A stretch of DNA of 64,000 nt, from NCBI GenBank assembly GCA_965218295.1, contig CBDCKN010000013.1:384001-448000 (forward strand), read 5' to 3'. The translations under genes and the position numbers were made by a program. Positions 1 through 64,000 of the stretch are shown here, one piece after another; the stretch's first letter is position 1, and each line of letters begins with the position of its first letter. Under the pieces are notes generated by a model that had not been told where the DNA came from, did not search any database, and saw only the letters and a program-made list of their open reading frames with translations. Source of the stretch: Longimicrobiales bacterium (lineage in GTDB: Bacteria; Gemmatimonadota; Gemmatimonadetes; Longimicrobiales; Gaopeijiaceae).

Positions 1-459
1 GTTCACGCCCGGATCCACGTCCCGGGGGTTCTCGCCCTCCCGCTCCAGAACCCACAGCCGGGCCAGACGGGCCACCTCCTCCGGCTCTCTCCACGTGGAG
101 AGCTCGGCGAACTGATCGGCCCCCAGGATCAGCACGGGATCGACGTCGGGATACTCGGACCGCAGGGCACGAAGCGTGTCCACCGTGTAGGAGGGCCCCT
201 CGCGAGCGAGCTCCAGATCGCTCACCACCTGTCCCTCGACTCCGTCCGTGACGGCCCTCACCATTTCCAGGCGGAGACCCGCGGGAGCGATGCGGCGATG
301 GGGCTTGTGCGGGGGAATCCGGACGGGCATCCAGACGACCTCGTCCAGGTCCTCCGTCTCCACGAGCTGCCGTGCCACGGCGAGGTGGCCGATGTGGGGG
401 GGGTCGAACGTGCCCCCGAAGACCCCGAGACGGCGGGGGCGTTCTCCCTTAGGCTCCAT
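1..459 (-). CDS. nadD: nicotinate-nucleotide adenylyltransferase, 3' end outside window
   Basis: Manual translation from ATG 459: MEPKGERPRRLGVFGGTFDPPHIGHL...PPHK...SYTVDTL...LILGADQF; HxGH motif. Confidence 0.93.
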   Translation of the reverse strand, partial: MEPKGERPRRLGVFGGTFDPPHIGHLAVARQLVETEDLDEVVWMPVRIPPHKPHRRIAPAGLRLEMVRAVTDGVEGQVVSDLELAREGPSYTVDTLRALRSEYPDVDPVLILGADQFAELSTWREPEEVARLARLWVLEREGENPRDVDPGVN

Positions 460-1183
460 TCTCGAGTAGTTTGGCGGGCTCGGAGTCCGGATACAGCTCG
501 AGCAGCTTTTCGCGAGTCTCCTCGACGTCCTGTCTGTAGCCGATCTTCTCGAAGGCCTCGATCTTCTTCAACAACGCCCAGGGCGCCCAGCTCGACTCGG
601 GGTAGCTCGCCTCGACCTCCTCGAAGTAGAGGATGGCCGAGTCCAGAAGATTCCTCTTCATATAGTGGAGCCCCGTGGTGTAGTCCTGCTCGGCGAGCTT
701 GTCGTGCATCTCCACGGCGACCTCCGAGGCTCGGAGGCCGATGAGCGTTCCGGCGTAGTCGGACGCCGTCTGTCGGCAGTTCGTCCGGGCCTGCCGTGTG
801 AACGACTGGTCGCGATGAGGCGTGGGCGACAGCCCGGCCAACGAGCGGCAGATTCCCAAGGCCGCGTGGGGCGCCGTTGTGTCCGTCGGGAAGCGGTCGA
901 GCGCCCGCTGATACTCCGACCGGGACTCGATGTAGTGCTCCCTCTCGTACTCCGACCGGGCGAGCTGCAGTCGTGCCTCGGCGGCGAATTCGAAGCCGGA
1001 TGTCAGGAGCACGTTCTGGAACGCCTCGGCAGCCGTGCTCCACCGCTCCTCTTGCATGGCCTGGACTCCGATGTTGTAGACCTCCATGGTGGTCAGGCCG
1101 GGGAACGGCCGGCCCCCGCCACAGGCGATGAAGGCAAGGCCTGAAATCAGGAATGTTAGGGGTGCTCGGAGGTCGATTCTCAT
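449..1183 (-). CDS. bamD: outer membrane protein assembly lipoprotein BamD
   Basis: Lipobox FIAC, TPR helices, RDQSFTRQA and KLAEQDY...GLHY motifs typical of BamD; start re-called at MRIDL. Confidence 0.85.
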   Translation of the reverse strand: MRIDLRAPLTFLISGLAFIACGGGRPFPGLTTMEVYNIGVQAMQEERWSTAAEAFQNVLLTSGFEFAAEARLQLARSEYEREHYIESRSEYQRALDRFPTDTTAPHAALGICRSLAGLSPTPHRDQSFTRQARTNCRQTASDYAGTLIGLRASEVAVEMHDKLAEQDYTTGLHYMKRNLLDSAILYFEEVEASYPESSWAPWALLKKIEAFEKIGYRQDVEETREKLLELYPDSEPAKLLENGA

Positions 1184-1275
1184 ACCCGGGAAATACACCG
1201 GCGTCAGCGTCAGGTTCGTATAGGCAGCCCTAAGGCTCGCCGGATTTCCGGCGCTTGGCAACGGGAGGAAAACCA

Positions 1276-1480
1276 GTGTGGTGTATCAGAAGTCCTGCTG
1301 CCATTCGGACGCGTCCGCATCCCGCGACCCACTCGCTTCGCGAGCAGGTACCCCTGCGTTGCTTCTCCTCGGACCACGGCCTTCGGCCGCGGTGCCCGCG
1401 GTGCTATTCCTCGTCGTCGCGCCTTGACCTGCGGGCGCGGTCGCGCCCTCGGTGGCTACCAGACTTCTGATACACCACAC
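1276..1480. mobile_element. MITE copy 1 (IS630-like ends)
   Basis: Terminal inverted repeats GTGTGGTGTATCAGAAGTC / GACTTCTGATACACCACAC; internal GCTATTCCTCGTCGTCGCGCCT shared with copies 2 and 3. Confidence 0.8.
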
Positions 1481-2248
1481 TACGAATCCAGCGCCGCGAG
1501 ATAGGCCCGCACGCGTCGGTCCTCGGGATCGGCTTCGGCGCAGCGCTCCCACTCTCGACGGGCCCCCTCGAGGTCGTCCAGTCGGTGCAGCAGTGCGCCG
1601 AGCCTGACCCGGGCGTCGTGGAAACTCGGGTGCATCTCCAAGATGGCGTCGAGATGATCCCGGGCATCGTCAAGGCGGTCGAGGTTCATGTATGCCTCGG
1701 CCAGCTTGAAGCGCAGGTCGGCGAAGCGGGGACGGACCGACACCGCCGCCGCGTACTGCTGAGCGGCCTCTTCCGGACGGTTGGCCACCAAGTAGAGGTC
1801 CCCGCTCCGGGCATGGGAGTCGGCGAGCTGATTGCCCAGGTCCGACGGGAAGATCATCGAGTCCCGTGTGTCTAGGTTGTTGGCGCGCTGGAAGGCCTCC
1901 GACGCCTCTTCGAAGCGTCCCAGGTCGTTGAGGACGATGGCGCGGTTCAGATGGGGCCTCGGCGTACCTGTCGTTGAGCTTCAAGGCCTCGTCGAACTCG
2001 TCGAGGGCGCTCTCCATGTCGCCCATCATGGCCAAGCACAGCCCGGCCTTGTTGCGCACGTCGGCGAAGCCGGGCTCCTCTTCGATGATTCCCCTGAAGT
2101 GCTCGAAAGCGCTCTGGAAGTCGTCACTCTCCCACGCCGCCACGCCCTGGGCCATGATCTGGCGCAGGGACGACTGCGCGGATTCGGAGCCGGGACCCAT
2201 CTCGGGGCGCTGATACTCCGGGGTTTTGTTCTTCTTTTTCGGGCTCAC
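1480..2248 (-). pseudogene. TPR-repeat protein, apparent +1 frameshift near 1955
   Basis: ORFs 1670-2407 and 1480-1857 join into one TPR protein (YAEAHLNRAIVLNDLGRFEEA) if one base of the GGGG run at ~1953-1956 is removed. Confidence 0.75.
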
Positions 2249-2280
2249 GGTCGTCAGGTTCGGGGCGAGTAGAGGCTGTA

Positions 2281-2441
2281 GTGTGGTGTCCCAGAAGTGT
2301 CTCGGCCATTCGAGCACCGATGCATCCGGCCCTGCGGCGTTCCTCCTCCTCGAAATAGCGTTGCTATTCCTCGTCGTCGCGCCTTGCAGGATCCGGCGCC
2401 TCGGCACTCTCCGTGGCTCGCGAACTTCTGGGACACCACAC
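2281..2441. mobile_element. MITE copy 2 (IS630-like ends)
   Basis: TIRs GTGTGGTGTCCCAGAAGT / ACTTCTGGGACACCACAC; nearly identical to copy 3 apart from two small inserts. Confidence 0.85.
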
Positions 2442-2496
2442 TGGGGCCTACTTCACACTAGCCGCAGAATCTGGCCGGACGCAAGGGGAAATAGGC

Positions 2497-3435
2497 TCAG
2501 CAGCCCACCCCGAGACGTCCGCCCGACGGTCCCACGAAGCGAAGCTCGTCGTAGCGCCACTGGGCTCGCTCCACCAAGGGGCTCGAACCCATCTGATCCA
2601 CCCGGCGCACCTGGAGGAACGCCTCCATGGCGTCCGCGCAGCGGCCCAGGTCCGACAGGCTCTCTCCCATCTCGAAGTAGGCCACGGCCTGGAGGCTCCG
2701 TGGCTCACCCAGAGCGACGGTGCGCTCGATGTGCAAGAGAGCCTCCTCGTCTTCGTTCGTCGCACGGAGCTCCTGTGCGAGTCGGAGCGAGCAGCTGCCG
2801 ATCTTCCAGTCCACCTCACCCCTCTGCCAGCGCTGGATCATGCGCCGATACTGCTCGTAGTGGAGGAGCGCGCGGCGGCAGTCGCCTACCTCGTCATAGG
2901 CCGAGGCCGCCTCGAAGAGCACGTCTGGTACGGTGTCCTCCTCCATCCCGGCGATGGTGGACCGATAGTAGGGCAAGGCCGTAGCGTACTCGCCCGCCCG
3001 GAAGTAGTGACGCGCCAGGGGGAGCTCCATGTCCTGAATGGTGATTCCGGGGCGAAGCGACATGGCCGTCTCCATGGCGGAGGCGAGGCCGAAGAGGTCG
3101 GCCCGATCCTGGGCCGCCCGGGCCAGCCGCACCATGTCCGAGACCGCCTGATCGGTGTACGCAGGGTCCTGCTCGACGGCCTGATGATAGAAGTCCCCGG
3201 CCTCGTCGATGCGCCCCATCTCGGCGTAGGTGTGGGCGACACGGGCCAGCGTGGGCGCGTCGTCCGAGCCCTGCCGGACCGCCAGGCGGTACTCGGCCAG
3301 GGCCGCGTCCAGCTCTCCCCGTGCCGCGGCCTCGTCGCCCCTGAGGACCGAAGACTCGTCCTTGCTGAAGAAGCAGCCGGTCAGGAGGGTCAGGAGGACG
3401 AGGAGGGTGGTGGCGCGGCGGCCCAGATCGGTCAT
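2497..3435 (-). CDS. TPR-repeat lipoprotein
   Basis: Signal peptide with lipobox LLTGC after MTDLGRR; repeated TPR consensus. Confidence 0.75.
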   Translation of the reverse strand: MTDLGRRATTLLVLLTLLTGCFFSKDESSVLRGDEAAARGELDAALAEYRLAVRQGSDDAPTLARVAHTYAEMGRIDEAGDFYHQAVEQDPAYTDQAVSDMVRLARAAQDRADLFGLASAMETAMSLRPGITIQDMELPLARHYFRAGEYATALPYYRSTIAGMEEDTVPDVLFEAASAYDEVGDCRRALLHYEQYRRMIQRWQRGEVDWKIGSCSLRLAQELRATNEDEEALLHIERTVALGEPRSLQAVAYFEMGESLSDLGRCADAMEAFLQVRRVDQMGSSPLVERAQWRYDELRFVGPSGGRLGVGC

Positions 3436-3533
3436 GTCGGTTCGTGGATTATGACGAAGGATCATGAGGAGAACCTGTGGCAAAGATCGGACCATCGTCT
3501 ATCGCGGACAGGGCCGTACCGCCCTCCAGACGA

Positions 3534-3606
3534 ACGAACCGCCGCACGCCCTCCTGGAACCGGTGGGCGGGGCGTAGCTCAGGAGTGCCCGGACCTTGGA
3601 GACGTC
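3534..3606. repeat. degenerate direct copy of the 3' end of the epimerase gene (4496-4569)
   Basis: ACGAACCGCCGCACGCCCTCCTGGAA...CTTGGAGACGTC present at both positions. Confidence 0.85.
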
Positions 3607-3620
3607 CCCGAGCAGATTCC

Positions 3621-3872
3621 TCAGACCTTGCCTCCCGCGGCAGGTGCGCCCCGCAATAGCCCTTCTACGCTGAGGTCCTCATCGATGGTGGGCCAATGGA
3701 TGCCTTCTCCCTGGCCGATCAAGCGCCACTCGTCACGCTGTTCGGCCGTGGCGTTGAGCAACCGTGGAAACCAGTGAAGAGGCGCCGAGATGACCCGGCC
3801 GTCCACGAGATCAACCACAACCTTGCTATCCAGAACGCGGACATTCGCGGCACGTGGGTTAGAACCGGACAT
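3621..3872 (-). CDS. DUF2442 family putative antitoxin
   Basis: LVDGRVISAPLHWFPRL...GEGIHWPTIDEDLSVEGLL; overlaps upstream DUF4160 gene. Confidence 0.8.
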   Translation of the reverse strand: MSGSNPRAANVRVLDSKVVVDLVDGRVISAPLHWFPRLLNATAEQRDEWRLIGQGEGIHWPTIDEDLSVEGLLRGAPAAGGKV

Positions 3873-4101
3873 CGAAGAATGCCTTCCACTCACGGAGCAG
3901 GTCGTCTCGATTCATCAATACGATTGATTCGATCTTGGTGAGCTCGTGGGACGGCAGCCCACCAGACCGGCGGATGCTCACCGGAGTGAGCCACAGTTTG
4001 GCCACATGACCCTCTCGTTCTACATGCACATGAGGCGCCTCAGTTCCCTCGTTGCTGTAGAAGAAGAAGCGATACGGCCCCGCGCGAAATATCGTGGGCA
4101 A
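3859..4101 (-). CDS. DUF4160 family putative toxin
   Basis: (M)PTIFRAGPYRFFFYSNEGTEAPHVHV...AKLWL; TTG start. Confidence 0.8.
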   Translation of the reverse strand: MPTIFRAGPYRFFFYSNEGTEAPHVHVEREGHVAKLWLTPVSIRRSGGLPSHELTKIESIVLMNRDDLLREWKAFFDVRF

Positions 4102-4470
4102 CCCAGCCGTCTCCAACCCCGAGTGATGAACGTGGAGTATTCCCGTCTCCTCGTGATTGAAGAACCTGTCCGTGACAGGGCACCGGAATGGCTCATCGGG
4201 ACCCCGCGGCTCTCGGCCGGTGGAGGTCGGGTTGGTGGAGACCAGCCTCCGGGTCGCTGGTGGCGGAGACCTACCGATTGCTGTCCAGCTTCGGCTGGAG
4301 ATTCGACGACGCCCTGGTGGTCATCGGAGGCGCGCTCGACTACACGGGGGGGTGGGCAGGATTTCGGTGGGATCCGCTTCTGGTTCGAGCTGTCGTGGTG
4401 AGGTGGGAGATCGACGGGCGAATCGGTCAGACGAGTGGCGGAGCAGATCGACCGTCGCACCTCCGTGCGA

Positions 4471-5421
4471 TCACTGTCCCTCCCTGAACCACTCCACGAA
4501 CCGCCGCACGCCCTCCTGGAAGCCGGTGCGCGGGGCATAGCTCAGGAGCGCCCGGGCCTTGGAGACGTCGGCGTGGGTCCTGAGGACGTCTCCGGGCTGC
4601 AGGGGCAGCTCGTTGATGGCGGGCGTCACCCCGAGAGCCCGGGACACGGTGTCGATCATCTCGCTGAGGGAGACCGTGCGACTCTCGCCCAGGTTGATGA
4701 TCTCGTATGCGTCCGGATGTGCCTCGAGGTACTCGAGCGCCGCCATCACACCCTCGAGGATGTCGTCCACGTACGTGTAGTCCCGCTCCGTGGTACCGTC
4801 TCCGAACCTGGGAAGCGGCTTCCCGGCAGTCATGAGGCGGGCGAACTTGTGGATGGCCAGGTCGGGGCGCTGGCGTGGCCCGTACGCCGTAAAGAAGCGG
4901 AGGCAGAGCACGCCCAAACCGTGAAGGTGATGGTAGCTATGGCAGAGGAGCTCCCCAGCCTTCTTGGTTGCGGCATAGGGTGAGATGGGGCGGTCCACGG
5001 AGTCGTCCTCCGAGAACGGCACCTTCTCGTTGTTGCCGTAGACCGACGAGGACGAGCCGAAGACGAAGCGTCGGATGCGCCGCTTCCGGGCGAGCTCCAG
5101 GAGCGCCAGGGTACCGCCCACATTCACGTCCTGGTAGAGGACGGGCTCCTGGATCGAGGGGCGGATACCGGCCCGGGCGGCCAGATGGATGATCGTGTCG
5201 ACGTCGGGAAGCTTGTCCAGGGTCGCGGCGTCGCGGATGTCGCCCTCGACCTCCGTGAAGCGGGCGTGATCACGGCACCGGGCCAGGTTCCCCCTCTTGA
5301 TGGCCGGATCGTAGAAGTCGTCGTAGGAATCCAGGGAGACCACCTCGAAGGCGTCCTCCAGCAGGCGCTCGCAGAAGTGCGAGCCGATGAACCCGGCACC
5401 GCCGGTGACGAGGACGCTCAT
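4471..5421 (-). CDS. NAD-dependent nucleotide-sugar epimerase (UDP-glucuronate 4-epimerase-like)
   Basis: TGGAGFIG, HLAARAG, SSSSVYG, YAATKK, YGPRQRPDLAIHKF. Confidence 0.88.
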   Translation of the reverse strand: MSVLVTGGAGFIGSHFCERLLEDAFEVVSLDSYDDFYDPAIKRGNLARCRDHARFTEVEGDIRDAATLDKLPDVDTIIHLAARAGIRPSIQEPVLYQDVNVGGTLALLELARKRRIRRFVFGSSSSVYGNNEKVPFSEDDSVDRPISPYAATKKAGELLCHSYHHLHGLGVLCLRFFTAYGPRQRPDLAIHKFARLMTAGKPLPRFGDGTTERDYTYVDDILEGVMAALEYLEAHPDAYEIINLGESRTVSLSEMIDTVSRALGVTPAINELPLQPGDVLRTHADVSKARALLSYAPRTGFQEGVRRFVEWFREGQ

Positions 5422-6419
5422 GGACCCCCTCCCCCGGAGGATGGGGCCGGCCGATGCGCCGCCAGCCAGTCCACGGTCCTCTGCAGGCCCTCGCCGAGTG
5501 GCACGGTCACGTCATATCCGAGCCTCTCCCGGGCTTTGTCCAGAGAGGCGAGGGAATCGCGAACGTCCCCCTCCCTTGCCGGCCCGCGGATCGCGTCCAC
5601 AGGTGCCTTTGTGGCCTCCTGGATGGCTTCCCAGAGGTGATTTATGGAGATCCGTTCGCCGCAGCCCACGTTGAACACCTCGCCCGCCACATCCTCGGGC
5701 GCCGCCGTGCACGCTAACAGGTTCGCCCGGACCGCGTTCTCCACGTAGGTAAAGTCCCGGGTCTGCTCGCCGTCCCCGTCGATGGTGGGCGCCTCGCCGG
5801 CCATGGCCTTCGTGATGAAGAGAGGAATCACGGCCGAGTATTGCGACGTGGGGTCCTGCCTGGGACCGAAGATGTTGAAGTAGCGGAGCACCACCGTCTC
5901 GAAGCCGTAGACCAGGGCGAAGGCCTGGCAGTAGTGCTCTCCCGTGAGCTTGGCCACGGCGTAGGGAGAACGGGGTTGGGCGGCCATGCTCTCCACCTTC
6001 GGGAGCGTCGGCGTGTCCCCGTACGCCGAGCTGGATCCCGCGTACACGAAGCGCTTCACGCCGGCGTCACGGGCGGCGATGAGCATGTTGAGCGTGCCCG
6101 TGGCGCAGGTGGCGTGGCTGGCGCCGGGATCGGCGACGCTACGAGGAACCGAAGGAAGGGCCGCCTGGTGAAGCACGTAATCGACATCCTTGCACGCGGC
6201 CACGCACGTCCCCGGATCCGTGATGGATCCCTCCATCATGTGGATGTGGTCCCAGAGGCCGTCCAGGTTCTCCTGCCGCCCGGTGGAGAAGTCTTCGAGG
6301 ACGCGGACCGTGGCATCGGCGTCCGCCAGAGCAGCCACCAGGTTCGAGCCGATGAAGCCGGCTCCTCCGGTGACGAGGTAGCTGGCGCCGGGCGGGACGA
6401 GACCGGAGTCCTGAGTCAC
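5418..6419 (-). CDS. SDR nucleotide-sugar 4-epimerase (WbpP-like)
   Basis: TGGAGFIGS, HQAALPSVPRS, SPYAVAK, LRYFNIFGPRQDP. Confidence 0.88.
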   Translation of the reverse strand: MTQDSGLVPPGASYLVTGGAGFIGSNLVAALADADATVRVLEDFSTGRQENLDGLWDHIHMMEGSITDPGTCVAACKDVDYVLHQAALPSVPRSVADPGASHATCATGTLNMLIAARDAGVKRFVYAGSSSAYGDTPTLPKVESMAAQPRSPYAVAKLTGEHYCQAFALVYGFETVVLRYFNIFGPRQDPTSQYSAVIPLFITKAMAGEAPTIDGDGEQTRDFTYVENAVRANLLACTAAPEDVAGEVFNVGCGERISINHLWEAIQEATKAPVDAIRGPAREGDVRDSLASLDKARERLGYDVTVPLGEGLQRTVDWLAAHRPAPSSGGGGP

Positions 6420-6520
6420 GGGGAGAGCCTCGAGGGTCCGGGGTCAGGAGTCATGGGGACCCCTTCCAGGGTTCGGGGTTTCTGAGTGATCACGGGATTT
6501 CGGCGCCGGGATTCACGCGC

Positions 6521-7489
6521 TCAGTCCGTCAGGGTCCGAGCCCTGGCGTCCCCCGACTCTACCAACTCCCTGAAGTACGGGATCGTCTTCCTGAGACCCT
6601 CGTGGAGCGTGGTGATGGCCTCCCAACCCAGGACCTCCCTCACCACCGAGATGTCCGGCTGTCGGACCTTCGGGTCGTCCTCGGGGAGCGGTCTGTATTC
6701 GATGTCCGACTGGGACCCCGTCTCCTCCAGCACCAGCTCCGCCAGCTCGGCGACGGTGAACTCGTGTGGGTTGCCGATGTTGGTCGGGTCGGTGCGGTCG
6801 GAGTGGAAGAGCCGGAAGATCCCCTCGACCTCGTCGTCCACGTAGCAGAAGGAGCGCGTCTGGGACCCGTCCCCGTAGATGGTGAGGGGCTCGTTTCGCA
6901 GAGCCTGCACGATGAAGTTCGAGACGACGCGGCCATCGGCGGGACGCATGCGCGGCCCAAAGCAATTAAAGATCCTTACGATCCTCGTGTCGACACCGTG
7001 GTACCGGTGGTACGCCATCGTCATGGCCTCGGCGAAGCGCTTGGCCTCGTCGTAGACGCCGCGTATACCCACCGGATTCACGTTACCCCAGTACCCCTCG
7101 GGCTGCGGGTGGACGTCCGGATCGCCGTACACCTCCGACGTGGAGGCCAGGAGGAACCGCGCCGACTTCGCCAGGGAGAGCCCGAGCATGTTGTGAGTGC
7201 CGAGGCTCCCGACCTTCAGCGTCTGAATCGGCAGCTCCAGGTAGTCCACGGGGCTGGCCGGCGACGCGAAGTGGAGGACCCCGTCCAGCTCCTCGTGGAT
7301 GTAGAGCGGCGTGGAGATGTCGTGTCGCAGGAAGGAGAACCGCTCGTTCTTCTGGAGGTTGGCGATGTTCTCCGGCGAGCCCGTGATGAGGTTGTCCACG
7401 CCGATGACGTGGTAGCCCTCGAGAAGGAACCGGTCGGCCAGGTGGGAGCCGAGGAATCCGGCGGCTCCAGTGATCAGGACGCGCTCCAC
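6521..7489 (-). CDS. uxs: UDP-glucuronate decarboxylase (UDP-xylose synthase)
   Basis: [38 protein letters not shown] start preceded by AAGGAGG. Confidence 0.88.
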
Positions 7490-7490
7490 G

Positions 7491-7589
7491 TCAGGCCTCC
7501 TTCTCACGAAGCGCCTCGACCTTGGAGTCGATGCTGCTAAGACGGCGGGTGAGGAACTCCACCAGCTCCTGGTATTCGCTTTGCGTCAT
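7491..7589 (-). CDS. 32-aa small protein [32 protein letters not shown] (not in ORF track)
   Basis: N-terminus near-identical to the ORF starting at 9065; stop lies 1 nt before the uxs start. Confidence 0.55.
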
Positions 7590-7691
7590 CCGCCCTCGGG
7601 TTCTCTGGGGATCCGCCCCATGCTACCCCTTCCCTGCCACCCTCGACAAGGTACAAGCGAGGCGGACCATTCGGGCCCTTTCTTGCGGAGC

Positions 7692-8111
7692 TCAGCTCGA
7701 AGGCTGTGAGGACCAATCCTCTACCTCCAGGGCGGGCACCCGCCCGAACTCCCGGACGTTCGCCGTCGCCAACCGGAGGTCGTGGGTGAGACACGCCGCG
7801 GCGAGCCAGAGATCGTGGGCACCGATGAGCCGGCCCTCTTCCACCAGATCAGCCCAGAGGTGGGCGTGCATTCGGGCGGTGGCGATCTCGACGGGAAAGA
7901 GGGGCATGCTCCCGAGAACTCCCTCGACGAAGGCGGTCCTCCGGGCGCGGGTCACGGGATCCTTCGCCCGATGGACGCTGTGGAGGAGCTCGCTGGCCGT
8001 CACGACGGACAGGAAGAAGGTCTCCTCTTCCCGCCCCCGGATCCGCGCTTCCAGGTCCACACGACCCCTCTCGTGGTCAATCAGGACCGAAGTGTCGATC
8101 AGGACTCCCAC
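7692..8111 (-). CDS. vapC: PIN-domain toxin VapC
   Basis: LIDTSVLI, SELL, IGAHDLWLAA, ATANVREF. Confidence 0.9.
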   Translation of the reverse strand: MGVLIDTSVLIDHERGRVDLEARIRGREEETFFLSVVTASELLHSVHRAKDPVTRARRTAFVEGVLGSMPLFPVEIATARMHAHLWADLVEEGRLIGAHDLWLAAACLTHDLRLATANVREFGRVPALEVEDWSSQPSS

Positions 8112-8377
8112 GGATCTTCGTCGGGGAGTGCTGGAAGCGAGTCCCTGGCCTCCTGCATATCCCGACCCAACGCCTCCGCCTCTTCGACAGACAGGCGGGG
8201 AAGAGCCTCGATGAGAGCCGGAAGATCGCCGAGCCGTCCACCTCGGGGAACCGGGACCAGTCGAGCCACGGGCCTTCCGCCCCGCTCCAGGACGAAGCGC
8301 TCTCCGCGATAGAACACCCTGCTGACGATGTCCGCAAAGTTTCGGGCCGCTTCGGTCACCGAGATCGTGTGCTTCAT
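8099..8377 (-). CDS. Phd/YefM family antitoxin
   Basis: TISVTEAARNFADIVSRV...GERFVLERGGRPVARLVP; overlaps vapC. Confidence 0.88.
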   Translation of the reverse strand: MKHTISVTEAARNFADIVSRVFYRGERFVLERGGRPVARLVPVPRGGRLGDLPALIEALPRLSVEEAEALGRDMQEARDSLPALPDEDPWES

Positions 8378-8431
8378 CGTTGGGCGGGCCGAGGTGAGGG
8401 GTTCGGGTTCGAAGACCCTGAGATCAAACGA

Positions 8432-8470
8432 GTGTCGGATAATCATATAATACTATTATCCGACACACAA
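8432..8470 (-). promoter_or_regulatory. TA promoter with overlapping palindromic operator
   Basis: TTGTGT(8470-8465)-17 bp-TATGAT(8447-8442); 12-bp inverted repeat GTGTCGGATAAT/ATTATCCGACAC. Confidence 0.75.
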
Positions 8471-8535
8471 GGACATGCGGCCGTCGGCGGCACCGCAGTT
8501 GGACCACGACCCAAGCCAACTGTCGCGTGATCAAA

Positions 8536-9065
8536 TCATCGCCGACGGCCCTCCTCCAGGCGCGTCACCCGCCGGTCCAAGGTCCAGGTGGGAGGCCCGT
8601 AGTGTGGTGTCCCAGAAGTGTCTCGGCCATTCGAGCACCGATGCATCCGGCCCCGACCCACGCGCATACAGCGCGCGGGTACCCCCGTTCCTCCTCCTCG
8701 AAATAGCGTTGCTATTCCTCGTCGTCGCGCCTGACCCACACCTAACGGCGCAGGTACCCCGGATCCGGCGCCTCGGCACTCTCGGTGGCTCGCGAACTTC
8801 TGGGACACCACACTAGCAGCTCGCGAAGATCCTGGAAGCCAACGGCCACCTCGGAACGGAACGCCTCGAGCCTCCGGTCGTTCCCCGACACGGCTTCGGC
8901 CACGATCTGGATCTGGTGGCGGTTCCCTTCCCCGAGGATCTCCACACGCCGCAGGCGCTCGTCGAATCCGTCGAAGCGTTCGTCGATAGCGTCGAAGCGG
9001 CTGCCGATGCGGTCGAACTTGGGGGAGATGAACTCCACCAACTCCTGGTACTCGCTCTTGGTCAT
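8536..9065 (-). pseudogene. coiled-coil small protein interrupted by MITE copy 3
   Basis: [12 protein letters not shown]...FDAIDERFDGFDERL...ELL|RASHLDL resumes in frame after MITE removal; ATGA overlap with ugd. Confidence 0.7.
8602..8813. mobile_element. MITE copy 3 with TA target duplication
   Basis: Same TIRs as copy 2; TA at 8600-8601 and 8814-8815. Confidence 0.9.
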
Positions 9066-10396
9066 CTGGTCTTTGGCTTCATGACGCCCCCCACCGGAGC
9101 CCGCCCCACCGAGTAGTACTCGAAGCCCGCCTCCGCCATACTCTCGAGCGAGTAGAGGTCCCGCCCATCGAAGACGAGGGGCTGTGCCATGAGACTTCGC
9201 ATGCGGCCGAAGTCGGGGTGGCAGTACGGCAGCCACTCGGTGTGGATGACCAGCGCATCGGCGTCCTTCAGGGCGTCGTAGTTCACGTCCACCAACTCGA
9301 TCGAGTCCCCCAGAATCCGGCGGGCCTCGCCCATGGCGGCCGGGTCGTGCGCGACCACGCGGGCGCCCGCCTCGAGCAGGCCGGCGATCGTCACCAGGCT
9401 GGGCGCCTCACGCATGTCGTCCGTGTTCGGCTTGAAGGCAAGGCCCCATACGCCGATGGTCCGCCCCGAAAGGTCCGCGCCGAGGCGGCCGACGAGCCCC
9501 TCGATCAGCAGCCGCTTCTGCGCCTCGTTCACCGCGTCCGCAGCTTCGAGGATCGACGGATCGGTGCCCAGCTCACGCATGGTATTGGCGAGGGCTCTGA
9601 CGTCTTTCGGAAAACAGCTTCCGCCATAGCCGACTCCCGGGAAAAGGAAGCTCGACCCGATTCGCGAGTCCGACCCCACGCCCCGGCGCACGCTGTCCAC
9701 GTCGGCGCCCGTGCGAGCGCACAGGTCCGCCACCGAGTTCATGAAGCTGATGCGGAGCGCCAGCATGGCGTTCGCGGCGTACTTGGTGATCTCCGCGGCC
9801 GCCACATCCATGAGCAGAATGTCGTGGCCCGTGCGCACGAACGGGGAATAGAGGTCTCGGAGCACCGCGGCCGCGTGCTCGCTGTCGACGCCGAGCACCA
9901 CTCGATCGGGCTTCATGAAGTCGTCGACGGCCGCTCCCTCCTTCAGGAACTCGGGGTTGGAGCAGACGTGGACCGGATGGTCGGTCTCGGCCTCAATGGC
10001 ATCGCGAACCTTCGCCGCCGTCCCCACGGGCACCGTGCTCTTGGTGATGACGATCTTCTCGCCGTTCATTGTCTGGCCGATGGTACGGGCCACGTCGAGC
10101 ACATGCTGGAGATCCGCTGAGCCGTCCTCGTCGGGGGGCGTGCCCACGGCGATGAAAATGATCTCCGAGGCCCGGACGGCCTCAGGGATGTCGGTGGTGA
10201 AGCGGAGGCGGCCGGAGTGGAGGTTTCGCTCGACCAGGGGCCCGAGGCCCGGCTCGTAGATGGGGATCTCGCCGGCGTTCAGCCGGGCAATCTTACCGTC
10301 GATGATGTCGGCGCAGACCACGTCGTTACCGGTCTCGGCGAGGCAGGCGCCGGCCACCAGGCCGACGTATCCGGTTCCGATGACTGCTACGTTCAT
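9062..10396 (-). CDS. ugd: UDP-glucose 6-dehydrogenase
   Basis: GTGYVGLV, KSTVPVG, SNPEFLKEG, GYGGSCFPKD; start at MNVAV. Confidence 0.95.
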   Translation of the reverse strand: MNVAVIGTGYVGLVAGACLAETGNDVVCADIIDGKIARLNAGEIPIYEPGLGPLVERNLHSGRLRFTTDIPEAVRASEIIFIAVGTPPDEDGSADLQHVLDVARTIGQTMNGEKIVITKSTVPVGTAAKVRDAIEAETDHPVHVCSNPEFLKEGAAVDDFMKPDRVVLGVDSEHAAAVLRDLYSPFVRTGHDILLMDVAAAEITKYAANAMLALRISFMNSVADLCARTGADVDSVRRGVGSDSRIGSSFLFPGVGYGGSCFPKDVRALANTMRELGTDPSILEAADAVNEAQKRLLIEGLVGRLGADLSGRTIGVWGLAFKPNTDDMREAPSLVTIAGLLEAGARVVAHDPAAMGEARRILGDSIELVDVNYDALKDADALVIHTEWLPYCHPDFGRMRSLMAQPLVFDGRDLYSLESMAEAGFEYYSVGRAPVGGVMKPKTR

Positions 10397-10397
10397 G

Positions 10398-10658
10398 TTA
10401 CGGGAGCGGATCGATCTTGCCGGTCGGTTCCAGGGCTTCGGCTCTCCGCCAGGCGACCAGCAACTCGTTGCGATGCAGAGAGGCCCATTCACTGACGAGA
10501 CCCATCGCCCTAGGGGGCAAGCTTCCTCCGACCACAGCCAGCGTCTCGATACTCAGGACTGCCTCGTGCTCGGCGTACTCGGCGTGGAAGTGTGGAGGTG
10601 TGTGGCCGCCGAAGTACATCTTGATCACGATGCCGTAGAACCGGCAGATCTCAGGCAT
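10398..10658 (-). CDS. DUF4160 family putative toxin
   Basis: MPEICRFYGIVIKMYF..HTPPHFHAEY...LPPRAMGLVSEWA. Confidence 0.85.
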   Translation of the reverse strand: MPEICRFYGIVIKMYFGGHTPPHFHAEYAEHEAVLSIETLAVVGGSLPPRAMGLVSEWASLHRNELLVAWRRAEALEPTGKIDPLP

Positions 10659-10935
10659 CCACCCCGGAGCGATGAAGCTTCGGGAACACGTCACCCGCCG
10701 ACTTTCCGGTGAACCGCAAGTAGAGGGCGTCGCCGCAGAGATCGAGGCCGCCGGGCCATTCGACGCTGCCGTGCTCTCCAATCCGAACCGCCTCGAAGAC
10801 GCTGCGCTCTTGCCAGGCCTCGAAAACCCCTCGGCCACCGAGGTCGGAAAGATCGACCGCGCCCTCAGACCCGTCCTCGAACCGAAGCCACAGCCGATAG
10901 CCTTCCAGGGGTCTTACCTCTACCGGTCTGATCAT
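10651..10935 (-). CDS. DUF2442 family putative antitoxin
   Basis: VRPLEGYRLWLRFEDGSEGAVDL...VEWPGGLDLCGDALY. Confidence 0.85.
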   Translation of the reverse strand: MIRPVEVRPLEGYRLWLRFEDGSEGAVDLSDLGGRGVFEAWQERSVFEAVRIGEHGSVEWPGGLDLCGDALYLRFTGKSAGDVFPKLHRSGVDA

Positions 10936-11189
10936 CGCAGCGTCCTCTCCGACTGTGCGTGCCCCGAAGTATTCAATCGTTCTACGCCCCGACCTACGGC
11001 GAGATCCGAAAACCGGGGCTGATTTCGATCGCGAGGACCATCGATCCCAAGCTACACGCGCGCCCGAGCCGGCACCATGGTCGGTTGGGATCGGTAAGCT
11101 CCCCCTCGAGGATGCTGATCCATCACGTTGGTGCAGCGGGTGATCCAGCCCCTGACGGCGCTGATCGTTGGCGATGCCCTTCGCGATGC

Positions 11190-11258
11190 TCAGCTCTCAA
11201 GGTCCCGAAAGAGCTCCTCGGCCGTGTCGAACTCCTCCACGTCCCGTCCGGCGCGCGG
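11190..11258 (-). pseudogene. C-terminal remnant of a RelB/DinJ-like antitoxin
   Basis: Translates ARAGRDVEEFDTAEELFRDLES*. Confidence 0.45.
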
Positions 11259-11282
11259 AGCCCTGAGCGGTAGCACCGACGG

Positions 11283-11674
11283 TCAGCGCGGAACGTCCGT
11301 CTGTGTGAAGTGGTCGCCCACGAACAGGAGCGGGCATCCAAGGACACGGAGAGCGCATAGGAAAAGTAATCTCCCAAGTTCAGGGCGGCGGAGTGGCGGC
11401 CCCTGCCAAACCTTCGGAACGCACGGCGTGCCAGATCGACATGCTCCTGGGTCAGGGGCACGACCTCGACGTTCCCGTGCTGGAGAAAGACATCCAGCTC
11501 CCGTTCCCCGTGGTCTCCATAACGGGCCTGGAGCACAGTCCCCGTCTCGACAACGGAAGCGGTGGACATCCGCCCAAGCGCCGCCTCCTCCAGAGCCGAG
11601 ACGAGGCGCTCGGCCTCGGGCTCGGCCTGAAGAATGGCCACTACCGCGGACGTGTCCAACACTACCGAGCTCAT
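11283..11674 (-). pseudogene. vapC: VapC toxin with frameshift near 11335
   Basis: VLDTSAVVAIL...FGRGRHSAALNLGDYFSYAL, continuing as PLLFVGDHFTQTD in another frame. Confidence 0.8.
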
Positions 11675-11802
11675 GAAGGCAACCCCGCCTCGTCGTAGCC
11701 GAGGATCTCCTCGTCCGTCCGTTCGTCTCGGCGGGGGAGGGCCGCGATGCGCTCCTGGATCCGCCGGATGTCATCCCGCAGACCGCGTGTGCGCCGGCGG
11801 CC
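11671..11802 (-). pseudogene. vapB: 5'-truncated VapB antitoxin
   Basis: ...LRDDIRRIQERIAALPRRDERTDEEILGYDEAGLPS*, ATGA overlap with vapC; no plausible start for the missing N-terminus. Confidence 0.7.
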
Positions 11803-11998
11803 GAGGACTGATACCAGGAGTACTTGCCAATGGCCTCGGTCAGTTGTTCCGCTTTTTTGGTAGCATCAAGATCGGTTTCGCCTACTTTTTCCATGATGGA
11901 GGCCCTTGTCGGTGTCGGGTTTGGGCGCTCCAAGCTACGGTGGTTCTACACCAAAGGATAGGGCTTCCAAAGGCCCCTTAGACAGGGGGTTGGGGCGC

Positions 11999-12860
11999 GT
12001 GATCAAAGAATTCATAAGACGAAGCCCGGGTCTCCATCGCTTGGCCGTCAACGGCGCTCGGGCCGGGCGCCGGATGGCGGCGAAGGGGCATGCTACTGAG
12101 TTATGGATCCAAGGACGTCTACTCGCACGCGCTCTTCGCAGCAAGGACAGCGCTACCGGACCCAGCGTCCGGTTCGTGGTTTACGGTCAGGGCCGGAGCG
12201 GTATCAGTCTACTGCTGGATCTCCTCGGATCCCATCCGGAGATTCACTGCGCTGGAGAGAGCTTTAGTCCGAAAGAGCACGGACGGCTCGTCGCGCCTAG
12301 GCGCTACATCGACGCCTGCGCCGCCCTCTCACCCGCCCCGGTCTACGGGTGTAATGTCAAGATCTACCATCTCACAAGTCAACCAAGGATCGCCAAGCCG
12401 CAGGCTTTTCTGTTGAGCCTGCACGACGGGGGCTGGAAATTCGTGCGTCTGATCCGGCGCAACCTCTTCCGGAAGTCCTTGTCGTTAGTGGTGGCGAGGG
12501 CCCAGGGCAGATTCCTCCATCGCTGGGGCGATGGGGGCCAGCGACTCGAGCGGATGGCAGTTGATCCTGATCAGGTTGTGCACGCGATGCGCGAAAAAGG
12601 GGAGCATGATCGTGTGGAAGAAGAGGCGCTCGGGTCAATACCACACATGATAATAACGTACGAGCAGGATTTGCTGCACGGTGAGCGGCACCAAGCCACC
12701 TGCGATCGCGTGTTCGAGTTTCTCGACTTGTCATCCGGCCCGGTGCAAACGCAGCTGCTGAGAACAAGTAGGGCCCGCGTGTCCGACTATAATCGTGAAC
12801 CACGAGGAGCTCATCAGGGTCGTACAGGAGAACGGCTTCGAAGTCCCAAGCGAATCGTGA
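11999..12860 (+). CDS. Stf0-like PAPS-dependent sulfotransferase (possible frameshift near 12790)
   Basis: YGQGRSGISLL (5'PSB), HPEIHCAGE, LIRRNLFRKSLS, ITYEQD; alternative frame gives DYIVNHEEL...*. Confidence 0.8.
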
Positions 12861-13039
12861 TCGTGTCTACGAACCGGGGGTCAGACCCGCCAGATTTCAA
12901 AGTGGATTGACATCGCCATCGCAGCAAGAGATTATCGGCCGCCACGAAGCCCGAGGGCTTCGCTTCCGAAACACCGTCGGACGGTGCCGCGTCGTCGCGC
13001 CGGCGCCGGCGCCCCACGAGAGACGAGTGCGGGGGCTCC

Positions 13040-14200
13040 ATGATTCTGGGATTCCATTACCACCAACCGGCCATCGGCGACGCCGACGGCATTCGGATGA
13101 GCTACTTCTTAGGCTCGTTCATCGACTCCATCGCAGCGCACTTCAGCGAGGTACGCCTCTTTCTGCATACACCGAGCGCCGAGGAGGCCGAAGAGATTGG
13201 GTATCGACTCAAGAGCAAGAACGTCACCCTAGTATCCCTGGGCCCCCATTGGCGAGTTTACGTTCGACTCGCCTGCATTCCTTATTACCGATCACTGTTC
13301 CGGAGGCACTCGCACGACGTTGACGCGATGTTGTTCCGCGTGAGCACGCCCCTGCTGCCATTCGTCGCACCGTTTTTCAAGCGAAACTTCCTGTACTTCG
13401 TGAGCGACGCATCGGAGGGGATGGAAATCAACCCAAACCAACCTGCGTACCGAATGAAGCTGATCCAGTGGTGGATCCGGTACTACTGCTACCGCGAAGA
13501 ACAGGTAGCCCGTACTGCGACCTGTCTGAGCAACAGCTTGGAGCTTCAATCCAAATGGCAGAGGCAACTGGGGTCCACGATCAAGTTCATCCCCTCGACC
13601 ACCCTGCGGGAAGCAGACATTCGCCCGCTGCCCGCCCGCCCTCTGCACGACCCCATCCGTCTGCTGACGGTCGGACGGTTGAGCTTCCCCAAGGGTCTGC
13701 TCTACGTCCTCGAGGCAACATGCGTGCTCCGTGCAGGTGGACGCTCGGTGACCGTGGACGTCGTAGGAGATTTCGGACACGAGCATCGCTACAAGAGCCA
13801 GGTCCTCAGCTTCGTGGAGAAACACGAAATGACGAAGACGGTTCGTTTTCACGGCTTCGTCCAGGGCGGGGACCAGCTCTGGAAGATCTATCGCCAAGCC
13901 GACGTCTTTGTCGTCGCATCTGACAACGAGGGTTTCCCACGCGTCATCTGGGAGGCTTTGGCGAGCGCCTTACCCGTCGTCGCTACTAGAGTCGGCTCCA
14001 TCCCTCATTTGGCGGAAGGGGCGGTGACGCTCGTCGCACCGAAATCACCATCCTCGCTCGCAGAAGGAATCGCTCGCATCGTCGACGACGACACGTATCG
14101 TGAGGACCTGGTTAACGCTGGCTTCGAACGGGTCGGCTCGAACACCCTCGAGCGCCGTGGGCGCGAGCTTTCCGCCTTCATCGAAGGCGCCTTGTCGTGA
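13040..14200 (+). CDS. GT4 family glycosyltransferase
   Basis: VGRLSFPKG, EGFPRVIWEALASALPVVATRVGSI. Confidence 0.88.
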   Translation: MILGFHYHQPAIGDADGIRMSYFLGSFIDSIAAHFSEVRLFLHTPSAEEAEEIGYRLKSKNVTLVSLGPHWRVYVRLACIPYYRSLFRRHSHDVDAMLFRVSTPLLPFVAPFFKRNFLYFVSDASEGMEINPNQPAYRMKLIQWWIRYYCYREEQVARTATCLSNSLELQSKWQRQLGSTIKFIPSTTLREADIRPLPARPLHDPIRLLTVGRLSFPKGLLYVLEATCVLRAGGRSVTVDVVGDFGHEHRYKSQVLSFVEKHEMTKTVRFHGFVQGGDQLWKIYRQADVFVVASDNEGFPRVIWEALASALPVVATRVGSIPHLAEGAVTLVAPKSPSSLAEGIARIVDDDTYREDLVNAGFERVGSNTLERRGRELSAFIEGALS

Positions 14201-14380
14201 CGTCCGGTCAATCGTTCGCTTCGCCCATCCCGCTCGACTTTGACCTTCAAGATCTACGTCGGTTCTTTTCTCGTCTCCAGATCGTCACCGGAAACCAATT
14301 GTGTGAACGCCTTGGGCAGGGTCTCTTCATCAGCGGCCAAGACACCGAAGCCAGGATTCAGCGGTTTTTCGCCGCACATC

Positions 14381-14484
14381 ACGGGACGAGCTCTTGAAGG
14401 CGACCACGGAGTTGGCTAGCCACGTAGCAGTGAAGCCCGCGTGCGCAGCGCTCAGGGTCTCCCGAGCCACGTTCTACCGTCGTC
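14381..14484 (+). mobile_element. diverged ~100-bp remnant of the resident IS3 (orfA/orfB junction)
   Basis: Aligns by eye with 63492-63595 (ACGGGACGA...TGAAGCCCGCGTGCG...CCACGTTCTACCGTCGTC). Confidence 0.75.
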
Positions 14485-14515
14485 TGAAGGGACGGTACGC
14501 AAGGGAAGTCCAGTG

Positions 14516-15613
14516 ATGAAAGTCGCGTTTGTCGATTTGAAGGGTCAGTATCAGTCGATTCGAGGGGAAATCGACCGTGCGATTCGCGAGGTCATCGAAC
14601 GCTCGGCATTCATCAAGGGGCCCTTCGTGACACAATTCGAGCAGTCGTTCGCCGCGTTCGTCGGGGTGGAGCACTGCATCGGAGTTGGCAACGGCACCGA
14701 CGCACTCTTCGTCACGCTGAAGGCCCTCGGCATCGGGTCTGGCGCTGAAGTCATCTGTCCGGCGAACTCGTTCGTCGCAACCTCGGAAGCGGTCACCCAG
14801 GCCGGCGCCCAAGTGATCTTCGTCGACTGCGATCCAGGGACGCGAAACATCGACGTGTCGAAGCTCGTACCCGCGATTACGCAGAAGACTCGTGCGATCA
14901 TTCCCGTGCATCTTTACGGACAGCCTGCGGACATGGGGCCCATTCTCGACATCGCGCGGCAGCACGATCTGCGCGTCGTCGAAGACGCCGCCCAGGCCCA
15001 CGGTGCACAATATCACGGTGGCCAGGTGGGAACCTTTGGGGACGCAGCCTGTTTCAGCTTCTACCCCGGGAAGAACCTCGGGGCCTACGGTGACGGCGGG
15101 GCTGTGGTCACCGGAGATCCCAGGCTTGCAGAGCGCGTGCGAATGTGGGCGAACCACGGGCGCAAGGACAAGTACGACCACGAGTTTGGGGGCACCAACA
15201 GCCGTCTCGACGGCCTCCAGGCCGCCATCCTCTCGGTGAAGCTCAAGCACTTACCGGATTGGATCGACCGTCGGCGGGCAGCCGCCAGTCGCTATGACCG
15301 GGCCTTCGAAAGTAGACTGGAAACGCCCCGGGTGCTTGAGAATGCGATGGCCGTTTACCACCTCTACGTGGTCCTCGTCGACGACCGCGATCGGGTGCGG
15401 GCCAGTCTCGCCGAGCGCGGGATCGCCACCAGGGTGCATTACCCTATTCCCCTCCCATCGCTAGAGGCCTACAAACACCTCGGCCACACCGCCAGCGATT
15501 TCCCCGTCGCGACGGCCGACGCCCCCCGCCTCCTGAGCCTTCCTATGCACGAAATGATGGAGGACGCGCAGGTCGACCACGTTGTCGAGTCGGTGTTCGA
15601 GGTGCTCGGGTGA
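14516..15613 (+). CDS. DegT/DnrJ/EryC1 sugar aminotransferase (WbpE-like)
   Basis: GNGTDAL, PVHLYGQ, EDAAQAHG, SFYPGKNLGAYGDGG, NSRLDGLQAA. Confidence 0.9.
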   Translation: MKVAFVDLKGQYQSIRGEIDRAIREVIERSAFIKGPFVTQFEQSFAAFVGVEHCIGVGNGTDALFVTLKALGIGSGAEVICPANSFVATSEAVTQAGAQVIFVDCDPGTRNIDVSKLVPAITQKTRAIIPVHLYGQPADMGPILDIARQHDLRVVEDAAQAHGAQYHGGQVGTFGDAACFSFYPGKNLGAYGDGGAVVTGDPRLAERVRMWANHGRKDKYDHEFGGTNSRLDGLQAAILSVKLKHLPDWIDRRRAAASRYDRAFESRLETPRVLENAMAVYHLYVVLVDDRDRVRASLAERGIATRVHYPIPLPSLEAYKHLGHTASDFPVATADAPRLLSLPMHEMMEDAQVDHVVESVFEVLG

Positions 15614-16687
15614 GCGCGTTCGCCGGACGACATCACGATTCGTATCGCCCTCGTCGGCTGCGGCGCTATCGCGCTAAAGCACGTTGCCGCCCTGACTCGG
15701 ATCGAGAACGCCGAGATCGTCGGCGTCTTCGACAAGGACGAAGACGCCGCCAAGGCCTTCGGCGAGAAACACGACCTGGCCTGGTATCGTGATCTCGAGA
15801 CCCTGGTTGCCAGGGCTGACCCGCATCTCTTCGAAGTTCTGACGCCGTCTGGAGTCCACGCGGACAACATTCTCGAGCTTATTCGCTACGAACGCCACTT
15901 CGTGGTCGAGAAGCCGCTCGCTCTCCGACTCGATCAACTCGATCAAATCCTTGAGGCCTGCGACCGCCACGGTCTCAAGATCTTCGTGGTTCAGCAGAAC
16001 CGCTGCAATCCTCCGATCGTGAAGCTGAAAGAGGCGATCGATGGTGGTCGTTTTGGGAAGCTCGTGATGGGGACGGTGCGCGTCCGCTGGCGCCGAGATC
16101 AAGCGTATTACGATGCCAAGGCGTGGCGCGGGACTTGGGCACTTGACGGCGGAGTGCTCACGAACCAGGCGAGCCACCATATCGATATGCTGTTATGGAT
16201 GATGGGTGATGTGGAGAGCGTCGTCGCCAAGACCGCCACTCGACTCGTTGACATCGAGGCGGAAGACACGGGCGTCGCCATAGTCAAGTTCGTCTCGGGA
16301 GCGCTCGGGATCGTCGAGGCGACCACTGCCACTCGCCCCCAGGATCTCGAGGGATCCCTGAGTGTGCTCGGCGAGAAGGGCAGCGTCGTGGTAGGAGGCT
16401 TCTTCATGAACGAGCTTGTTGATTGGCATTTTGAAGACCCTCACCCCATGGACGAAGACCTCTGGGAGAAGCACGCTCAGGTCCCCGATGCTTTTGCTTG
16501 GAACCACGAGGCGTATCTCCACGGCGTCATCGACTCGTTAGGCCGGGGAGAGAGAGGGCTGGTTGACGGCCTCGAGGGACGACGCTCCATCGAGCTCATC
16601 AACGCGATTTACGAGTCCGCTGAACGTGGCAAAGAGATCTACCTGAGCTACCGCCCGCGACACAGTCGGCTGGGAGTCGCGGGGTGA
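15610..16687 (+). CDS. Gfo/Idh/MocA oxidoreductase (WbpB-like); frameshift or atypical start near 15619
   Basis: Frame open from 15614: IRIALVGCGAIA...TPSGVH...VEKPLA...NQASHHID; the GTG at 15610 is one base out of frame. Confidence 0.8.
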
Positions 16688-16723
16688 TCGAGGGTGGCCC
16701 CGGAAAGTGTCGTCAGAGCTAGC

Positions 16724-16850
16724 ATGCGGAGTGTCGATCCTCATCACGGGGGGCCGGATTCAGTAGGTCCGACCTGGCCAAGAACCTCTTGGAACTAGGT
16801 GCTGAAATCGTCATCTTGGATGACGTCGACGACTTCTACTCGCCATTGCA
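16724..16850 (+). pseudogene. degraded N-terminal fragment of an NAD-dependent epimerase
   Basis: SILITGG...DLAKNLLELGAEIVILDDVDDFYSP across broken frames. Confidence 0.55.
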
Positions 16851-16927
16851 AACCCTCAGGGGCGATGAAGCGATTCGTCGCCTGGATGAAGAACTCAGGT
16901 GAAGTGTGAAACGACCGTGAGCCAGCC

Positions 16928-17554
16928 ATGATCAGCGACTCGGCCGTGATCTATCCGAACGTTGAGCTCGCCGAGGACTGCGTCGTCGAGCCCTTTACCA
17001 TCGTCGGGCAGCCGCCGCGAGGCCACGAGCCAGGGGATGTGCCGACCCGGATTGGCGGTGGAGGATTGATCCGCTCCCACACGGTAATCTACGCAGGAAA
17101 CGTCATCGGAGATCGTTTCCAGTGCGGGAACAAGGCCAACATCCGGGAATTCAATGAGATAGGTGACGACGTCAGTGTGGGGACTCTTTCCGTGGTGGAG
17201 CATCACGTCAAGATCGCCGACGGGGTGCGGATCCATACGCAGGTGTTCATCCCCGAGTACAGCACGCTGGAAGAGGAGTGCTGGGTCGGCCCCAATGTGG
17301 TCTTCACCAATGCAAAGTATCCACGAAGCCCGAGCGTCAAGGACGGGTTGCTCGGCGTTCACGTGGAGCGGAGAGCCATGATCGGAGCCAATAGCACCCT
17401 GCTGCCGGGGATCCGCATCGGTGAGCACGCGCTCGTAGGTGCCGGCAGCGTGGTGACCCAGGACGTCCCCCCGTACCAAGTGTGGGTGGGGAGTCCCGCC
17501 CGCTTCCTCAAGAAGATCGAGCAACTCCCATACAAGGCGGCTCGGACCTTATGA
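16928..17554 (+). CDS. hexapeptide-repeat N-acetyltransferase (WbpD-like)
   Basis: VGPNVVFTN, IGANSTLLPGIRIGEHALVGAGSVVTQDVP. Confidence 0.85.
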   Translation: MISDSAVIYPNVELAEDCVVEPFTIVGQPPRGHEPGDVPTRIGGGGLIRSHTVIYAGNVIGDRFQCGNKANIREFNEIGDDVSVGTLSVVEHHVKIADGVRIHTQVFIPEYSTLEEECWVGPNVVFTNAKYPRSPSVKDGLLGVHVERRAMIGANSTLLPGIRIGEHALVGAGSVVTQDVPPYQVWVGSPARFLKKIEQLPYKAARTL

Positions 17555-19419
17555 GTGGGACGGTGCGGAAGTTGGGTGCGAGGGCCCTCGACGCTTCCGT
17601 CTCAGAGTCGCCCACCCCGACGGAGCACCCGGCTTCGGATCCAGCGTCGATCACGGTGGTGATGCCATGTCGCGACGAAGAGCGACACATCGCGAGAGCA
17701 CTGCGCCACGTCCTCGACCAGGAGGGCGCGGACACCAGGTTCAAGCTCGAGGTGCTACTCGTCGACGGCCGCAGCGTCGACCGGACCCTCGAGATCGTCG
17801 CGAAAGAGTTCGGCGATGACGACCGACTTCGCGTGGTAGACAACCGGCGCCGGATCACGCCGGCCGCATTCAACCTCGGCATTCAAGCCGCCCGTGGGCG
17901 TTACATCTGTATCCTCGGGGCCCATGCCGAGATCGCGGACGACTACCTACTGCGTTGCTTGGAGACCATCGAGGCCCGGCAGGTCGACAACGTAGGTGGG
18001 CCGTGGCGGGCGCAGGAGCTAGGCTGGAGCGGGACAAAGCGGCGCTGCTGGTGGTGCTGGGTGCCATGCGAGACGGGACGAAAGAGGTGTTGGCCCTGAG
18101 AGCGGGCTACCGAGAGTCGGTCGAGTCCTGGTCCGAGGTGTTGCGGGACCTGAAGGCACGCGGCATCGAGGCGCCCCGGCTTCTGATGGCGGACGGTAAC
18201 GCTGCGATCTGGGGCGCAGTACGGCAGGTATGGCCTGAGGCGGGTGAGCAACGGTGCTGGAACCACAAGATGAGGAACGTGCTGGACCGACTACCTCAGC
18301 GGGAGCAGGGCGAGGCGAAGGATCTTCTCCGGGCCGTGGTCTACGCACCGAGCCGGGCCGAGGCCCTGAAGGCCCGCGAGGTGTTCGCCCGACGCTATAG
18401 GCCGTGGTATCCGAAAGCAGTGGACGTACTCGAGGACGACTGGGAGCGGATGGTAGCGTTCTACGACTTCCCCGAGGACCACTGGAAGCATCTACGCACG
18501 ACGAACGTGGTCGAGAGCCCGTTCGCCGCGGTACGGCTCAGGACGACAGCAGCGAAGCGGTTCAAGCGGGTCGAGAGCGCTACGGCGCTAATCTGGAAGT
18601 TGCTCTTGGTGGCTGAGAAGCGGTTCCGAAGGCTCGACGCTCCTCACCTCCTCAAGGACGTATTTGAAGGAAGAAAGTTCGAAGACGGAAAGCCCGTCTC
18701 ACACCAACAGCGGAAGAACGCCGCCTAATACGTTTACACACCTATTGACCCAACCTCGGGCGCAGGGCCACGGATACACGGGGGAAGCCATCGCCCTGGC
18801 CTTTCAGAGCCAATTCGCCGTGGGCGGGGCCCGAAGTCATGCCCTGAACTACGAAGGCTTGGTGGACTCGGTGTGGGGAGGATTCTACCGACGTGAGGTC
18901 TTCGATCGAATCGGGCACTTCGACGAACAGTTCGTGCGCAACCAGGACGACGAACTCAACCTTCGACTCGTCCGCAGCGGGGGCACCGTTTGGCAATCGA
19001 CCTCCATCCGTTACACCTACCACTGCAGGGACTCCTTGCGAGGGCTCTTTCGCCAATACCGACAGTACGGCTACTGGAAAGTGCGCGTCATCCAGAAGCA
19101 CCGCATTCCCGCGTCTGTCAGGCATCTGGTTCCAGGGACGTTCGTGCTAGGACTCGGAGCTTTGACCGTGGCCGCTCCCTTCTCCAGCGTGGCTCGTATC
19201 TCCTGGGTCGCGCTCGCACTGGGATACGCGTCTGTGGTGGTTCTGGCGTCCGCCTGGACCTGCCGCTTACGCAAGGATTGGAAGTGCCTCCCCATCATGC
19301 CCTTCGTCTTCGCCGTCTACCACTTCGGGTACGGCCTTGGATTCCTCCAGGGAGGCATGGACTTTCTGTTGCTGAGGCGCGCTCCCATGACCTCGTTTAC
19401 CGAACTCACGCGATCCTAA
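17551..19419 (+). pseudogene. GT2 glycosyltransferase (ExoA-like) split by IS256
   Basis: VVMPCRDEE, VDGRSVD ... GGPWRAQ|GHGYTGEAIA ... RNQDDELNLRL; in frame after IS removal. Confidence 0.85.
18016..18757 (+). mobile_element. IS256-family element, left part deleted
   Basis: Transposase C-half (ADG, QRCWNHKMRNV, HLRTTNVVESPF); right IR TTTACACACCTATTGACCCAACCTC; 8-bp TSD GGGCGCAG at 18008 and 18758. Confidence 0.88.
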
Positions 19420-19430
19420 CAGACCTGCCG

Positions 19431-20090
19431 ATGAAAGCTGCGCTGCCGGCCTGCACGAAGTCGGGACTCGACGATCTCGAGGCCGTGGCACGGTGTCACG
19501 CGCGTGCCTTTCCAAGAGCCATGGCCACCCTGCAGGGACACCGGTTCACTTGCAAGATGCTGGAGTGGTACGTGGTCGCCGAGCGGGGCACGCTGTTCCA
19601 CATCCCGTTAGGTGATTCGGTCGTTGGCTACTGTGGAGGAATTCGGACCCACCGGCCCGGTCTGCCGGGAGCGTTCACCAGCATCTCTCAGTATGCCTTT
19701 TGGGCATTCGTACGATCTTATCTCACTCGCCCATGGCTCCTCCTCCATCCAGAGAATCTCAAGAAGCGCAAAGGAATCATCCGCAACGTCTTGATTCGCT
19801 TGGGGCTCCGCTCCCCGACCAACACAGTGGACCCGGCGGCTGAACGCGTGTTTCGATCCAAGTGGGGCCTTGTGGTGATCGGTGTCGATCCCCTCCAGCA
19901 CGGTGCGGGCTACGGAACGGCGATGCTCCAGGAATTCGAACGCTTGGCTCGGGAGGATGGTGCGCATTGGTTGGAGCTTTCCGTGTCCTCTTGGAATCAG
20001 AAGGCGATCGCCTCTTATGAGCGCAACGGATGGTCCGTCGCCCGTCGCGACGGCGATTCTCTTGTAATGACGAAAGAGCTCGACGGCTGA
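19431..20090 (+). CDS. GNAT family acetyltransferase
   Basis: IGVDPLQHGAGYGTAML, NQKAIASYERNGW. Confidence 0.8.
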   Translation: MKAALPACTKSGLDDLEAVARCHARAFPRAMATLQGHRFTCKMLEWYVVAERGTLFHIPLGDSVVGYCGGIRTHRPGLPGAFTSISQYAFWAFVRSYLTRPWLLLHPENLKKRKGIIRNVLIRLGLRSPTNTVDPAAERVFRSKWGLVVIGVDPLQHGAGYGTAMLQEFERLAREDGAHWLELSVSSWNQKAIASYERNGWSVARRDGDSLVMTKELDG

Positions 20091-20098
20091 CCCCTCGG

Positions 20099-21010
20099 AT
20101 GATCATCGACCTGATTCTACGAGTCGCGCAGAGGGCCGGCATTCCTTTTCGTCCGATGATCCTATGCTACCATCAGATAGATCGAGATGTTCTCGACTCC
20201 CATGTGCGTCTTCTTCGCCGTGCATTCCGCTGTGTGCGTGTAGACGAGATCACTGTCAATCACCGGAACGTCATCGCCTTCACGATGGATGACTGTCGCG
20301 CGGCAGACGTAGAAATCTGGGATCGGATCACACGGGATCACGACTTCCCCGCTACAATTTTCGTCCCCATCCGCTACCACCTCGACGGTTCTGCCCTGTG
20401 GTCGGACAAGTTGCGGGCGCTCATCAAGGCGAAGGAAGAACTCACTTGGGAGGGTCAGCGCTACTCCCTGCGATCTTCTGAGGAGCGTGCCATCTGCTTC
20501 GAAGCAGTGAAAACGGCCATTTTCCGTGGGGCAGAGAACACAACGGAGGTCGAGTCACGTCTCGACGTGCTTTTGGAACGACATGGAATCACGCTCGATC
20601 CCGGGACCTACGTCATGCGGCCAGAACGCATGCACCGCATTCTCGAGAATCCAAGGTTGTCAGTGGCGAGTCACTCGATGACGCACCCGTTCCTGGCGAA
20701 GAGCTCCGAGACGGAAATCGACAAAGAGCTCTCTGCTTCAGCGGAGTCCCTCCGCGAGCGTTACGGATCCTCAGTCGTCGACGTCTTCTGCTTCCCGTAC
20801 GGCACCATGGAGCTTATCGGATCGGTCGCGCTCGGGAAGGCCGCACGGCACTACCGGGGGTCCGTTCTCCTCGATGAGTCCGCCGTGCATCGCGCCCCCC
20901 AAGCCATGGGACGCATCGGCTTATACAACAAGGACACGCCCCTACGCCTGTTTCTGAAGATCCTCCGAGCCCAGGCCCTCGCGGTGCGGAAGGCTAACGG
21001 CCACTCCTGA
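20099..21010 (+). CDS. polysaccharide deacetylase (NodB-like)
   Basis: ILCYHQI, FTMDD, ASHSMTHP, FCFPYG. Confidence 0.8.
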   Translation: MIIDLILRVAQRAGIPFRPMILCYHQIDRDVLDSHVRLLRRAFRCVRVDEITVNHRNVIAFTMDDCRAADVEIWDRITRDHDFPATIFVPIRYHLDGSALWSDKLRALIKAKEELTWEGQRYSLRSSEERAICFEAVKTAIFRGAENTTEVESRLDVLLERHGITLDPGTYVMRPERMHRILENPRLSVASHSMTHPFLAKSSETEIDKELSASAESLRERYGSSVVDVFCFPYGTMELIGSVALGKAARHYRGSVLLDESAVHRAPQAMGRIGLYNKDTPLRLFLKILRAQALAVRKANGHS

Positions 21011-21263
21011 CTCGGCCCACCGCTCCCATCACCCGGTACAGCACTCGCACCACCCACCGCGCATAGCAGCTCGCGCTCCCACCGGGGACATCTGGTTTTG
21101 GGCGTGAACTGTAGATGTGAGCATGTGTTAGCGGCGGCCCAAACTACACAAAAGTGGCGGACGAAAGCGTCGCACTGGTTGGTTTGATGGACGACAATAT
21201 CATGAGTTAAAGACCAAGTCCGCCAGAGCGATAGGGTGCGGTTTGGCTCACGCGACTTCAAGG

Positions 21264-21992
21264 TCACGGGTCGTCTGTGACAAACCAGAGACGACGCCAC
21301 CGTTCTTCCTCGCGGTCTGGAATGCGGCAGAACAGATCGATTGCTTTCTTATCGGTACGAATATCGACCGGCGCCAGATCCGGATCAGTAAGTCGATGCA
21401 CCTGTAACGTGTTGCGTTGTGCGGCGTATACCCAATAGCCTTTCGACGACAAAAGCTCGAACATTTCGGCGAAGGTGACGCCGTGGTCCAGCGTGAACAT
21501 CGACGCCTCAGCAATTATGGCCGGCCGAAATCTCGCGATAGTCTCGGAGCCGCCGTTGATAATGGCGGGCTCCGGACCATCTACATCGATTCTTGATGAG
21601 ATCTAGCCGCTTGATTCGATTGGCGCGGACGTAAGCGTCGATGGTCGTGGTTTGGCTGGTGTAAGCGACTTCCTTCTCTCCGTGGAAGTAGGCGTCAATG
21701 GCGTGTCGCGGGCCCGCTGCGCCCCCAACCTCGACCGACCTCAACATGAATGATCCCCAGGAACCCACAGGGCGAACAAAAGTGGCCTCCCCGCACCTGT
21801 CGGAAAGAGCGACATTGTTGGTGACGACATTTTTCAGGGTATTACGTTCAATCGTGCGTCGGAGATGCGCATAGCTGCCGGCGTCTACTTCGAACGCGTG
21901 AACAGCGCCCGGGTCCTGAACGACCTTCGCGGCGATCGCGGTCAAGACGCCTATGCTTGCCCCGATATCGTACACAACATCACCAGGGCGGT
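21264..21992 (-). pseudogene. FkbM methyltransferase, 5'-truncated and frameshifted near 21590
   Basis: PGDVVYDIGASIG, VHAFE, NVALSD, TIDAY, LIK|IDVDGPE. Confidence 0.8.
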
Positions 21993-22257
21993 GCTCAACC
22001 TTTCGCGAGCCCTGGTAAAGCTGGCGCTTCTGGTGGCAATCTCGCTGCCGCTCGCGCTCACTCTATTGGTTGCGGTTCCGCTCATTCAGTTCCTGCTTAG
22101 AGGCTTCAACGTCCACGGAACCTGTCAACGCCAGTGAGACACTCTTGGAAATCAATTAGAGAGCAATCTCCTGTGTAGTGAGGGATGGGGTGGGAGGATT
22201 GATCCAGACGGCCTCCGCGGAACCTGTCAACGCCAGTGAGACACTCTTGGAAATCAA

Positions 22258-23265
22258 TTAGAGAGCAATCTCCTGTGTAGTGAGGGATGGGGTGGGAGGA
22301 TTGATCCAGACGGCCTCCGGGAGTGGTTTAGGCTTCGGCTCACCGGAGACGAAGCGCTCGGGATGAGCGGCCCATGCCTCACGGAGCACGGCCTTCCTGC
22401 AGGCGATGATCCGATCGGCGTGACCGAAGTGGACCTGTTCGGGGGTCAGCATCGAGATGCCGCCATGGCGGTGCTCGGCATTATACCAACGGAAGAACGA
22501 GCGACAGAAGGTCTTGGCTTGCCCCTGATCCCCGAACCGGCCGGGAAACGAGGGATGGTACTTCAAGGTCTTGAACTGAGCCTCGGAGAACGGATTGTCA
22601 TCCGAGACCTGGGGTCGGCCCAACGAGCGGGTCACGCCGAGATCGGCGAGTAGTTGAGCCGTGCATTGGCTCGTCATCGGAGCCCCTCGATCGGAATGCA
22701 GGGTCAGGAGGTGGGGCTGGACGCCATGCTTCAAGCAACTCTGCTGGATCAGCCGGCTGGCCAGGGCAGAGTTCTCCCGATCCGCCACCATCCATCCCAC
22801 GACGTAGCGGCTGAAGATGTCCAGGATCACGTAGAGGTAGAAGTAACTCCACTTCTTCGGCCCCAGCAGCCGGGTGATATCCCAGGACCAGACCTGGTTC
22901 GGGCCCCTCGCCATCAACTCGGGCTTCTGGTATTTGGGATGACTCCGCTGCGCTCGACGCTCCTGAACCGGCACCTGGGAAGCCAGAACGCGATACATCG
23001 TACGCTCGCTGCACAGGTAGACGTCCTCGTCGAGCAGCGTCGCCACCACCTCGGCTGGGGACCGGTCCACGAACCGCTCCGAACACAGCGTGTCGAAGAC
23101 CTTGTCTCGTTCCTTCTCGCTTAAGGCCCGGGCGGGGGTCGGGCGGGGCTGCTGATGCCCGGTCGATGCACTCCGACGACGGTAGAACGTGGCTCGCGGC
23201 ACCCTGAGCGCATCGCACGCGGGCTTCACCCCTACGTGCTTGGCTAGCTCCTGGGTCGCCTTCAT
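22258..23265 (-). CDS. IS3 transposase OrfB (DDE)
   Basis: PNQVWSWDIT, LDIFSRYVVGW, HSDRG, DNPFSEAQFKTLK. Confidence 0.92.
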   Translation of the reverse strand: MKATQELAKHVGVKPACDALRVPRATFYRRRSASTGHQQPRPTPARALSEKERDKVFDTLCSERFVDRSPAEVVATLLDEDVYLCSERTMYRVLASQVPVQERRAQRSHPKYQKPELMARGPNQVWSWDITRLLGPKKWSYFYLYVILDIFSRYVVGWMVADRENSALASRLIQQSCLKHGVQPHLLTLHSDRGAPMTSQCTAQLLADLGVTRSLGRPQVSDDNPFSEAQFKTLKYHPSFPGRFGDQGQAKTFCRSFFRWYNAEHRHGGISMLTPEQVHFGHADRIIACRKAVLREAWAAHPERFVSGEPKPKPLPEAVWINPPTPSLTTQEIAL

Positions 23266-23711
23266 GAGTTCGTCCCGTCCTCGAGGCTCAATCCCAGCAG
23301 CCCTGCAACTTTTCCCTGGACGTCGATGATCAAGTGCGCCTTCTGGAGCTCCTTCTCGAGGCGAGTGTTCTCGCGCTCCAGCTTGCGCACCTTCTCCTCC
23401 AGCGGATTGCGCTCGCGCTTACGGCCTCGTTTCTTCGACAGCGCTTTCAGGGACCCGCTATGCGCCGCCTTGCGCCATGTCGTCAGGTGCGACGAGTACA
23501 AGCCCTCCCGCCGTAGGAGTCGGCCAACCTCTCCGGGCTCCGTGCACCGGTCCGCTTCTTCGACGATCCGCAGCTTGTACGACGGAGCGAACCGCCGGCG
23601 CAGCGGCCTATCTACCACCTCCGAGTCCGCAGGAGCTGCCGCGCTTCGCTTACCGTCCCAGGTTGGTGGGGCTATTCCATTCTCTTTCATTCTCTCTCGG
23701 TGTCTCAGCAT
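23262..23711 (-). CDS. IS3 transposase OrfA (HTH)
   Basis: RRRFAPSYKLRIVEEAD...LLRREGLYSSHLTTWR; ATGA overlap with orfB. Confidence 0.9.
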   Translation of the reverse strand: MLRHRERMKENGIAPPTWDGKRSAAAPADSEVVDRPLRRRFAPSYKLRIVEEADRCTEPGEVGRLLRREGLYSSHLTTWRKAAHSGSLKALSKKRGRKRERNPLEEKVRKLERENTRLEKELQKAHLIIDVQGKVAGLLGLSLEDGTNS

Positions 23712-23787
23712 CCTCGGTTTCTCTGCCTTCGCCCTACTCTAATTCCTTAGCTGCTCCGTGTCTCACGTAAGTTGGCAGAGAGGGCCG

Positions 23788-24733
23788 GGAGTGGTTTAGG
23801 CTTCGGCTCACCGGAGACGAAGCGCTCGGGATGAGCGGCCCATGCCTCACGGAGCACGGCCTTCCTGCAGGCGATGATCCGATCGGCGTGACCGAAGTGG
23901 ACCTGTTCGGGGGTCAGCATCGAGATGCCGCCATGGCGGTGCTCGGCATTATACCAACGGAAGAACGAGCGACAGAAGGTCTTGGCTTGCCCCTGATCCC
24001 CGAACCGGCCGGGAAACGAGGGATGGTACTTCAAGGTCTTGAACTGAGCCTCGGAGAACGGATTGTCATCCGAGACCTGGGGTCGGCCCAACGAGCGGGT
24101 CACGCCGAGATCGGCGAGTAGTTGAGCCGTGCATTGGCTCGTCATCGGAGCCCCTCGATCGGAATGCAGGGTCAGGAGGTGGGGCTGGACGCCATGCTTC
24201 AAGCAACTCTGCTGGATCAGCCGGCTGGCCAGGGCAGAGTTCTCCCGATCCGCCACCATCCATCCCACGACGTAGCGGCTGAAGATGTCCAGGATCACGT
24301 AGAGGTAGAAGTAACTCCACTTCTTCGGCCCCAGCAGCCGGGTGATATCCCAGGACCAGACCTGGTTCGGGCCCCTCACCATCAACTCGGGCTTCTGGTA
24401 TTTGGGATGACTCCGCTGCGCTCGACGCTCCTGAACCGGCACCTGGGAAGCCAGAACGCGATACATCGTACGCTCGCTGCACAGGTAGACGTCCTCGTCG
24501 AGCAGCGTCGCCACCACCTCGGCTGGGGACCGGTCCACGAACCGCTCCGAACACAGGGTGTCGAAAATCTTGTCCCGCTCCCTCTCACTTAAGGCCCGGG
24601 CGGGGGTCGGGCGGGGCTGCTGATGCCCGGTCGATGCACTCCGACGACGGTAGAACGTGGCTCGCGGCACCCTGAGCGCATCGCACGCGGGCTTCACCCC
24701 TACGTGCTTGGCTAGCTCCTGGGTCGCCTTCAT
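23788..24733 (-). pseudogene. IS3 OrfB of outer copy, C-terminus cut off by inner copy
   Basis: Near-identical to 22258-23265 up to KPKPLP. Confidence 0.88.
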
Positions 24734-25179
24734 GAGTTCGTCCCGTCCTCGAGGCTCAATCCCAGCAGCCCTGCAACTTTTCCCTGGACGTCGATGATCA
24801 AGTGCGCCTTCTGGAGCTCCTTCTCGAGGCGAGTGTTCTCGCGCTCCAGCTTGCGCACCTTCTCCTCCAGCGGATTGCGCTCGCGCTTACGGCCTCGTTT
24901 CTTCGACAGCGCTTTCAGGGACCCGCTATGCGCCGCCTTGCGCCATGTCGTCAGGTGCGACGAGTACAAGCCCTCCCGCCGTAGGAGTCGGCCAACCTCT
25001 CCGGGCTCCGTGCACCGGTCCGCTTCTTCGACGATCCGCAGCTTGTACGACGGAGCGAACCGCCGGCGCAGCGGCCTATCTACCACCTCCGAGTCCGCAG
25101 GAGCTGCCGCGCTTCGCTTACCGTCCCAGGTTGGTGGGGCTATTCCATTCTCTTTCATTCTCTCTCGGTGTCTCAGCAT
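24730..25179 (-). CDS. IS3 transposase OrfA
   Basis: Identical translation to 23262-23711. Confidence 0.9.
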   Translation of the reverse strand: MLRHRERMKENGIAPPTWDGKRSAAAPADSEVVDRPLRRRFAPSYKLRIVEEADRCTEPGEVGRLLRREGLYSSHLTTWRKAAHSGSLKALSKKRGRKRERNPLEEKVRKLERENTRLEKELQKAHLIIDVQGKVAGLLGLSLEDGTNS

Positions 25180-26467
25180 CCTCGGTTTCTCTGCCTTCGC
25201 CCTACTCTAATTCCTTAGCTGCTCCGTGTCTCACGTAAGTTGGCAGAGAGGGCCACGCCTCTCAGATAGCATCCGAAGCGGCCGACGTGGAGAAGCGCAT
25301 GCGCACCGAGGTGCTCGACTTGCTGGGGACGATCCCGTTGGTCAAGGGATTTTCCCAGGAGCAACGAGCTGCGGACTCATTTGCCGTTATCGCCGAAGAA
25401 GCGCGTGGGATCGAGGTGCGCCGGCACCGATTGTCACACTTGAAGAATCCGGTGGAGGAAGGGGTCATTCTGACCGCCGTCCTGATCGTCGAGGGCTTCC
25501 TTCTCTGGTGGGCCGATAGCTTCCAGCCCGGCGAACTCGTGCGCCTCGGAGCCTTCTTGCTCGTGGCCCAGCAGTCGATGCCCGACTATCTGGCCATCAG
25601 CAATTTCAGGCTCAAAATGTCGGAGCAGGTGCCGCTGCTCGATGCGTTGGCCGATCTGTATTCGGACGAGGGAAAGCACATCGTGCCCTCGGGCGACCGG
25701 TGCTTCGAGGGACTTCGGGAGGGGATAGACATCCGCGGCCTGAGCTTCTCCTATCAGCCTGCAATACAGGTGCTGCAGGACATCCACTGCTCGATTCCGT
25801 CCGGCTGCACGGTCGGGCTGGTAGGGGAGAGCGGAGCCGGAAAGACAACGCTGGCTCACTTGATCACCCGGTTCTACGACTGTCCTCCAGGGACGCTCTT
25901 CCTGGACGGCGTGGACATTCGAGAGTTCTCTCTGCCATCCCTACACGACAAGCTCTCGTTGGTGAGCCAGCAAGCCTTGCTCCTGAACCGTTCGATTCGA
26001 CTCAACCTCACTTTCGGGTTGGAGAGCAAGCCGGGGGAAGAGAGCCTGTTGCGCGCGCTGGACGACGTGGAGCTCGGCAATCTCGTCCGGCAGCTCCCCG
26101 ACGGAGTCGATACGCGAATCGGCGAGCGTGGAGTACAGCTCTCCGGAGGACAGAGACAGAGGCTCGCGTTGGCTCGTAGCCTGCTTCGCGACCCCGAGAT
26201 CCTGATTCTGGACGAGGCTACAGCTTCGCTCGACAGCCTGCTCGAGCAGAAGATCGAAGCGACCGTTGAACGTCGCTCCTCGGGGCGCACGCTCATCGTC
26301 ATCGCCCACCGTCTGTCCACTATCCGCAACGCTGACCAAATCCTCGTAATGAGCGCTGGGCGGATCGTCGAACGTGGGACTTGGGATGAGTTGGTGAGCA
26401 ACCGGGGGCACTTCGAGACACTGTACCGCGCCCAGTTCGAGCGTGAGTCTGCGGCCGCAGGCGCCCC

Positions 26468-27367
26468 TCAATAGGGCCGCAGGGCACGCAGCCTGAAGAG
26501 ACGGGCAAGCGGCAGGAGGGGATGAGTGATCCGCTCCAATATCTGTCCCCGCGCCGCCCGGCGGTTCCTCCAGGTCCAGTGTTCACACGTCGCAGGGAGG
26601 CCGGCCTCCCTGCGACGACGCAGGGCCTCGCCAAGCAGGTGCTCGAGGGCGGCGGTCCCGACTGGAGCAAGGAAATGGCAAACGGGCCTGTCGAGGGCCT
26701 CCGGAGTCAGCTGCTTCAATTCCTCGCCCCAATACATGGGACCGGGTTCGGGGAACGTGCTTAGCCCGCGCCTCCCTCCCACCAAGCCAAGCGCGATTTC
26801 GTCCCCGATGAAGCCGCCTCGAAGGTCCGTGAGGAGCTCCCGATATTGCTCAAGGCATTCGTCCATGAGGGGGATTCCGGCGCGTCTGTCAAAGTAAAAT
26901 ACGCCACTGTTGCACTTGAGATATCGTGTCGCCGCGAACTGGGTCATCAGGCGTTGAGTCGAGAAGCCGTGATGGGTTCGGTCATCGTCCGGGCCCAGGA
27001 TTTCCCCCACTAGGGCCAAGTCCACTCCATCGAGATCGCGCCAGAACCGCTGTAAACTGCCGACGACGAGGCAGTCGGCATCAATGTACAGGGCCCGACG
27101 AAACGAACTGGCCTCCACTACCCCATACTTTAAGGCGCGGCCGAGATGGAATCGCGGCGGAACTTGAGTAATGCACGAGAACACGGCGCCATACTCGAGA
27201 TTCGCGATCTTCGCCAGTTCCGGGTCGGCCACGAGCGCCACCGGAAGCTGATTGTGGACGCGGCATGACAGGGCCATGTCCGCCGCCATCTCCAAGTATC
27301 GGCGATGTCCGACAGCGAGGGTGACGACTCCAAGATCCTCGTCTAGCACGGTCGTCAACTGTGACAA
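26468..27367 (-). CDS. putative GT-A fold glycosyltransferase
   Basis: ALYIDADCLV (DxD), NSGVFYFD, GDEIAL. Confidence 0.6.
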   Translation of the reverse strand: MSQLTTVLDEDLGVVTLAVGHRRYLEMAADMALSCRVHNQLPVALVADPELAKIANLEYGAVFSCITQVPPRFHLGRALKYGVVEASSFRRALYIDADCLVVGSLQRFWRDLDGVDLALVGEILGPDDDRTHHGFSTQRLMTQFAATRYLKCNSGVFYFDRRAGIPLMDECLEQYRELLTDLRGGFIGDEIALGLVGGRRGLSTFPEPGPMYWGEELKQLTPEALDRPVCHFLAPVGTAALEHLLGEALRRRREAGLPATCEHWTWRNRRAARGQILERITHPLLPLARLFRLRALRPY

Positions 27368-27649
27368 GGGGCGCTTCCAACGCTCTCGGACGAGGTTTCG
27401 GGACGGGGCGGTTCCAGGCTAAGGTAGCATGACGCGCTAGTTGTCGTCGAGCGTCGGCACACCGAGCCGCGGATTTCATGTCGCGAAAGAACCCACTACC
27501 GTCAGCCCGACCGCCGTGACGGGCAGGGGGTCGGGCGGGACCGCGAGGCAGCCTCGCCGTTACTGGTTGCCAGGTCGCTCGCAGCGACGGGTGGGCGGCG
27601 GCTCCCGCTGAGCTGGGGCCTGGCGCTCAGTTGCCGGATCGGCCTTTCG

Positions 27650-28658
27650 TCATCCGCGGTACGCCCCGCTGGCGATGCGCTCGAGCCATGTCTGGTTCCG
27701 GCCGTACCACGAGATCGTCTCCGCCAGACCCTCCTCGAAGTCCACCGTCGGCCCCCATCCCAGCTCTTCTTTCGCCTTTGACGAATCCACGGCGTAGCGC
27801 CGGTCGTGGCCCAGGCGATCCTCCACGAAGGTGATCAGCGCCGGGTCGGCCCCGGTCTGCTCTATGATGGACTCGACCACCTGGAGATTGGTCCGCTCCG
27901 CGTCTCCGCCGAAGTTGTAGACCTCGCCGGAACGTCCCTTGCGGAGCGCGAGGTCCAGGCCCCGCCAGTGATCCCCCACCTGGATCCAGTCCCGGACGTG
28001 CAGCCCGTCGCCGTACACCGGAAGAGGCTCGCCCTTCATGGCGTTGGAGACCATGAGGGGAATCAGCTTCTCGGGAAACTGATACGGTCCGTAGTTGTTC
28101 GAACAACGGGTGACCACCACGTCCAAGCCGTGGGTGCGGTGGTACGCCAACGCCAGCATGTCGCCGGCGGCCTTCGTGGCCGAATACGGGGAGCGAGGGG
28201 CCAGCGGCGTCGTCTCCGTGAACCGGGGCGAAGGCCGGATCGGGCTCAGACGGGTCCTGCCAGGGAAGCTCTCCGTAGACCTCGTCGGTGGAGACCTGCA
28301 CGAACCGTGGCGGACCCGAGGCGGCCAGGGCCGCGCTGAGCAGCGTGTGCGTTCCCGTAACGTTGGTTCGGACGAAGGGTGCGTCGTGCTCGATGGAGCG
28401 GTCCACGTGGGATTCGGCGGCCAGGTTCAGGACGGCGTCTACGTCACCGACAAGCTCGCCCACGAGGCCCGCGTCGCAGATGTCACCGTGGACGAACCGG
28501 TAGCGCGGATCCTCGTCCACGCCCTTCAGGTTGTCCAGATTCCCGGCGTACGTGAGGAGATCGAGGTTGATCACCTCCATGTCCGAGCGCTCCTCGAGGA
28601 GATAACGGATGAGGTTGGAGCCGATGAAGCCCGCTCCACCGGTGACGAGCAGTCTCAC
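27650..28658 (-). pseudogene. rmlB: dTDP-glucose 4,6-dehydratase, frameshift near 28226
   Basis: TGGAGFIGS, LTYAGN, AAESHVDRSI, STDEVYG; then PYSATKAA, SNNYGPYQFPEKLIP in another frame. Confidence 0.88.
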
Positions 28659-29429
28659 GGATCCGTCGACCGCCGGCCGGGAGAGGGGACCTCGGGAAGG
28701 TGTAGGACGGGTTCGTCCGCGGTGTCCGCGACGAGTCGTGTGGCGCGATACAGAGATCGGACGGTCCCAGCGTCCGTCCAACCCGTCCACGACGTGGTGG
28801 CGCAGGGCTCCCCACTCCACGTAGCGGTTGTTCACGTCGGTGATCTCCAGCTCTCCACGGTCCGAGGGCGAGAGTCCCTGCACGATCTCGAAGACGCGCC
28901 GATCGTAGAAGTAGCAGCCGGTGACCGCGAAGTTACTCCGCGGCTCTGAGGGCTTCTCTTCGATCCCCACGACCCGATCCCCGTCGAGCTCCGCCACGCC
29001 GAATCGGACCGGATCGTCCACCTCCTTGAGGAGCACCATGGCTCCATCGGGGTCGGCCCGGTACGCGTCGACGGCCGGCCGTATCGGCGAGCCGAAGACG
29101 TTGTCTCCGAGGATGACGCATACGGGCCCGTCTTCCGCGAAATCCTCCGCCAGGCCTAGAGCCTCCGCGATCCCCCCCTCCCCTTCCTGGTAAGTGTAGT
29201 TCAGGTGCTTGAGGCCGAAGTCCCTGCCGTTGCCGAGCAGCTGTAGGAAGTCCCCGGCGCTGTTTCCGCCGGTCACGATCAGGATCTCGTCGATCCCCGC
29301 GTGCACGAGCTGCTGGATGGGGAAGTAGATCATGGGCCGGTCGAAGACCGGAAGAAGGTGCTTGTTGGTGACCCGCGTCATGGGCTGCAGACGGCTGCCG
29401 AGGCCTCCGGCGAGGACGACGCCCTTCAT
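28655..29429 (-). pseudogene. rmlA: glucose-1-phosphate thymidylyltransferase, frameshift near 28780
   Basis: LAGGLGSRL, NKHLLPV, LGDN, EEKP, RGELEITD; WTDAGT motif lies in another frame, producing a false fusion with rmlB. Confidence 0.85.
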
Positions 29430-29889
29430 CGGAGCTCCCCTTTCATGGGGTTCTCGCGGCGATCCATCCCAGGCGCGTCGTATGGGCCGTTCCCTGTCAT
29501 CGCAACTCTTCCAGGTAGCTCGTCAGGGACTCGCGCCAGGCCGGCATGGATCGCCCTAGGAGACGCTCGTCCTCCGTGCAGTCGAGCACGGAATAGGGGA
29601 CGAGGTGCGGGAGCACCTAGGATCGAATCTGCCATTGCGTCTCGCTTCCAGGGTCAGGGTCCTGCGGCGCTAATGTACCCTTCCTTCTCCAGGTGGAGAA
29701 AGACCTGGTGGCCACCTCCGATTCCGGTTCTGGCTCTGAACACCTCCACGCATGTAACGCGCAGGAGTACGAACGCGAGCTCGATGACTACGTGGCATTC
29801 CTCGCCACCTTCCCATGCCGCTATTCAACCGCCCGGGCCATGCTCGCACCGTTCGTGAGCGTCAACCCGACCCTGGCTCGACCACATCT

Positions 29890-30148
29890 ATGCCTGAAGT
29901 ATCACGGTTCCTCGGCATCGTCGTCGGAATGTTCTACAATGAGCATGGGGCCCCACACTTCCACGCCGTGTACGGGGAACACGAGATCTCCGTCGAGGTA
30001 GAATCCACAGCCGTCCATGGATATTTCCCGCCGAGAGCGAGGCGACACGTTCTCGAGTGGGCTGAACTCCACAAGGCGGAGCTCCTGGAGGACTGGGACC
30101 TGGCCCGGAAGGGGCGAGCCCCTCAAGCGAATCGCGCCCCTCGAGTGA
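29890..30148 (+). CDS. DUF4160 family putative toxin (extra G near 30112)
   Basis: MPEVSRFLGIVVGMFYNEHGAPHFHAVY...VLEWAELH...GEPLKRIAPLE*. Confidence 0.8.
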
Positions 30149-30152
30149 TCAC

Positions 30153-30398
30153 ATGGATTACCACATATTGGAAGCGCACTACGTTGGAGGACATGTCGTG
30201 TGGCTTCGATTCCGGGATGGCACGACCGGGGAAATCGACCTTGCCCCGGTGCTGAACGGGCCTGTGTTCGAGCCGCTTCGTGACCCACGATACTTCCGGG
30301 CTTTTTCGGTTCATCCGGAGTTCCACACCCTCGTCTGGCCGAACGGGGCGGATCTCGCACCTGAGTTCCTCCGCGACAACATCCGGGTCACCGCCTGA
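30153..30398 (+). CDS. DUF2442 family putative antitoxin
   Basis: WLRFRDGTTGEIDL...GPVFEPL...TLVWPNGADLAPEFL. Confidence 0.85.
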   Translation: MDYHILEAHYVGGHVVWLRFRDGTTGEIDLAPVLNGPVFEPLRDPRYFRAFSVHPEFHTLVWPNGADLAPEFLRDNIRVTA

Positions 30399-30684
30399 CG
30401 CCAGCCGGCGGCGGCCCGGAGGGCCTGGTGGATTCGGGTGAGATTGGCGGTTGCGGTTCGTTAGGCGATCGACACACGCCGTTGCGACACCTCACTGAGA
30501 CCAGCCAGAAGAACCGGAACTGGCATGACCGGAACCTCTTCAGAGGGCTCGAAGACGGACTGGGATGCCACAATCCCTTGGCCGAATGCCCTCTGGATCG
30601 CCAGCCGTGCATGCCCGATTCTGGCGCCGTTATCTCCCTTCACCTCGACCGGCACACGTCCACCCAGAGAACGTCAGACACCCG

Positions 30685-31527
30685 TCATCGGATCGCCTCC
30701 AGATGCTCCCGGAGGGAGTCGCCCCACATGGGCATGGAGCGGCCCAATAGGGCCTCGGCCTTGGACGAGTCGAGCACAGAGTAGCGGGGCCGGTCCGCGG
30801 GCGCGCCCCAGGCCTCCGCGGTGGTGGCCTCCAGCTCTACGTCGAGGTTCGCGAGTACGGCGGCCCCCTTCGCAAGGTCCAGCCAGGTGGCCTTGCCTCG
30901 GTCGCAGAGGTGGTACGTTCCGATCGCGCCCCTCTCGGCCAGCTCCACCAACGCGGGGGCCAGACTGTCCGTCCAGGTCGGGCACCCCACCTGGTCGTTC
31001 ATGATCTTGAGGGGGCTGGAACGGTATCGAGCTCCGACGATCACGTCGATGAAGTCCTTTCCGTCGGGTCCGTACAGCCAACTTGTGCGCACGACGGTCC
31101 AGCGGGCATCGGTCGTCTCGAGCACATTCTCGCCGGCCAGCTTGCTCCGGCCGTACGCGTTGACGGGGTGCGTCTCGTCCTCGGGCCGGTAGGGCCGATC
31201 CGACCGGCCGTCGAAGACATAGTCCGTGCTCGGATAGACGAGACTCGCTCCGATCGCGGCGGCGGCGAGCGCCACGTTGCGGGTTCCGTCACGGTTGACC
31301 GCCATGGCTCGATCGGGCTCCTCCTCCGCGTCGTCCACCGCGGTGAAGCCGGCACAGTGCATCACGGCCTCGGGCGCCTCGTCCCGCAACCGGCTCTCCA
31401 CCCACTCGGAGTCGGTGACGTCGAGCGCCGCCCGGTCCAGGGCGCGTACGTCGTGTCCCCTTCCCGTGGCCGCTCGTACGATGGCGCTGCCGAGAAGTCC
31501 CCCAGCGCCGGTGACGAGGATCCTCAA
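30685..31527 (-). CDS. rmlD: dTDP-4-dehydrorhamnose reductase
   Basis: TGAGGLLG, TAVDDAE, STDYVFDG, YGRSKLAGE, DQVGCPT. Confidence 0.92.
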   Translation of the reverse strand: MRILVTGAGGLLGSAIVRAATGRGHDVRALDRAALDVTDSEWVESRLRDEAPEAVMHCAGFTAVDDAEEEPDRAMAVNRDGTRNVALAAAAIGASLVYPSTDYVFDGRSDRPYRPEDETHPVNAYGRSKLAGENVLETTDARWTVVRTSWLYGPDGKDFIDVIVGARYRSSPLKIMNDQVGCPTWTDSLAPALVELAERGAIGTYHLCDRGKATWLDLAKGAAVLANLDVELEATTAEAWGAPADRPRYSVLDSSKAEALLGRSMPMWGDSLREHLEAIR

Positions 31528-32657
31528 GTGTAGAACCGCCTGATCGCCTCAGCCACCGCCGTGACCCGCTGCTCACCGAGTTCGGGGAACACGGGCAGGC
31601 TGAGCACTTCCGCGCACAGCTTCTCGGAGACCGGCAGGTCCCCCTCCCGGTAGCCCAACTCCGAGAAGCACGCCTGCAGGTGTAGCGCGAGCGGGTAGTA
31701 GACGGCGCTTCCGATGCCCTTGTCGTCCAGGTAGTCTCGGAGTTCGTCCCGTCGGCGGGCCCGGATCGTGTACTGGTTGTAGACGTGGACGTTGCCAGGT
31801 GCGACGGCGGGGGTGATGACCTCTGCGATGTCCGTGAGCAGCTCGTCGTAGAGCGCCGCGTTCCTCCGGCGTGCGTCGGACCATGACTCCAGGTGGGGCA
31901 GCTTGGCCGAGAGCACCGCGGCCTGGAGGGTGTCCAGGCGGCTGTTCGTGCCCACCATTTCGTGGTGGTACATCTTGAGGCCGCCGTGGACCCGAAGCTT
32001 CTTGAGCTTGTCGGCCAGCTCCGGGTCGTTCGTCGAGACGAGGCCGCCGTCTCCGAAGCTCCCGAGGTTTTTGGTCGGGAAGAAGCTGAACGCTCCGGCG
32101 TCCCCGACGGCTCCGGCCTTGACCCCTCCCACAGACCCGGCGCTACCCGTACTGAGACACTGGGAGGCCCCAATAGCGTGCGCGGCGTCCTCCAAGACGA
32201 ATCCGCCTCGCTCACGGGCCACCGCCCCGATCTCCGCCATGGGGGCCATCTGGCCGAAGAGATGCACGGGAATCACGCCCCGGGTCCGATCCGTCCATGC
32301 CGCCGCCACCATCTCCGCGGTCACGTTTAAGGTGACGGGATCGACGTCGCAGAAGGCCGGCCGGTAGCCGGCGTTCCACACGGCGCCGGCGGTGGCGAAG
32401 AAGGTGAAGGCCGGAATGACGACCTCGTCTTCGGATTGCCTCCAGAACGCCCGTAGGGGCAGCAGAAGGGCATCCGTGCCGCTCGCGCATCCGACCGTGT
32501 ACCCCACCCCGATCATTTCGGCGAGGCTCGTCTCGAGCCGTTCTACGGGCTCACCCAGAATGAAGCGCTGCGAAAGCACGATCGCCCGGACGGCCTCGTC
32601 CAACTCTCCGCTTATCGACTCGTACTGAGCCGTCAGATCGAGCAGTGGAATCTCCAT
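31524..32657 (-). CDS. DegT/DnrJ/EryC1 sugar aminotransferase
   Basis: ASGTDAL, PVHLFGQ, SFFPTKNLGSFGDGG, NSRLDTLQAA. Confidence 0.9.
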   Translation of the reverse strand: MEIPLLDLTAQYESISGELDEAVRAIVLSQRFILGEPVERLETSLAEMIGVGYTVGCASGTDALLLPLRAFWRQSEDEVVIPAFTFFATAGAVWNAGYRPAFCDVDPVTLNVTAEMVAAAWTDRTRGVIPVHLFGQMAPMAEIGAVARERGGFVLEDAAHAIGASQCLSTGSAGSVGGVKAGAVGDAGAFSFFPTKNLGSFGDGGLVSTNDPELADKLKKLRVHGGLKMYHHEMVGTNSRLDTLQAAVLSAKLPHLESWSDARRRNAALYDELLTDIAEVITPAVAPGNVHVYNQYTIRARRRDELRDYLDDKGIGSAVYYPLALHLQACFSELGYREGDLPVSEKLCAEVLSLPVFPELGEQRVTAVAEAIRRFYT

Positions 32658-32701
32658 GATGTCCTTTAGCAGTACACCTCAATCCCGGAGAAGCGGGACT
32701 C

Positions 32702-33898
32702 TCATCGGCTCTCCCCCACCGCGACTCCGACCCGCCCAAGCGCTTCGGTGTACAGCCTCTCCATGTCTCCCGCCAGCCGTTCGATTGAATAGCACTCCAG
32801 CACCCGCTTCCTGGCCGTCTCCCGCGTCTCTCTTGACGGAGGGTCACGCAGCGCGGTTTCCAGTACGCCCGCAAGCTCGTCGGCGGACGCGCTCCACACC
32901 AGACGCCCCAGCCTGTCCCCCTCCAGCATTTCGGGCACGCCGCCCACCGCCCGCGATACTACGGGCGTGCCGCTCGCCAGGGACTCGAGCAGCGAGACTG
33001 GCGTGCCCTCGTCGAAGGACGTGAGAGCCGTCAGGTCGAACGCCGGATAGATCTCGGGCAGGTCCTGTCGCCATCCGAGCCAGTGGACGAGCCGATCAAG
33101 GCCCTTCTCGGCGGCATATCTCCTCAGGACCCCTTCCCTCTCCCCCGACCCCACCACCACAACATGTGGCGCCGGGTCCATACACTCCGCCAGTATCCCG
33201 ACCGCGTCGAAGAGCAGCTCGTGGTTCTTGACCGGCACCATGCGCCCCACGATGCCGATCACCGGACGGTCATCCTCGATGCTCAGTTGATCCCGTAACC
33301 GTCGGCGTGCCTCCCTCCGGTCCACGTCTGCGAAGGGCTGAAGGTCCAGCCCCAGCGGGATCACGGTGAAGCGCTCGGCGGGCGCCACGCCCAGATCCTC
33401 GGCCATCTCTCGGGCCTGTCGATGCGTGAGCACGATCAGCCGGTCCGTAGCCCGGGCGAGCTGTCGCTCGACTTCCAGGAAGAAGCGCGTCTTCAGCCGT
33501 GAAAAGTAGAGGCCGCCGAGCACGTGCCCGTGGAACGTGTGCACGATGATGGGCACGCCCGCAGCCAGGGCGGCCAGGCGGCCCACCGTGCCGGCCTTCG
33601 AAGTATGCGTGTGGACGATGCTCGGCCGCTCCCGGCGGAAGATCCTGAAGAGTGTGAGCAATGTCCGCAGATCCCTCCACGGCGAGAGGGGGCGCGACAT
33701 CCCGGCGATCTCGATCACGTCGACACCCCGATCGAGAGCGTAGTAGGTCATGTCGCCCTCATCCTCGGTAATACGGCCGGCGATGAGGCGCGTGCGGAAG
33801 CGCTCGGGGTCCAGTGCCTCGGCCAGGTGTACGACGTGCATGGCGGGCCCACCCGTGTTCAGGCGGGCGATGACGCGGTGGACGAGGATGGGGGTCAT
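32702..33898 (-). CDS. GT4 family glycosyltransferase
   Basis: IARLNTGGPA, HTHTSKAG, GRMVPVKN, EGTPVSLLES. Confidence 0.88.
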   Translation of the reverse strand: MTPILVHRVIARLNTGGPAMHVVHLAEALDPERFRTRLIAGRITEDEGDMTYYALDRGVDVIEIAGMSRPLSPWRDLRTLLTLFRIFRRERPSIVHTHTSKAGTVGRLAALAAGVPIIVHTFHGHVLGGLYFSRLKTRFFLEVERQLARATDRLIVLTHRQAREMAEDLGVAPAERFTVIPLGLDLQPFADVDRREARRRLRDQLSIEDDRPVIGIVGRMVPVKNHELLFDAVGILAECMDPAPHVVVVGSGEREGVLRRYAAEKGLDRLVHWLGWRQDLPEIYPAFDLTALTSFDEGTPVSLLESLASGTPVVSRAVGGVPEMLEGDRLGRLVWSASADELAGVLETALRDPPSRETRETARKRVLECYSIERLAGDMERLYTEALGRVGVAVGESR

Positions 33899-33923
33899 GG
33901 GACGGGCGGGCGTGCCCCGGCCC

Positions 33924-35255
33924 TCAGCCAGCTCCACCCTTCACGATCCACGCACCTGCCCGTGTGCCATGCTCGTTCAGGAGAGGCGCCGTCACGTGGC
34001 GGGCGTCCACCACGACACCGGCCAGCTCGAGCACGCGCCCGTAGTCCACCTCCGAGTGATCCGTGACGATGACGACCGCGTCGGCCTCGGAAAGGGCCTC
34101 GTCCGTCAGCGCTACCGAGGACAGGGAGGTTCCGTCCTCAGCCACTTCCGGCACGAAGGGGTCGTGGTACTCCACCTGTGCACCGTCGGCCGCAAGGAGC
34201 CGGATGATGTCCAGGGCCGGTGACTCCCGGACGTCATTGACGTCCCTCTTGTACGCCACCCCCAGAACGAGGATGCGGGCGCCGTTCACGGCCCTCCTGC
34301 TGGCGTTCAGAGCCGCCCGTACCTTCCCCACGACGAACTGCGGCATCTCCGCGTTTATCTCCGAAGCCAGCTCGATGAAGCGGGTACGGTAGTCCAACGT
34401 CCGCATCTTCCAGGCGAGGTAGTGGGGATCCACCGGAATGCAGTGCCCTCCCAGACCCGGTCCCGGCGTGAACTTCATGAAGCCGAAGGGCTTGGTGGCG
34501 GCCGCTTCGATGACCTCCCAGACGTCCACCTTCAGGCGGTCGGCGATGAGGGCGATCTCGTTCACCATGGCGATGTTCACCGCCCGGAACGTGTTCTCCA
34601 GGATCTTGACCATCTCCGCTGCCTCGGTGGACGAGACCTCCACCATCGTGTCGATGAACCGCTCGTAGACGCCCAATCCAGCTTCCGCGCAGGTAGGAGT
34701 GATGCCCCCGAGCACCTTGGGCGTGTTCTTCGTCTTCCACACGGCGTTCCCAGGGTCGACGCGCTCGGGAGAGAAGCACAAGAAGAAGTCCTTCCCGACA
34801 TGCAGGCCCGTGCGCTCCAGGGTCGGCAGAAGGACCTCCCTGGTGGTGCCTGGATAGGTGGTCGACTCGAGGACCACGAGCTGACCGGGACGCAGCGCTG
34901 CGGCCACGGCCTCGGACGCGGCGATCACGTGGGAGACGTCGGGGTCCTGGGTCTTGGAGAGCGGCGTGGGGACGGAGATCGAGATCGCGTCGCACTCGGC
35001 GAGCCGCACCATGTCCGTGGTGGCGTCGAGGCGGCCGGTGTCGAGTGCCTCCGCCAGCTCCGCGTCGGTGACGTCCTCGATGTGGCTCCGGCCCGCGTTC
35101 ACGCCCTGCACAACCACCGGTTCGATGTCGAACCCTACCGCTCGGAGTCCCGAGCGGGCGATCTCCACAGAGAGGGGCAGGCCCACGTAGCCCAGTCCGA
35201 TGACCCCAACGGTGAGGTCGCCGGTGCGCAGGTGCTCGATGGGCGAATCGGTCAT
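33924..35255 (-). CDS. UDP-N-acetylhexosamine 6-dehydrogenase (WbpA/WbpO-like)
   Basis: GLGYVGLP, ESTTYPGTT, FSPERVDPG, ENTFRAVNI, GGHCIPVDP. Confidence 0.9.
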   Translation of the reverse strand: MTDSPIEHLRTGDLTVGVIGLGYVGLPLSVEIARSGLRAVGFDIEPVVVQGVNAGRSHIEDVTDAELAEALDTGRLDATTDMVRLAECDAISISVPTPLSKTQDPDVSHVIAASEAVAAALRPGQLVVLESTTYPGTTREVLLPTLERTGLHVGKDFFLCFSPERVDPGNAVWKTKNTPKVLGGITPTCAEAGLGVYERFIDTMVEVSSTEAAEMVKILENTFRAVNIAMVNEIALIADRLKVDVWEVIEAAATKPFGFMKFTPGPGLGGHCIPVDPHYLAWKMRTLDYRTRFIELASEINAEMPQFVVGKVRAALNASRRAVNGARILVLGVAYKRDVNDVRESPALDIIRLLAADGAQVEYHDPFVPEVAEDGTSLSSVALTDEALSEADAVVIVTDHSEVDYGRVLELAGVVVDARHVTAPLLNEHGTRAGAWIVKGGAG

Positions 35256-35482
35256 GAGTCGGTGAGACACGGATGATGGGTGGATCGGTGGCCGGAGCGG
35301 CCGCACCGAATATGACGGCTGAAAAGAGGCGCTACAAGGCGGAACCGACCGCTCGAGCGTCGAATGACGTCGGGGAGTCCGCATCATGCTGCTTGAATTT
35401 GAGGGCGATGTCTCCGACGTTCGCCTACGGAGAGACAGCCTCGACGGGGCCCCCAACGCACTCTGGAGGCACACCGAGCCCT

Positions 35483-36090
35483 ATGGTTCCATACGATCGC
35501 CCGCCCACCGGCATCATCCAGGGTGAGGATGGCAGCATTTCGTGCTTCCTGGAAGCGGGGGCTGATGGAAACATCGACTGGGGGACGGTAGCCAGCTTCG
35601 GCGACGAGTGGGGCAAATTCCGACGTTTTGACGAGCCGGAGCTCCGCGTCCCAGGCGATCAGTACTTCGATGTGGTCGAGGACGGCATGGTCACCCCGGA
35701 CAGCCTGGTCCTCGACGTCGGATGCGGAAGCGGGCGCTGGACGAAGTTTCTGGCCCCCCGTGCTGGCTTCATCGAGGCTGTCGATCCCAGTGATGCCGTC
35801 CTCACGGCGCAACGCTTCCTCGGCGATTTCGACAACGTTCGACTCACTCAGGCCGGAGTGGACGAGCTCCCCTTTGCGGACGACAGCTTCGACTTCGTAT
35901 TCAGCCTGGGGGTGCTTCATCACGTTCCCGATACCGCACAGGCCATGCGACGCTGCGTCGCGAAGCTCAAACCGGGTGGGCACTTTCTGGTGTACCTATA
36001 ACGACCTCGACAACCGAGGCCCCCTCTACCGCGCCGTGTTCGTCATGAGCACGTTGATTCGTCGCATCGTGGCCGGCCTCCCGAAGCGCC
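35483..36090 (+). pseudogene. class I SAM methyltransferase, frameshifted (~36000) and 3'-truncated
   Basis: VLDVGCGSGRW, SFDFVFSLGVLHH, LKPGG; runs into the opposing gene. Confidence 0.75.
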
Positions 36091-37409
36091 CCAGATCTCG
36101 TCTTCCACCATCCCGTCTGCACGATCACGCGCTCCTTCAACCAAGACAGCCCGACTCCGGTGAAGACGAAGAAGAGAGGCATGATCTGAGCCCGATGCCG
36201 ATACGCCGTACCGAAATTCCCCTCCACAAGCCCGTAACTCGAGACCACGATCACGAGTACGGAGAGCACGATCAAAACGTTCGTGACGCGGCCTCGCAGC
36301 GAGATCCTCCACCCCTGAAGAGCGAGAAGGAAGAGCGGATACCAGAGCAGGGTCTCGGGCATGGCGGTCAGCTGAAGCGAAGTCTCGATGGCCCATGGGA
36401 ATGGAGCGAAGAGAAGGTAGGAGACCCCCAGGGGAAGATACCTCAGCGCGCCTCCGATGGTCTCGGTCTCGGCGCCCACACCGAAGGCGGAGGTCGCTTG
36501 CGCCTGGAGGCCCAGACGGAGGACCTGAGCCGTTTCCAGAGCGGACTCCGGCCGGAGCGTGGAGAACAGCCCCACCTGGTCGGCGAAGTAGGTGAAGGCC
36601 AGCGCCACCACGGTGCCGAAGGCCATGGTGCCGAATACCCGGTCAGGGCGTAGCGCCGCGAAGCTGCCGATGGCAAGCCCCGCGACCACCAGGAAGGCCA
36701 TGTAGTCCCTCAACAGGCCGAGACCGACCAGCGCGGCTGCGAAGATGCAGACGTGTGAGATGCGGAATCTCCTCGACAAGCGCGCACCATAGAGGACCAG
36801 CAGGACGATAAAGAACGTGGCCAGTGCGTCGCGGATGTTCAGGATCGACCAGAGGACCAGGGACGGGAAGAAGCTGGTGAGCAGGGCGGCCATTTTGGCG
36901 GCTCTGACAGACAGGAATTCCCTGGTCAAGTGGAAGGTCAGGAGCGCCGTCCACACTCCAGCGAACATGTTGAGGACCACGAGCGCAATGCGTGATTCGC
37001 CGAAGATGAAGTAGAACACAGCATTGAGATGATAGTATCCGGGACGCCAGCCTTCTCGAATGGCCCGTGGCGCGAGCCCTACACCCGACCAGTAGTCACT
37101 GATCTCCTTCCCGACCCGCTCATACCCGATGGCATCGGGCGCGAAGAAATACGGAGTGAGCTGGAAGTGAATCACGAGCGCGAGAAGTACGCGCAGCCCC
37201 AGGGTCGCGAAGACCAGTCGCGTCAGCCACCGTCTTACTCCGACATCTTGCTCTCGGGATAGACCCGCGACGGTGAGACCGAGAAGAACGATGAACTCGA
37301 TGGAAAACGGGAGGGCCACCCCGGGGTTCTCAATGACCGCCAGGCCCAGTAGCGCAGACGCCACCGCAACCGTGAGGATGGCGATGGCGCCGGCGTTGGA
37401 AGACCTCAC
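35967..37409 (-). CDS. multi-pass membrane protein, Wzy/GT-C-like
   Basis: Many hydrophobic segments; PDAIGY, FPSLVLWS..IRD, NFGTAYRHRAQ; polysaccharide locus context. Confidence 0.6.
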   Translation of the reverse strand: MRSSNAGAIAILTVAVASALLGLAVIENPGVALPFSIEFIVLLGLTVAGLSREQDVGVRRWLTRLVFATLGLRVLLALVIHFQLTPYFFAPDAIGYERVGKEISDYWSGVGLAPRAIREGWRPGYYHLNAVFYFIFGESRIALVVLNMFAGVWTALLTFHLTREFLSVRAAKMAALLTSFFPSLVLWSILNIRDALATFFIVLLVLYGARLSRRFRISHVCIFAAALVGLGLLRDYMAFLVVAGLAIGSFAALRPDRVFGTMAFGTVVALAFTYFADQVGLFSTLRPESALETAQVLRLGLQAQATSAFGVGAETETIGGALRYLPLGVSYLLFAPFPWAIETSLQLTAMPETLLWYPLFLLALQGWRISLRGRVTNVLIVLSVLVIVVSSYGLVEGNFGTAYRHRAQIMPLFFVFTGVGLSWLKERVIVQTGWWKTRSGALREAGHDATNQRAHDEHGAVEGASVVEVVIGTPESAHPV

Positions 37410-38835
37410 GCGTGCTCGGTCCCGGACACTCGGAGGGTGAGCTCGGACTCGTCACCTCCCTGCCACATTTCCCCCGCCTTCCACCATCGACCCTGAGCCC
37501 ACTCGGGCATCCCGGCCAACCCCACCATACCCAGCAACGCCCAGACGTGTCTGAAGTCCTCGCTGGCGACGGCGATGCCGTGGACGGCGACGGCAAAGAG
37601 CGCAAGCAGGAGAGCCGCGTTACGCCGCGTGGTACCGTCGCGGATCAACGCCCGTACCAGAATCACCACCGCACCGGTGATCAGTGCGAACCCCACCAGG
37701 CCGTATTGACCGAGGAGACTCAGATAGAGGTTATGGGCGTCCCAGGGCGAGAGCGTGCTCGAGCCGCTGAGGGGGTCCATGGCTTCTGCCAGATAGGGGC
37801 TCGCGCCCACTCCTGCCAAAGGCGACTCCAGGACCGCCTGCCACGCAGAGGCCCAGATGCCCCATCGGATCCCGCTGGCCGAGATGGACAGGCCACCGAG
37901 GTTGAAGCCCATGGGAAGGAGCAGCCCCATCAACGTCGTTGTGAAGATCGTCACGCCAGCCACCAGGAGAATCACCGGACCGGGCCGCTTCCGATCGAGT
38001 GAGACCCGGCCATGGCGCTGGCGCATCGTGAGGAGCCCGATGACCGCCAGCAGAACCCCCGCTCCGATCCACACCGACGAGACCGTCAGGAAGAGGGTCA
38101 TGCCCAAAACCCATGCACCTACCGTGGCCCAGACACCGAAGTCCTGGCTGAGGGGACGCCAGCGGGCCCAGAGAAGCGCTCCGGACACCACCAGGTAGTC
38201 GCCGAACATGGTAGGGTGAAGGAACGGTCCTGACAGCCGGGGTGCTGGCAATCCACGGATCGAGCCGCCTCGGAAGAGCACTTGCTCATGGAGGGGATCG
38301 GGTCCGACGCGAAGACCCACGTGACGACAAGAGAGATCGCCGTGCCGAGGAGCCACGCGTCAGCCGCCTTGCCCCACTCCGCCCCGCACCAGATGATGGC
38401 CAAGGCGCCCAGTCCGAGGGCTGCGTACGCTACGCCCTTGGTAAGGGCGTAGCCCGTGTGAACGCCCCACGCACCCCCCAAGGCGCCCCACACGCTGAAT
38501 GCCATGAAGAACAGTGCTGCGACGTGGAACGCCCTATGCACAGGGAGAAGGGGCACGCCCTCTCTCCTGCGGCTCAGGTAGTGCGGGATCATCCGGCCGA
38601 GGTCGGCGATGCCGGCCAAAATGACGATGGCAAGGAAGACATCGCTCAGCGTGGCCATGGCGCCGTTCACCGGCATCACGAAGAGGTGGCCGATGGGCAA
38701 GACAACAAGATAGCCGAAGACGGCGTAGCGCAGGATCAGCGGATCCAGAATGGGCTCTGATGGCTCCGGTAGGTCCGGCCCGGACTCCGCGGCCAGCCCG
38801 GCACCCGCGTCCAAGCCAGGAGCTTCATCGCTCAC
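37406..38835 (-). pseudogene. O-antigen ligase/polymerase-like membrane protein, frameshift near 38310
   Basis: RLSGPFLHPT, IRWGIW, PLAGVG, AHNLYL..LGQYGLVG; N-half lies in another frame. Confidence 0.72.
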
Positions 38836-39638
38836 GAGAGTTCTCCCGTACAGTGCCTTACCACAGCCCGCACCAACCCCGCAACCGTGAACTCCTCGGC
38901 CTCGACCACAACGTCGTAGCCGAGCTCCCGAGCGGCCGATGCCGTCACCGGGCCTATGACGGCGGCCCGAGCGATCGGCGGCCCTTCGACAAGCCGATGA
39001 AAGCCCCGGACGGACGAAGGTGATGTGAAGGTAATCAGGTCCACCCCCTTCTCGAGCTGGGCGAGTAAGTGGGGTGGAGCGTCGTCGACTGCCACCGTCC
39101 GGTGTGTCGTGACGACGTCTACCACTGCACCCCGTCCCCGAAGCCCTGTCGGTAAAACGTCTCTGGCCCCGGCGGCCACCGGAAGGAGCACGCACCGGCC
39201 GTCCAGGGGGCCGGCTGCCGCCAAGGCATCCAAGACTCCCTCGGCCACATGGGTCTCGGGTACCAGGTCAACAGAGAGACCGATGGCCTCCGCGGCCCGC
39301 GCGGTCGCGGGTCCAATGCAGCAGACGGACACCTCGCGCACACATTCACGTATGTCGAGATCAGCCTCGTCGGCCGCCGCTCGGAAAGCGAGCACGCCGT
39401 TGGTGGACGTGAAGATCACCCAATCGTGGTCGGCTTCGCCCCGTACCACCCTCTCCAACGGCTCTGGATCCGCGGGGGGTTCGATCCGGATGGTGGGTAT
39501 CCGTATGACGCGGGCCCCAAGACTCTCCAGCGCTTCAGCCAGCTCCTCGGCTTGCGCCTTCGGCCTGGTAACAACCACGGTCCGGTCGGCCAAGGGGGGG
39601 ACACCAACCGACACTCCAAATGTTTCGGCAGGGTTCAT
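38832..39638 (-). CDS. hemD: uroporphyrinogen-III synthase
   Basis: VVVTRP, WVIFTSTNGV, IGPATA, ITFTSPSSV, IGPVTA. Confidence 0.9.
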   Translation of the reverse strand: MNPAETFGVSVGVPPLADRTVVVTRPKAQAEELAEALESLGARVIRIPTIRIEPPADPEPLERVVRGEADHDWVIFTSTNGVLAFRAAADEADLDIRECVREVSVCCIGPATARAAEAIGLSVDLVPETHVAEGVLDALAAAGPLDGRCVLLPVAAGARDVLPTGLRGRGAVVDVVTTHRTVAVDDAPPHLLAQLEKGVDLITFTSPSSVRGFHRLVEGPPIARAAVIGPVTASAARELGYDVVVEAEEFTVAGLVRAVVRHCTGELS

Positions 39639-39751
39639 GTGCCCTAATATATCCCCCCGGCTCAGTCGAGGGCGAAGTCACGTTTGCCAGGGGAAGTCTT
39701 CGTGATGGGACGCCATGCGAGCCTATTCGTGTGGCTCGAGGGCGAGGCGGT

Positions 39752-39967
39752 CTAGACTTCGGCCACCTTGACCGGAGGTGCCTTGGTGACTCTCCCGCCT
39801 TTGATGCAGGTCGTGCAGACCCGCACGCGACGCCGGTCGCCCTCCGGGGTCACGATCTTGACGGTCTGCAGGTTGGGAAGCCAACGCCGCTTCGTCTTGT
39901 TGTGGGCGTGACTCACGTTGTTCCCTGTCGCGGGTCGCTTGCCGCACATGTAACACACTCGAGCCAT
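39752..39967 (-). CDS. rpmB: 50S ribosomal protein L28
   Basis: [30 protein letters not shown]. Confidence 0.96.
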
Positions 39968-39992
39968 TCTTTATACCCTCGGGCTCAGCCCG

Positions 39993-40547
39993 TCAGTTAT
40001 CTCTACTGCCGTCGTCACCGCCGCCGCCGGCCATGACGACGACGTCCACCACTTCCAGGAACGACTGCGCGAAGGTCGCCAGAATCTTGTCGTCTTCCGT
40101 GATGGCACCGGTAGCTACCCAGTCGTCCGCCACGCTATCGCTCATGGCGTAGACCCTTCCGACCACCGAAACCCGCGAGCCGCTCGGGACCGATACGGCG
40201 TCCGCCACGACCAGCGCTCCCATCTTGATGAGGTACGGACCCGGCTGGTTGGGCATCTCCACGAAGAAGGCCTGGGAGCCCACTGCGCTCTGCACCGACA
40301 GGTTGTTTATGCGAAAGAAGCCGTTGCTGTGCGCCATGGGGTCGGACCCGAACACGGCCGCCTCCACCACGGGAGCCGAGCCGAGCCCCTCCGAGTCGCC
40401 GAAGGTGTCCTCGACCACCGCGACTTCTATGTTCGCCGCCTTCATGTTCAGCCACGCCAGAAAGCCGCCCACGATGACGAAGGCCAACATCATCAGAACG
40501 AGAGATCCTCTGTCAGAGGCGCCTTTGGGGGACCCCAACGATGTCAT
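39993..40547 (-). CDS. hypothetical single-pass membrane protein
   Basis: One N-terminal TM helix (LVLMMLAFVIVGGFLAWL); co-oriented between rplQ and rpmB. Confidence 0.65.
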   Translation of the reverse strand: MTSLGSPKGASDRGSLVLMMLAFVIVGGFLAWLNMKAANIEVAVVEDTFGDSEGLGSAPVVEAAVFGSDPMAHSNGFFRINNLSVQSAVGSQAFFVEMPNQPGPYLIKMGALVVADAVSVPSGSRVSVVGRVYAMSDSVADDWVATGAITEDDKILATFAQSFLEVVDVVVMAGGGGDDGSRDN

Positions 40548-40602
40548 TTCGTGCTGTACTCCCAACTCTTGGTCAGTACGAGACCTTCGAGGTCCCGCCA
40601 GT

Positions 40603-40956
40603 CTACTCGACCAACTCGATCAGCGCCATCTCTGCGGCGTCCCCACGACGATTCCCCAACTTGAGGATGCGGGTGTATCCGCCCGGCCGTTCGGTGAACC
40701 GCAGGCCGATGTCGTCGAAGAGCTTGCCGAGGACCGCACGGTCCGCGATCTGGCGACCCGCCAGACGGCGGGCGTGCAGGTCACCCCTCTTGCCCAGAGT
40801 GATGAGCCGCTCGGCGAAGGGACGGAGCTCCTTGGCCTTGGCCGTCGTCGTCTCGATCCGCTCGTGCTGGAAGAGGGACGTGGCCATGTTGCGGAGCGTC
40901 GCCTTCCTGTGACTCGCGCTTCGGGAGAGGGCCCGGCCCTTCTTTCGATGCCTCAT
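40603..40956 (-). CDS. rplQ: 50S ribosomal protein L17
   Basis: [26 protein letters not shown]. Confidence 0.97.
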
Positions 40957-40964
40957 GATGAGCC

Positions 40965-42023
40965 TTACTCCTCGCTGGCCTCGGCCGGCTCGACCGGATC
41001 CTCGTCCACGAGGAAGAGCTGGCCATCGTCGCCCTCCCTGAGGCTCATGCCGAACCGGAGGCCGTGCTCATCCAGGAAGTCGGAGATCTCCTTGAGCGAC
41101 TTCTTACCGAAGTTCTCGATCCCCAGCATCTCGTCCTCCGAGCGCTGAACGAGGTCGCCCAGAGTCCGGATGTTCTCCTTCTGCAAGGAGTTACGGGACC
41201 GAACGCTGAGCTCGGCCAGATCCTCGATTGGCCGGTCGAACAGATCGCGCAGCCGGTCGGGGACCTCCACGGCGCCCGGAGGCGTCAGCTGAGGCATTCC
41301 ACCCTCACCGAAGTAGAGCATGAATTCGAGGTGCTTCCGAACCAGCTCCGCAGCGTAGCGAACGGCCGACTCCGGATCGACGGATCCGTTGGTCTCGATG
41401 AAGAGCGTCAGCCGATCGAAGTCGGTGCGCTGCCCGACCCGCGTCTCCTCCACCGCGAAGTTAGCGCGCAGGACCGGGTTGTAGATCGAGTCGATGCGAA
41501 CCATGTCCACGGGCGCGCCCCGGGGCAGCTCATGTTGGCTCGCGAGAACGAAGCCCCGCCCCTTGTTGACGTGCAGCTCGATGTTGAGCTTGCGCTTGTC
41601 CTGCACGGTCATCAGGTGATGATCCGGATCGTGGATCGTCACGCCCGCCGCCGGCTTGATCTCGGCCGCCGTCACGGGACCCACTCCGGTCACGCGGATC
41701 GCGAGGGTCGCCTCGTCGATATCGTCGTCCAGTGTGACGACCAGGGCCTTGAGGTTCTGGATGACCTGGTGGACGTCTTCCACCACGCCCTGGATGGTCT
41801 GGTGCTCGTGCACCACACCGTCGATCCGGAACGCCCACACAGCTGCCCCACGAAGCGACGAGAGGAGCACCCTTCGAACCGAGTTGCCAAGGGTGTGTCC
41901 GAAGCCGCGCTCGAGAGGCTCGATCACGAACTCGGCCGAGTGCCCGTCTTCGGAGGTCCCGGCGACCTCGATCCGCTCGGGTAGTACCAATCCAGTTAGA
42001 TCTATTTGCACGGAAGACTCCAT
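40965..42023 (-). CDS. rpoA: RNA polymerase alpha subunit
   Basis: [29 protein letters not shown]. Confidence 0.97.
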
Positions 42024-42658
42024 TACTTCGAGTAAAGCTCCACGATGAGCTGTTCCTGGACCGCCAGCGGAATGTCCTGACGGGTGGGACGACGGGTCAC
42101 GCGGCCGACGCGATTCTTCTCGTCCAGCGCGAGCCACTCCACGAGAGCGGGGCGGGTCCGGGCTTCGAGGCTCGCCTGCACCGACGCCAGGTCCCTGGAC
42201 TTGGGTCGTATGGCCACTTCGTCGCCGGAGCCTACCTGATAGGACGGAACGTCCACGACGCGCCCGTTCACCTCCACGTGGCGATGCCGGACGACCTGCC
42301 GGGCGGCGCTTCGGCTTGGTGCGAATCCCATCCGGAAGATCACGTTGTCGAGACGGGACTCGAGGGAGATGAGCATGTTCTCCCCCGTGATGCCATCGCG
42401 GGTGGAGGCGCGCTCGAAGAGGGTTCGGAACGGGCGCTCGTGGAGCCCGTAGATCCTCTTGACCTTCTGCTTCTCACGGAGCTGGACGGCGTAGTCGGAC
42501 TGCTTGCGCCGCCGTGCGTGGGCCGGGCCGTGCTGACCCGGAGGGTACGCGCGCCGCTCTACGGGGCACTTCTCCGTGTAGCACTTCGGTCCCTTCAGAA
42601 AGAGCTTCTGCCCCTCACGCCTGCAGAGCTTGCAAACCGGTCCCGTGTATCGTGCCAT
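42023..42658 (-). CDS. rpsD: 30S ribosomal protein S4
   Basis: MARYTGPVCKLCRREG, QLREKQK, IVELYSK. Confidence 0.97.
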   Translation of the reverse strand: MARYTGPVCKLCRREGQKLFLKGPKCYTEKCPVERRAYPPGQHGPAHARRRKQSDYAVQLREKQKVKRIYGLHERPFRTLFERASTRDGITGENMLISLESRLDNVIFRMGFAPSRSAARQVVRHRHVEVNGRVVDVPSYQVGSGDEVAIRPKSRDLASVQASLEARTRPALVEWLALDEKNRVGRVTRRPTRQDIPLAVQEQLIVELYSK

Positions 42659-42669
42659 GCTGTTCTCTT

Positions 42670-43059
42670 CTAGACCCGGCGCTTCTTGGGCGGGCGGCAT
42701 CCGTTGTGGGGAAGCGGGGTCACATCCTGAATGGCCTTGATCTGCAGTCCCGCGGCCGAAAGGGCCTGGATGGCCGACTCACGCCCGGAGCCCGGCCCCT
42801 GCACTCGGACGTTCACGCGCCTCACCCCCATCGCCACCGCCTCGCGTCCGCACTGCTCGGCGGCCACCGTAGCGGCGAAGGGCGTCGACTTCTTGGAGCC
42901 CTTGAAGCCGGCCTTGCCGGCGCTGCCCCACACGATGGTGTTGCCTGCGTTGTCGGTGATCGTGATGAGCGTGTTGTTGAACGTCGCCTTGATGTGCGCG
43001 ACCCCCTCCGCCTCTACGATCTTCTTGCTGCGCCTACGCGGCGACGTTACTTCGGCCAC
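42670..43059 (-). CDS. rpsK: 30S ribosomal protein S11
   Basis: [26 protein letters not shown]. Confidence 0.97.
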
Positions 43060-43116
43060 TCGTTACCGTCCTTCGTGTCTTGATCGAAAGCGTTTCTCTA
43101 TGCTCGATGTGCTCGA

Positions 43117-43497
43117 CTACTTCTTCGGCGCCCTCTTCTTACCTGCGATGGCCCGTCGCTGACCCTTGTGGGTCCGGGCGTTCGTGTGGGTGCGCTGTCC
43201 GCGTACCGGCAGGCCACGGCGATGCCTGAGGCCCCGATAGCACCCGATGTCCATGAGCCGCTTGATGTTCATGGAGACTTCGGTTCGGAGGGCACCCTCT
43301 ACCTTGTAGTTGCCTTCGATCTCTCGACGCAGCTGGTTCACGTCGTCGTCGGTGAGGTCGACGGTACGGCGGTCCGGATCGACACCAGTCTTATCGAGAA
43401 TCACCTGCGACCGGGACGCCCCGATGCCGTAGATGTAGGTCAGCGCGACCTCTATCCTCTTGTTCTTCGGAAGATCAACACCCGCGATGCGTGCCAT
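43117..43497 (-). CDS. rpsM: 30S ribosomal protein S13
   Basis: [27 protein letters not shown]. Confidence 0.97.
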
Positions 43498-43616
43498 ACC
43501 ACCGTCTCTTCAACTCGTGATCGGAAAGGTGCGCGACTGAGGCGTACTCACGGTACGCCGCAGGGAGCGCGCTCTGAAGCCCGACACCACCCCGCGCCGC
43601 TATGGGCTGCGCGAGG

Positions 43617-43733
43617 CTACCCTTGGCGTTGTTTGTGCTTCGGATTGCGCGAACAAATGATCCTCACCACACCCCGGCGACGGATCACTTTACAGTGCTC
43701 GCAAATCGGTTTTACGCTGCTACGGACCTTCAT
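43617..43733 (-). CDS. rpmJ: 50S ribosomal protein L36 (not in ORF track)
   Basis: [38 protein letters not shown]. Confidence 0.96.
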
Positions 43734-43835
43734 TTTTCATGCCTTTACGTGCGTTTCTAGCAGAGCAAATAATGATAATGAAAGGCTCCCTGCCCTTCAA
43801 GGCGTTTCGGGGGTCTTCGACGTCTCGTGTCCCGC

Positions 43836-44606
43836 TCAGGCCGGCGTCTCCACGTGGGTCGCGGTCAGGATGCGCGGCCCGTTGGCCGTCACGGCTACGG
43901 TATGCTCGAAATGGGCCGACCTGGTGCCGTCCTGAGTCACGACGGTCCAGCGATCCTCGAGTGTCCTGATGTTCTCGGTCCCCAATGCGAGCATGGGCTC
44001 GATGGCGAGGACCATGCCCTCCCAGAGGACGGGGCCCACACCCGGGCGTCCCAGGTTCGAGACTTGAGGCTCTTCGTGGACTTCCCGGCCCACACCGTGG
44101 CCCACGAGATCCCGGATTATATGCAGTCCAGTCCCCTCGACCCGCGCCATGACGGCAGCACCGATGTCACCAACGTGGTTGTCCTTCACGGCTGCCGTGA
44201 TGGCCGCATGGAGAGCCTCTTCCGTCACGGCGAGGAGGTGACGGCCCTGCTCGTCCAGCTCTCCCACCGAGAAGGTCCAGGCCGAGTCGGAGCACCAGCC
44301 GTCCAGCTTCACCCCGACGTCGATAGAGACGATGTCACCCTCCGCCAGCATCCGGTTCGCCTTGGGGATTCCGTGAACCACCTCTTCGTTCAACGAGATG
44401 CAGACGCTCCCAGCGAAGCCGTAGAGCCCCTTGAACGCCGGCTCGGCACCGTCGTAGGAGCGGATGAAGTCGTCGGCGAACACGTCCAGCTCCAGCGTCG
44501 ATACACCGGGAACGATGCGAGGCTGTATCTCGACGAGGAAGTCGGCGATGATGGCCCCTCCGCGGGCGATCACTTCGATCTCTTCGGGGGTCTTGAGGTG
44601 GATCAT
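43836..44606 (-). CDS. map: methionine aminopeptidase type I
   Basis: VVHGIP, GHGVGREVHEEP, AIEPM, SAHFEHT. Confidence 0.96.
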   Translation of the reverse strand: MIHLKTPEEIEVIARGGAIIADFLVEIQPRIVPGVSTLELDVFADDFIRSYDGAEPAFKGLYGFAGSVCISLNEEVVHGIPKANRMLAEGDIVSIDVGVKLDGWCSDSAWTFSVGELDEQGRHLLAVTEEALHAAITAAVKDNHVGDIGAAVMARVEGTGLHIIRDLVGHGVGREVHEEPQVSNLGRPGVGPVLWEGMVLAIEPMLALGTENIRTLEDRWTVVTQDGTRSAHFEHTVAVTANGPRILTATHVETPA

Positions 44607-45256
44607 CAGGCCAGCCCCAAGGCGGCGACCACGGCCGCGTGCACAGCCTCTACGCTCTGTTCACCGTCCACGCGGTGCACAGGGGCGCCGCTGGCCTCGT
44701 AGTATGCGATGAGGGGCGCGGTCTGACGCTGGTACACGTCCAGACGATTCTGGACAGTTCCGGGGTGATCGTCGGTCCGGTGCTGGAGGACAACGCCATC
44801 GTTGTCGCACACGCCGTCCTCGACGGGCGCGGCCAGAGAGATGTTGTAGACCGCGCCACACTCCGGGCACGACCGGCGGCCGGCAATCCTCTCGACAAGG
44901 GATGCATCCTCCGCCTCGAGCACCACGATGTGATCGATCTTCATGCCCAGCTCACTGAGCATCATGCTGAGACCCGACGACTGAGCGCTGGTCCGGGGGA
45001 AGCCGTCGAAGACGACGCCCGTGCCGGCGGGCAGGGGTGCCAGCTTCTCCTTCACCATGGCTATCATGACGTTGTCCGGGACGAGCGCCCCCGCGTCCAT
45101 GAAGCGCTGCGCCTCCCGGCCAAGGTCGGTTCCCTGGGCACGGGCCTGGCGGAGCAGGTCGCCGGTGACCACCCGCTCCCAACCTTGAGCCTCGGCAAGA
45201 AGAACCCCCTGGGTGCCTTTTCCAACCCCCGGGGGTCCCAAGAGAATGACGTACAT
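44606..45256 (-). CDS. adk: adenylate kinase
   Basis: GPPGVGKGTQ, DGFPRT, CxxC lid. Confidence 0.96.
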   Translation of the reverse strand: MYVILLGPPGVGKGTQGVLLAEAQGWERVVTGDLLRQARAQGTDLGREAQRFMDAGALVPDNVMIAMVKEKLAPLPAGTGVVFDGFPRTSAQSSGLSMMLSELGMKIDHIVVLEAEDASLVERIAGRRSCPECGAVYNISLAAPVEDGVCDNDGVVLQHRTDDHPGTVQNRLDVYQRQTAPLIAYYEASGAPVHRVDGEQSVEAVHAAVVAALGLA

Positions 45257-45282
45257 GAGCGTCGGTCGTCTCTCTGGCCGCG

Positions 45283-46596
45283 CTACATGTATCGTGAACG
45301 ACCGCGCAACTTCACACGGCCCTTCTTCATGAAGCCGTCGTAGTGGCGGAGGAGCAGGTGCTGCTGCGCCTGCTGGACTGTGTCCAGGCCCACGCCCACT
45401 ACGATCAGGAGGCCGGTTCCACCGAAGAAGAACGTCTGGATATTGAAGATGTCGAAGATCCAGAACGGCACCAGCGCGATCAGCGCCAGATAAATCGACC
45501 CCGGAAGCGTGACTCTCGTGAGCACGCGATCGATGTACTCAGCGGTACGGGCTCCCGGCTTCACACCCGGTACGAAGGCTCCTTGCTTCTTCAGGTTCTC
45601 GGCCAGGTCCACAGGGTTGAAGATGATGGCCGTGTAGAAGTACGTGAAGAAGACGATCAGGAGCCCGTAGGTGATGTAGTAGACCGGCCCGGGCTGGAAG
45701 ATGTCGGCGATGGTGTCGAGGAATCCGCCTGTCTGGCCGGCGAACTGGGCGATGGTGCCCGGCACGACGATGAAGGATTGGGCGAAAATGATGGGCATGA
45801 CGCCGGCCGAGTTGACTCGTAGCGGAACGAAGCTCTTCTGCCCCTCCCGGATACGCCCTCGCCCCACCACCTTCCGTGGTATCTGAACCGGGATCTTCCT
45901 CGCGCCCATGGTCATGGCCACCACGGCCGCGGTGATCGAGATCAGCACCGCGATGAGCATCACGACCGCGAAGATCTTGATCTGCCCGGCGATGAACGAC
46001 TCCCAGGTCCTGGCCACGGCCGCCGGGAAGCTCTCGATGATGGAGAAGAAGATCAGGAGCGACATGCCGTTTCCGATCCCGCGCTCCGTGATCTGCTCAC
46101 CGAGCCACATGACGAAGATGGCGCCCACCGTGAGCGTCACCGTGGTGGTCATGTTGAACAGGAAGCCGGGGTCCCGGACCGCACCCGTGCTGTTGAGGAA
46201 GGCGGCGTAGCTGAACCCCTGGACGGCACTCAGGACAACCGTAGTGTAACGGGTCCACTGCGTCAGCTTCTGCCGTCCGTCCTCGCCCTCCTTCTGCATT
46301 TTCTCCACGGTCGGGAAGACGGCGGCCAGCAGCTGGAACATGATGCTGGCGGAGATATAGGGCATGATGCCCAGGGCAAGGATCGTGGCCCGGCTGAGAC
46401 CGCCACCCACGAACATGTCGTAGATGCCGAGGATCCCGCCCTGGAGGGCGCCGAACTGCTGCCGGAGGATCCCCACGTCCACCCCTGGAACGGTGATGTG
46501 TGCACCGAACCGGAAGACAAGCATGATGAAGAGCGTAAAGAGGATCTTCTCTTTGAGCTCCGGGACCCGGAAAAGATTCGGAATCGGGTTAACCAT
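45283..46596 (-). CDS. secY: preprotein translocase SecY
   Basis: LGIMPYISASI, GIGNGMSL, AGVMPIIFA, GGTGLLIVVGV. Confidence 0.97.
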   Translation of the reverse strand: MVNPIPNLFRVPELKEKILFTLFIMLVFRFGAHITVPGVDVGILRQQFGALQGGILGIYDMFVGGGLSRATILALGIMPYISASIMFQLLAAVFPTVEKMQKEGEDGRQKLTQWTRYTTVVLSAVQGFSYAAFLNSTGAVRDPGFLFNMTTTVTLTVGAIFVMWLGEQITERGIGNGMSLLIFFSIIESFPAAVARTWESFIAGQIKIFAVVMLIAVLISITAAVVAMTMGARKIPVQIPRKVVGRGRIREGQKSFVPLRVNSAGVMPIIFAQSFIVVPGTIAQFAGQTGGFLDTIADIFQPGPVYYITYGLLIVFFTYFYTAIIFNPVDLAENLKKQGAFVPGVKPGARTAEYIDRVLTRVTLPGSIYLALIALVPFWIFDIFNIQTFFFGGTGLLIVVGVGLDTVQQAQQHLLLRHYDGFMKKGRVKLRGRSRYM

Positions 46597-47263
46597 CGGT
46601 CTCCGCTTCGCCTTCAACATCCTCTGCGGCCGGCGCCTCGGCCTGCTCGGCCTCCTCAGCGGCTTCCGCTGCCGGGGCCTCGTCCGTCTCCACCGCGACC
46701 TCCGTGTCGGCCTCCACGGCGGCCTCCGCTGCCGGGGTCTCATCCGTCGCGGCCGCAACCTCCGCGGTCGGCTCTTCGGGGGCGGGCTCGGATGCCTCGG
46801 CCGCTCCATTGCCCCCGCCGCGAGTCAGGACCGTAGCCGAGCCTCCGGCCACTTCGATCTTGCTCACGGCTCCGCCGCTGAACTTGTGAGCCTCCACGGA
46901 GTAGGCCTGGTTCACCTCGCCCATGGCGAGAATCTTGATCAGCCCCTCTGCGGATCGGATCAACCCCGCTTCCTTCAACACCTCCGCGTTGACCGTGGTC
47001 CCCTCGACACGAGCGAGATCCCCCACGTTCACGATCTGGTACACCGTGCGCTTGCGCGGCGTGAACCCCCGCTTCGGGATGCGCCTCTGCAAGGGCATCT
47101 GTCCACCCTCGAATCCCGGACGGATGGAGCCACCACTGCGGGACTTCTGGCCGTTCTCTCCGCGACCGGCGGTCTTCCCTTTCCCGGAGCCGGGGCCTCG
47201 CCCCTTCCGCTTCGAGCGGCGATGAGAGCCGCGAGCGGGACGTAGTTCGTGTAGCTCAGCCAT
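46589..47263 (-). CDS. rplO: 50S ribosomal protein L15 with acidic C-terminal extension
   Basis: GRGPGSGKGKT, GFEGGQMPL. Confidence 0.95.
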   Translation of the reverse strand: MAELHELRPARGSHRRSKRKGRGPGSGKGKTAGRGENGQKSRSGGSIRPGFEGGQMPLQRRIPKRGFTPRKRTVYQIVNVGDLARVEGTTVNAEVLKEAGLIRSAEGLIKILAMGEVNQAYSVEAHKFSGGAVSKIEVAGGSATVLTRGGGNGAAEASEPAPEEPTAEVAAATDETPAAEAAVEADTEVAVETDEAPAAEAAEEAEQAEAPAAEDVEGEAETDG

Positions 47264-47265
47264 TC

Positions 47266-47448
47266 TCAGATCTCTTCCACCTTTACCAGGTGCCAAACCT
47301 GCTTCAGCATCCCGCGGATGGCGGGTGTGTCGTCATGCACCACCGTCTGCTGGTGCTTCTTGAACCCCAGGGCCTCCAGGGTGCGCCGGTGTTTGAATTT
47401 CCGCCCGACCCCACTCCGGACCTGGACGATGGACAGCTTCTTAGCCAC
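47266..47448 (-). CDS. rpmD: 50S ribosomal protein L30
   Basis: [14 protein letters not shown]; position in spc operon. Confidence 0.95.
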
Positions 47449-47971
47449 GATCGCCTCCCAGGATGACCTCCACAGGAACGCCGCGCTCTTGTGCCGCTTG
47501 CTCGGGCGTGACCAGGTTCGTGAGTCCCTCCATGGTGGCTCTCACCACGTTGATCGGGTTGTTGCTCCCGAGGCTCTTGGTCAGGATGTCCTTGATGCCC
47601 ACGGCTTCCAGGACGTAGCGGACCGGCCCACCGGCGATCACGCCCGTTCCGGGCGCCGCAGGACGCAACATGACGCGCCCGGCACCCCAGCGACCGATGA
47701 TCTCGTGGGGGATGGTCCCGTTCCGAACGGGGATCTCAACCATCTCCTTCTTGCCGCGCTCGAAGGCCTTGCGGATGGCTTCGGCCACCTCGTTGGCCTT
47801 GGCCAGCCCGATGCCCACACGACCCTTCTGGTCACCGACGGACACGAGCGCGGTGAAGGAGAACCGGCGGCCACCCTTCACGACCTTGGCCACGCGGTTG
47901 ATGTAGATCACGTTTTCACTGAACTCGGACTCGCGCCCGCGACTCTCTCTACGTCTCTGGTCCCTGGCCAT
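47441..47971 (-). CDS. rpsE: 30S ribosomal protein S5
   Basis: [24 protein letters not shown]. Confidence 0.97.
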
Positions 47972-48351
47972 CAGAACTGCAGCCCTCCCTCCCGGGCGCC
48001 CTCGGCGAAAGCCTTAACCCGGCCATGATACTGGTATCCCCCACGATCGAACACTACAGACTCCACTCCCTTGGCCACCGCCCGCTCCCCGAGGAGCTTC
48101 CCGGCCGCCCTTGCGTGCTCGACCCTGGGGTTCGAGCTCTCGGCCTTGAAGCCGGCGAGATCGGGACTGAGCGTGGACAGACCCATCAGCGTCTTGCCGG
48201 CGTCGTCGTCTACGACCTGCCCCTCGAAGTTCTTCAGGGAACGGAACACTACGAGCCTCGGACGCTCCGCCGTGCCCCAGATCTTCTTGCGGATCCGGGC
48301 GTGCCGTCGGGCTCGCTGCGTACCTCGAGTCTTGGAGGCTTTTGTGCTCAT
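47971..48351 (-). CDS. rplR: 50S ribosomal protein L18
   Basis: [21 protein letters not shown]. Confidence 0.97.
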
Positions 48352-48365
48352 GATCTCGTTCGCTC

Positions 48366-48908
48366 TTAGACGGCGGCGGCCGTCTTACCGGCCTTGCGGC
48401 GGACGTGCTCGCCCTGGTAGCGGATACCCTTCCCCTTGTACGGCTCCGGGGGACGGAAACCGCGAATCTCGGCGGCCGCTTGGCCCACCTTCTGCTTGTC
48501 GACCCCCGCTACCACGATGGTGGTCGGGTTCGGTACGTCGAGATCCACGCCGTCGGGCGCCGGATAGTCGATAGTGTGCGAGAACCCGAGGGTCAGGACG
48601 ATGCCCGATCCCTTCTTCTGCGCCTTGTATCCTATCCCCTGGATCTCGAGGATCTTGCTGAACCCGTTGACCACGCCTTCGATCATGTTGGCGATGAGGG
48701 TGCGTGTCAGGCCGTGCAGCGCCCGGTGCCGCGGTTGATCCGAAGGACGTGTCACCCTGAGCACCCCGTCATCTAGCGTGACCGTGATATCGGCGTGAAC
48801 GTCGAAGGTGAGCTGCCCCTTTCCACCCTTCACCTCGACGTTCTGCCCGCTCAGAGTCACGTCGACACCTTGCGGCGCTTCGATAGGCATTTTACCAATC
48901 CGCGACAT
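48366..48908 (-). CDS. rplF: 50S ribosomal protein L6
   Basis: [15 protein letters not shown]. Confidence 0.97.
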
Positions 48909-48922
48909 TGATCTCTATCCCC

Positions 48923-49315
48923 TCACCAGACCAGAGCGATGAGCTCGCCACCCACGCCCTGCTTACGAGCCACCCGGTCCGACATCAGTCCCTGGGAAGT
49001 GGAGAGGATGGCCATCCCCAGCCCGTTCCGGACCCGAGGAATGTCATCGACGGCCACGTAACGACGGCGACCCGGGCGTGACACCCGTTCCAGGTGCCGG
49101 ATGATGGGGCCCTCTTCGTGGTACTTGAGGTACACGCGGAGAATCCCGAACTTGCCGTCGTCCAAGACCTTGTAGTCGTAGATGAAGTGGTTGTCCTTCA
49201 GGAGGCGGGCCACCTCGGTCTTCAGCTTGGAGACCGGCATGTCCGCCCACTTGTGCCCCGCGGTTCCGGCGTTCCGGATGCGTGTGAGCATGTCCGCAAT
49301 GGGATCCGTCATCAT
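48923..49315 (-). CDS. rpsH: 30S ribosomal protein S8
   Basis: DPIADMLTRIRNA, SRPGRR, GGELI. Confidence 0.97.
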   Translation of the reverse strand: MMTDPIADMLTRIRNAGTAGHKWADMPVSKLKTEVARLLKDNHFIYDYKVLDDGKFGILRVYLKYHEEGPIIRHLERVSRPGRRRYVAVDDIPRVRNGLGMAILSTSQGLMSDRVARKQGVGGELIALVW

Positions 49316-49330
49316 AGCCGTTTCGATCCT

Positions 49331-49516
49331 TTACCAGCTTGATTTCCGGACGCCCGGGATCTCGCCCATGAGGGCCTTCTGACGGAAACAGATCCGGCAG
49401 ATTCCGAACTTCCGAATATACGCACGAGGGCGCCCGCAGCGCTGACAGCGATTCCGATGTCGCCCCGGATACTTGGGTTTGCGGTTGTTCTTCTCGATCA
49501 ACGCCTTCCTGGCCAT
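49331..49516 (-). CDS. rpsN: 30S ribosomal protein S14 (Zn-binding type)
   Basis: [23 protein letters not shown]. Confidence 0.96.
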
Positions 49517-49542
49517 TGAACTCCCCTGTCTGTCTGTCCGTG

Positions 49543-50118
49543 TTAGTTCGCGTGCTGCCCGATTATGACAGGAACCGCCCCTTGGAAGGGGAAGCCCATC
49601 TCGCGAAGCAGCGCAAGCGCCTCGTCGTCCTTATCCGTTGTCGTGACGACGGTAATGTTCATTCCGTGAATCTGACTGACCTTGTCATAGTCGATCTCCG
49701 GAAAAATGATCTGCTCCCGGACACCCATGGTGAAGTTCCCCCGGCCGTCGAAGGCCCGCGTCCGCAGCCCGCGGAAGTCCCTCACACGCGGTATGACGAT
49801 GCTCACAAGCCGATCCAGGAATTCGTACATCCGGCTCCGCCGTAGCGTGACCGACGCTCCGATGGGCATGCCCTCGCGGAGCTGGAAGTTCGAGATCGAC
49901 TTCCGGGCCCGGGTGATGACCGCCTTCTGGCCGGTGATCACGCCCAGCTCGTCTACCACGGACGTCAGGAGCTTGGCGTTCTTTGACGCCTCGCCCACCC
50001 CCACGTTCAGCACCACCTTCACGATCTTGGGAATCCGGTGGGGGTTCTCCCACTGGAACTGCTCCGCCAGCCGTGGGCGGGCGTGCGCCTTATAGTGCTT
50101 CAGTAGTCTCGGTTCCAT
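49543..50118 (-). CDS. rplE: 50S ribosomal protein L5
   Basis: [23 protein letters not shown]. Confidence 0.97.
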
Positions 50119-50184
50119 CTCTCTCTCTCAGTCCTTAAGTCGCGCCGCAGTATACGTCGATCCGACGCGAGTCGACGGCTCCCG

Positions 50185-50523
50185 CTACGGCTTGGGGATC
50201 GGATTGCCGGTCTTCAGGGCGATCCTCTCTTTGGTTCCATCGGCCTCGATCCGCATGCGGACCCGGCTCGCCTTATCCGAGGCCGGATCCACCAACATCA
50301 CGTTGGAAATGTGGATCGGTGCCTCGAAGGTCATGATCCCACCTTCTGGATTCGCCTCCGACGGACGCTCGTGGCGCTTGCGCATGTTCACACCCTCCAC
50401 CACGACACGCCCCGCGTCCCGGAGCACGCGGAGGACGGTGCCCTCCATGTCCCGGAAGTTGCCTCGGATCACCCTGACCCGGTCACCCTTCACGATCGTG
50501 TATCTCGACGCTTTGGTGGCCAT
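50185..50523 (-). CDS. rplX: 50S ribosomal protein L24
   Basis: KGDRVRVI, VVEGVN, EAPIHISNV. Confidence 0.96.
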   Translation of the reverse strand: MATKASRYTIVKGDRVRVIRGNFRDMEGTVLRVLRDAGRVVVEGVNMRKRHERPSEANPEGGIMTFEAPIHISNVMLVDPASDKASRVRMRIEADGTKERIALKTGNPIPKP

Positions 50524-50891
50524 TACAGCACCTCCGGGGCCAGCGAAACGATTTTCATGTAGCGCCTCTCGCGCAACTCACGTCCGACGGGACCGAAGAT
50601 GCGGGTTCCTCGGGGCTCGCCCTGGGGGGTGATGAGCACCGCCGCATTGTCGTCGAAGCGGATGTAGGTGCCGTCCTTGCGCCGCACTTCCTTGGCCGTG
50701 CGTACGACGACGGCCCGCACCACCTCCCCCTTCTTCACGGGAGAGTTGGGGATCGCGTCCTTGATCGTCGCGACGATGACGTCACCGACGCTGGCGTAGC
50801 GCCGCCGTGATCCACCCAGGACCCGAATACACAGGGCGCTCTTGGCCCCCGAGTTGTCGGCAATCTTGAGGATCGATTCCTGCTGAATCAT
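50523..50891 (-). CDS. rplN: 50S ribosomal protein L14
   Basis: [22 protein letters not shown]. Confidence 0.97.
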
Positions 50892-50944
50892 CTCTGTGTC
50901 CTAAATCGTGTCGCCTTGTTGGTCGAATGACCGATTCTCGATGG

Positions 50945-51295
50945 TCATCCTTGTTCGGAGCGCTCGAGCAGCTCTATAACACGCCACCGCTTGGTCTTCG
51001 AAAAGGGTCGGGTCTCGGCGATCCTGACCACGTCTCCTTCCTTGTACTGATTCTCTTGGTCGTGAGCGTGGTATTTCTTGGTCTTCTTGACCTGCTTCCC
51101 GTAGAGGGGATGGGCGAACTGCCGCTCCACACGCACTGTCACAGTCTTGTCACCCTTGTCGCTGGTCACCACCCCGGTCCGGACCTTCCTCCGGTCCCGA
51201 GCGTCGCTGTCCTGGGGTGCCACGGGCTGCTCGACCTGCTCGGCTTGCTCGACCTGCTCGGCCTGCTCGGCCTGCTCCGATGTGTTCTCTGTCAT
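50945..51295 (-). CDS. rpsQ: 30S ribosomal protein S17 with repetitive N-terminal extension
   Basis: [24 protein letters not shown]. Confidence 0.96.
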
Positions 51296-51298
51296 GGG

Positions 51299-51535
51299 TT
51301 ACTCGGTCGACTCGTCGGATTGCCCGGTTGGCTCCTCGGATTCCCCGGCCATATCACGCTCCCGGAGAATCGTATGCAGGCGCGCAATGTCGCGCCGGAT
51401 GTGTTGCAGCATCTTGGGATTCTCGAGCTCCATCGTCCCGGTCCGAAAGCGGAGGCGAAACTGCTCCTCCTTCAGCTCCCCGAGCCGGGCGAGAACCTCG
51501 ACGTTGTCCCACTCGCGTATCTCTTCAGCCTTCAT
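51299..51535 (-). CDS. rpmC: 50S ribosomal protein L29
   Basis: FRLRF, LENP, RRDIARLHT. Confidence 0.95.
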   Translation of the reverse strand: MKAEEIREWDNVEVLARLGELKEEQFRLRFRTGTMELENPKMLQHIRRDIARLHTILRERDMAGESEEPTGQSDESTE

Positions 51536-51564
51536 CGTCTCTTCTAGTTAGCGGTTGCAGACCA

Positions 51565-51981
51565 CTAGAGCTGGTGCTTTCGAACGACGAAGCGCGTCGC
51601 GACAGGGAGCTTCGCGGCGGCCAGCTTCATGGCCCGCTTGGCGACCTCCTCCGTAACACCCTCCAGCTCGAACATCATGCGGCCCGGCTTCACCACGGCC
51701 ACCCAACCCTCAGGGTTACCCTTCCCCTTCCCCATACGGGTCTCGGCGGGCTTGGCCGTGATGGGCTTGTCCGGGAAAATCCGGATCCAGACCTTCCCAC
51801 CACGCTTGATGTGGCGGGTCATGGCGACACGAGCGGCCTCGATCTGGCGGTTGGAGATCCAGCCGCACTCCGTCGTCTGGAGGCCGAACTGGCCGAACGA
51901 GACCTTGTTGCCGCGATACGACTTGCCGCGCATCCGGCCCTTATGTTTCTTGCGGTGTTTTACACGCTTGGGCGAAAGCAT
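51565..51981 (-). CDS. rplP: 50S ribosomal protein L16
   Basis: [16 protein letters not shown]. Confidence 0.97.
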
Positions 51982-51997
51982 CGTCTATTCCTCTCGG

Positions 51998-52657
51998 TCA
52001 GGCGCCGGTGGAGTACGTGCGGCCACGGCGCTCTTCGACCACCTCGCCCCGGAAGATCCAGCACTTCACACCGACCGTTCCATAGGTCGTTATGGCCGGA
52101 ACCTGGGCGTAGTCGATGTCGGCCCGGAGCGTGTGGAGCGGCACGCGTCCCTCGTTGTACCCCTCCGTGCGCGCGATCTCGGCGCCGCCCAGCCGACCTG
52201 CACACTGAATCTTGATCCCCTCGGCGCCGCCCCTCATGGCGGACTGAACGGCACGCTTCATAGCGCGACGGAACGAGATCCTCTGCCGGAGCTGGTGGGC
52301 CACGTTCTCGGCCACGAGCCGGGCGTCGACCTCGGGCCGACGGATCTCCTCGACGTTCACAGATATCTCTGCGTTGGTCAGAACCGCCAGCTCGTCTCGC
52401 AGCTTGTCGACCTCAGCTCCACGCTTTCCGATCACCACGCCGGGGCGCGCCGTGAAGATCGTGACGACGATCTTCGAAGGCTTCCGCTCGATCTCCACCT
52501 TGGAGAGGGCAGCGTGCGCGAGGCGCCGATGGAGGTACGACCGGATGGTCTCGTCCTCCTTGAGGAGGCGAGGGAAGTCACGGTCGGCGTACCAACGGGA
52601 CTTCCAATCCTTGACAATCCCGAGACGGAACCCCAAAGGGTGAGTCTTCTGTCCCAT
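51998..52657 (-). CDS. rpsC: 30S ribosomal protein S3
   Basis: [28 protein letters not shown]. Confidence 0.97.
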
Positions 52658-52659
52658 TC

Positions 52660-53046
52660 TTATTCCTTGGTATCCACTTCCTTGGTATCCACTTCCTTGG
52701 TATCCACGACTACGGTGATGTGGCTAGTCCGCTTATTGATGCGGCCGGCGCGACCCATGGCCCGGGCCCTCCAACGCTTGAGGGTCGGGCCTTCGTCGAC
52801 GTACGCCGTCGCGACCTTCAGCTCGTCCACGTCCAGAACATCGCCCAGGTCCTGGGCCTTGTTCTGAGCGTTCGCCACGGCGGAGCGCAGGGTCTTCCCC
52901 ACGGGGTCCGCGGCGGCCTTCTTCGAGAACTGAAGGATCGCATACGCGTCATTGACCGACTTCCCGCGGATCTGGTCCACAACCAGACGGACCTTTCGTG
53001 GGCTCATACGCACGTGACGAGCAATCGCCTTGGCTTGCATCTCCAT
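52660..53046 (-). CDS. rplV: 50S ribosomal protein L22
   Basis: [20 protein letters not shown]. Confidence 0.96.
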
Positions 53047-53053
53047 CGCTCGC

Positions 53054-53341
53054 TTACCTCACCTTGGACCGCTTGTCGGCGAGCTTGCCGCCGTGACCCC
53101 TGAAGAGCCGCGTGGGAGAGAACTCGCCGAGCTTGTGGCCCACCATGTTTTCCATGATGTACACGGGGATGAACTTGTTGCCGTTGTGCACGGCGATCGT
53201 GTGTCCCACGAAGTCCGGAGAGACCGTGGACGCCCGTGCCCAGGTCTTGATGACCCTCTTCTCACCACGGGAGTTCATGATCTCGACCTTCGCGAGAAGC
53301 TTGTCGTCGATGTATGGACCCTTCTTGACGCTGCGCGGCAT
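53054..53341 (-). CDS. rpsS: 30S ribosomal protein S19
   Basis: [20 protein letters not shown]. Confidence 0.97.
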
Positions 53342-53379
53342 ATGACCGACCTCTGCTCAACCGTTGCGGACTAGGGGCA

Positions 53380-54222
53380 TCACTGCGTGGCCTTGCCCCG
53401 CTTGCGCCCGCGAATGATGTATTTGTTCGACTGCTTCTTCTTCTTTCGGGTCTTGGTCCCTTCGCGCTTGCCCCAGGGCGTCACCGGAGGACGGCCACCC
53501 GAGGCCCTCCCCTCTCCGCCGCCCAGCGGGTGGTCGACGGGATTCATCGCTACACCGCGGACCTTGGGCCGCCGACCACGCCAACGATTGGCGCCGGCCT
53601 TTCCGATGGTCTGGAGGTTGTGCTCGATGTTCCCCACCTGGCCGATGGTGGCCATGCAGGTCTTGAGCACCTGCCGGACCTCCGTGGAGGGCAGCCGCAG
53701 AGCGACGTACTTCCCTTCCTTGGCGACGATCTGCACGCCGGCTCCTGCGGAGCGGGCCATCTGGCCTCCCTTGCCCGGCTTGAGCTCGATGTTGTGAACC
53801 ACGGTGCCCAGCGGGATCTTCCCCAGAGGTAGCGCGTTACCGACCCGGATATCCGCCTTGGGTCCCGACATGATCGTGGTGCCCACCTGCAGGCCCCGCG
53901 GGTGCAGGATGTAGCGCTTGTCACCGTCCACGTAGTGGACCAACGCGATGTTCGAGCTCCGGTTCGGATCATACTCGATAGCAGCGACCTTCCCGGCGAT
54001 CCCGATCTTGTTGCGTCGGAAGTCGATCCGGCGATAGCGGCGCTTGTGCCCACCGCCCCGCCGCCGCGAGGTGATCCTCCCGTGGTGGTTCCGCCCACCC
54101 GACTTCTTCAGCGGCTCCAGAAGCGACTTCTCCGGCGCCTTCTTCGTCAGAATGTCGGAATTGTCGATAATGGAGCGAAAACGGGTCCCCGGGGTCACCG
54201 GCTTGAATTTCTTGATAGCCAT
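53380..54222 (-). CDS. rplB: 50S ribosomal protein L2
   Basis: [24 protein letters not shown]. Confidence 0.97.
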
Positions 54223-54227
54223 CGGCG

Positions 54228-54539
54228 TTATCCAACCTCGTAAAACTCGATGTGGTCGTCTTCGGCAAGCTGAACCACCGCCTTCTTGAAAGCGGGGCGC
54301 CGCCCGTATTTGGGATTCCGGGACATGCGGCCCAACAGGGCACGCTTGATCTTCCCGGGGTAGTGCATCGTGCGAACATGATCGACCTTCACGTCCCAGA
54401 GCTTCTCGACGGCCCGGGCGATGTCGATCTTGTTGGCGCTCCTGTTCACGATGAAGGTGTAGACGTTGTCCTCTTCGATGGCTCGCGCGGATTTCTCGGA
54501 GACGACCGGCGAGTAGATCACGTCGTAGACGTCACGCAT
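54228..54539 (-). CDS. rplW: 50S ribosomal protein L23
   Basis: PVVSEKS, YTFIV..ANK, KKAVVQL. Confidence 0.95.
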
Positions 54540-55509
54540 CGTCGCCCTCCTCCTGTGCGTCGGCTCCACCCGAAAGCTCGAGCAAGCGCGCGTCGTAGTG
54601 GGCTTGGGCCGTCTTGCGGCTGTCTCGGGCCTCGAGGGCCTTCACGTCGTCGGCCGAGTCGAACTGGGCCAGGAAGTCGGACATGTCGCCGACCTTTGGC
54701 AGCTTCACGGTCGCGACGTCGACGCCGCCCGCGATGGTGTCGGCCTTCACCTTGGGAGCCGCCCTCTTGGCCGGCTTCTTGCGGCCCCTGCGAGCCTTCT
54801 TGCGCTCGGCCTGGGCCTCGGCGACCTCCCGCTCGCGGCTCCGGACTTCCGGCTCACCACGGTCCCGGGCCGCTACCGCGTCGCGGTCCGCCTCGGACGG
54901 CTCGGCCCCGTCCAGGGCGGCCTTCTCGATGACGACCACGTTGGCCCACAGAATGTCGTAGACCGACTCCTGGCCGAAGGGACGGATCTCGACGTTCGGC
55001 AGGTTGCGGGCCGAAAGGTAGACGCTCTCCTTGGGCCCGTCCGTTAGGACGAGGACCTTCCCCTCCGCACCGATGGCCGAGAAGAGCGCGAGGAGCTGCT
55101 TGGTCTTGGGGGCATCGAACTCGAGGGCGTCCACGAGGACCACCCGCTCACCCTGGGCTCGCGCGTTGAACGCGGACCGGCGAGCGAGGGCCCGGACCTT
55201 CTTGGGCACCCGTTGCCGCCACGAGTGGGGAATCGGCGGGAAAGCGACACCGCCCCCGGCCCACTGCACGGCCCGGATCGTTCCCTGCCGGGCACGGCCT
55301 GTCCCCTTCTGTCTCCAGGGCTTGTGGGAGCCGCCGGCGACCTGACCACGGGACTTGGCCGCCGCCGTCCCCTGTCGCTGATTCGACCGGTAGGCCTTGA
55401 TCACCTGGTGGAGGACGTCCTCATTGACGACCCCGTCGAAGAGCCACTCGGGGAGATTCTGTTCCCCGCCTTGGGCTCCATCAGTCTGGTAGTAGCGTGC
55501 TCTAAGCAT
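54532..55509 (-). CDS. rplD: 50S ribosomal protein L4 with long C-terminal extension
   Basis: RQGT, KPWRQKGTGRARQG, GGGVAF, SARNLP. Confidence 0.95.
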   Translation of the reverse strand: MLRARYYQTDGAQGGEQNLPEWLFDGVVNEDVLHQVIKAYRSNQRQGTAAAKSRGQVAGGSHKPWRQKGTGRARQGTIRAVQWAGGGVAFPPIPHSWRQRVPKKVRALARRSAFNARAQGERVVLVDALEFDAPKTKQLLALFSAIGAEGKVLVLTDGPKESVYLSARNLPNVEIRPFGQESVYDILWANVVVIEKAALDGAEPSEADRDAVAARDRGEPEVRSREREVAEAQAERKKARRGRKKPAKRAAPKVKADTIAGGVDVATVKLPKVGDMSDFLAQFDSADDVKALEARDSRKTAQAHYDARLLELSGGADAQEEGDDA

Positions 55510-55512
55510 GCG

Positions 55513-56130
55513 TCACTTCTGGATCAACAGATAGCTGTTCCTGGACCCGGGCACCCCACCCTTGATGAAGAGGAGGTTGCGCTCGGCGTCCACTCTCACG
55601 ACCTGCAGGTTTCCGATGGTGGTTCTCTTCCCGCCCATGCGGCCCGGCAGCTTCTTGCCCTTGATGACTCGAGACGGATCGGTCCCGGGTCCCAGGGAGC
55701 CCGGAGTCCTCGCCCCCGAGTGGCCGTGGGAAGCCGGGCGCCCTGAAAAGCCCCAACGCTTCACCACACCCTGGAATCCACGCCCCTTGGAGGTGCCCGT
55801 CACCCTGACCTTGTCACCCGCCTCGAAGACCTCGACGGTGACCGACTGTCCGAGCTCGAACTCGTCGCCTTCGGCCACCGGGAACTCACGCACGAGGCGG
55901 GGCGCCGCTTCGACGCCGGCCTTGGCGGCATGGCCCTTCTCGGCCATGCTGGCGCGCTTGTCCTTCTTGGCCCCGAAGCCCAACTGAACGGCAGAGTACC
56001 CGTCCCTCTCCTCGCTCTTGATCTGGAGCACCGGGCAAGGGCCCGCCTCCACGACCGTCACGGAGAGCGCGGCTCCATCCTCGTCGAAGATCCGGGTCAT
56101 CCCGATCTTCTTTCCAATCAATCCGGGCAT
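55513..56130 (-). CDS. rplC: 50S ribosomal protein L3
   Basis: [24 protein letters not shown]. Confidence 0.97.
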
Positions 56131-56438
56131 CAGTCGACCCTAATCTCGACGTCCACGCCAGCAGGAAGATCGAGCTTCGTCAGCGCGTCGACCGTCTGCG
56201 GACGGCTCTCGACGATGTCGATGAGCCGCTTGTGCGTCCGAAGCTCGAACTGCTCGCGGCTCTTCTTGTCGATGTGGGGCGAGCGCAGCACCGTCCAGCG
56301 CTCACGCCGTGTGGGCAGCGGAATCGGTCCGCACACAATCGCGCCGGTCTTCTGCGCCGTCCGCACGATGTCGGCCGCGGTCTGATCCACGAGCCAGTGG
56401 TCGAACGCCTTGAGCCTGATTCGAATCCTGTCTGCCAT
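56130..56438 (-). CDS. rpsJ: 30S ribosomal protein S10
   Basis: [29 protein letters not shown]. Confidence 0.97.
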
Positions 56439-56510
56439 GTCTTCCTCTCACTGCGAGGCCGGTAGGGCCCCGCGGACTCTACTGCTGGCTGGTGTTGGGT
56501 CAGCCAGCGA

Positions 56511-56815
56511 AGGGAGAAGTTGCCTCCTCCGCTACACCGTAGGCCGGGACGCTGCGGAGGCAACTTCTCCCTCCGCTCCGACCGTCCCTGGCCATCCACC
56601 TGCTTTCGCGGGGCAAAACACCGGCCCCGCCCTTCGTTCCATCTAGCTTTCCTAGCTTCCCGCCAACGCCCCCAGTGAGCGCCCGCCTGGGCGTGTGCAC
56701 GGAGGCAGGCAGGCTGCCGGAGCCCCCGCCATGTGCGGAGGCTTGAGCCTTTTCTCTCTCCCGCAGCGTCCCGGCCTACGGTGTAGCGAAGGGAGAGAGA
56801 AAGACCTCAAGCCTC
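56511..56815. repeat. two long hairpins sharing a 28-nt loop in opposite orientation
   Basis: 56511-56572 (17-bp perfect stem) and 56738-56815 (10+12-bp stem); loops identical at 27/28 positions. Confidence 0.85.
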
Positions 56816-56818
56816 GCC

Positions 56819-58009
<1,191 letters not shown>

Positions 58010-58051
58010 GGTTCTTCCTCGCGGGCTTCCTATGCCCGTTCCCGTGATCCG

Positions 58052-60154
<2,103 letters not shown>

Positions 60155-60246
60155 CTATCTCTATTCCGTCTGTCTCTATTCCGTCCGTCTCGATTCCGTC
60201 TGTTGAATCGTCCTGGTCGACTTCCCTGGACGCCGCCCTGTCGGCG

Positions 60247-60352
60247 AAAAAAAGCGCACGAGCCACTTGAAGCAGGAAGCGCGTCCTTCCTTCTAGCTGC
60301 CGTAGCCTTTCACCGGCAGCCTCCGCGCTTCGTGCCTCGTCGCTCAGTGCGC
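60247..60352 (-). promoter_or_regulatory. ~100-nt rod-like hairpin followed by U7 in the rpsG-fusA spacer
   Basis: GCGCAC/GTGCGC, GAGC/GCTC, GAGGCA/TGCTTC, GAAGCGCG/CGCGCTTC, GCTGCCG/CGGCAGC, then TTTTTTT. Confidence 0.6.
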
Positions 60353-60416
60353 GAGACAACAGGTCGAGCCTTACCAGGCCTTTTTCAGCGGCAACTGGCG
60401 CTCGAGCGGATTTTGA

Positions 60417-60887
60417 CTACCAGCGATAGTGGGCGAACGCTTTGTTCGCCTCCACCATCCGGTGCGTGTCGTCCTTTTTCTTGATAGTCGCGCCCTCTCC
60501 CCGGCTCGCAGCCAGGAATTCGTACGCGAGTCGCTCGCCCATCGTCTTCTCCCCACGACTGCGGGCGAAGCTGATGAGCCAGCGGCTCGCAAGTGCGGCC
60601 CGACGCTCGGGCCGGACCTCGATGGGAACCTGGTACGTGGCACCACCGACGCGCCGGCTCTTCACCTCCAGAGCGGGCTTCGCGTTGGTGAGCGCCTGCG
60701 TGAAGATGTTCAGGCCTGGCTGGCCGGAGCTCTCCTCGCAGATCTCCAGAGCTCCGTAGAATATCTTCTCTGCCAGGGACTTCTTACCGTCGACCATGAG
60801 GTTGTTGATGAACTTCGTCACCTCGGCCGAATCATACTTCGGATCTGGGATGAGCTCCCGGCGGACCGCCCTGCTGCGACGACTCAT
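60417..60887 (-). CDS. rpsG: 30S ribosomal protein S7
   Basis: [26 protein letters not shown]. Confidence 0.97.
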
Positions 60888-60897
60888 AGTCTATCCG

Positions 60898-61269
60898 CTA
60901 CTTGGGTCTCTTGGCGCCGTACTTCGACCGACCCTGACGCCGATCACTGACACCGGAGGCATCCAGGGTCCCCCGGACGACGTGGTACCGCACTCCGGGC
61001 AAGTCCTTTACCCGTCCACCTCGAATGAGCACGATCGAGTGCTCCTGGAGGTTGTGTCCTTCCCCACCGATATATGACGTCACCTCGTACCCGTTGGTCA
61101 GCCGCACCCTTGCCACCTTTCGAAGCGCCGAATTGGGCTTCTTGGGGGTGGTGGTATACACCCGGGTGCAGACCCCTCGCTTCTGAGGGTTCTTCTGCAA
61201 CGCAGGGGACTTGTTCTTCTTGTGAAGCTCGCGCCGTCCCTTGCGAACGAGTTGGTTGATCGTAGGCAT
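60898..61269 (-). CDS. rpsL: 30S ribosomal protein S12
   Basis: [30 protein letters not shown]. Confidence 0.98.
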
Positions 61270-61366
61270 GTCAGCCCAGGTTCATTTCGTCAAAAAAACG
61301 CGCTGCCTAGCGCGGTTTCGTGTGGGAGCCGCCGGCGCTTCGGGGCGTCCGTTGCAAAGACTTAAA

Positions 61367-61395
61367 AAGTTAAAAGAGGCTCGGGGGGGTGTCAA
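61367..61395 (-). promoter_or_regulatory. sigma70-type promoter of the str operon
   Basis: TTGACA-17 bp-TAACTT about 100 bp upstream of rpsL. Confidence 0.6.
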
Positions 61396-61481
61396 CGGGG
61401 TGTTCTGCCCCGAAAACCGGCTCCGGCCGGGGCATTCCGAAGGTGAGGTGACCCGCCATCGGCCTTCCTGCTCCCTATTCC

Positions 61482-62609
61482 CTACTTCCCTTTTTCTGCC
61501 GCCCGTACCATACCGGAGCTTGTTCCCCGCCCCCCCACTGGACGCAAGGATTTCTGACGGACCAGCGTCGGCACCTGTGTGATGAAGTACGCCGTTCGCG
61601 AGACACACTCCCACAGCTGAAACGGCAACCTGGGCAGTTCATTAAATGGCCCTCCGACGCCTACCGTAGCCTGAATCGGATTGGGCCAACGGAGGCGAAG
61701 TGCTCTTAGCAGCTGGGCCGGGTGCCGGAAGGAGTACGCCATCGACGGACTATCCAGATAATGCTCCCCTATCGACCACTGGCTGAGCACTGAGGGAAGG
61801 AGCCATCGCGGCAGGTGTCTAGCCCCCTCTGCTGTTGGAATGCCGTCCAGGCGGGCCCCGAGAAGCTGGCGTGCCAGACACACGGTGCATGCCACCCAAT
61901 CCGCGCGCCGCCGGTCTCCCCGCAGCAGATACTCCCAATCAAAATCCTTGGGCAGAGATTCCAGCACGACGGCGATGTCGCACAACCACAGGGGGCGGTA
62001 CGCCCCATGGCCTAACATGTGTATGCACATGTAGCGGAGATGATCTTCGGTTCCCAATATCCGCACGTCGACCTCGCCCAGTGGTACCAGCTGAGAACGC
62101 TCGTAGACATCATCCAGCGAAGGGCGGTGGAGCTGGGGCAGACCCTTGTGCAAATCGACTACGACCGTCTCGGCCGCCGGAGCGGCAAGTGCAGCCACCG
62201 CAACCGCATACTGTTCCGGCCGAACACACAGGTCGATGTCTCCATAAGGCCGCAGCCCGCGTTCGGGGTACAGTCGAGCGACTGCCCAGCCCTTGACCAG
62301 CAGCGGCTCCACACCCCTTGACCGAAGTAGCGTGATGGCCTGGACGATTTGGCGTTCCTGGCGGCCAGCCTGGAGAGTGTACAGGCGGTATGCCTGCCGA
62401 AGTTCGTGGGCAGCGGCGGAGGTGCGCAACTCGGACGACCGCACCCGCCACCACCCCAGGCTCGCCGCTCCCGTGCCGAGCAGCAGGGGTGTGACCTCGA
62501 TGAGGGCGGCGGGCGAGAGCGACGGGGGCGGGGGTGGGGGGAAAGCACGCCAGGCGCCAGCGAGGACCGATGCTACCAGCCTACCGCGTCGTCCCGGGTC
62601 GTTGCCCAT
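61482..62609 (-). CDS. uncharacterised nucleotidyltransferase (NTP_transf_5-like)
   Basis: LLVKGWAVARLYP..GLRPYGDIDLCV, VDLH, HMLGHG..RPLWLCDI..DW. Confidence 0.8.
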   Translation of the reverse strand: MGNDPGRRGRLVASVLAGAWRAFPPPPPPSLSPAALIEVTPLLLGTGAASLGWWRVRSSELRTSAAAHELRQAYRLYTLQAGRQERQIVQAITLLRSRGVEPLLVKGWAVARLYPERGLRPYGDIDLCVRPEQYAVAVAALAAPAAETVVVDLHKGLPQLHRPSLDDVYERSQLVPLGEVDVRILGTEDHLRYMCIHMLGHGAYRPLWLCDIAVVLESLPKDFDWEYLLRGDRRRADWVACTVCLARQLLGARLDGIPTAEGARHLPRWLLPSVLSQWSIGEHYLDSPSMAYSFRHPAQLLRALRLRWPNPIQATVGVGGPFNELPRLPFQLWECVSRTAYFITQVPTLVRQKSLRPVGGRGTSSGMVRAAEKGK

Positions 62610-62675
62610 TCCCGAACTGAAGTGATCCCAGCGGTCAAAGGGCAAAAGATACGCTCGACGTTCACCCGGTCGGGG

Positions 62676-62984
62676 TTAGGGACAACCACATATGCTTTTT
62701 GCCTGGCCTGCAGGTAAACACAAGCCGTTGCAACACAATTTGTTGCAATTAATTGCGCACGGAGTGCAATTTGGAATCCCCGAACAACTTGTAACGCACG
62801 ATGCTTGTGCCGCCGCAAGTGGCGCGACGATCGATTCGATCACCGGCAGAAGGAGCGAGATCCCTGCAACCCGTCGCAGGGTTCGTAGCACTTCCCGCCG
62901 CGAGTATTTGCCCCTTTCTGCCGGCAGTGTCACCGGCTCACTCAGCAAGTGTGCCCTGTCCAAGCGGTCCAGCGCCATCCACAC
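62676..62984 (-). pseudogene. 3' part of a putative PqqD/RRE-like + Tat-like leader + Cys-rich peptide gene, interrupted by IS3
   Basis: VWMALDRLDRAHLL; SRREVL; hydrophobic stretch; AQA; 41-aa tail with 10 Cys; the first 9 aa of the listed ORF come from the IS end. Confidence 0.7.
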
Positions 62985-63057
62985 CCCTCTCTGCCAACTT
63001 ACGTGAGACACGGAGCAGCTAAGGAATTAGAGTAGGGCGAAGGCAGAGAAACCGAGG

Positions 63058-63507
63058 ATGCTGAGACACCGAGAGAGAATGAAAGAGAATGGAATAGCCC
63101 CACCAACCTGGGACGGTAAGCGAAGCGCGGCAGCTCCTGCGGACTCGGAGGTGGTAGATAGGCCGCTGCGCCGGCGGTTCGCTCCGTCGTACAAGCTGCG
63201 GATCGTCGAAGAAGCGGACCGGTGCACGGAGCCCGGAGAGGTTGGCCGACTCCTACGGCGGGAGGGCTTGTACTCGTCGCACCTGACGACATGGCGCAAG
63301 GCGGCGCATAGCGGGTCCCTGAAAGCGCTGTCGAAGAAACGAGGCCGTAAGCGCGAGCGCAATCCGCTGGAGGAGAAGGTGCGCAAGCTGGAGCGCGAGA
63401 ACACTCGCCTCGAGAAGGAGCTCCAGAAGGCGCACTTGATCATCGACGTCCAGGGAAAAGTTGCAGGGCTGCTGGGATTGAGCCTCGAGGACGGGACGAA
63501 CTCATGA
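63058..63507 (+). CDS. IS3 transposase OrfA
   Basis: Identical to other copies. Confidence 0.9.
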   Translation: MLRHRERMKENGIAPPTWDGKRSAAAPADSEVVDRPLRRRFAPSYKLRIVEEADRCTEPGEVGRLLRREGLYSSHLTTWRKAAHSGSLKALSKKRGRKRERNPLEEKVRKLERENTRLEKELQKAHLIIDVQGKVAGLLGLSLEDGTNS

Positions 63508-64000
63508 AGGCGACCCAGGAGCTAGCCAAGCACGTAGGGGTGAAGCCCGCGTGCGATGCGCTCAGGGTGCCGCGAGCCACGTTCTACCGTCGTCGGAGTG
63601 CATCGACCGGGCATCAGCAGCCCCGCCCGACCCCCGCCCGGGCCTTAAGCGAGAAGGAACGAGACAAGGTCTTCGACACGCTGTGTTCGGAGCGGTTCGT
63701 GGACCGGTCCCCAGCCGAGGTGGTGGCGACGCTGCTCGACGAGGACGTCTACCTGTGCAGCGAGCGTACGATGTATCGCGTTCTGGCTTCCCAGGTGCCG
63801 GTTCAGGAGCGTCGAGCGCAGCGGAGTCATCCCAAATACCAGAAGCCCGAGTTGATGGCGAGGGGCCCGAACCAGGTCTGGTCCTGGGATATCACCCGGC
63901 TGCTGGGGCCGAAGAAGTGGAGTTACTTCTACCTCTACGTGATCCTGGACATCTTCAGCCGCTACGTCGTGGGATGGATGGTGGCGGATCGGGAGAACTC
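63504..64000 (+). CDS. IS3 transposase OrfB, partial
   Basis: MKATQELAKHVG... to window end. Confidence 0.9.
   Translation, partial: MKATQELAKHVGVKPACDALRVPRATFYRRRSASTGHQQPRPTPARALSEKERDKVFDTLCSERFVDRSPAEVVATLLDEDVYLCSERTMYRVLASQVPVQERRAQRSHPKYQKPELMARGPNQVWSWDITRLLGPKKWSYFYLYVILDIFSRYVVGWMVADREN

Follow-up and report, generated by a model that had tools for sequence, protein, structure and literature searches.

A split cassette for a predicted twin-arginine-exported RRE fusion precursor, an HprK-type kinase and a PF14907 transferase in a Longimicrobiales genome

The cassette between rpoC and rpsL

The window, i.e., the whole 64,000-nucleotide stretch of DNA that was analysed, ends within a cassette of three genes on the minus strand, bounded by rpoC and rpsL. 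The features are listed below; positions above 64,000 extend the window numbering into the contig.

61482–62609, minus strand: PF14907 (NTP_transf_5) nucleotidyltransferase-family gene, 375 aa from the ATG; matches the PF14907 profile, with conserved residues intact
62676–62984, minus strand: 3' piece of the precursor gene, residues 75–176; last RRE helix, linker, leader and Cys-rich tail
62679–62807, minus strand: predicted mature core, Gln134–Pro176, 43 aa with 10 Cys
62799–62801, minus strand: Ser136 (Pro121 + 15), predicted phosphorylation site; spacing from PMC13381572
62808–62855, minus strand: leader residues 118–133, LxxP(121)xI; likely RRE-recognition motif, whose Ala-Ala-Ala end is a predicted signal-peptidase site
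62886–62903, minus strand: SRREVL, residues 102–107; matches the Tat consensus Z-R-R-X-phi-phi
62982–62984, plus strand: CAC, left copy of the 3-bp target duplication
62985–64000, plus strand: IS3-like element within the window; orfA 63058–63507, orfB from 63504; 551 bases more past the window end (to G000:C13:448551)
64552–64776 (G000:C13:448552-448776, past the window end), minus strand: 5' piece of the precursor gene, PqqD/RRE domain
64872–65714 (G000:C13:448872-449714, past the window end), minus strand: HprK-type kinase gene, 280 aa, a P-loop protein

Kinase and precursor genes are separated by 95 bp, and the precursor stop lies 66 bp from the transferase ATG (62609). The earlier note had described a co-oriented NTP_transf_5-like gene at this distance, and its product does match PF14907, with 102.7 bits against a cut-off of 31.2. 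A search for a sigma-70-like promoter found none. A terminator-like hairpin lies after rpoC, beyond the window, although three such sites were found versus 3.8 expected by chance. Intact orthologues occupy the same genomic place in three relatives (G001, G002 and G011), and the closest named relatives of the precursor come from Longimicrobiales and other Gemmatimonadota. In G002 (L017:5588-8395), a genome of the same genus, the kinase is separated from the precursor by an IS1595-family transposase, and the transferase reading frame is broken in two. This cassette may thus have been hit independently there, or the frameshift may be a sequencing error. Unusually long spacers occur elsewhere in the str/S10 region, at 60155–60417 (rpsG-fusA, with a short repeated motif directly 5' of fusA) and at 56438–56819 (tuf-rpsJ).

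The precursor gene is split by an IS3-like element of 1,567 bp (62985–64551) with CAC on either side. This is as predicted from the window alone, where the 5' part had been thought displaced by an insertion ending near 64551 with a CAC duplication. The element carries orfA, with an HTH_Tnp_1 domain, and an overlapping orfB with an rve domain; the first nine codons of the listed open reading frame 62676–63011 come from it. In the IS3 family, inverted repeats TG..CA are expected at the element's tips. Here they start 7 bases inside each end, and for this reason we call the element IS3-like. A literature search on these ends turned up no relevant paper. The 3.57-Mb genome holds 38 full-length copies (55 left and 53 right ends), 21 of which have a 3-bp target duplication (3–4 bp in the IS3 family). 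Most of the 38 are near-identical, and the insertion is therefore probably recent. Copies are often nested in themselves, and the element also occurs at 22217–25252 of the window.

Rejoined across the element, the two precursor pieces are in frame and without a stop over 176 codons. Public contigs that lack exactly 1,570 bases at this site, i.e., the element and a single CAC, exist in runs X1 and X3 (two of four) and X18 and X19 (two of four); the join comes from two studies after X1 is left out as a possible source. An assembly artefact was rejected on the basis of this join and of the intact orthologues. In RNA runs X17 and X20 the precursor had thin coverage with divergent contigs, and X18 and X19 may be DNA. 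A search for a second copy of the three genes elsewhere in the genome (90.7% complete) found none. Because of the insertion this copy is likely inactive, and its product is probably not made.

Domains and conservation of the precursor

The read-through precursor consists, in order, of a PqqD/RRE domain, a twin-arginine motif, a hydrophobic leader and a tail with ten cysteines. Residues 25–72, in the 5' piece, match PF05402 (PqqD) with 34.5 bits (cut-off 23.4). An AlphaFold model of the intact homologue P0039, which is 90% identical to the read-through, was built with a 150-row alignment and had a mean pLDDT of 87.1. It contains three strands followed by three helices, i.e., the RRE-type order, together with a helix at 103–111 and a leader strand at 123–126. 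When the model was searched with Foldseek, the six best matches were chains of lasso B1-leader complexes, at E values of 0.005–0.12 (none at E≤0.001) and probabilities of 0.97–1.00. Going by the PF05402 match and this model, the N-terminal part is an RRE domain, as the earlier note had expected of the rejoined protein. A PDB sequence search with the precursor profile reached PqqD at E 0.011, and the ESM Atlas gave only clusters named PqqD or hypothetical. The PQQ-type PqqD profile TIGR03859 scored 21.7 bits versus a cut-off of 46, and pqq genes are absent from the cassette. An RRE would bind its leader between strand 3 and helix 3. Covariation among 352 sequences (effective number 211) was weak and placed the pairs R36-S125, M77-L120, D80-I123 and N39-P121 at ranks 8, 16, 29 and 42. 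The antiparallel registers 159 and 161 had mean z values of 1.0 and 0.9, to be read beside 0.98 for register 151 and only 0.77 for the positive control, with a shuffle that ignores kinship.

The SRREVL motif, hydrophobic stretch and 10-Cys tail reported previously are all present in the minus-strand frame 62676–62984. Among 150 diverse family members (the best 150 of 1,034), Arg103 is invariant and Arg104 is kept in 98%. The pattern Z-R-R-X-phi-phi (PMC13673990) occurs in 139 of these 150 aligned precursors, versus 4.5 in shuffles, with Phe at the usual Tat position in only 2 of the 139 fused motifs. In the window's precursor, the h-region after the RR motif has a 15-residue hydropathy of 2.15. 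Beyond the RR the leader has the consensus L-P-x-V/I-x-S-I-x-A-P followed by an Ala-rich stretch. The genome encodes TatC and two signal peptidase I proteins (S26), both of the latter outside the cassette. Using the signal-peptidase -1/-3 rule, a compatible cut was predicted after Pro+12 in 116/120 and after Pro+14 in 107/120 close homologues (the best 120 of 706); of the 139 distant representatives, 122 allow one after Pro+13. The window's precursor may be cleaved after Ala133 rather than after Ala135.

The 41 C-terminal residues contain ten cysteines (binomial p of about 8e-12 for a background Cys frequency of 1%). An even number of Cys is seen in 118/120 close homologues, in 131 of the 134 representatives with non-zero Cys (139 anchored of 150, minus five without Cys) and in 81/81 (of 84), although kinship inflates these counts. 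In the 120 close homologues, mean identity to the read-through is 0.87 for the RRE, 0.90 for the leader and 0.37 for the non-Cys core. DsbA-like proteins are present in this genome and in G001, G002 and G011; DsbB and VKOR were sought in the same four genomes (90–95% complete) and were detected in none. G001 carries two tandem cassettes whose cores differ (L018:7312-14394), and G011 three tandem precursors (L019:7132-12319). Both loci also encode a 383-aa Cys-motif protein, whose family weakly matches flagellin lysine methylase (FliB).

The Cys-rich tail is not universal in the family. Fused precursors with other cargo occur at L097:7086-7763, L094:6568-6975, L093:5534-6481 and L096:5500-6462; the types include a Lys-Pro-Pro repeat, a tail with a single residue beyond the Ser, and a Pro linker followed by a domain of ~120 aa.

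A feature kept across different cores is a Ser or Thr 15 residues after the leader Pro, i.e., Pro121 to Ser136 in the read-through precursor. It is present in 120/120 close homologues (the best 120 of 706) and in 129/139 anchored representatives, when offsets of 12–14 and 16–20 give 5–31. Four scored divergent fusions have it as well, two of them without Cys and one with Lys-Pro-Pro repeat cargo. Where a locus has both kinase and transferase, all 30 anchored precursors (of 32) carry the residue, as Thr in six. It was also found in 27/32 anchored precursors (of 33) whose fetched DNA lacks both enzymes, and because it is kept there it is not specific to kinase loci. Small residues are common just past signal-peptidase sites. 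In LPP (linear polyphosphorylated) peptides, according to passages of PMC13381572, the leader has Tyr-16, Pro-13 and Val-11, the core starts Ala-Gln-Ser3, and Ser3, the sole phosphorylated residue, stands 15 residues after Pro-13; the kinase LppK did not accept Thr.

Partner enzymes, distribution and unfused relatives

Across 31 aligned kinase sequences, His113 (90% or more), the Walker A motif and a Ser-Asp-Glu motif are kept, and a model of the kinase (pLDDT 88.8) has PEPCK and HPr kinase structures as matches. That the cassette's enzyme is the housekeeping HPr kinase was rejected because a canonical one is encoded on another contig. In the transferase, the Lys-Gly, Asp-x-Asp and downstream His are invariant across 34 sequences, and KG, DxD and DLH are intact in this copy. 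PDB sequence searches found nothing for the kinase alone, the transferase alone or the transferase profile, and three chance-level matches for the kinase profile.

A search with the intact homologue yielded 706 proteins, and a 33-row profile matched, at E≤1e-30, 1,034 representative proteins, each standing for a cluster at 50% identity. A pattern scan of GTDB genomes gave 60 loci: 33 in Acidobacteriota, 21 in Gemmatimonadota, three in Methylomirabilota/Rokubacteriota and one each in a delta proteobacterium, a Gemmataceae member and an unclassified genome. The kinase cluster was found in 32 of these and the transferase cluster in 31, so that the co-occurrence of homologues with the transferase, on which the earlier proposal depended, is seen in about half of them. 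The kinase is directly upstream in 29/60, the transferase directly downstream in 27/60, and both in 21/60; many of the loci end at contig edges, and the counts were derived from BLAST clusters and HMMs.

The precursor profile matched 12 of 201 genomes of the order, covering RRE plus leader in nine and the RRE only in three. The kinase subfamily profile matched the same nine genomes as the fused precursor, and the two genes are adjacent in eight. The close transferase subfamily (E<1e-80) occurs in three of the nine, with weaker matches in 25 other genomes, and seven of the nine have a PF14907-like gene of some kind no more than about 3 kb away. Some of these matches arise by construction, as the window and its relatives, possibly among the 201, contributed rows to the profiles, and related genomes are not independent. 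The kinase is a tighter partner of the precursor than the transferase.

Inspection of 171 hand-picked neighbour ORFs (71 + 100, the 100 mostly from 215 candidates) found no signal peptidase, lasso cyclase or B2 protease among them. One was a radical SAM protein (L059, about 1.8 kb upstream of the kinase), of a cluster found in 2/60 loci. An ABC exporter is present in 4/60 loci, all four from Pyrinomonadaceae, and Wzz/BY-kinase genes in 7/60.

The family also has an unfused form, in which a discrete RRE and a kinase accompany a separate short precursor, mostly with an N-terminal RRxF and a Y/W/F-x-x-P. A leader-only profile, built solely from fused proteins and giving 0 hits in reversed ORFs, found such precursors beside discrete RREs at five loci and at 10 of 12 further discrete-RRE loci; the two misses were near contig ends, and a thirteenth locus was fused. 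A kinase is nearby in 11 of the 12, and PF14907 sometimes. In five unfused precursors that were checked, the RR is 3–9 codons from the start codon. Their cores are mostly Gly/Pro-rich, many ending in repeated Pro-Trp motifs, and the Ser offset varies. A Y/W/F three residues before the leader Pro is, in passages of PMC12710340, the recognition motif of PqqD/B1-type RREs. The unfused form is the best evidence that the internal segment of the fused precursors may serve at once as Tat-type signal and as RRE leader. Unfused loci include L101:5122-7912, L026:4480-8436, L024:5208-7990, L028, L012, L123-L128, L130, L131, L133 and L134.

Known systems and a proposed pathway

Statements on published systems here rest on passages of the papers cited. 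LPP clusters of Bacillota (Popov et al. 2026; PMC13381572) comprise a discrete RRE, an HprK kinase, an NTP transferase, a SpI-like peptidase and an ABC pump. The cassette shares with them an RRE, an HprK-like kinase and an uncharacterized NTP transferase (here assigned by family, PF14907), with no lasso cyclase. Also shared are a conserved leader (x-x-P-x-V in LPP) before a variable core with Ser at leader Pro + 15, signal-peptidase-type cleavage (predicted here) and, at some loci, nearby polysaccharide genes. Compared with the LPP motif YxxPxV, the cassette keeps the Pro, the x-V/I and the Ser spacing, but Leu replaces Tyr. However, the cassette's RRE is fused to leader and core, whereas that of LPP is discrete; its precursor has a twin-arginine motif, an h-region and a Cys-rich core; no SpI-like peptidase or MsbA-like exporter lies between rpoC and rpsL; and the family occurs in Gemmatimonadota, Acidobacteriota and other phyla. 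The main text of PMC13381572 contains none of the words Tat, twin-arginine, disulfide, Gemmatimonad and Acidobacter.

With the phosphorylated lasso peptides paeninodin (PadeK) and pseudomycoidin (PsmK/PsmN; PMC6993621, PMC8498205) the cassette shares a B1-type RRE fold, an HprK-like kinase and an NTP transferase with DxD, but it has neither a cyclase nor a B2 protease, and its predicted target Ser is near the core start rather than C-terminal. A lasso, PQQ or radical SAM cluster was rejected: cyclase, B2 protease and pqq genes are absent from the cassette, and radical SAM genes are as rare as stated above. HPr-rel-A systems (TIGR04352, TIGR04353) likewise pair an HprK-related kinase with a PqqD-family protein. 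However, although TIGR04352 is the best NCBIfam match of our kinase, it scores 56.2 bits versus a cut-off of 200, and the window's RRE piece has no match to TIGR04353. In class V Tat substrates (FecR), too, the RR signal is internal and follows a folded cytoplasmic domain, and signal-binding REMP chaperones offer a parallel for the proposed binding of the signal peptide (PMC13673990); the cassette differs from both in that its signal looks cleavable and its chaperone would be a cis-fused RRE. The system would work in the manner of LPP but belongs to none of the LPP, lasso and HPr-rel-A classes. A full-text search of the literature, mostly of papers outside subscription, found no description of an RRE-Tat-core fusion. 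Nor does such a fusion appear in passages of the RRE-Finder paper (PMC7470986) and its 2025 update (PMC12710340); according to the latter, 21% of PF05402 proteins exceed discrete-RRE length without another domain.

We favour (with a probability of roughly 0.6) an LPP-like phospho(glyco)peptide system with a cis-fused RRE, in which the tasks of a dedicated exporter and peptidase would fall to housekeeping Tat and signal peptidase. The RRE would bind its own leader (LxxPxI) in cis and thereby mask the export signal, while the kinase would (poly)phosphorylate Ser136. The transferase might then help to add a hexose to the Ser136 phosphate. In pseudomycoidin the kinase phosphorylates a Ser, and the DxD of PsmN is needed for a hexose on the phosphate (PMC6993621; PMC8498205); in the LPP study, LppN gave no detectable product (PMC13381572). 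Of the earlier suggestion that the peptide is nucleotidylated or glycosylated, phospho-glycosylation following Ser phosphorylation appears likely by analogy with LPP and pseudomycoidin, but direct nucleotidylation does not. The twin-arginine leader would take the core through Tat, which does accept an internal signal behind a folded domain in class V substrates, where it is not cleaved (PMC13673990). The RRE would remain inside, housekeeping signal peptidase I would cut the Ala-rich site, and the paired cysteines would form disulfides. The hypervariable, tandem cores suggest a role in competition, signalling, or host or surface interaction.

Other readings of the fusion have to be weighed against this one. 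It could be an uncleaved, membrane-anchored, FecR-like class V Tat substrate, with the RRE cytoplasmic, the Cys-rich tail a periplasmic sensor or adhesin, and the kinase and transferase regulating or decorating it. The topology fits that of class V substrates (PMC13673990), some fusions bear longer domains or Pro-rich tails, and polysaccharide (Wzz/BY-kinase) genes accompany seven loci. We nevertheless consider it unlikely, given the conserved Pro-x-Ala-rich SPase-compatible site (116/120 at Pro+12, 122/139 at Pro+13), the unfused precursors that have no cytoplasmic domain at all, and the fusion that stops one residue past its Ser. A different view would retain export and disulfides but leave the mini-protein unphosphorylated, with the two enzymes acting on a sugar or envelope polymer or some other substrate. 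It would account for the 33 precursors from loci where neither enzyme lies on the fetched DNA, some beside other tailoring genes (methyltransferase, 2OG oxygenase, GT41), and PF14907 is also known from a phosphonate cluster (10.1101/2021.04.07.438883). However, the kinase subfamily and the fused precursor occur in the same 9/201 genomes, the same enzyme pair modifies peptides in the lasso and LPP pathways, and the Pro+15 spacing is that of the phosphorylated Ser of LPP, all of which make this account improbable.

The twin-arginine helix might also merely be RRE-leader packing, the core being cytoplasmic or leaving by another route and its cysteines binding metal. This would fit the helix at 103–111 in the model, the failure to find DsbB or VKOR in four genomes, and an Fe-S-like FliB-related protein (a weak NF038110 match) in 3/60 loci. 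It is hard to reconcile with the conservation of Arg103 and Arg104, with unfused precursors that place RRxF a few residues from the start, and with Cys counts that are near-universally even while their spacing varies, and we judge it very unlikely.

If the phosphopeptide reading is correct, more than 1,000 50%-identity clusters that now go by the name 'PqqD family protein', from Gemmatimonadota, Acidobacteriota and further groups that are mostly uncultured, would be precursors of secreted, modified mini-proteins. RiPP leader recognition would be linked to Tat export, and the Tat signal, internal yet cleavable and placed after a folded domain, would be of a class absent from passages of the 2026 Tat review. 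More speculatively, and with the odds against it, an RRE and an HprK-type kinase, with or without the PF14907 transferase, might form a general Tat-coupled modification pathway. A single leader would be recognized by the RRE, direct export and mark the peptide for phospho-glycosylation. The RRE would proofread the export of its own cargo, which could be almost anything (disulfide knots, Lys-Pro-Pro repeats or folded domains), and the fused and unfused forms would together make up a single undescribed class, with two branches, in uncultured phyla. With its named Ser, the set of three genes offers a simple test bed for PF14907 chemistry, this copy being a disrupted example.

Further proteins adjoin the precursors elsewhere in the family. 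An unannotated protein of 410–450 aa lies next to Cys-rich precursors at 8/60 loci (L051, L055, L056, L058, L060, L072, L073 and L081); one member was scanned and had no Pfam or NCBIfam match. Its H-Q-H motif is reminiscent of cysteine dioxygenase cupins. Other loci contain arginine-methyltransferase-like, 2OG oxygenase and GT41 genes.
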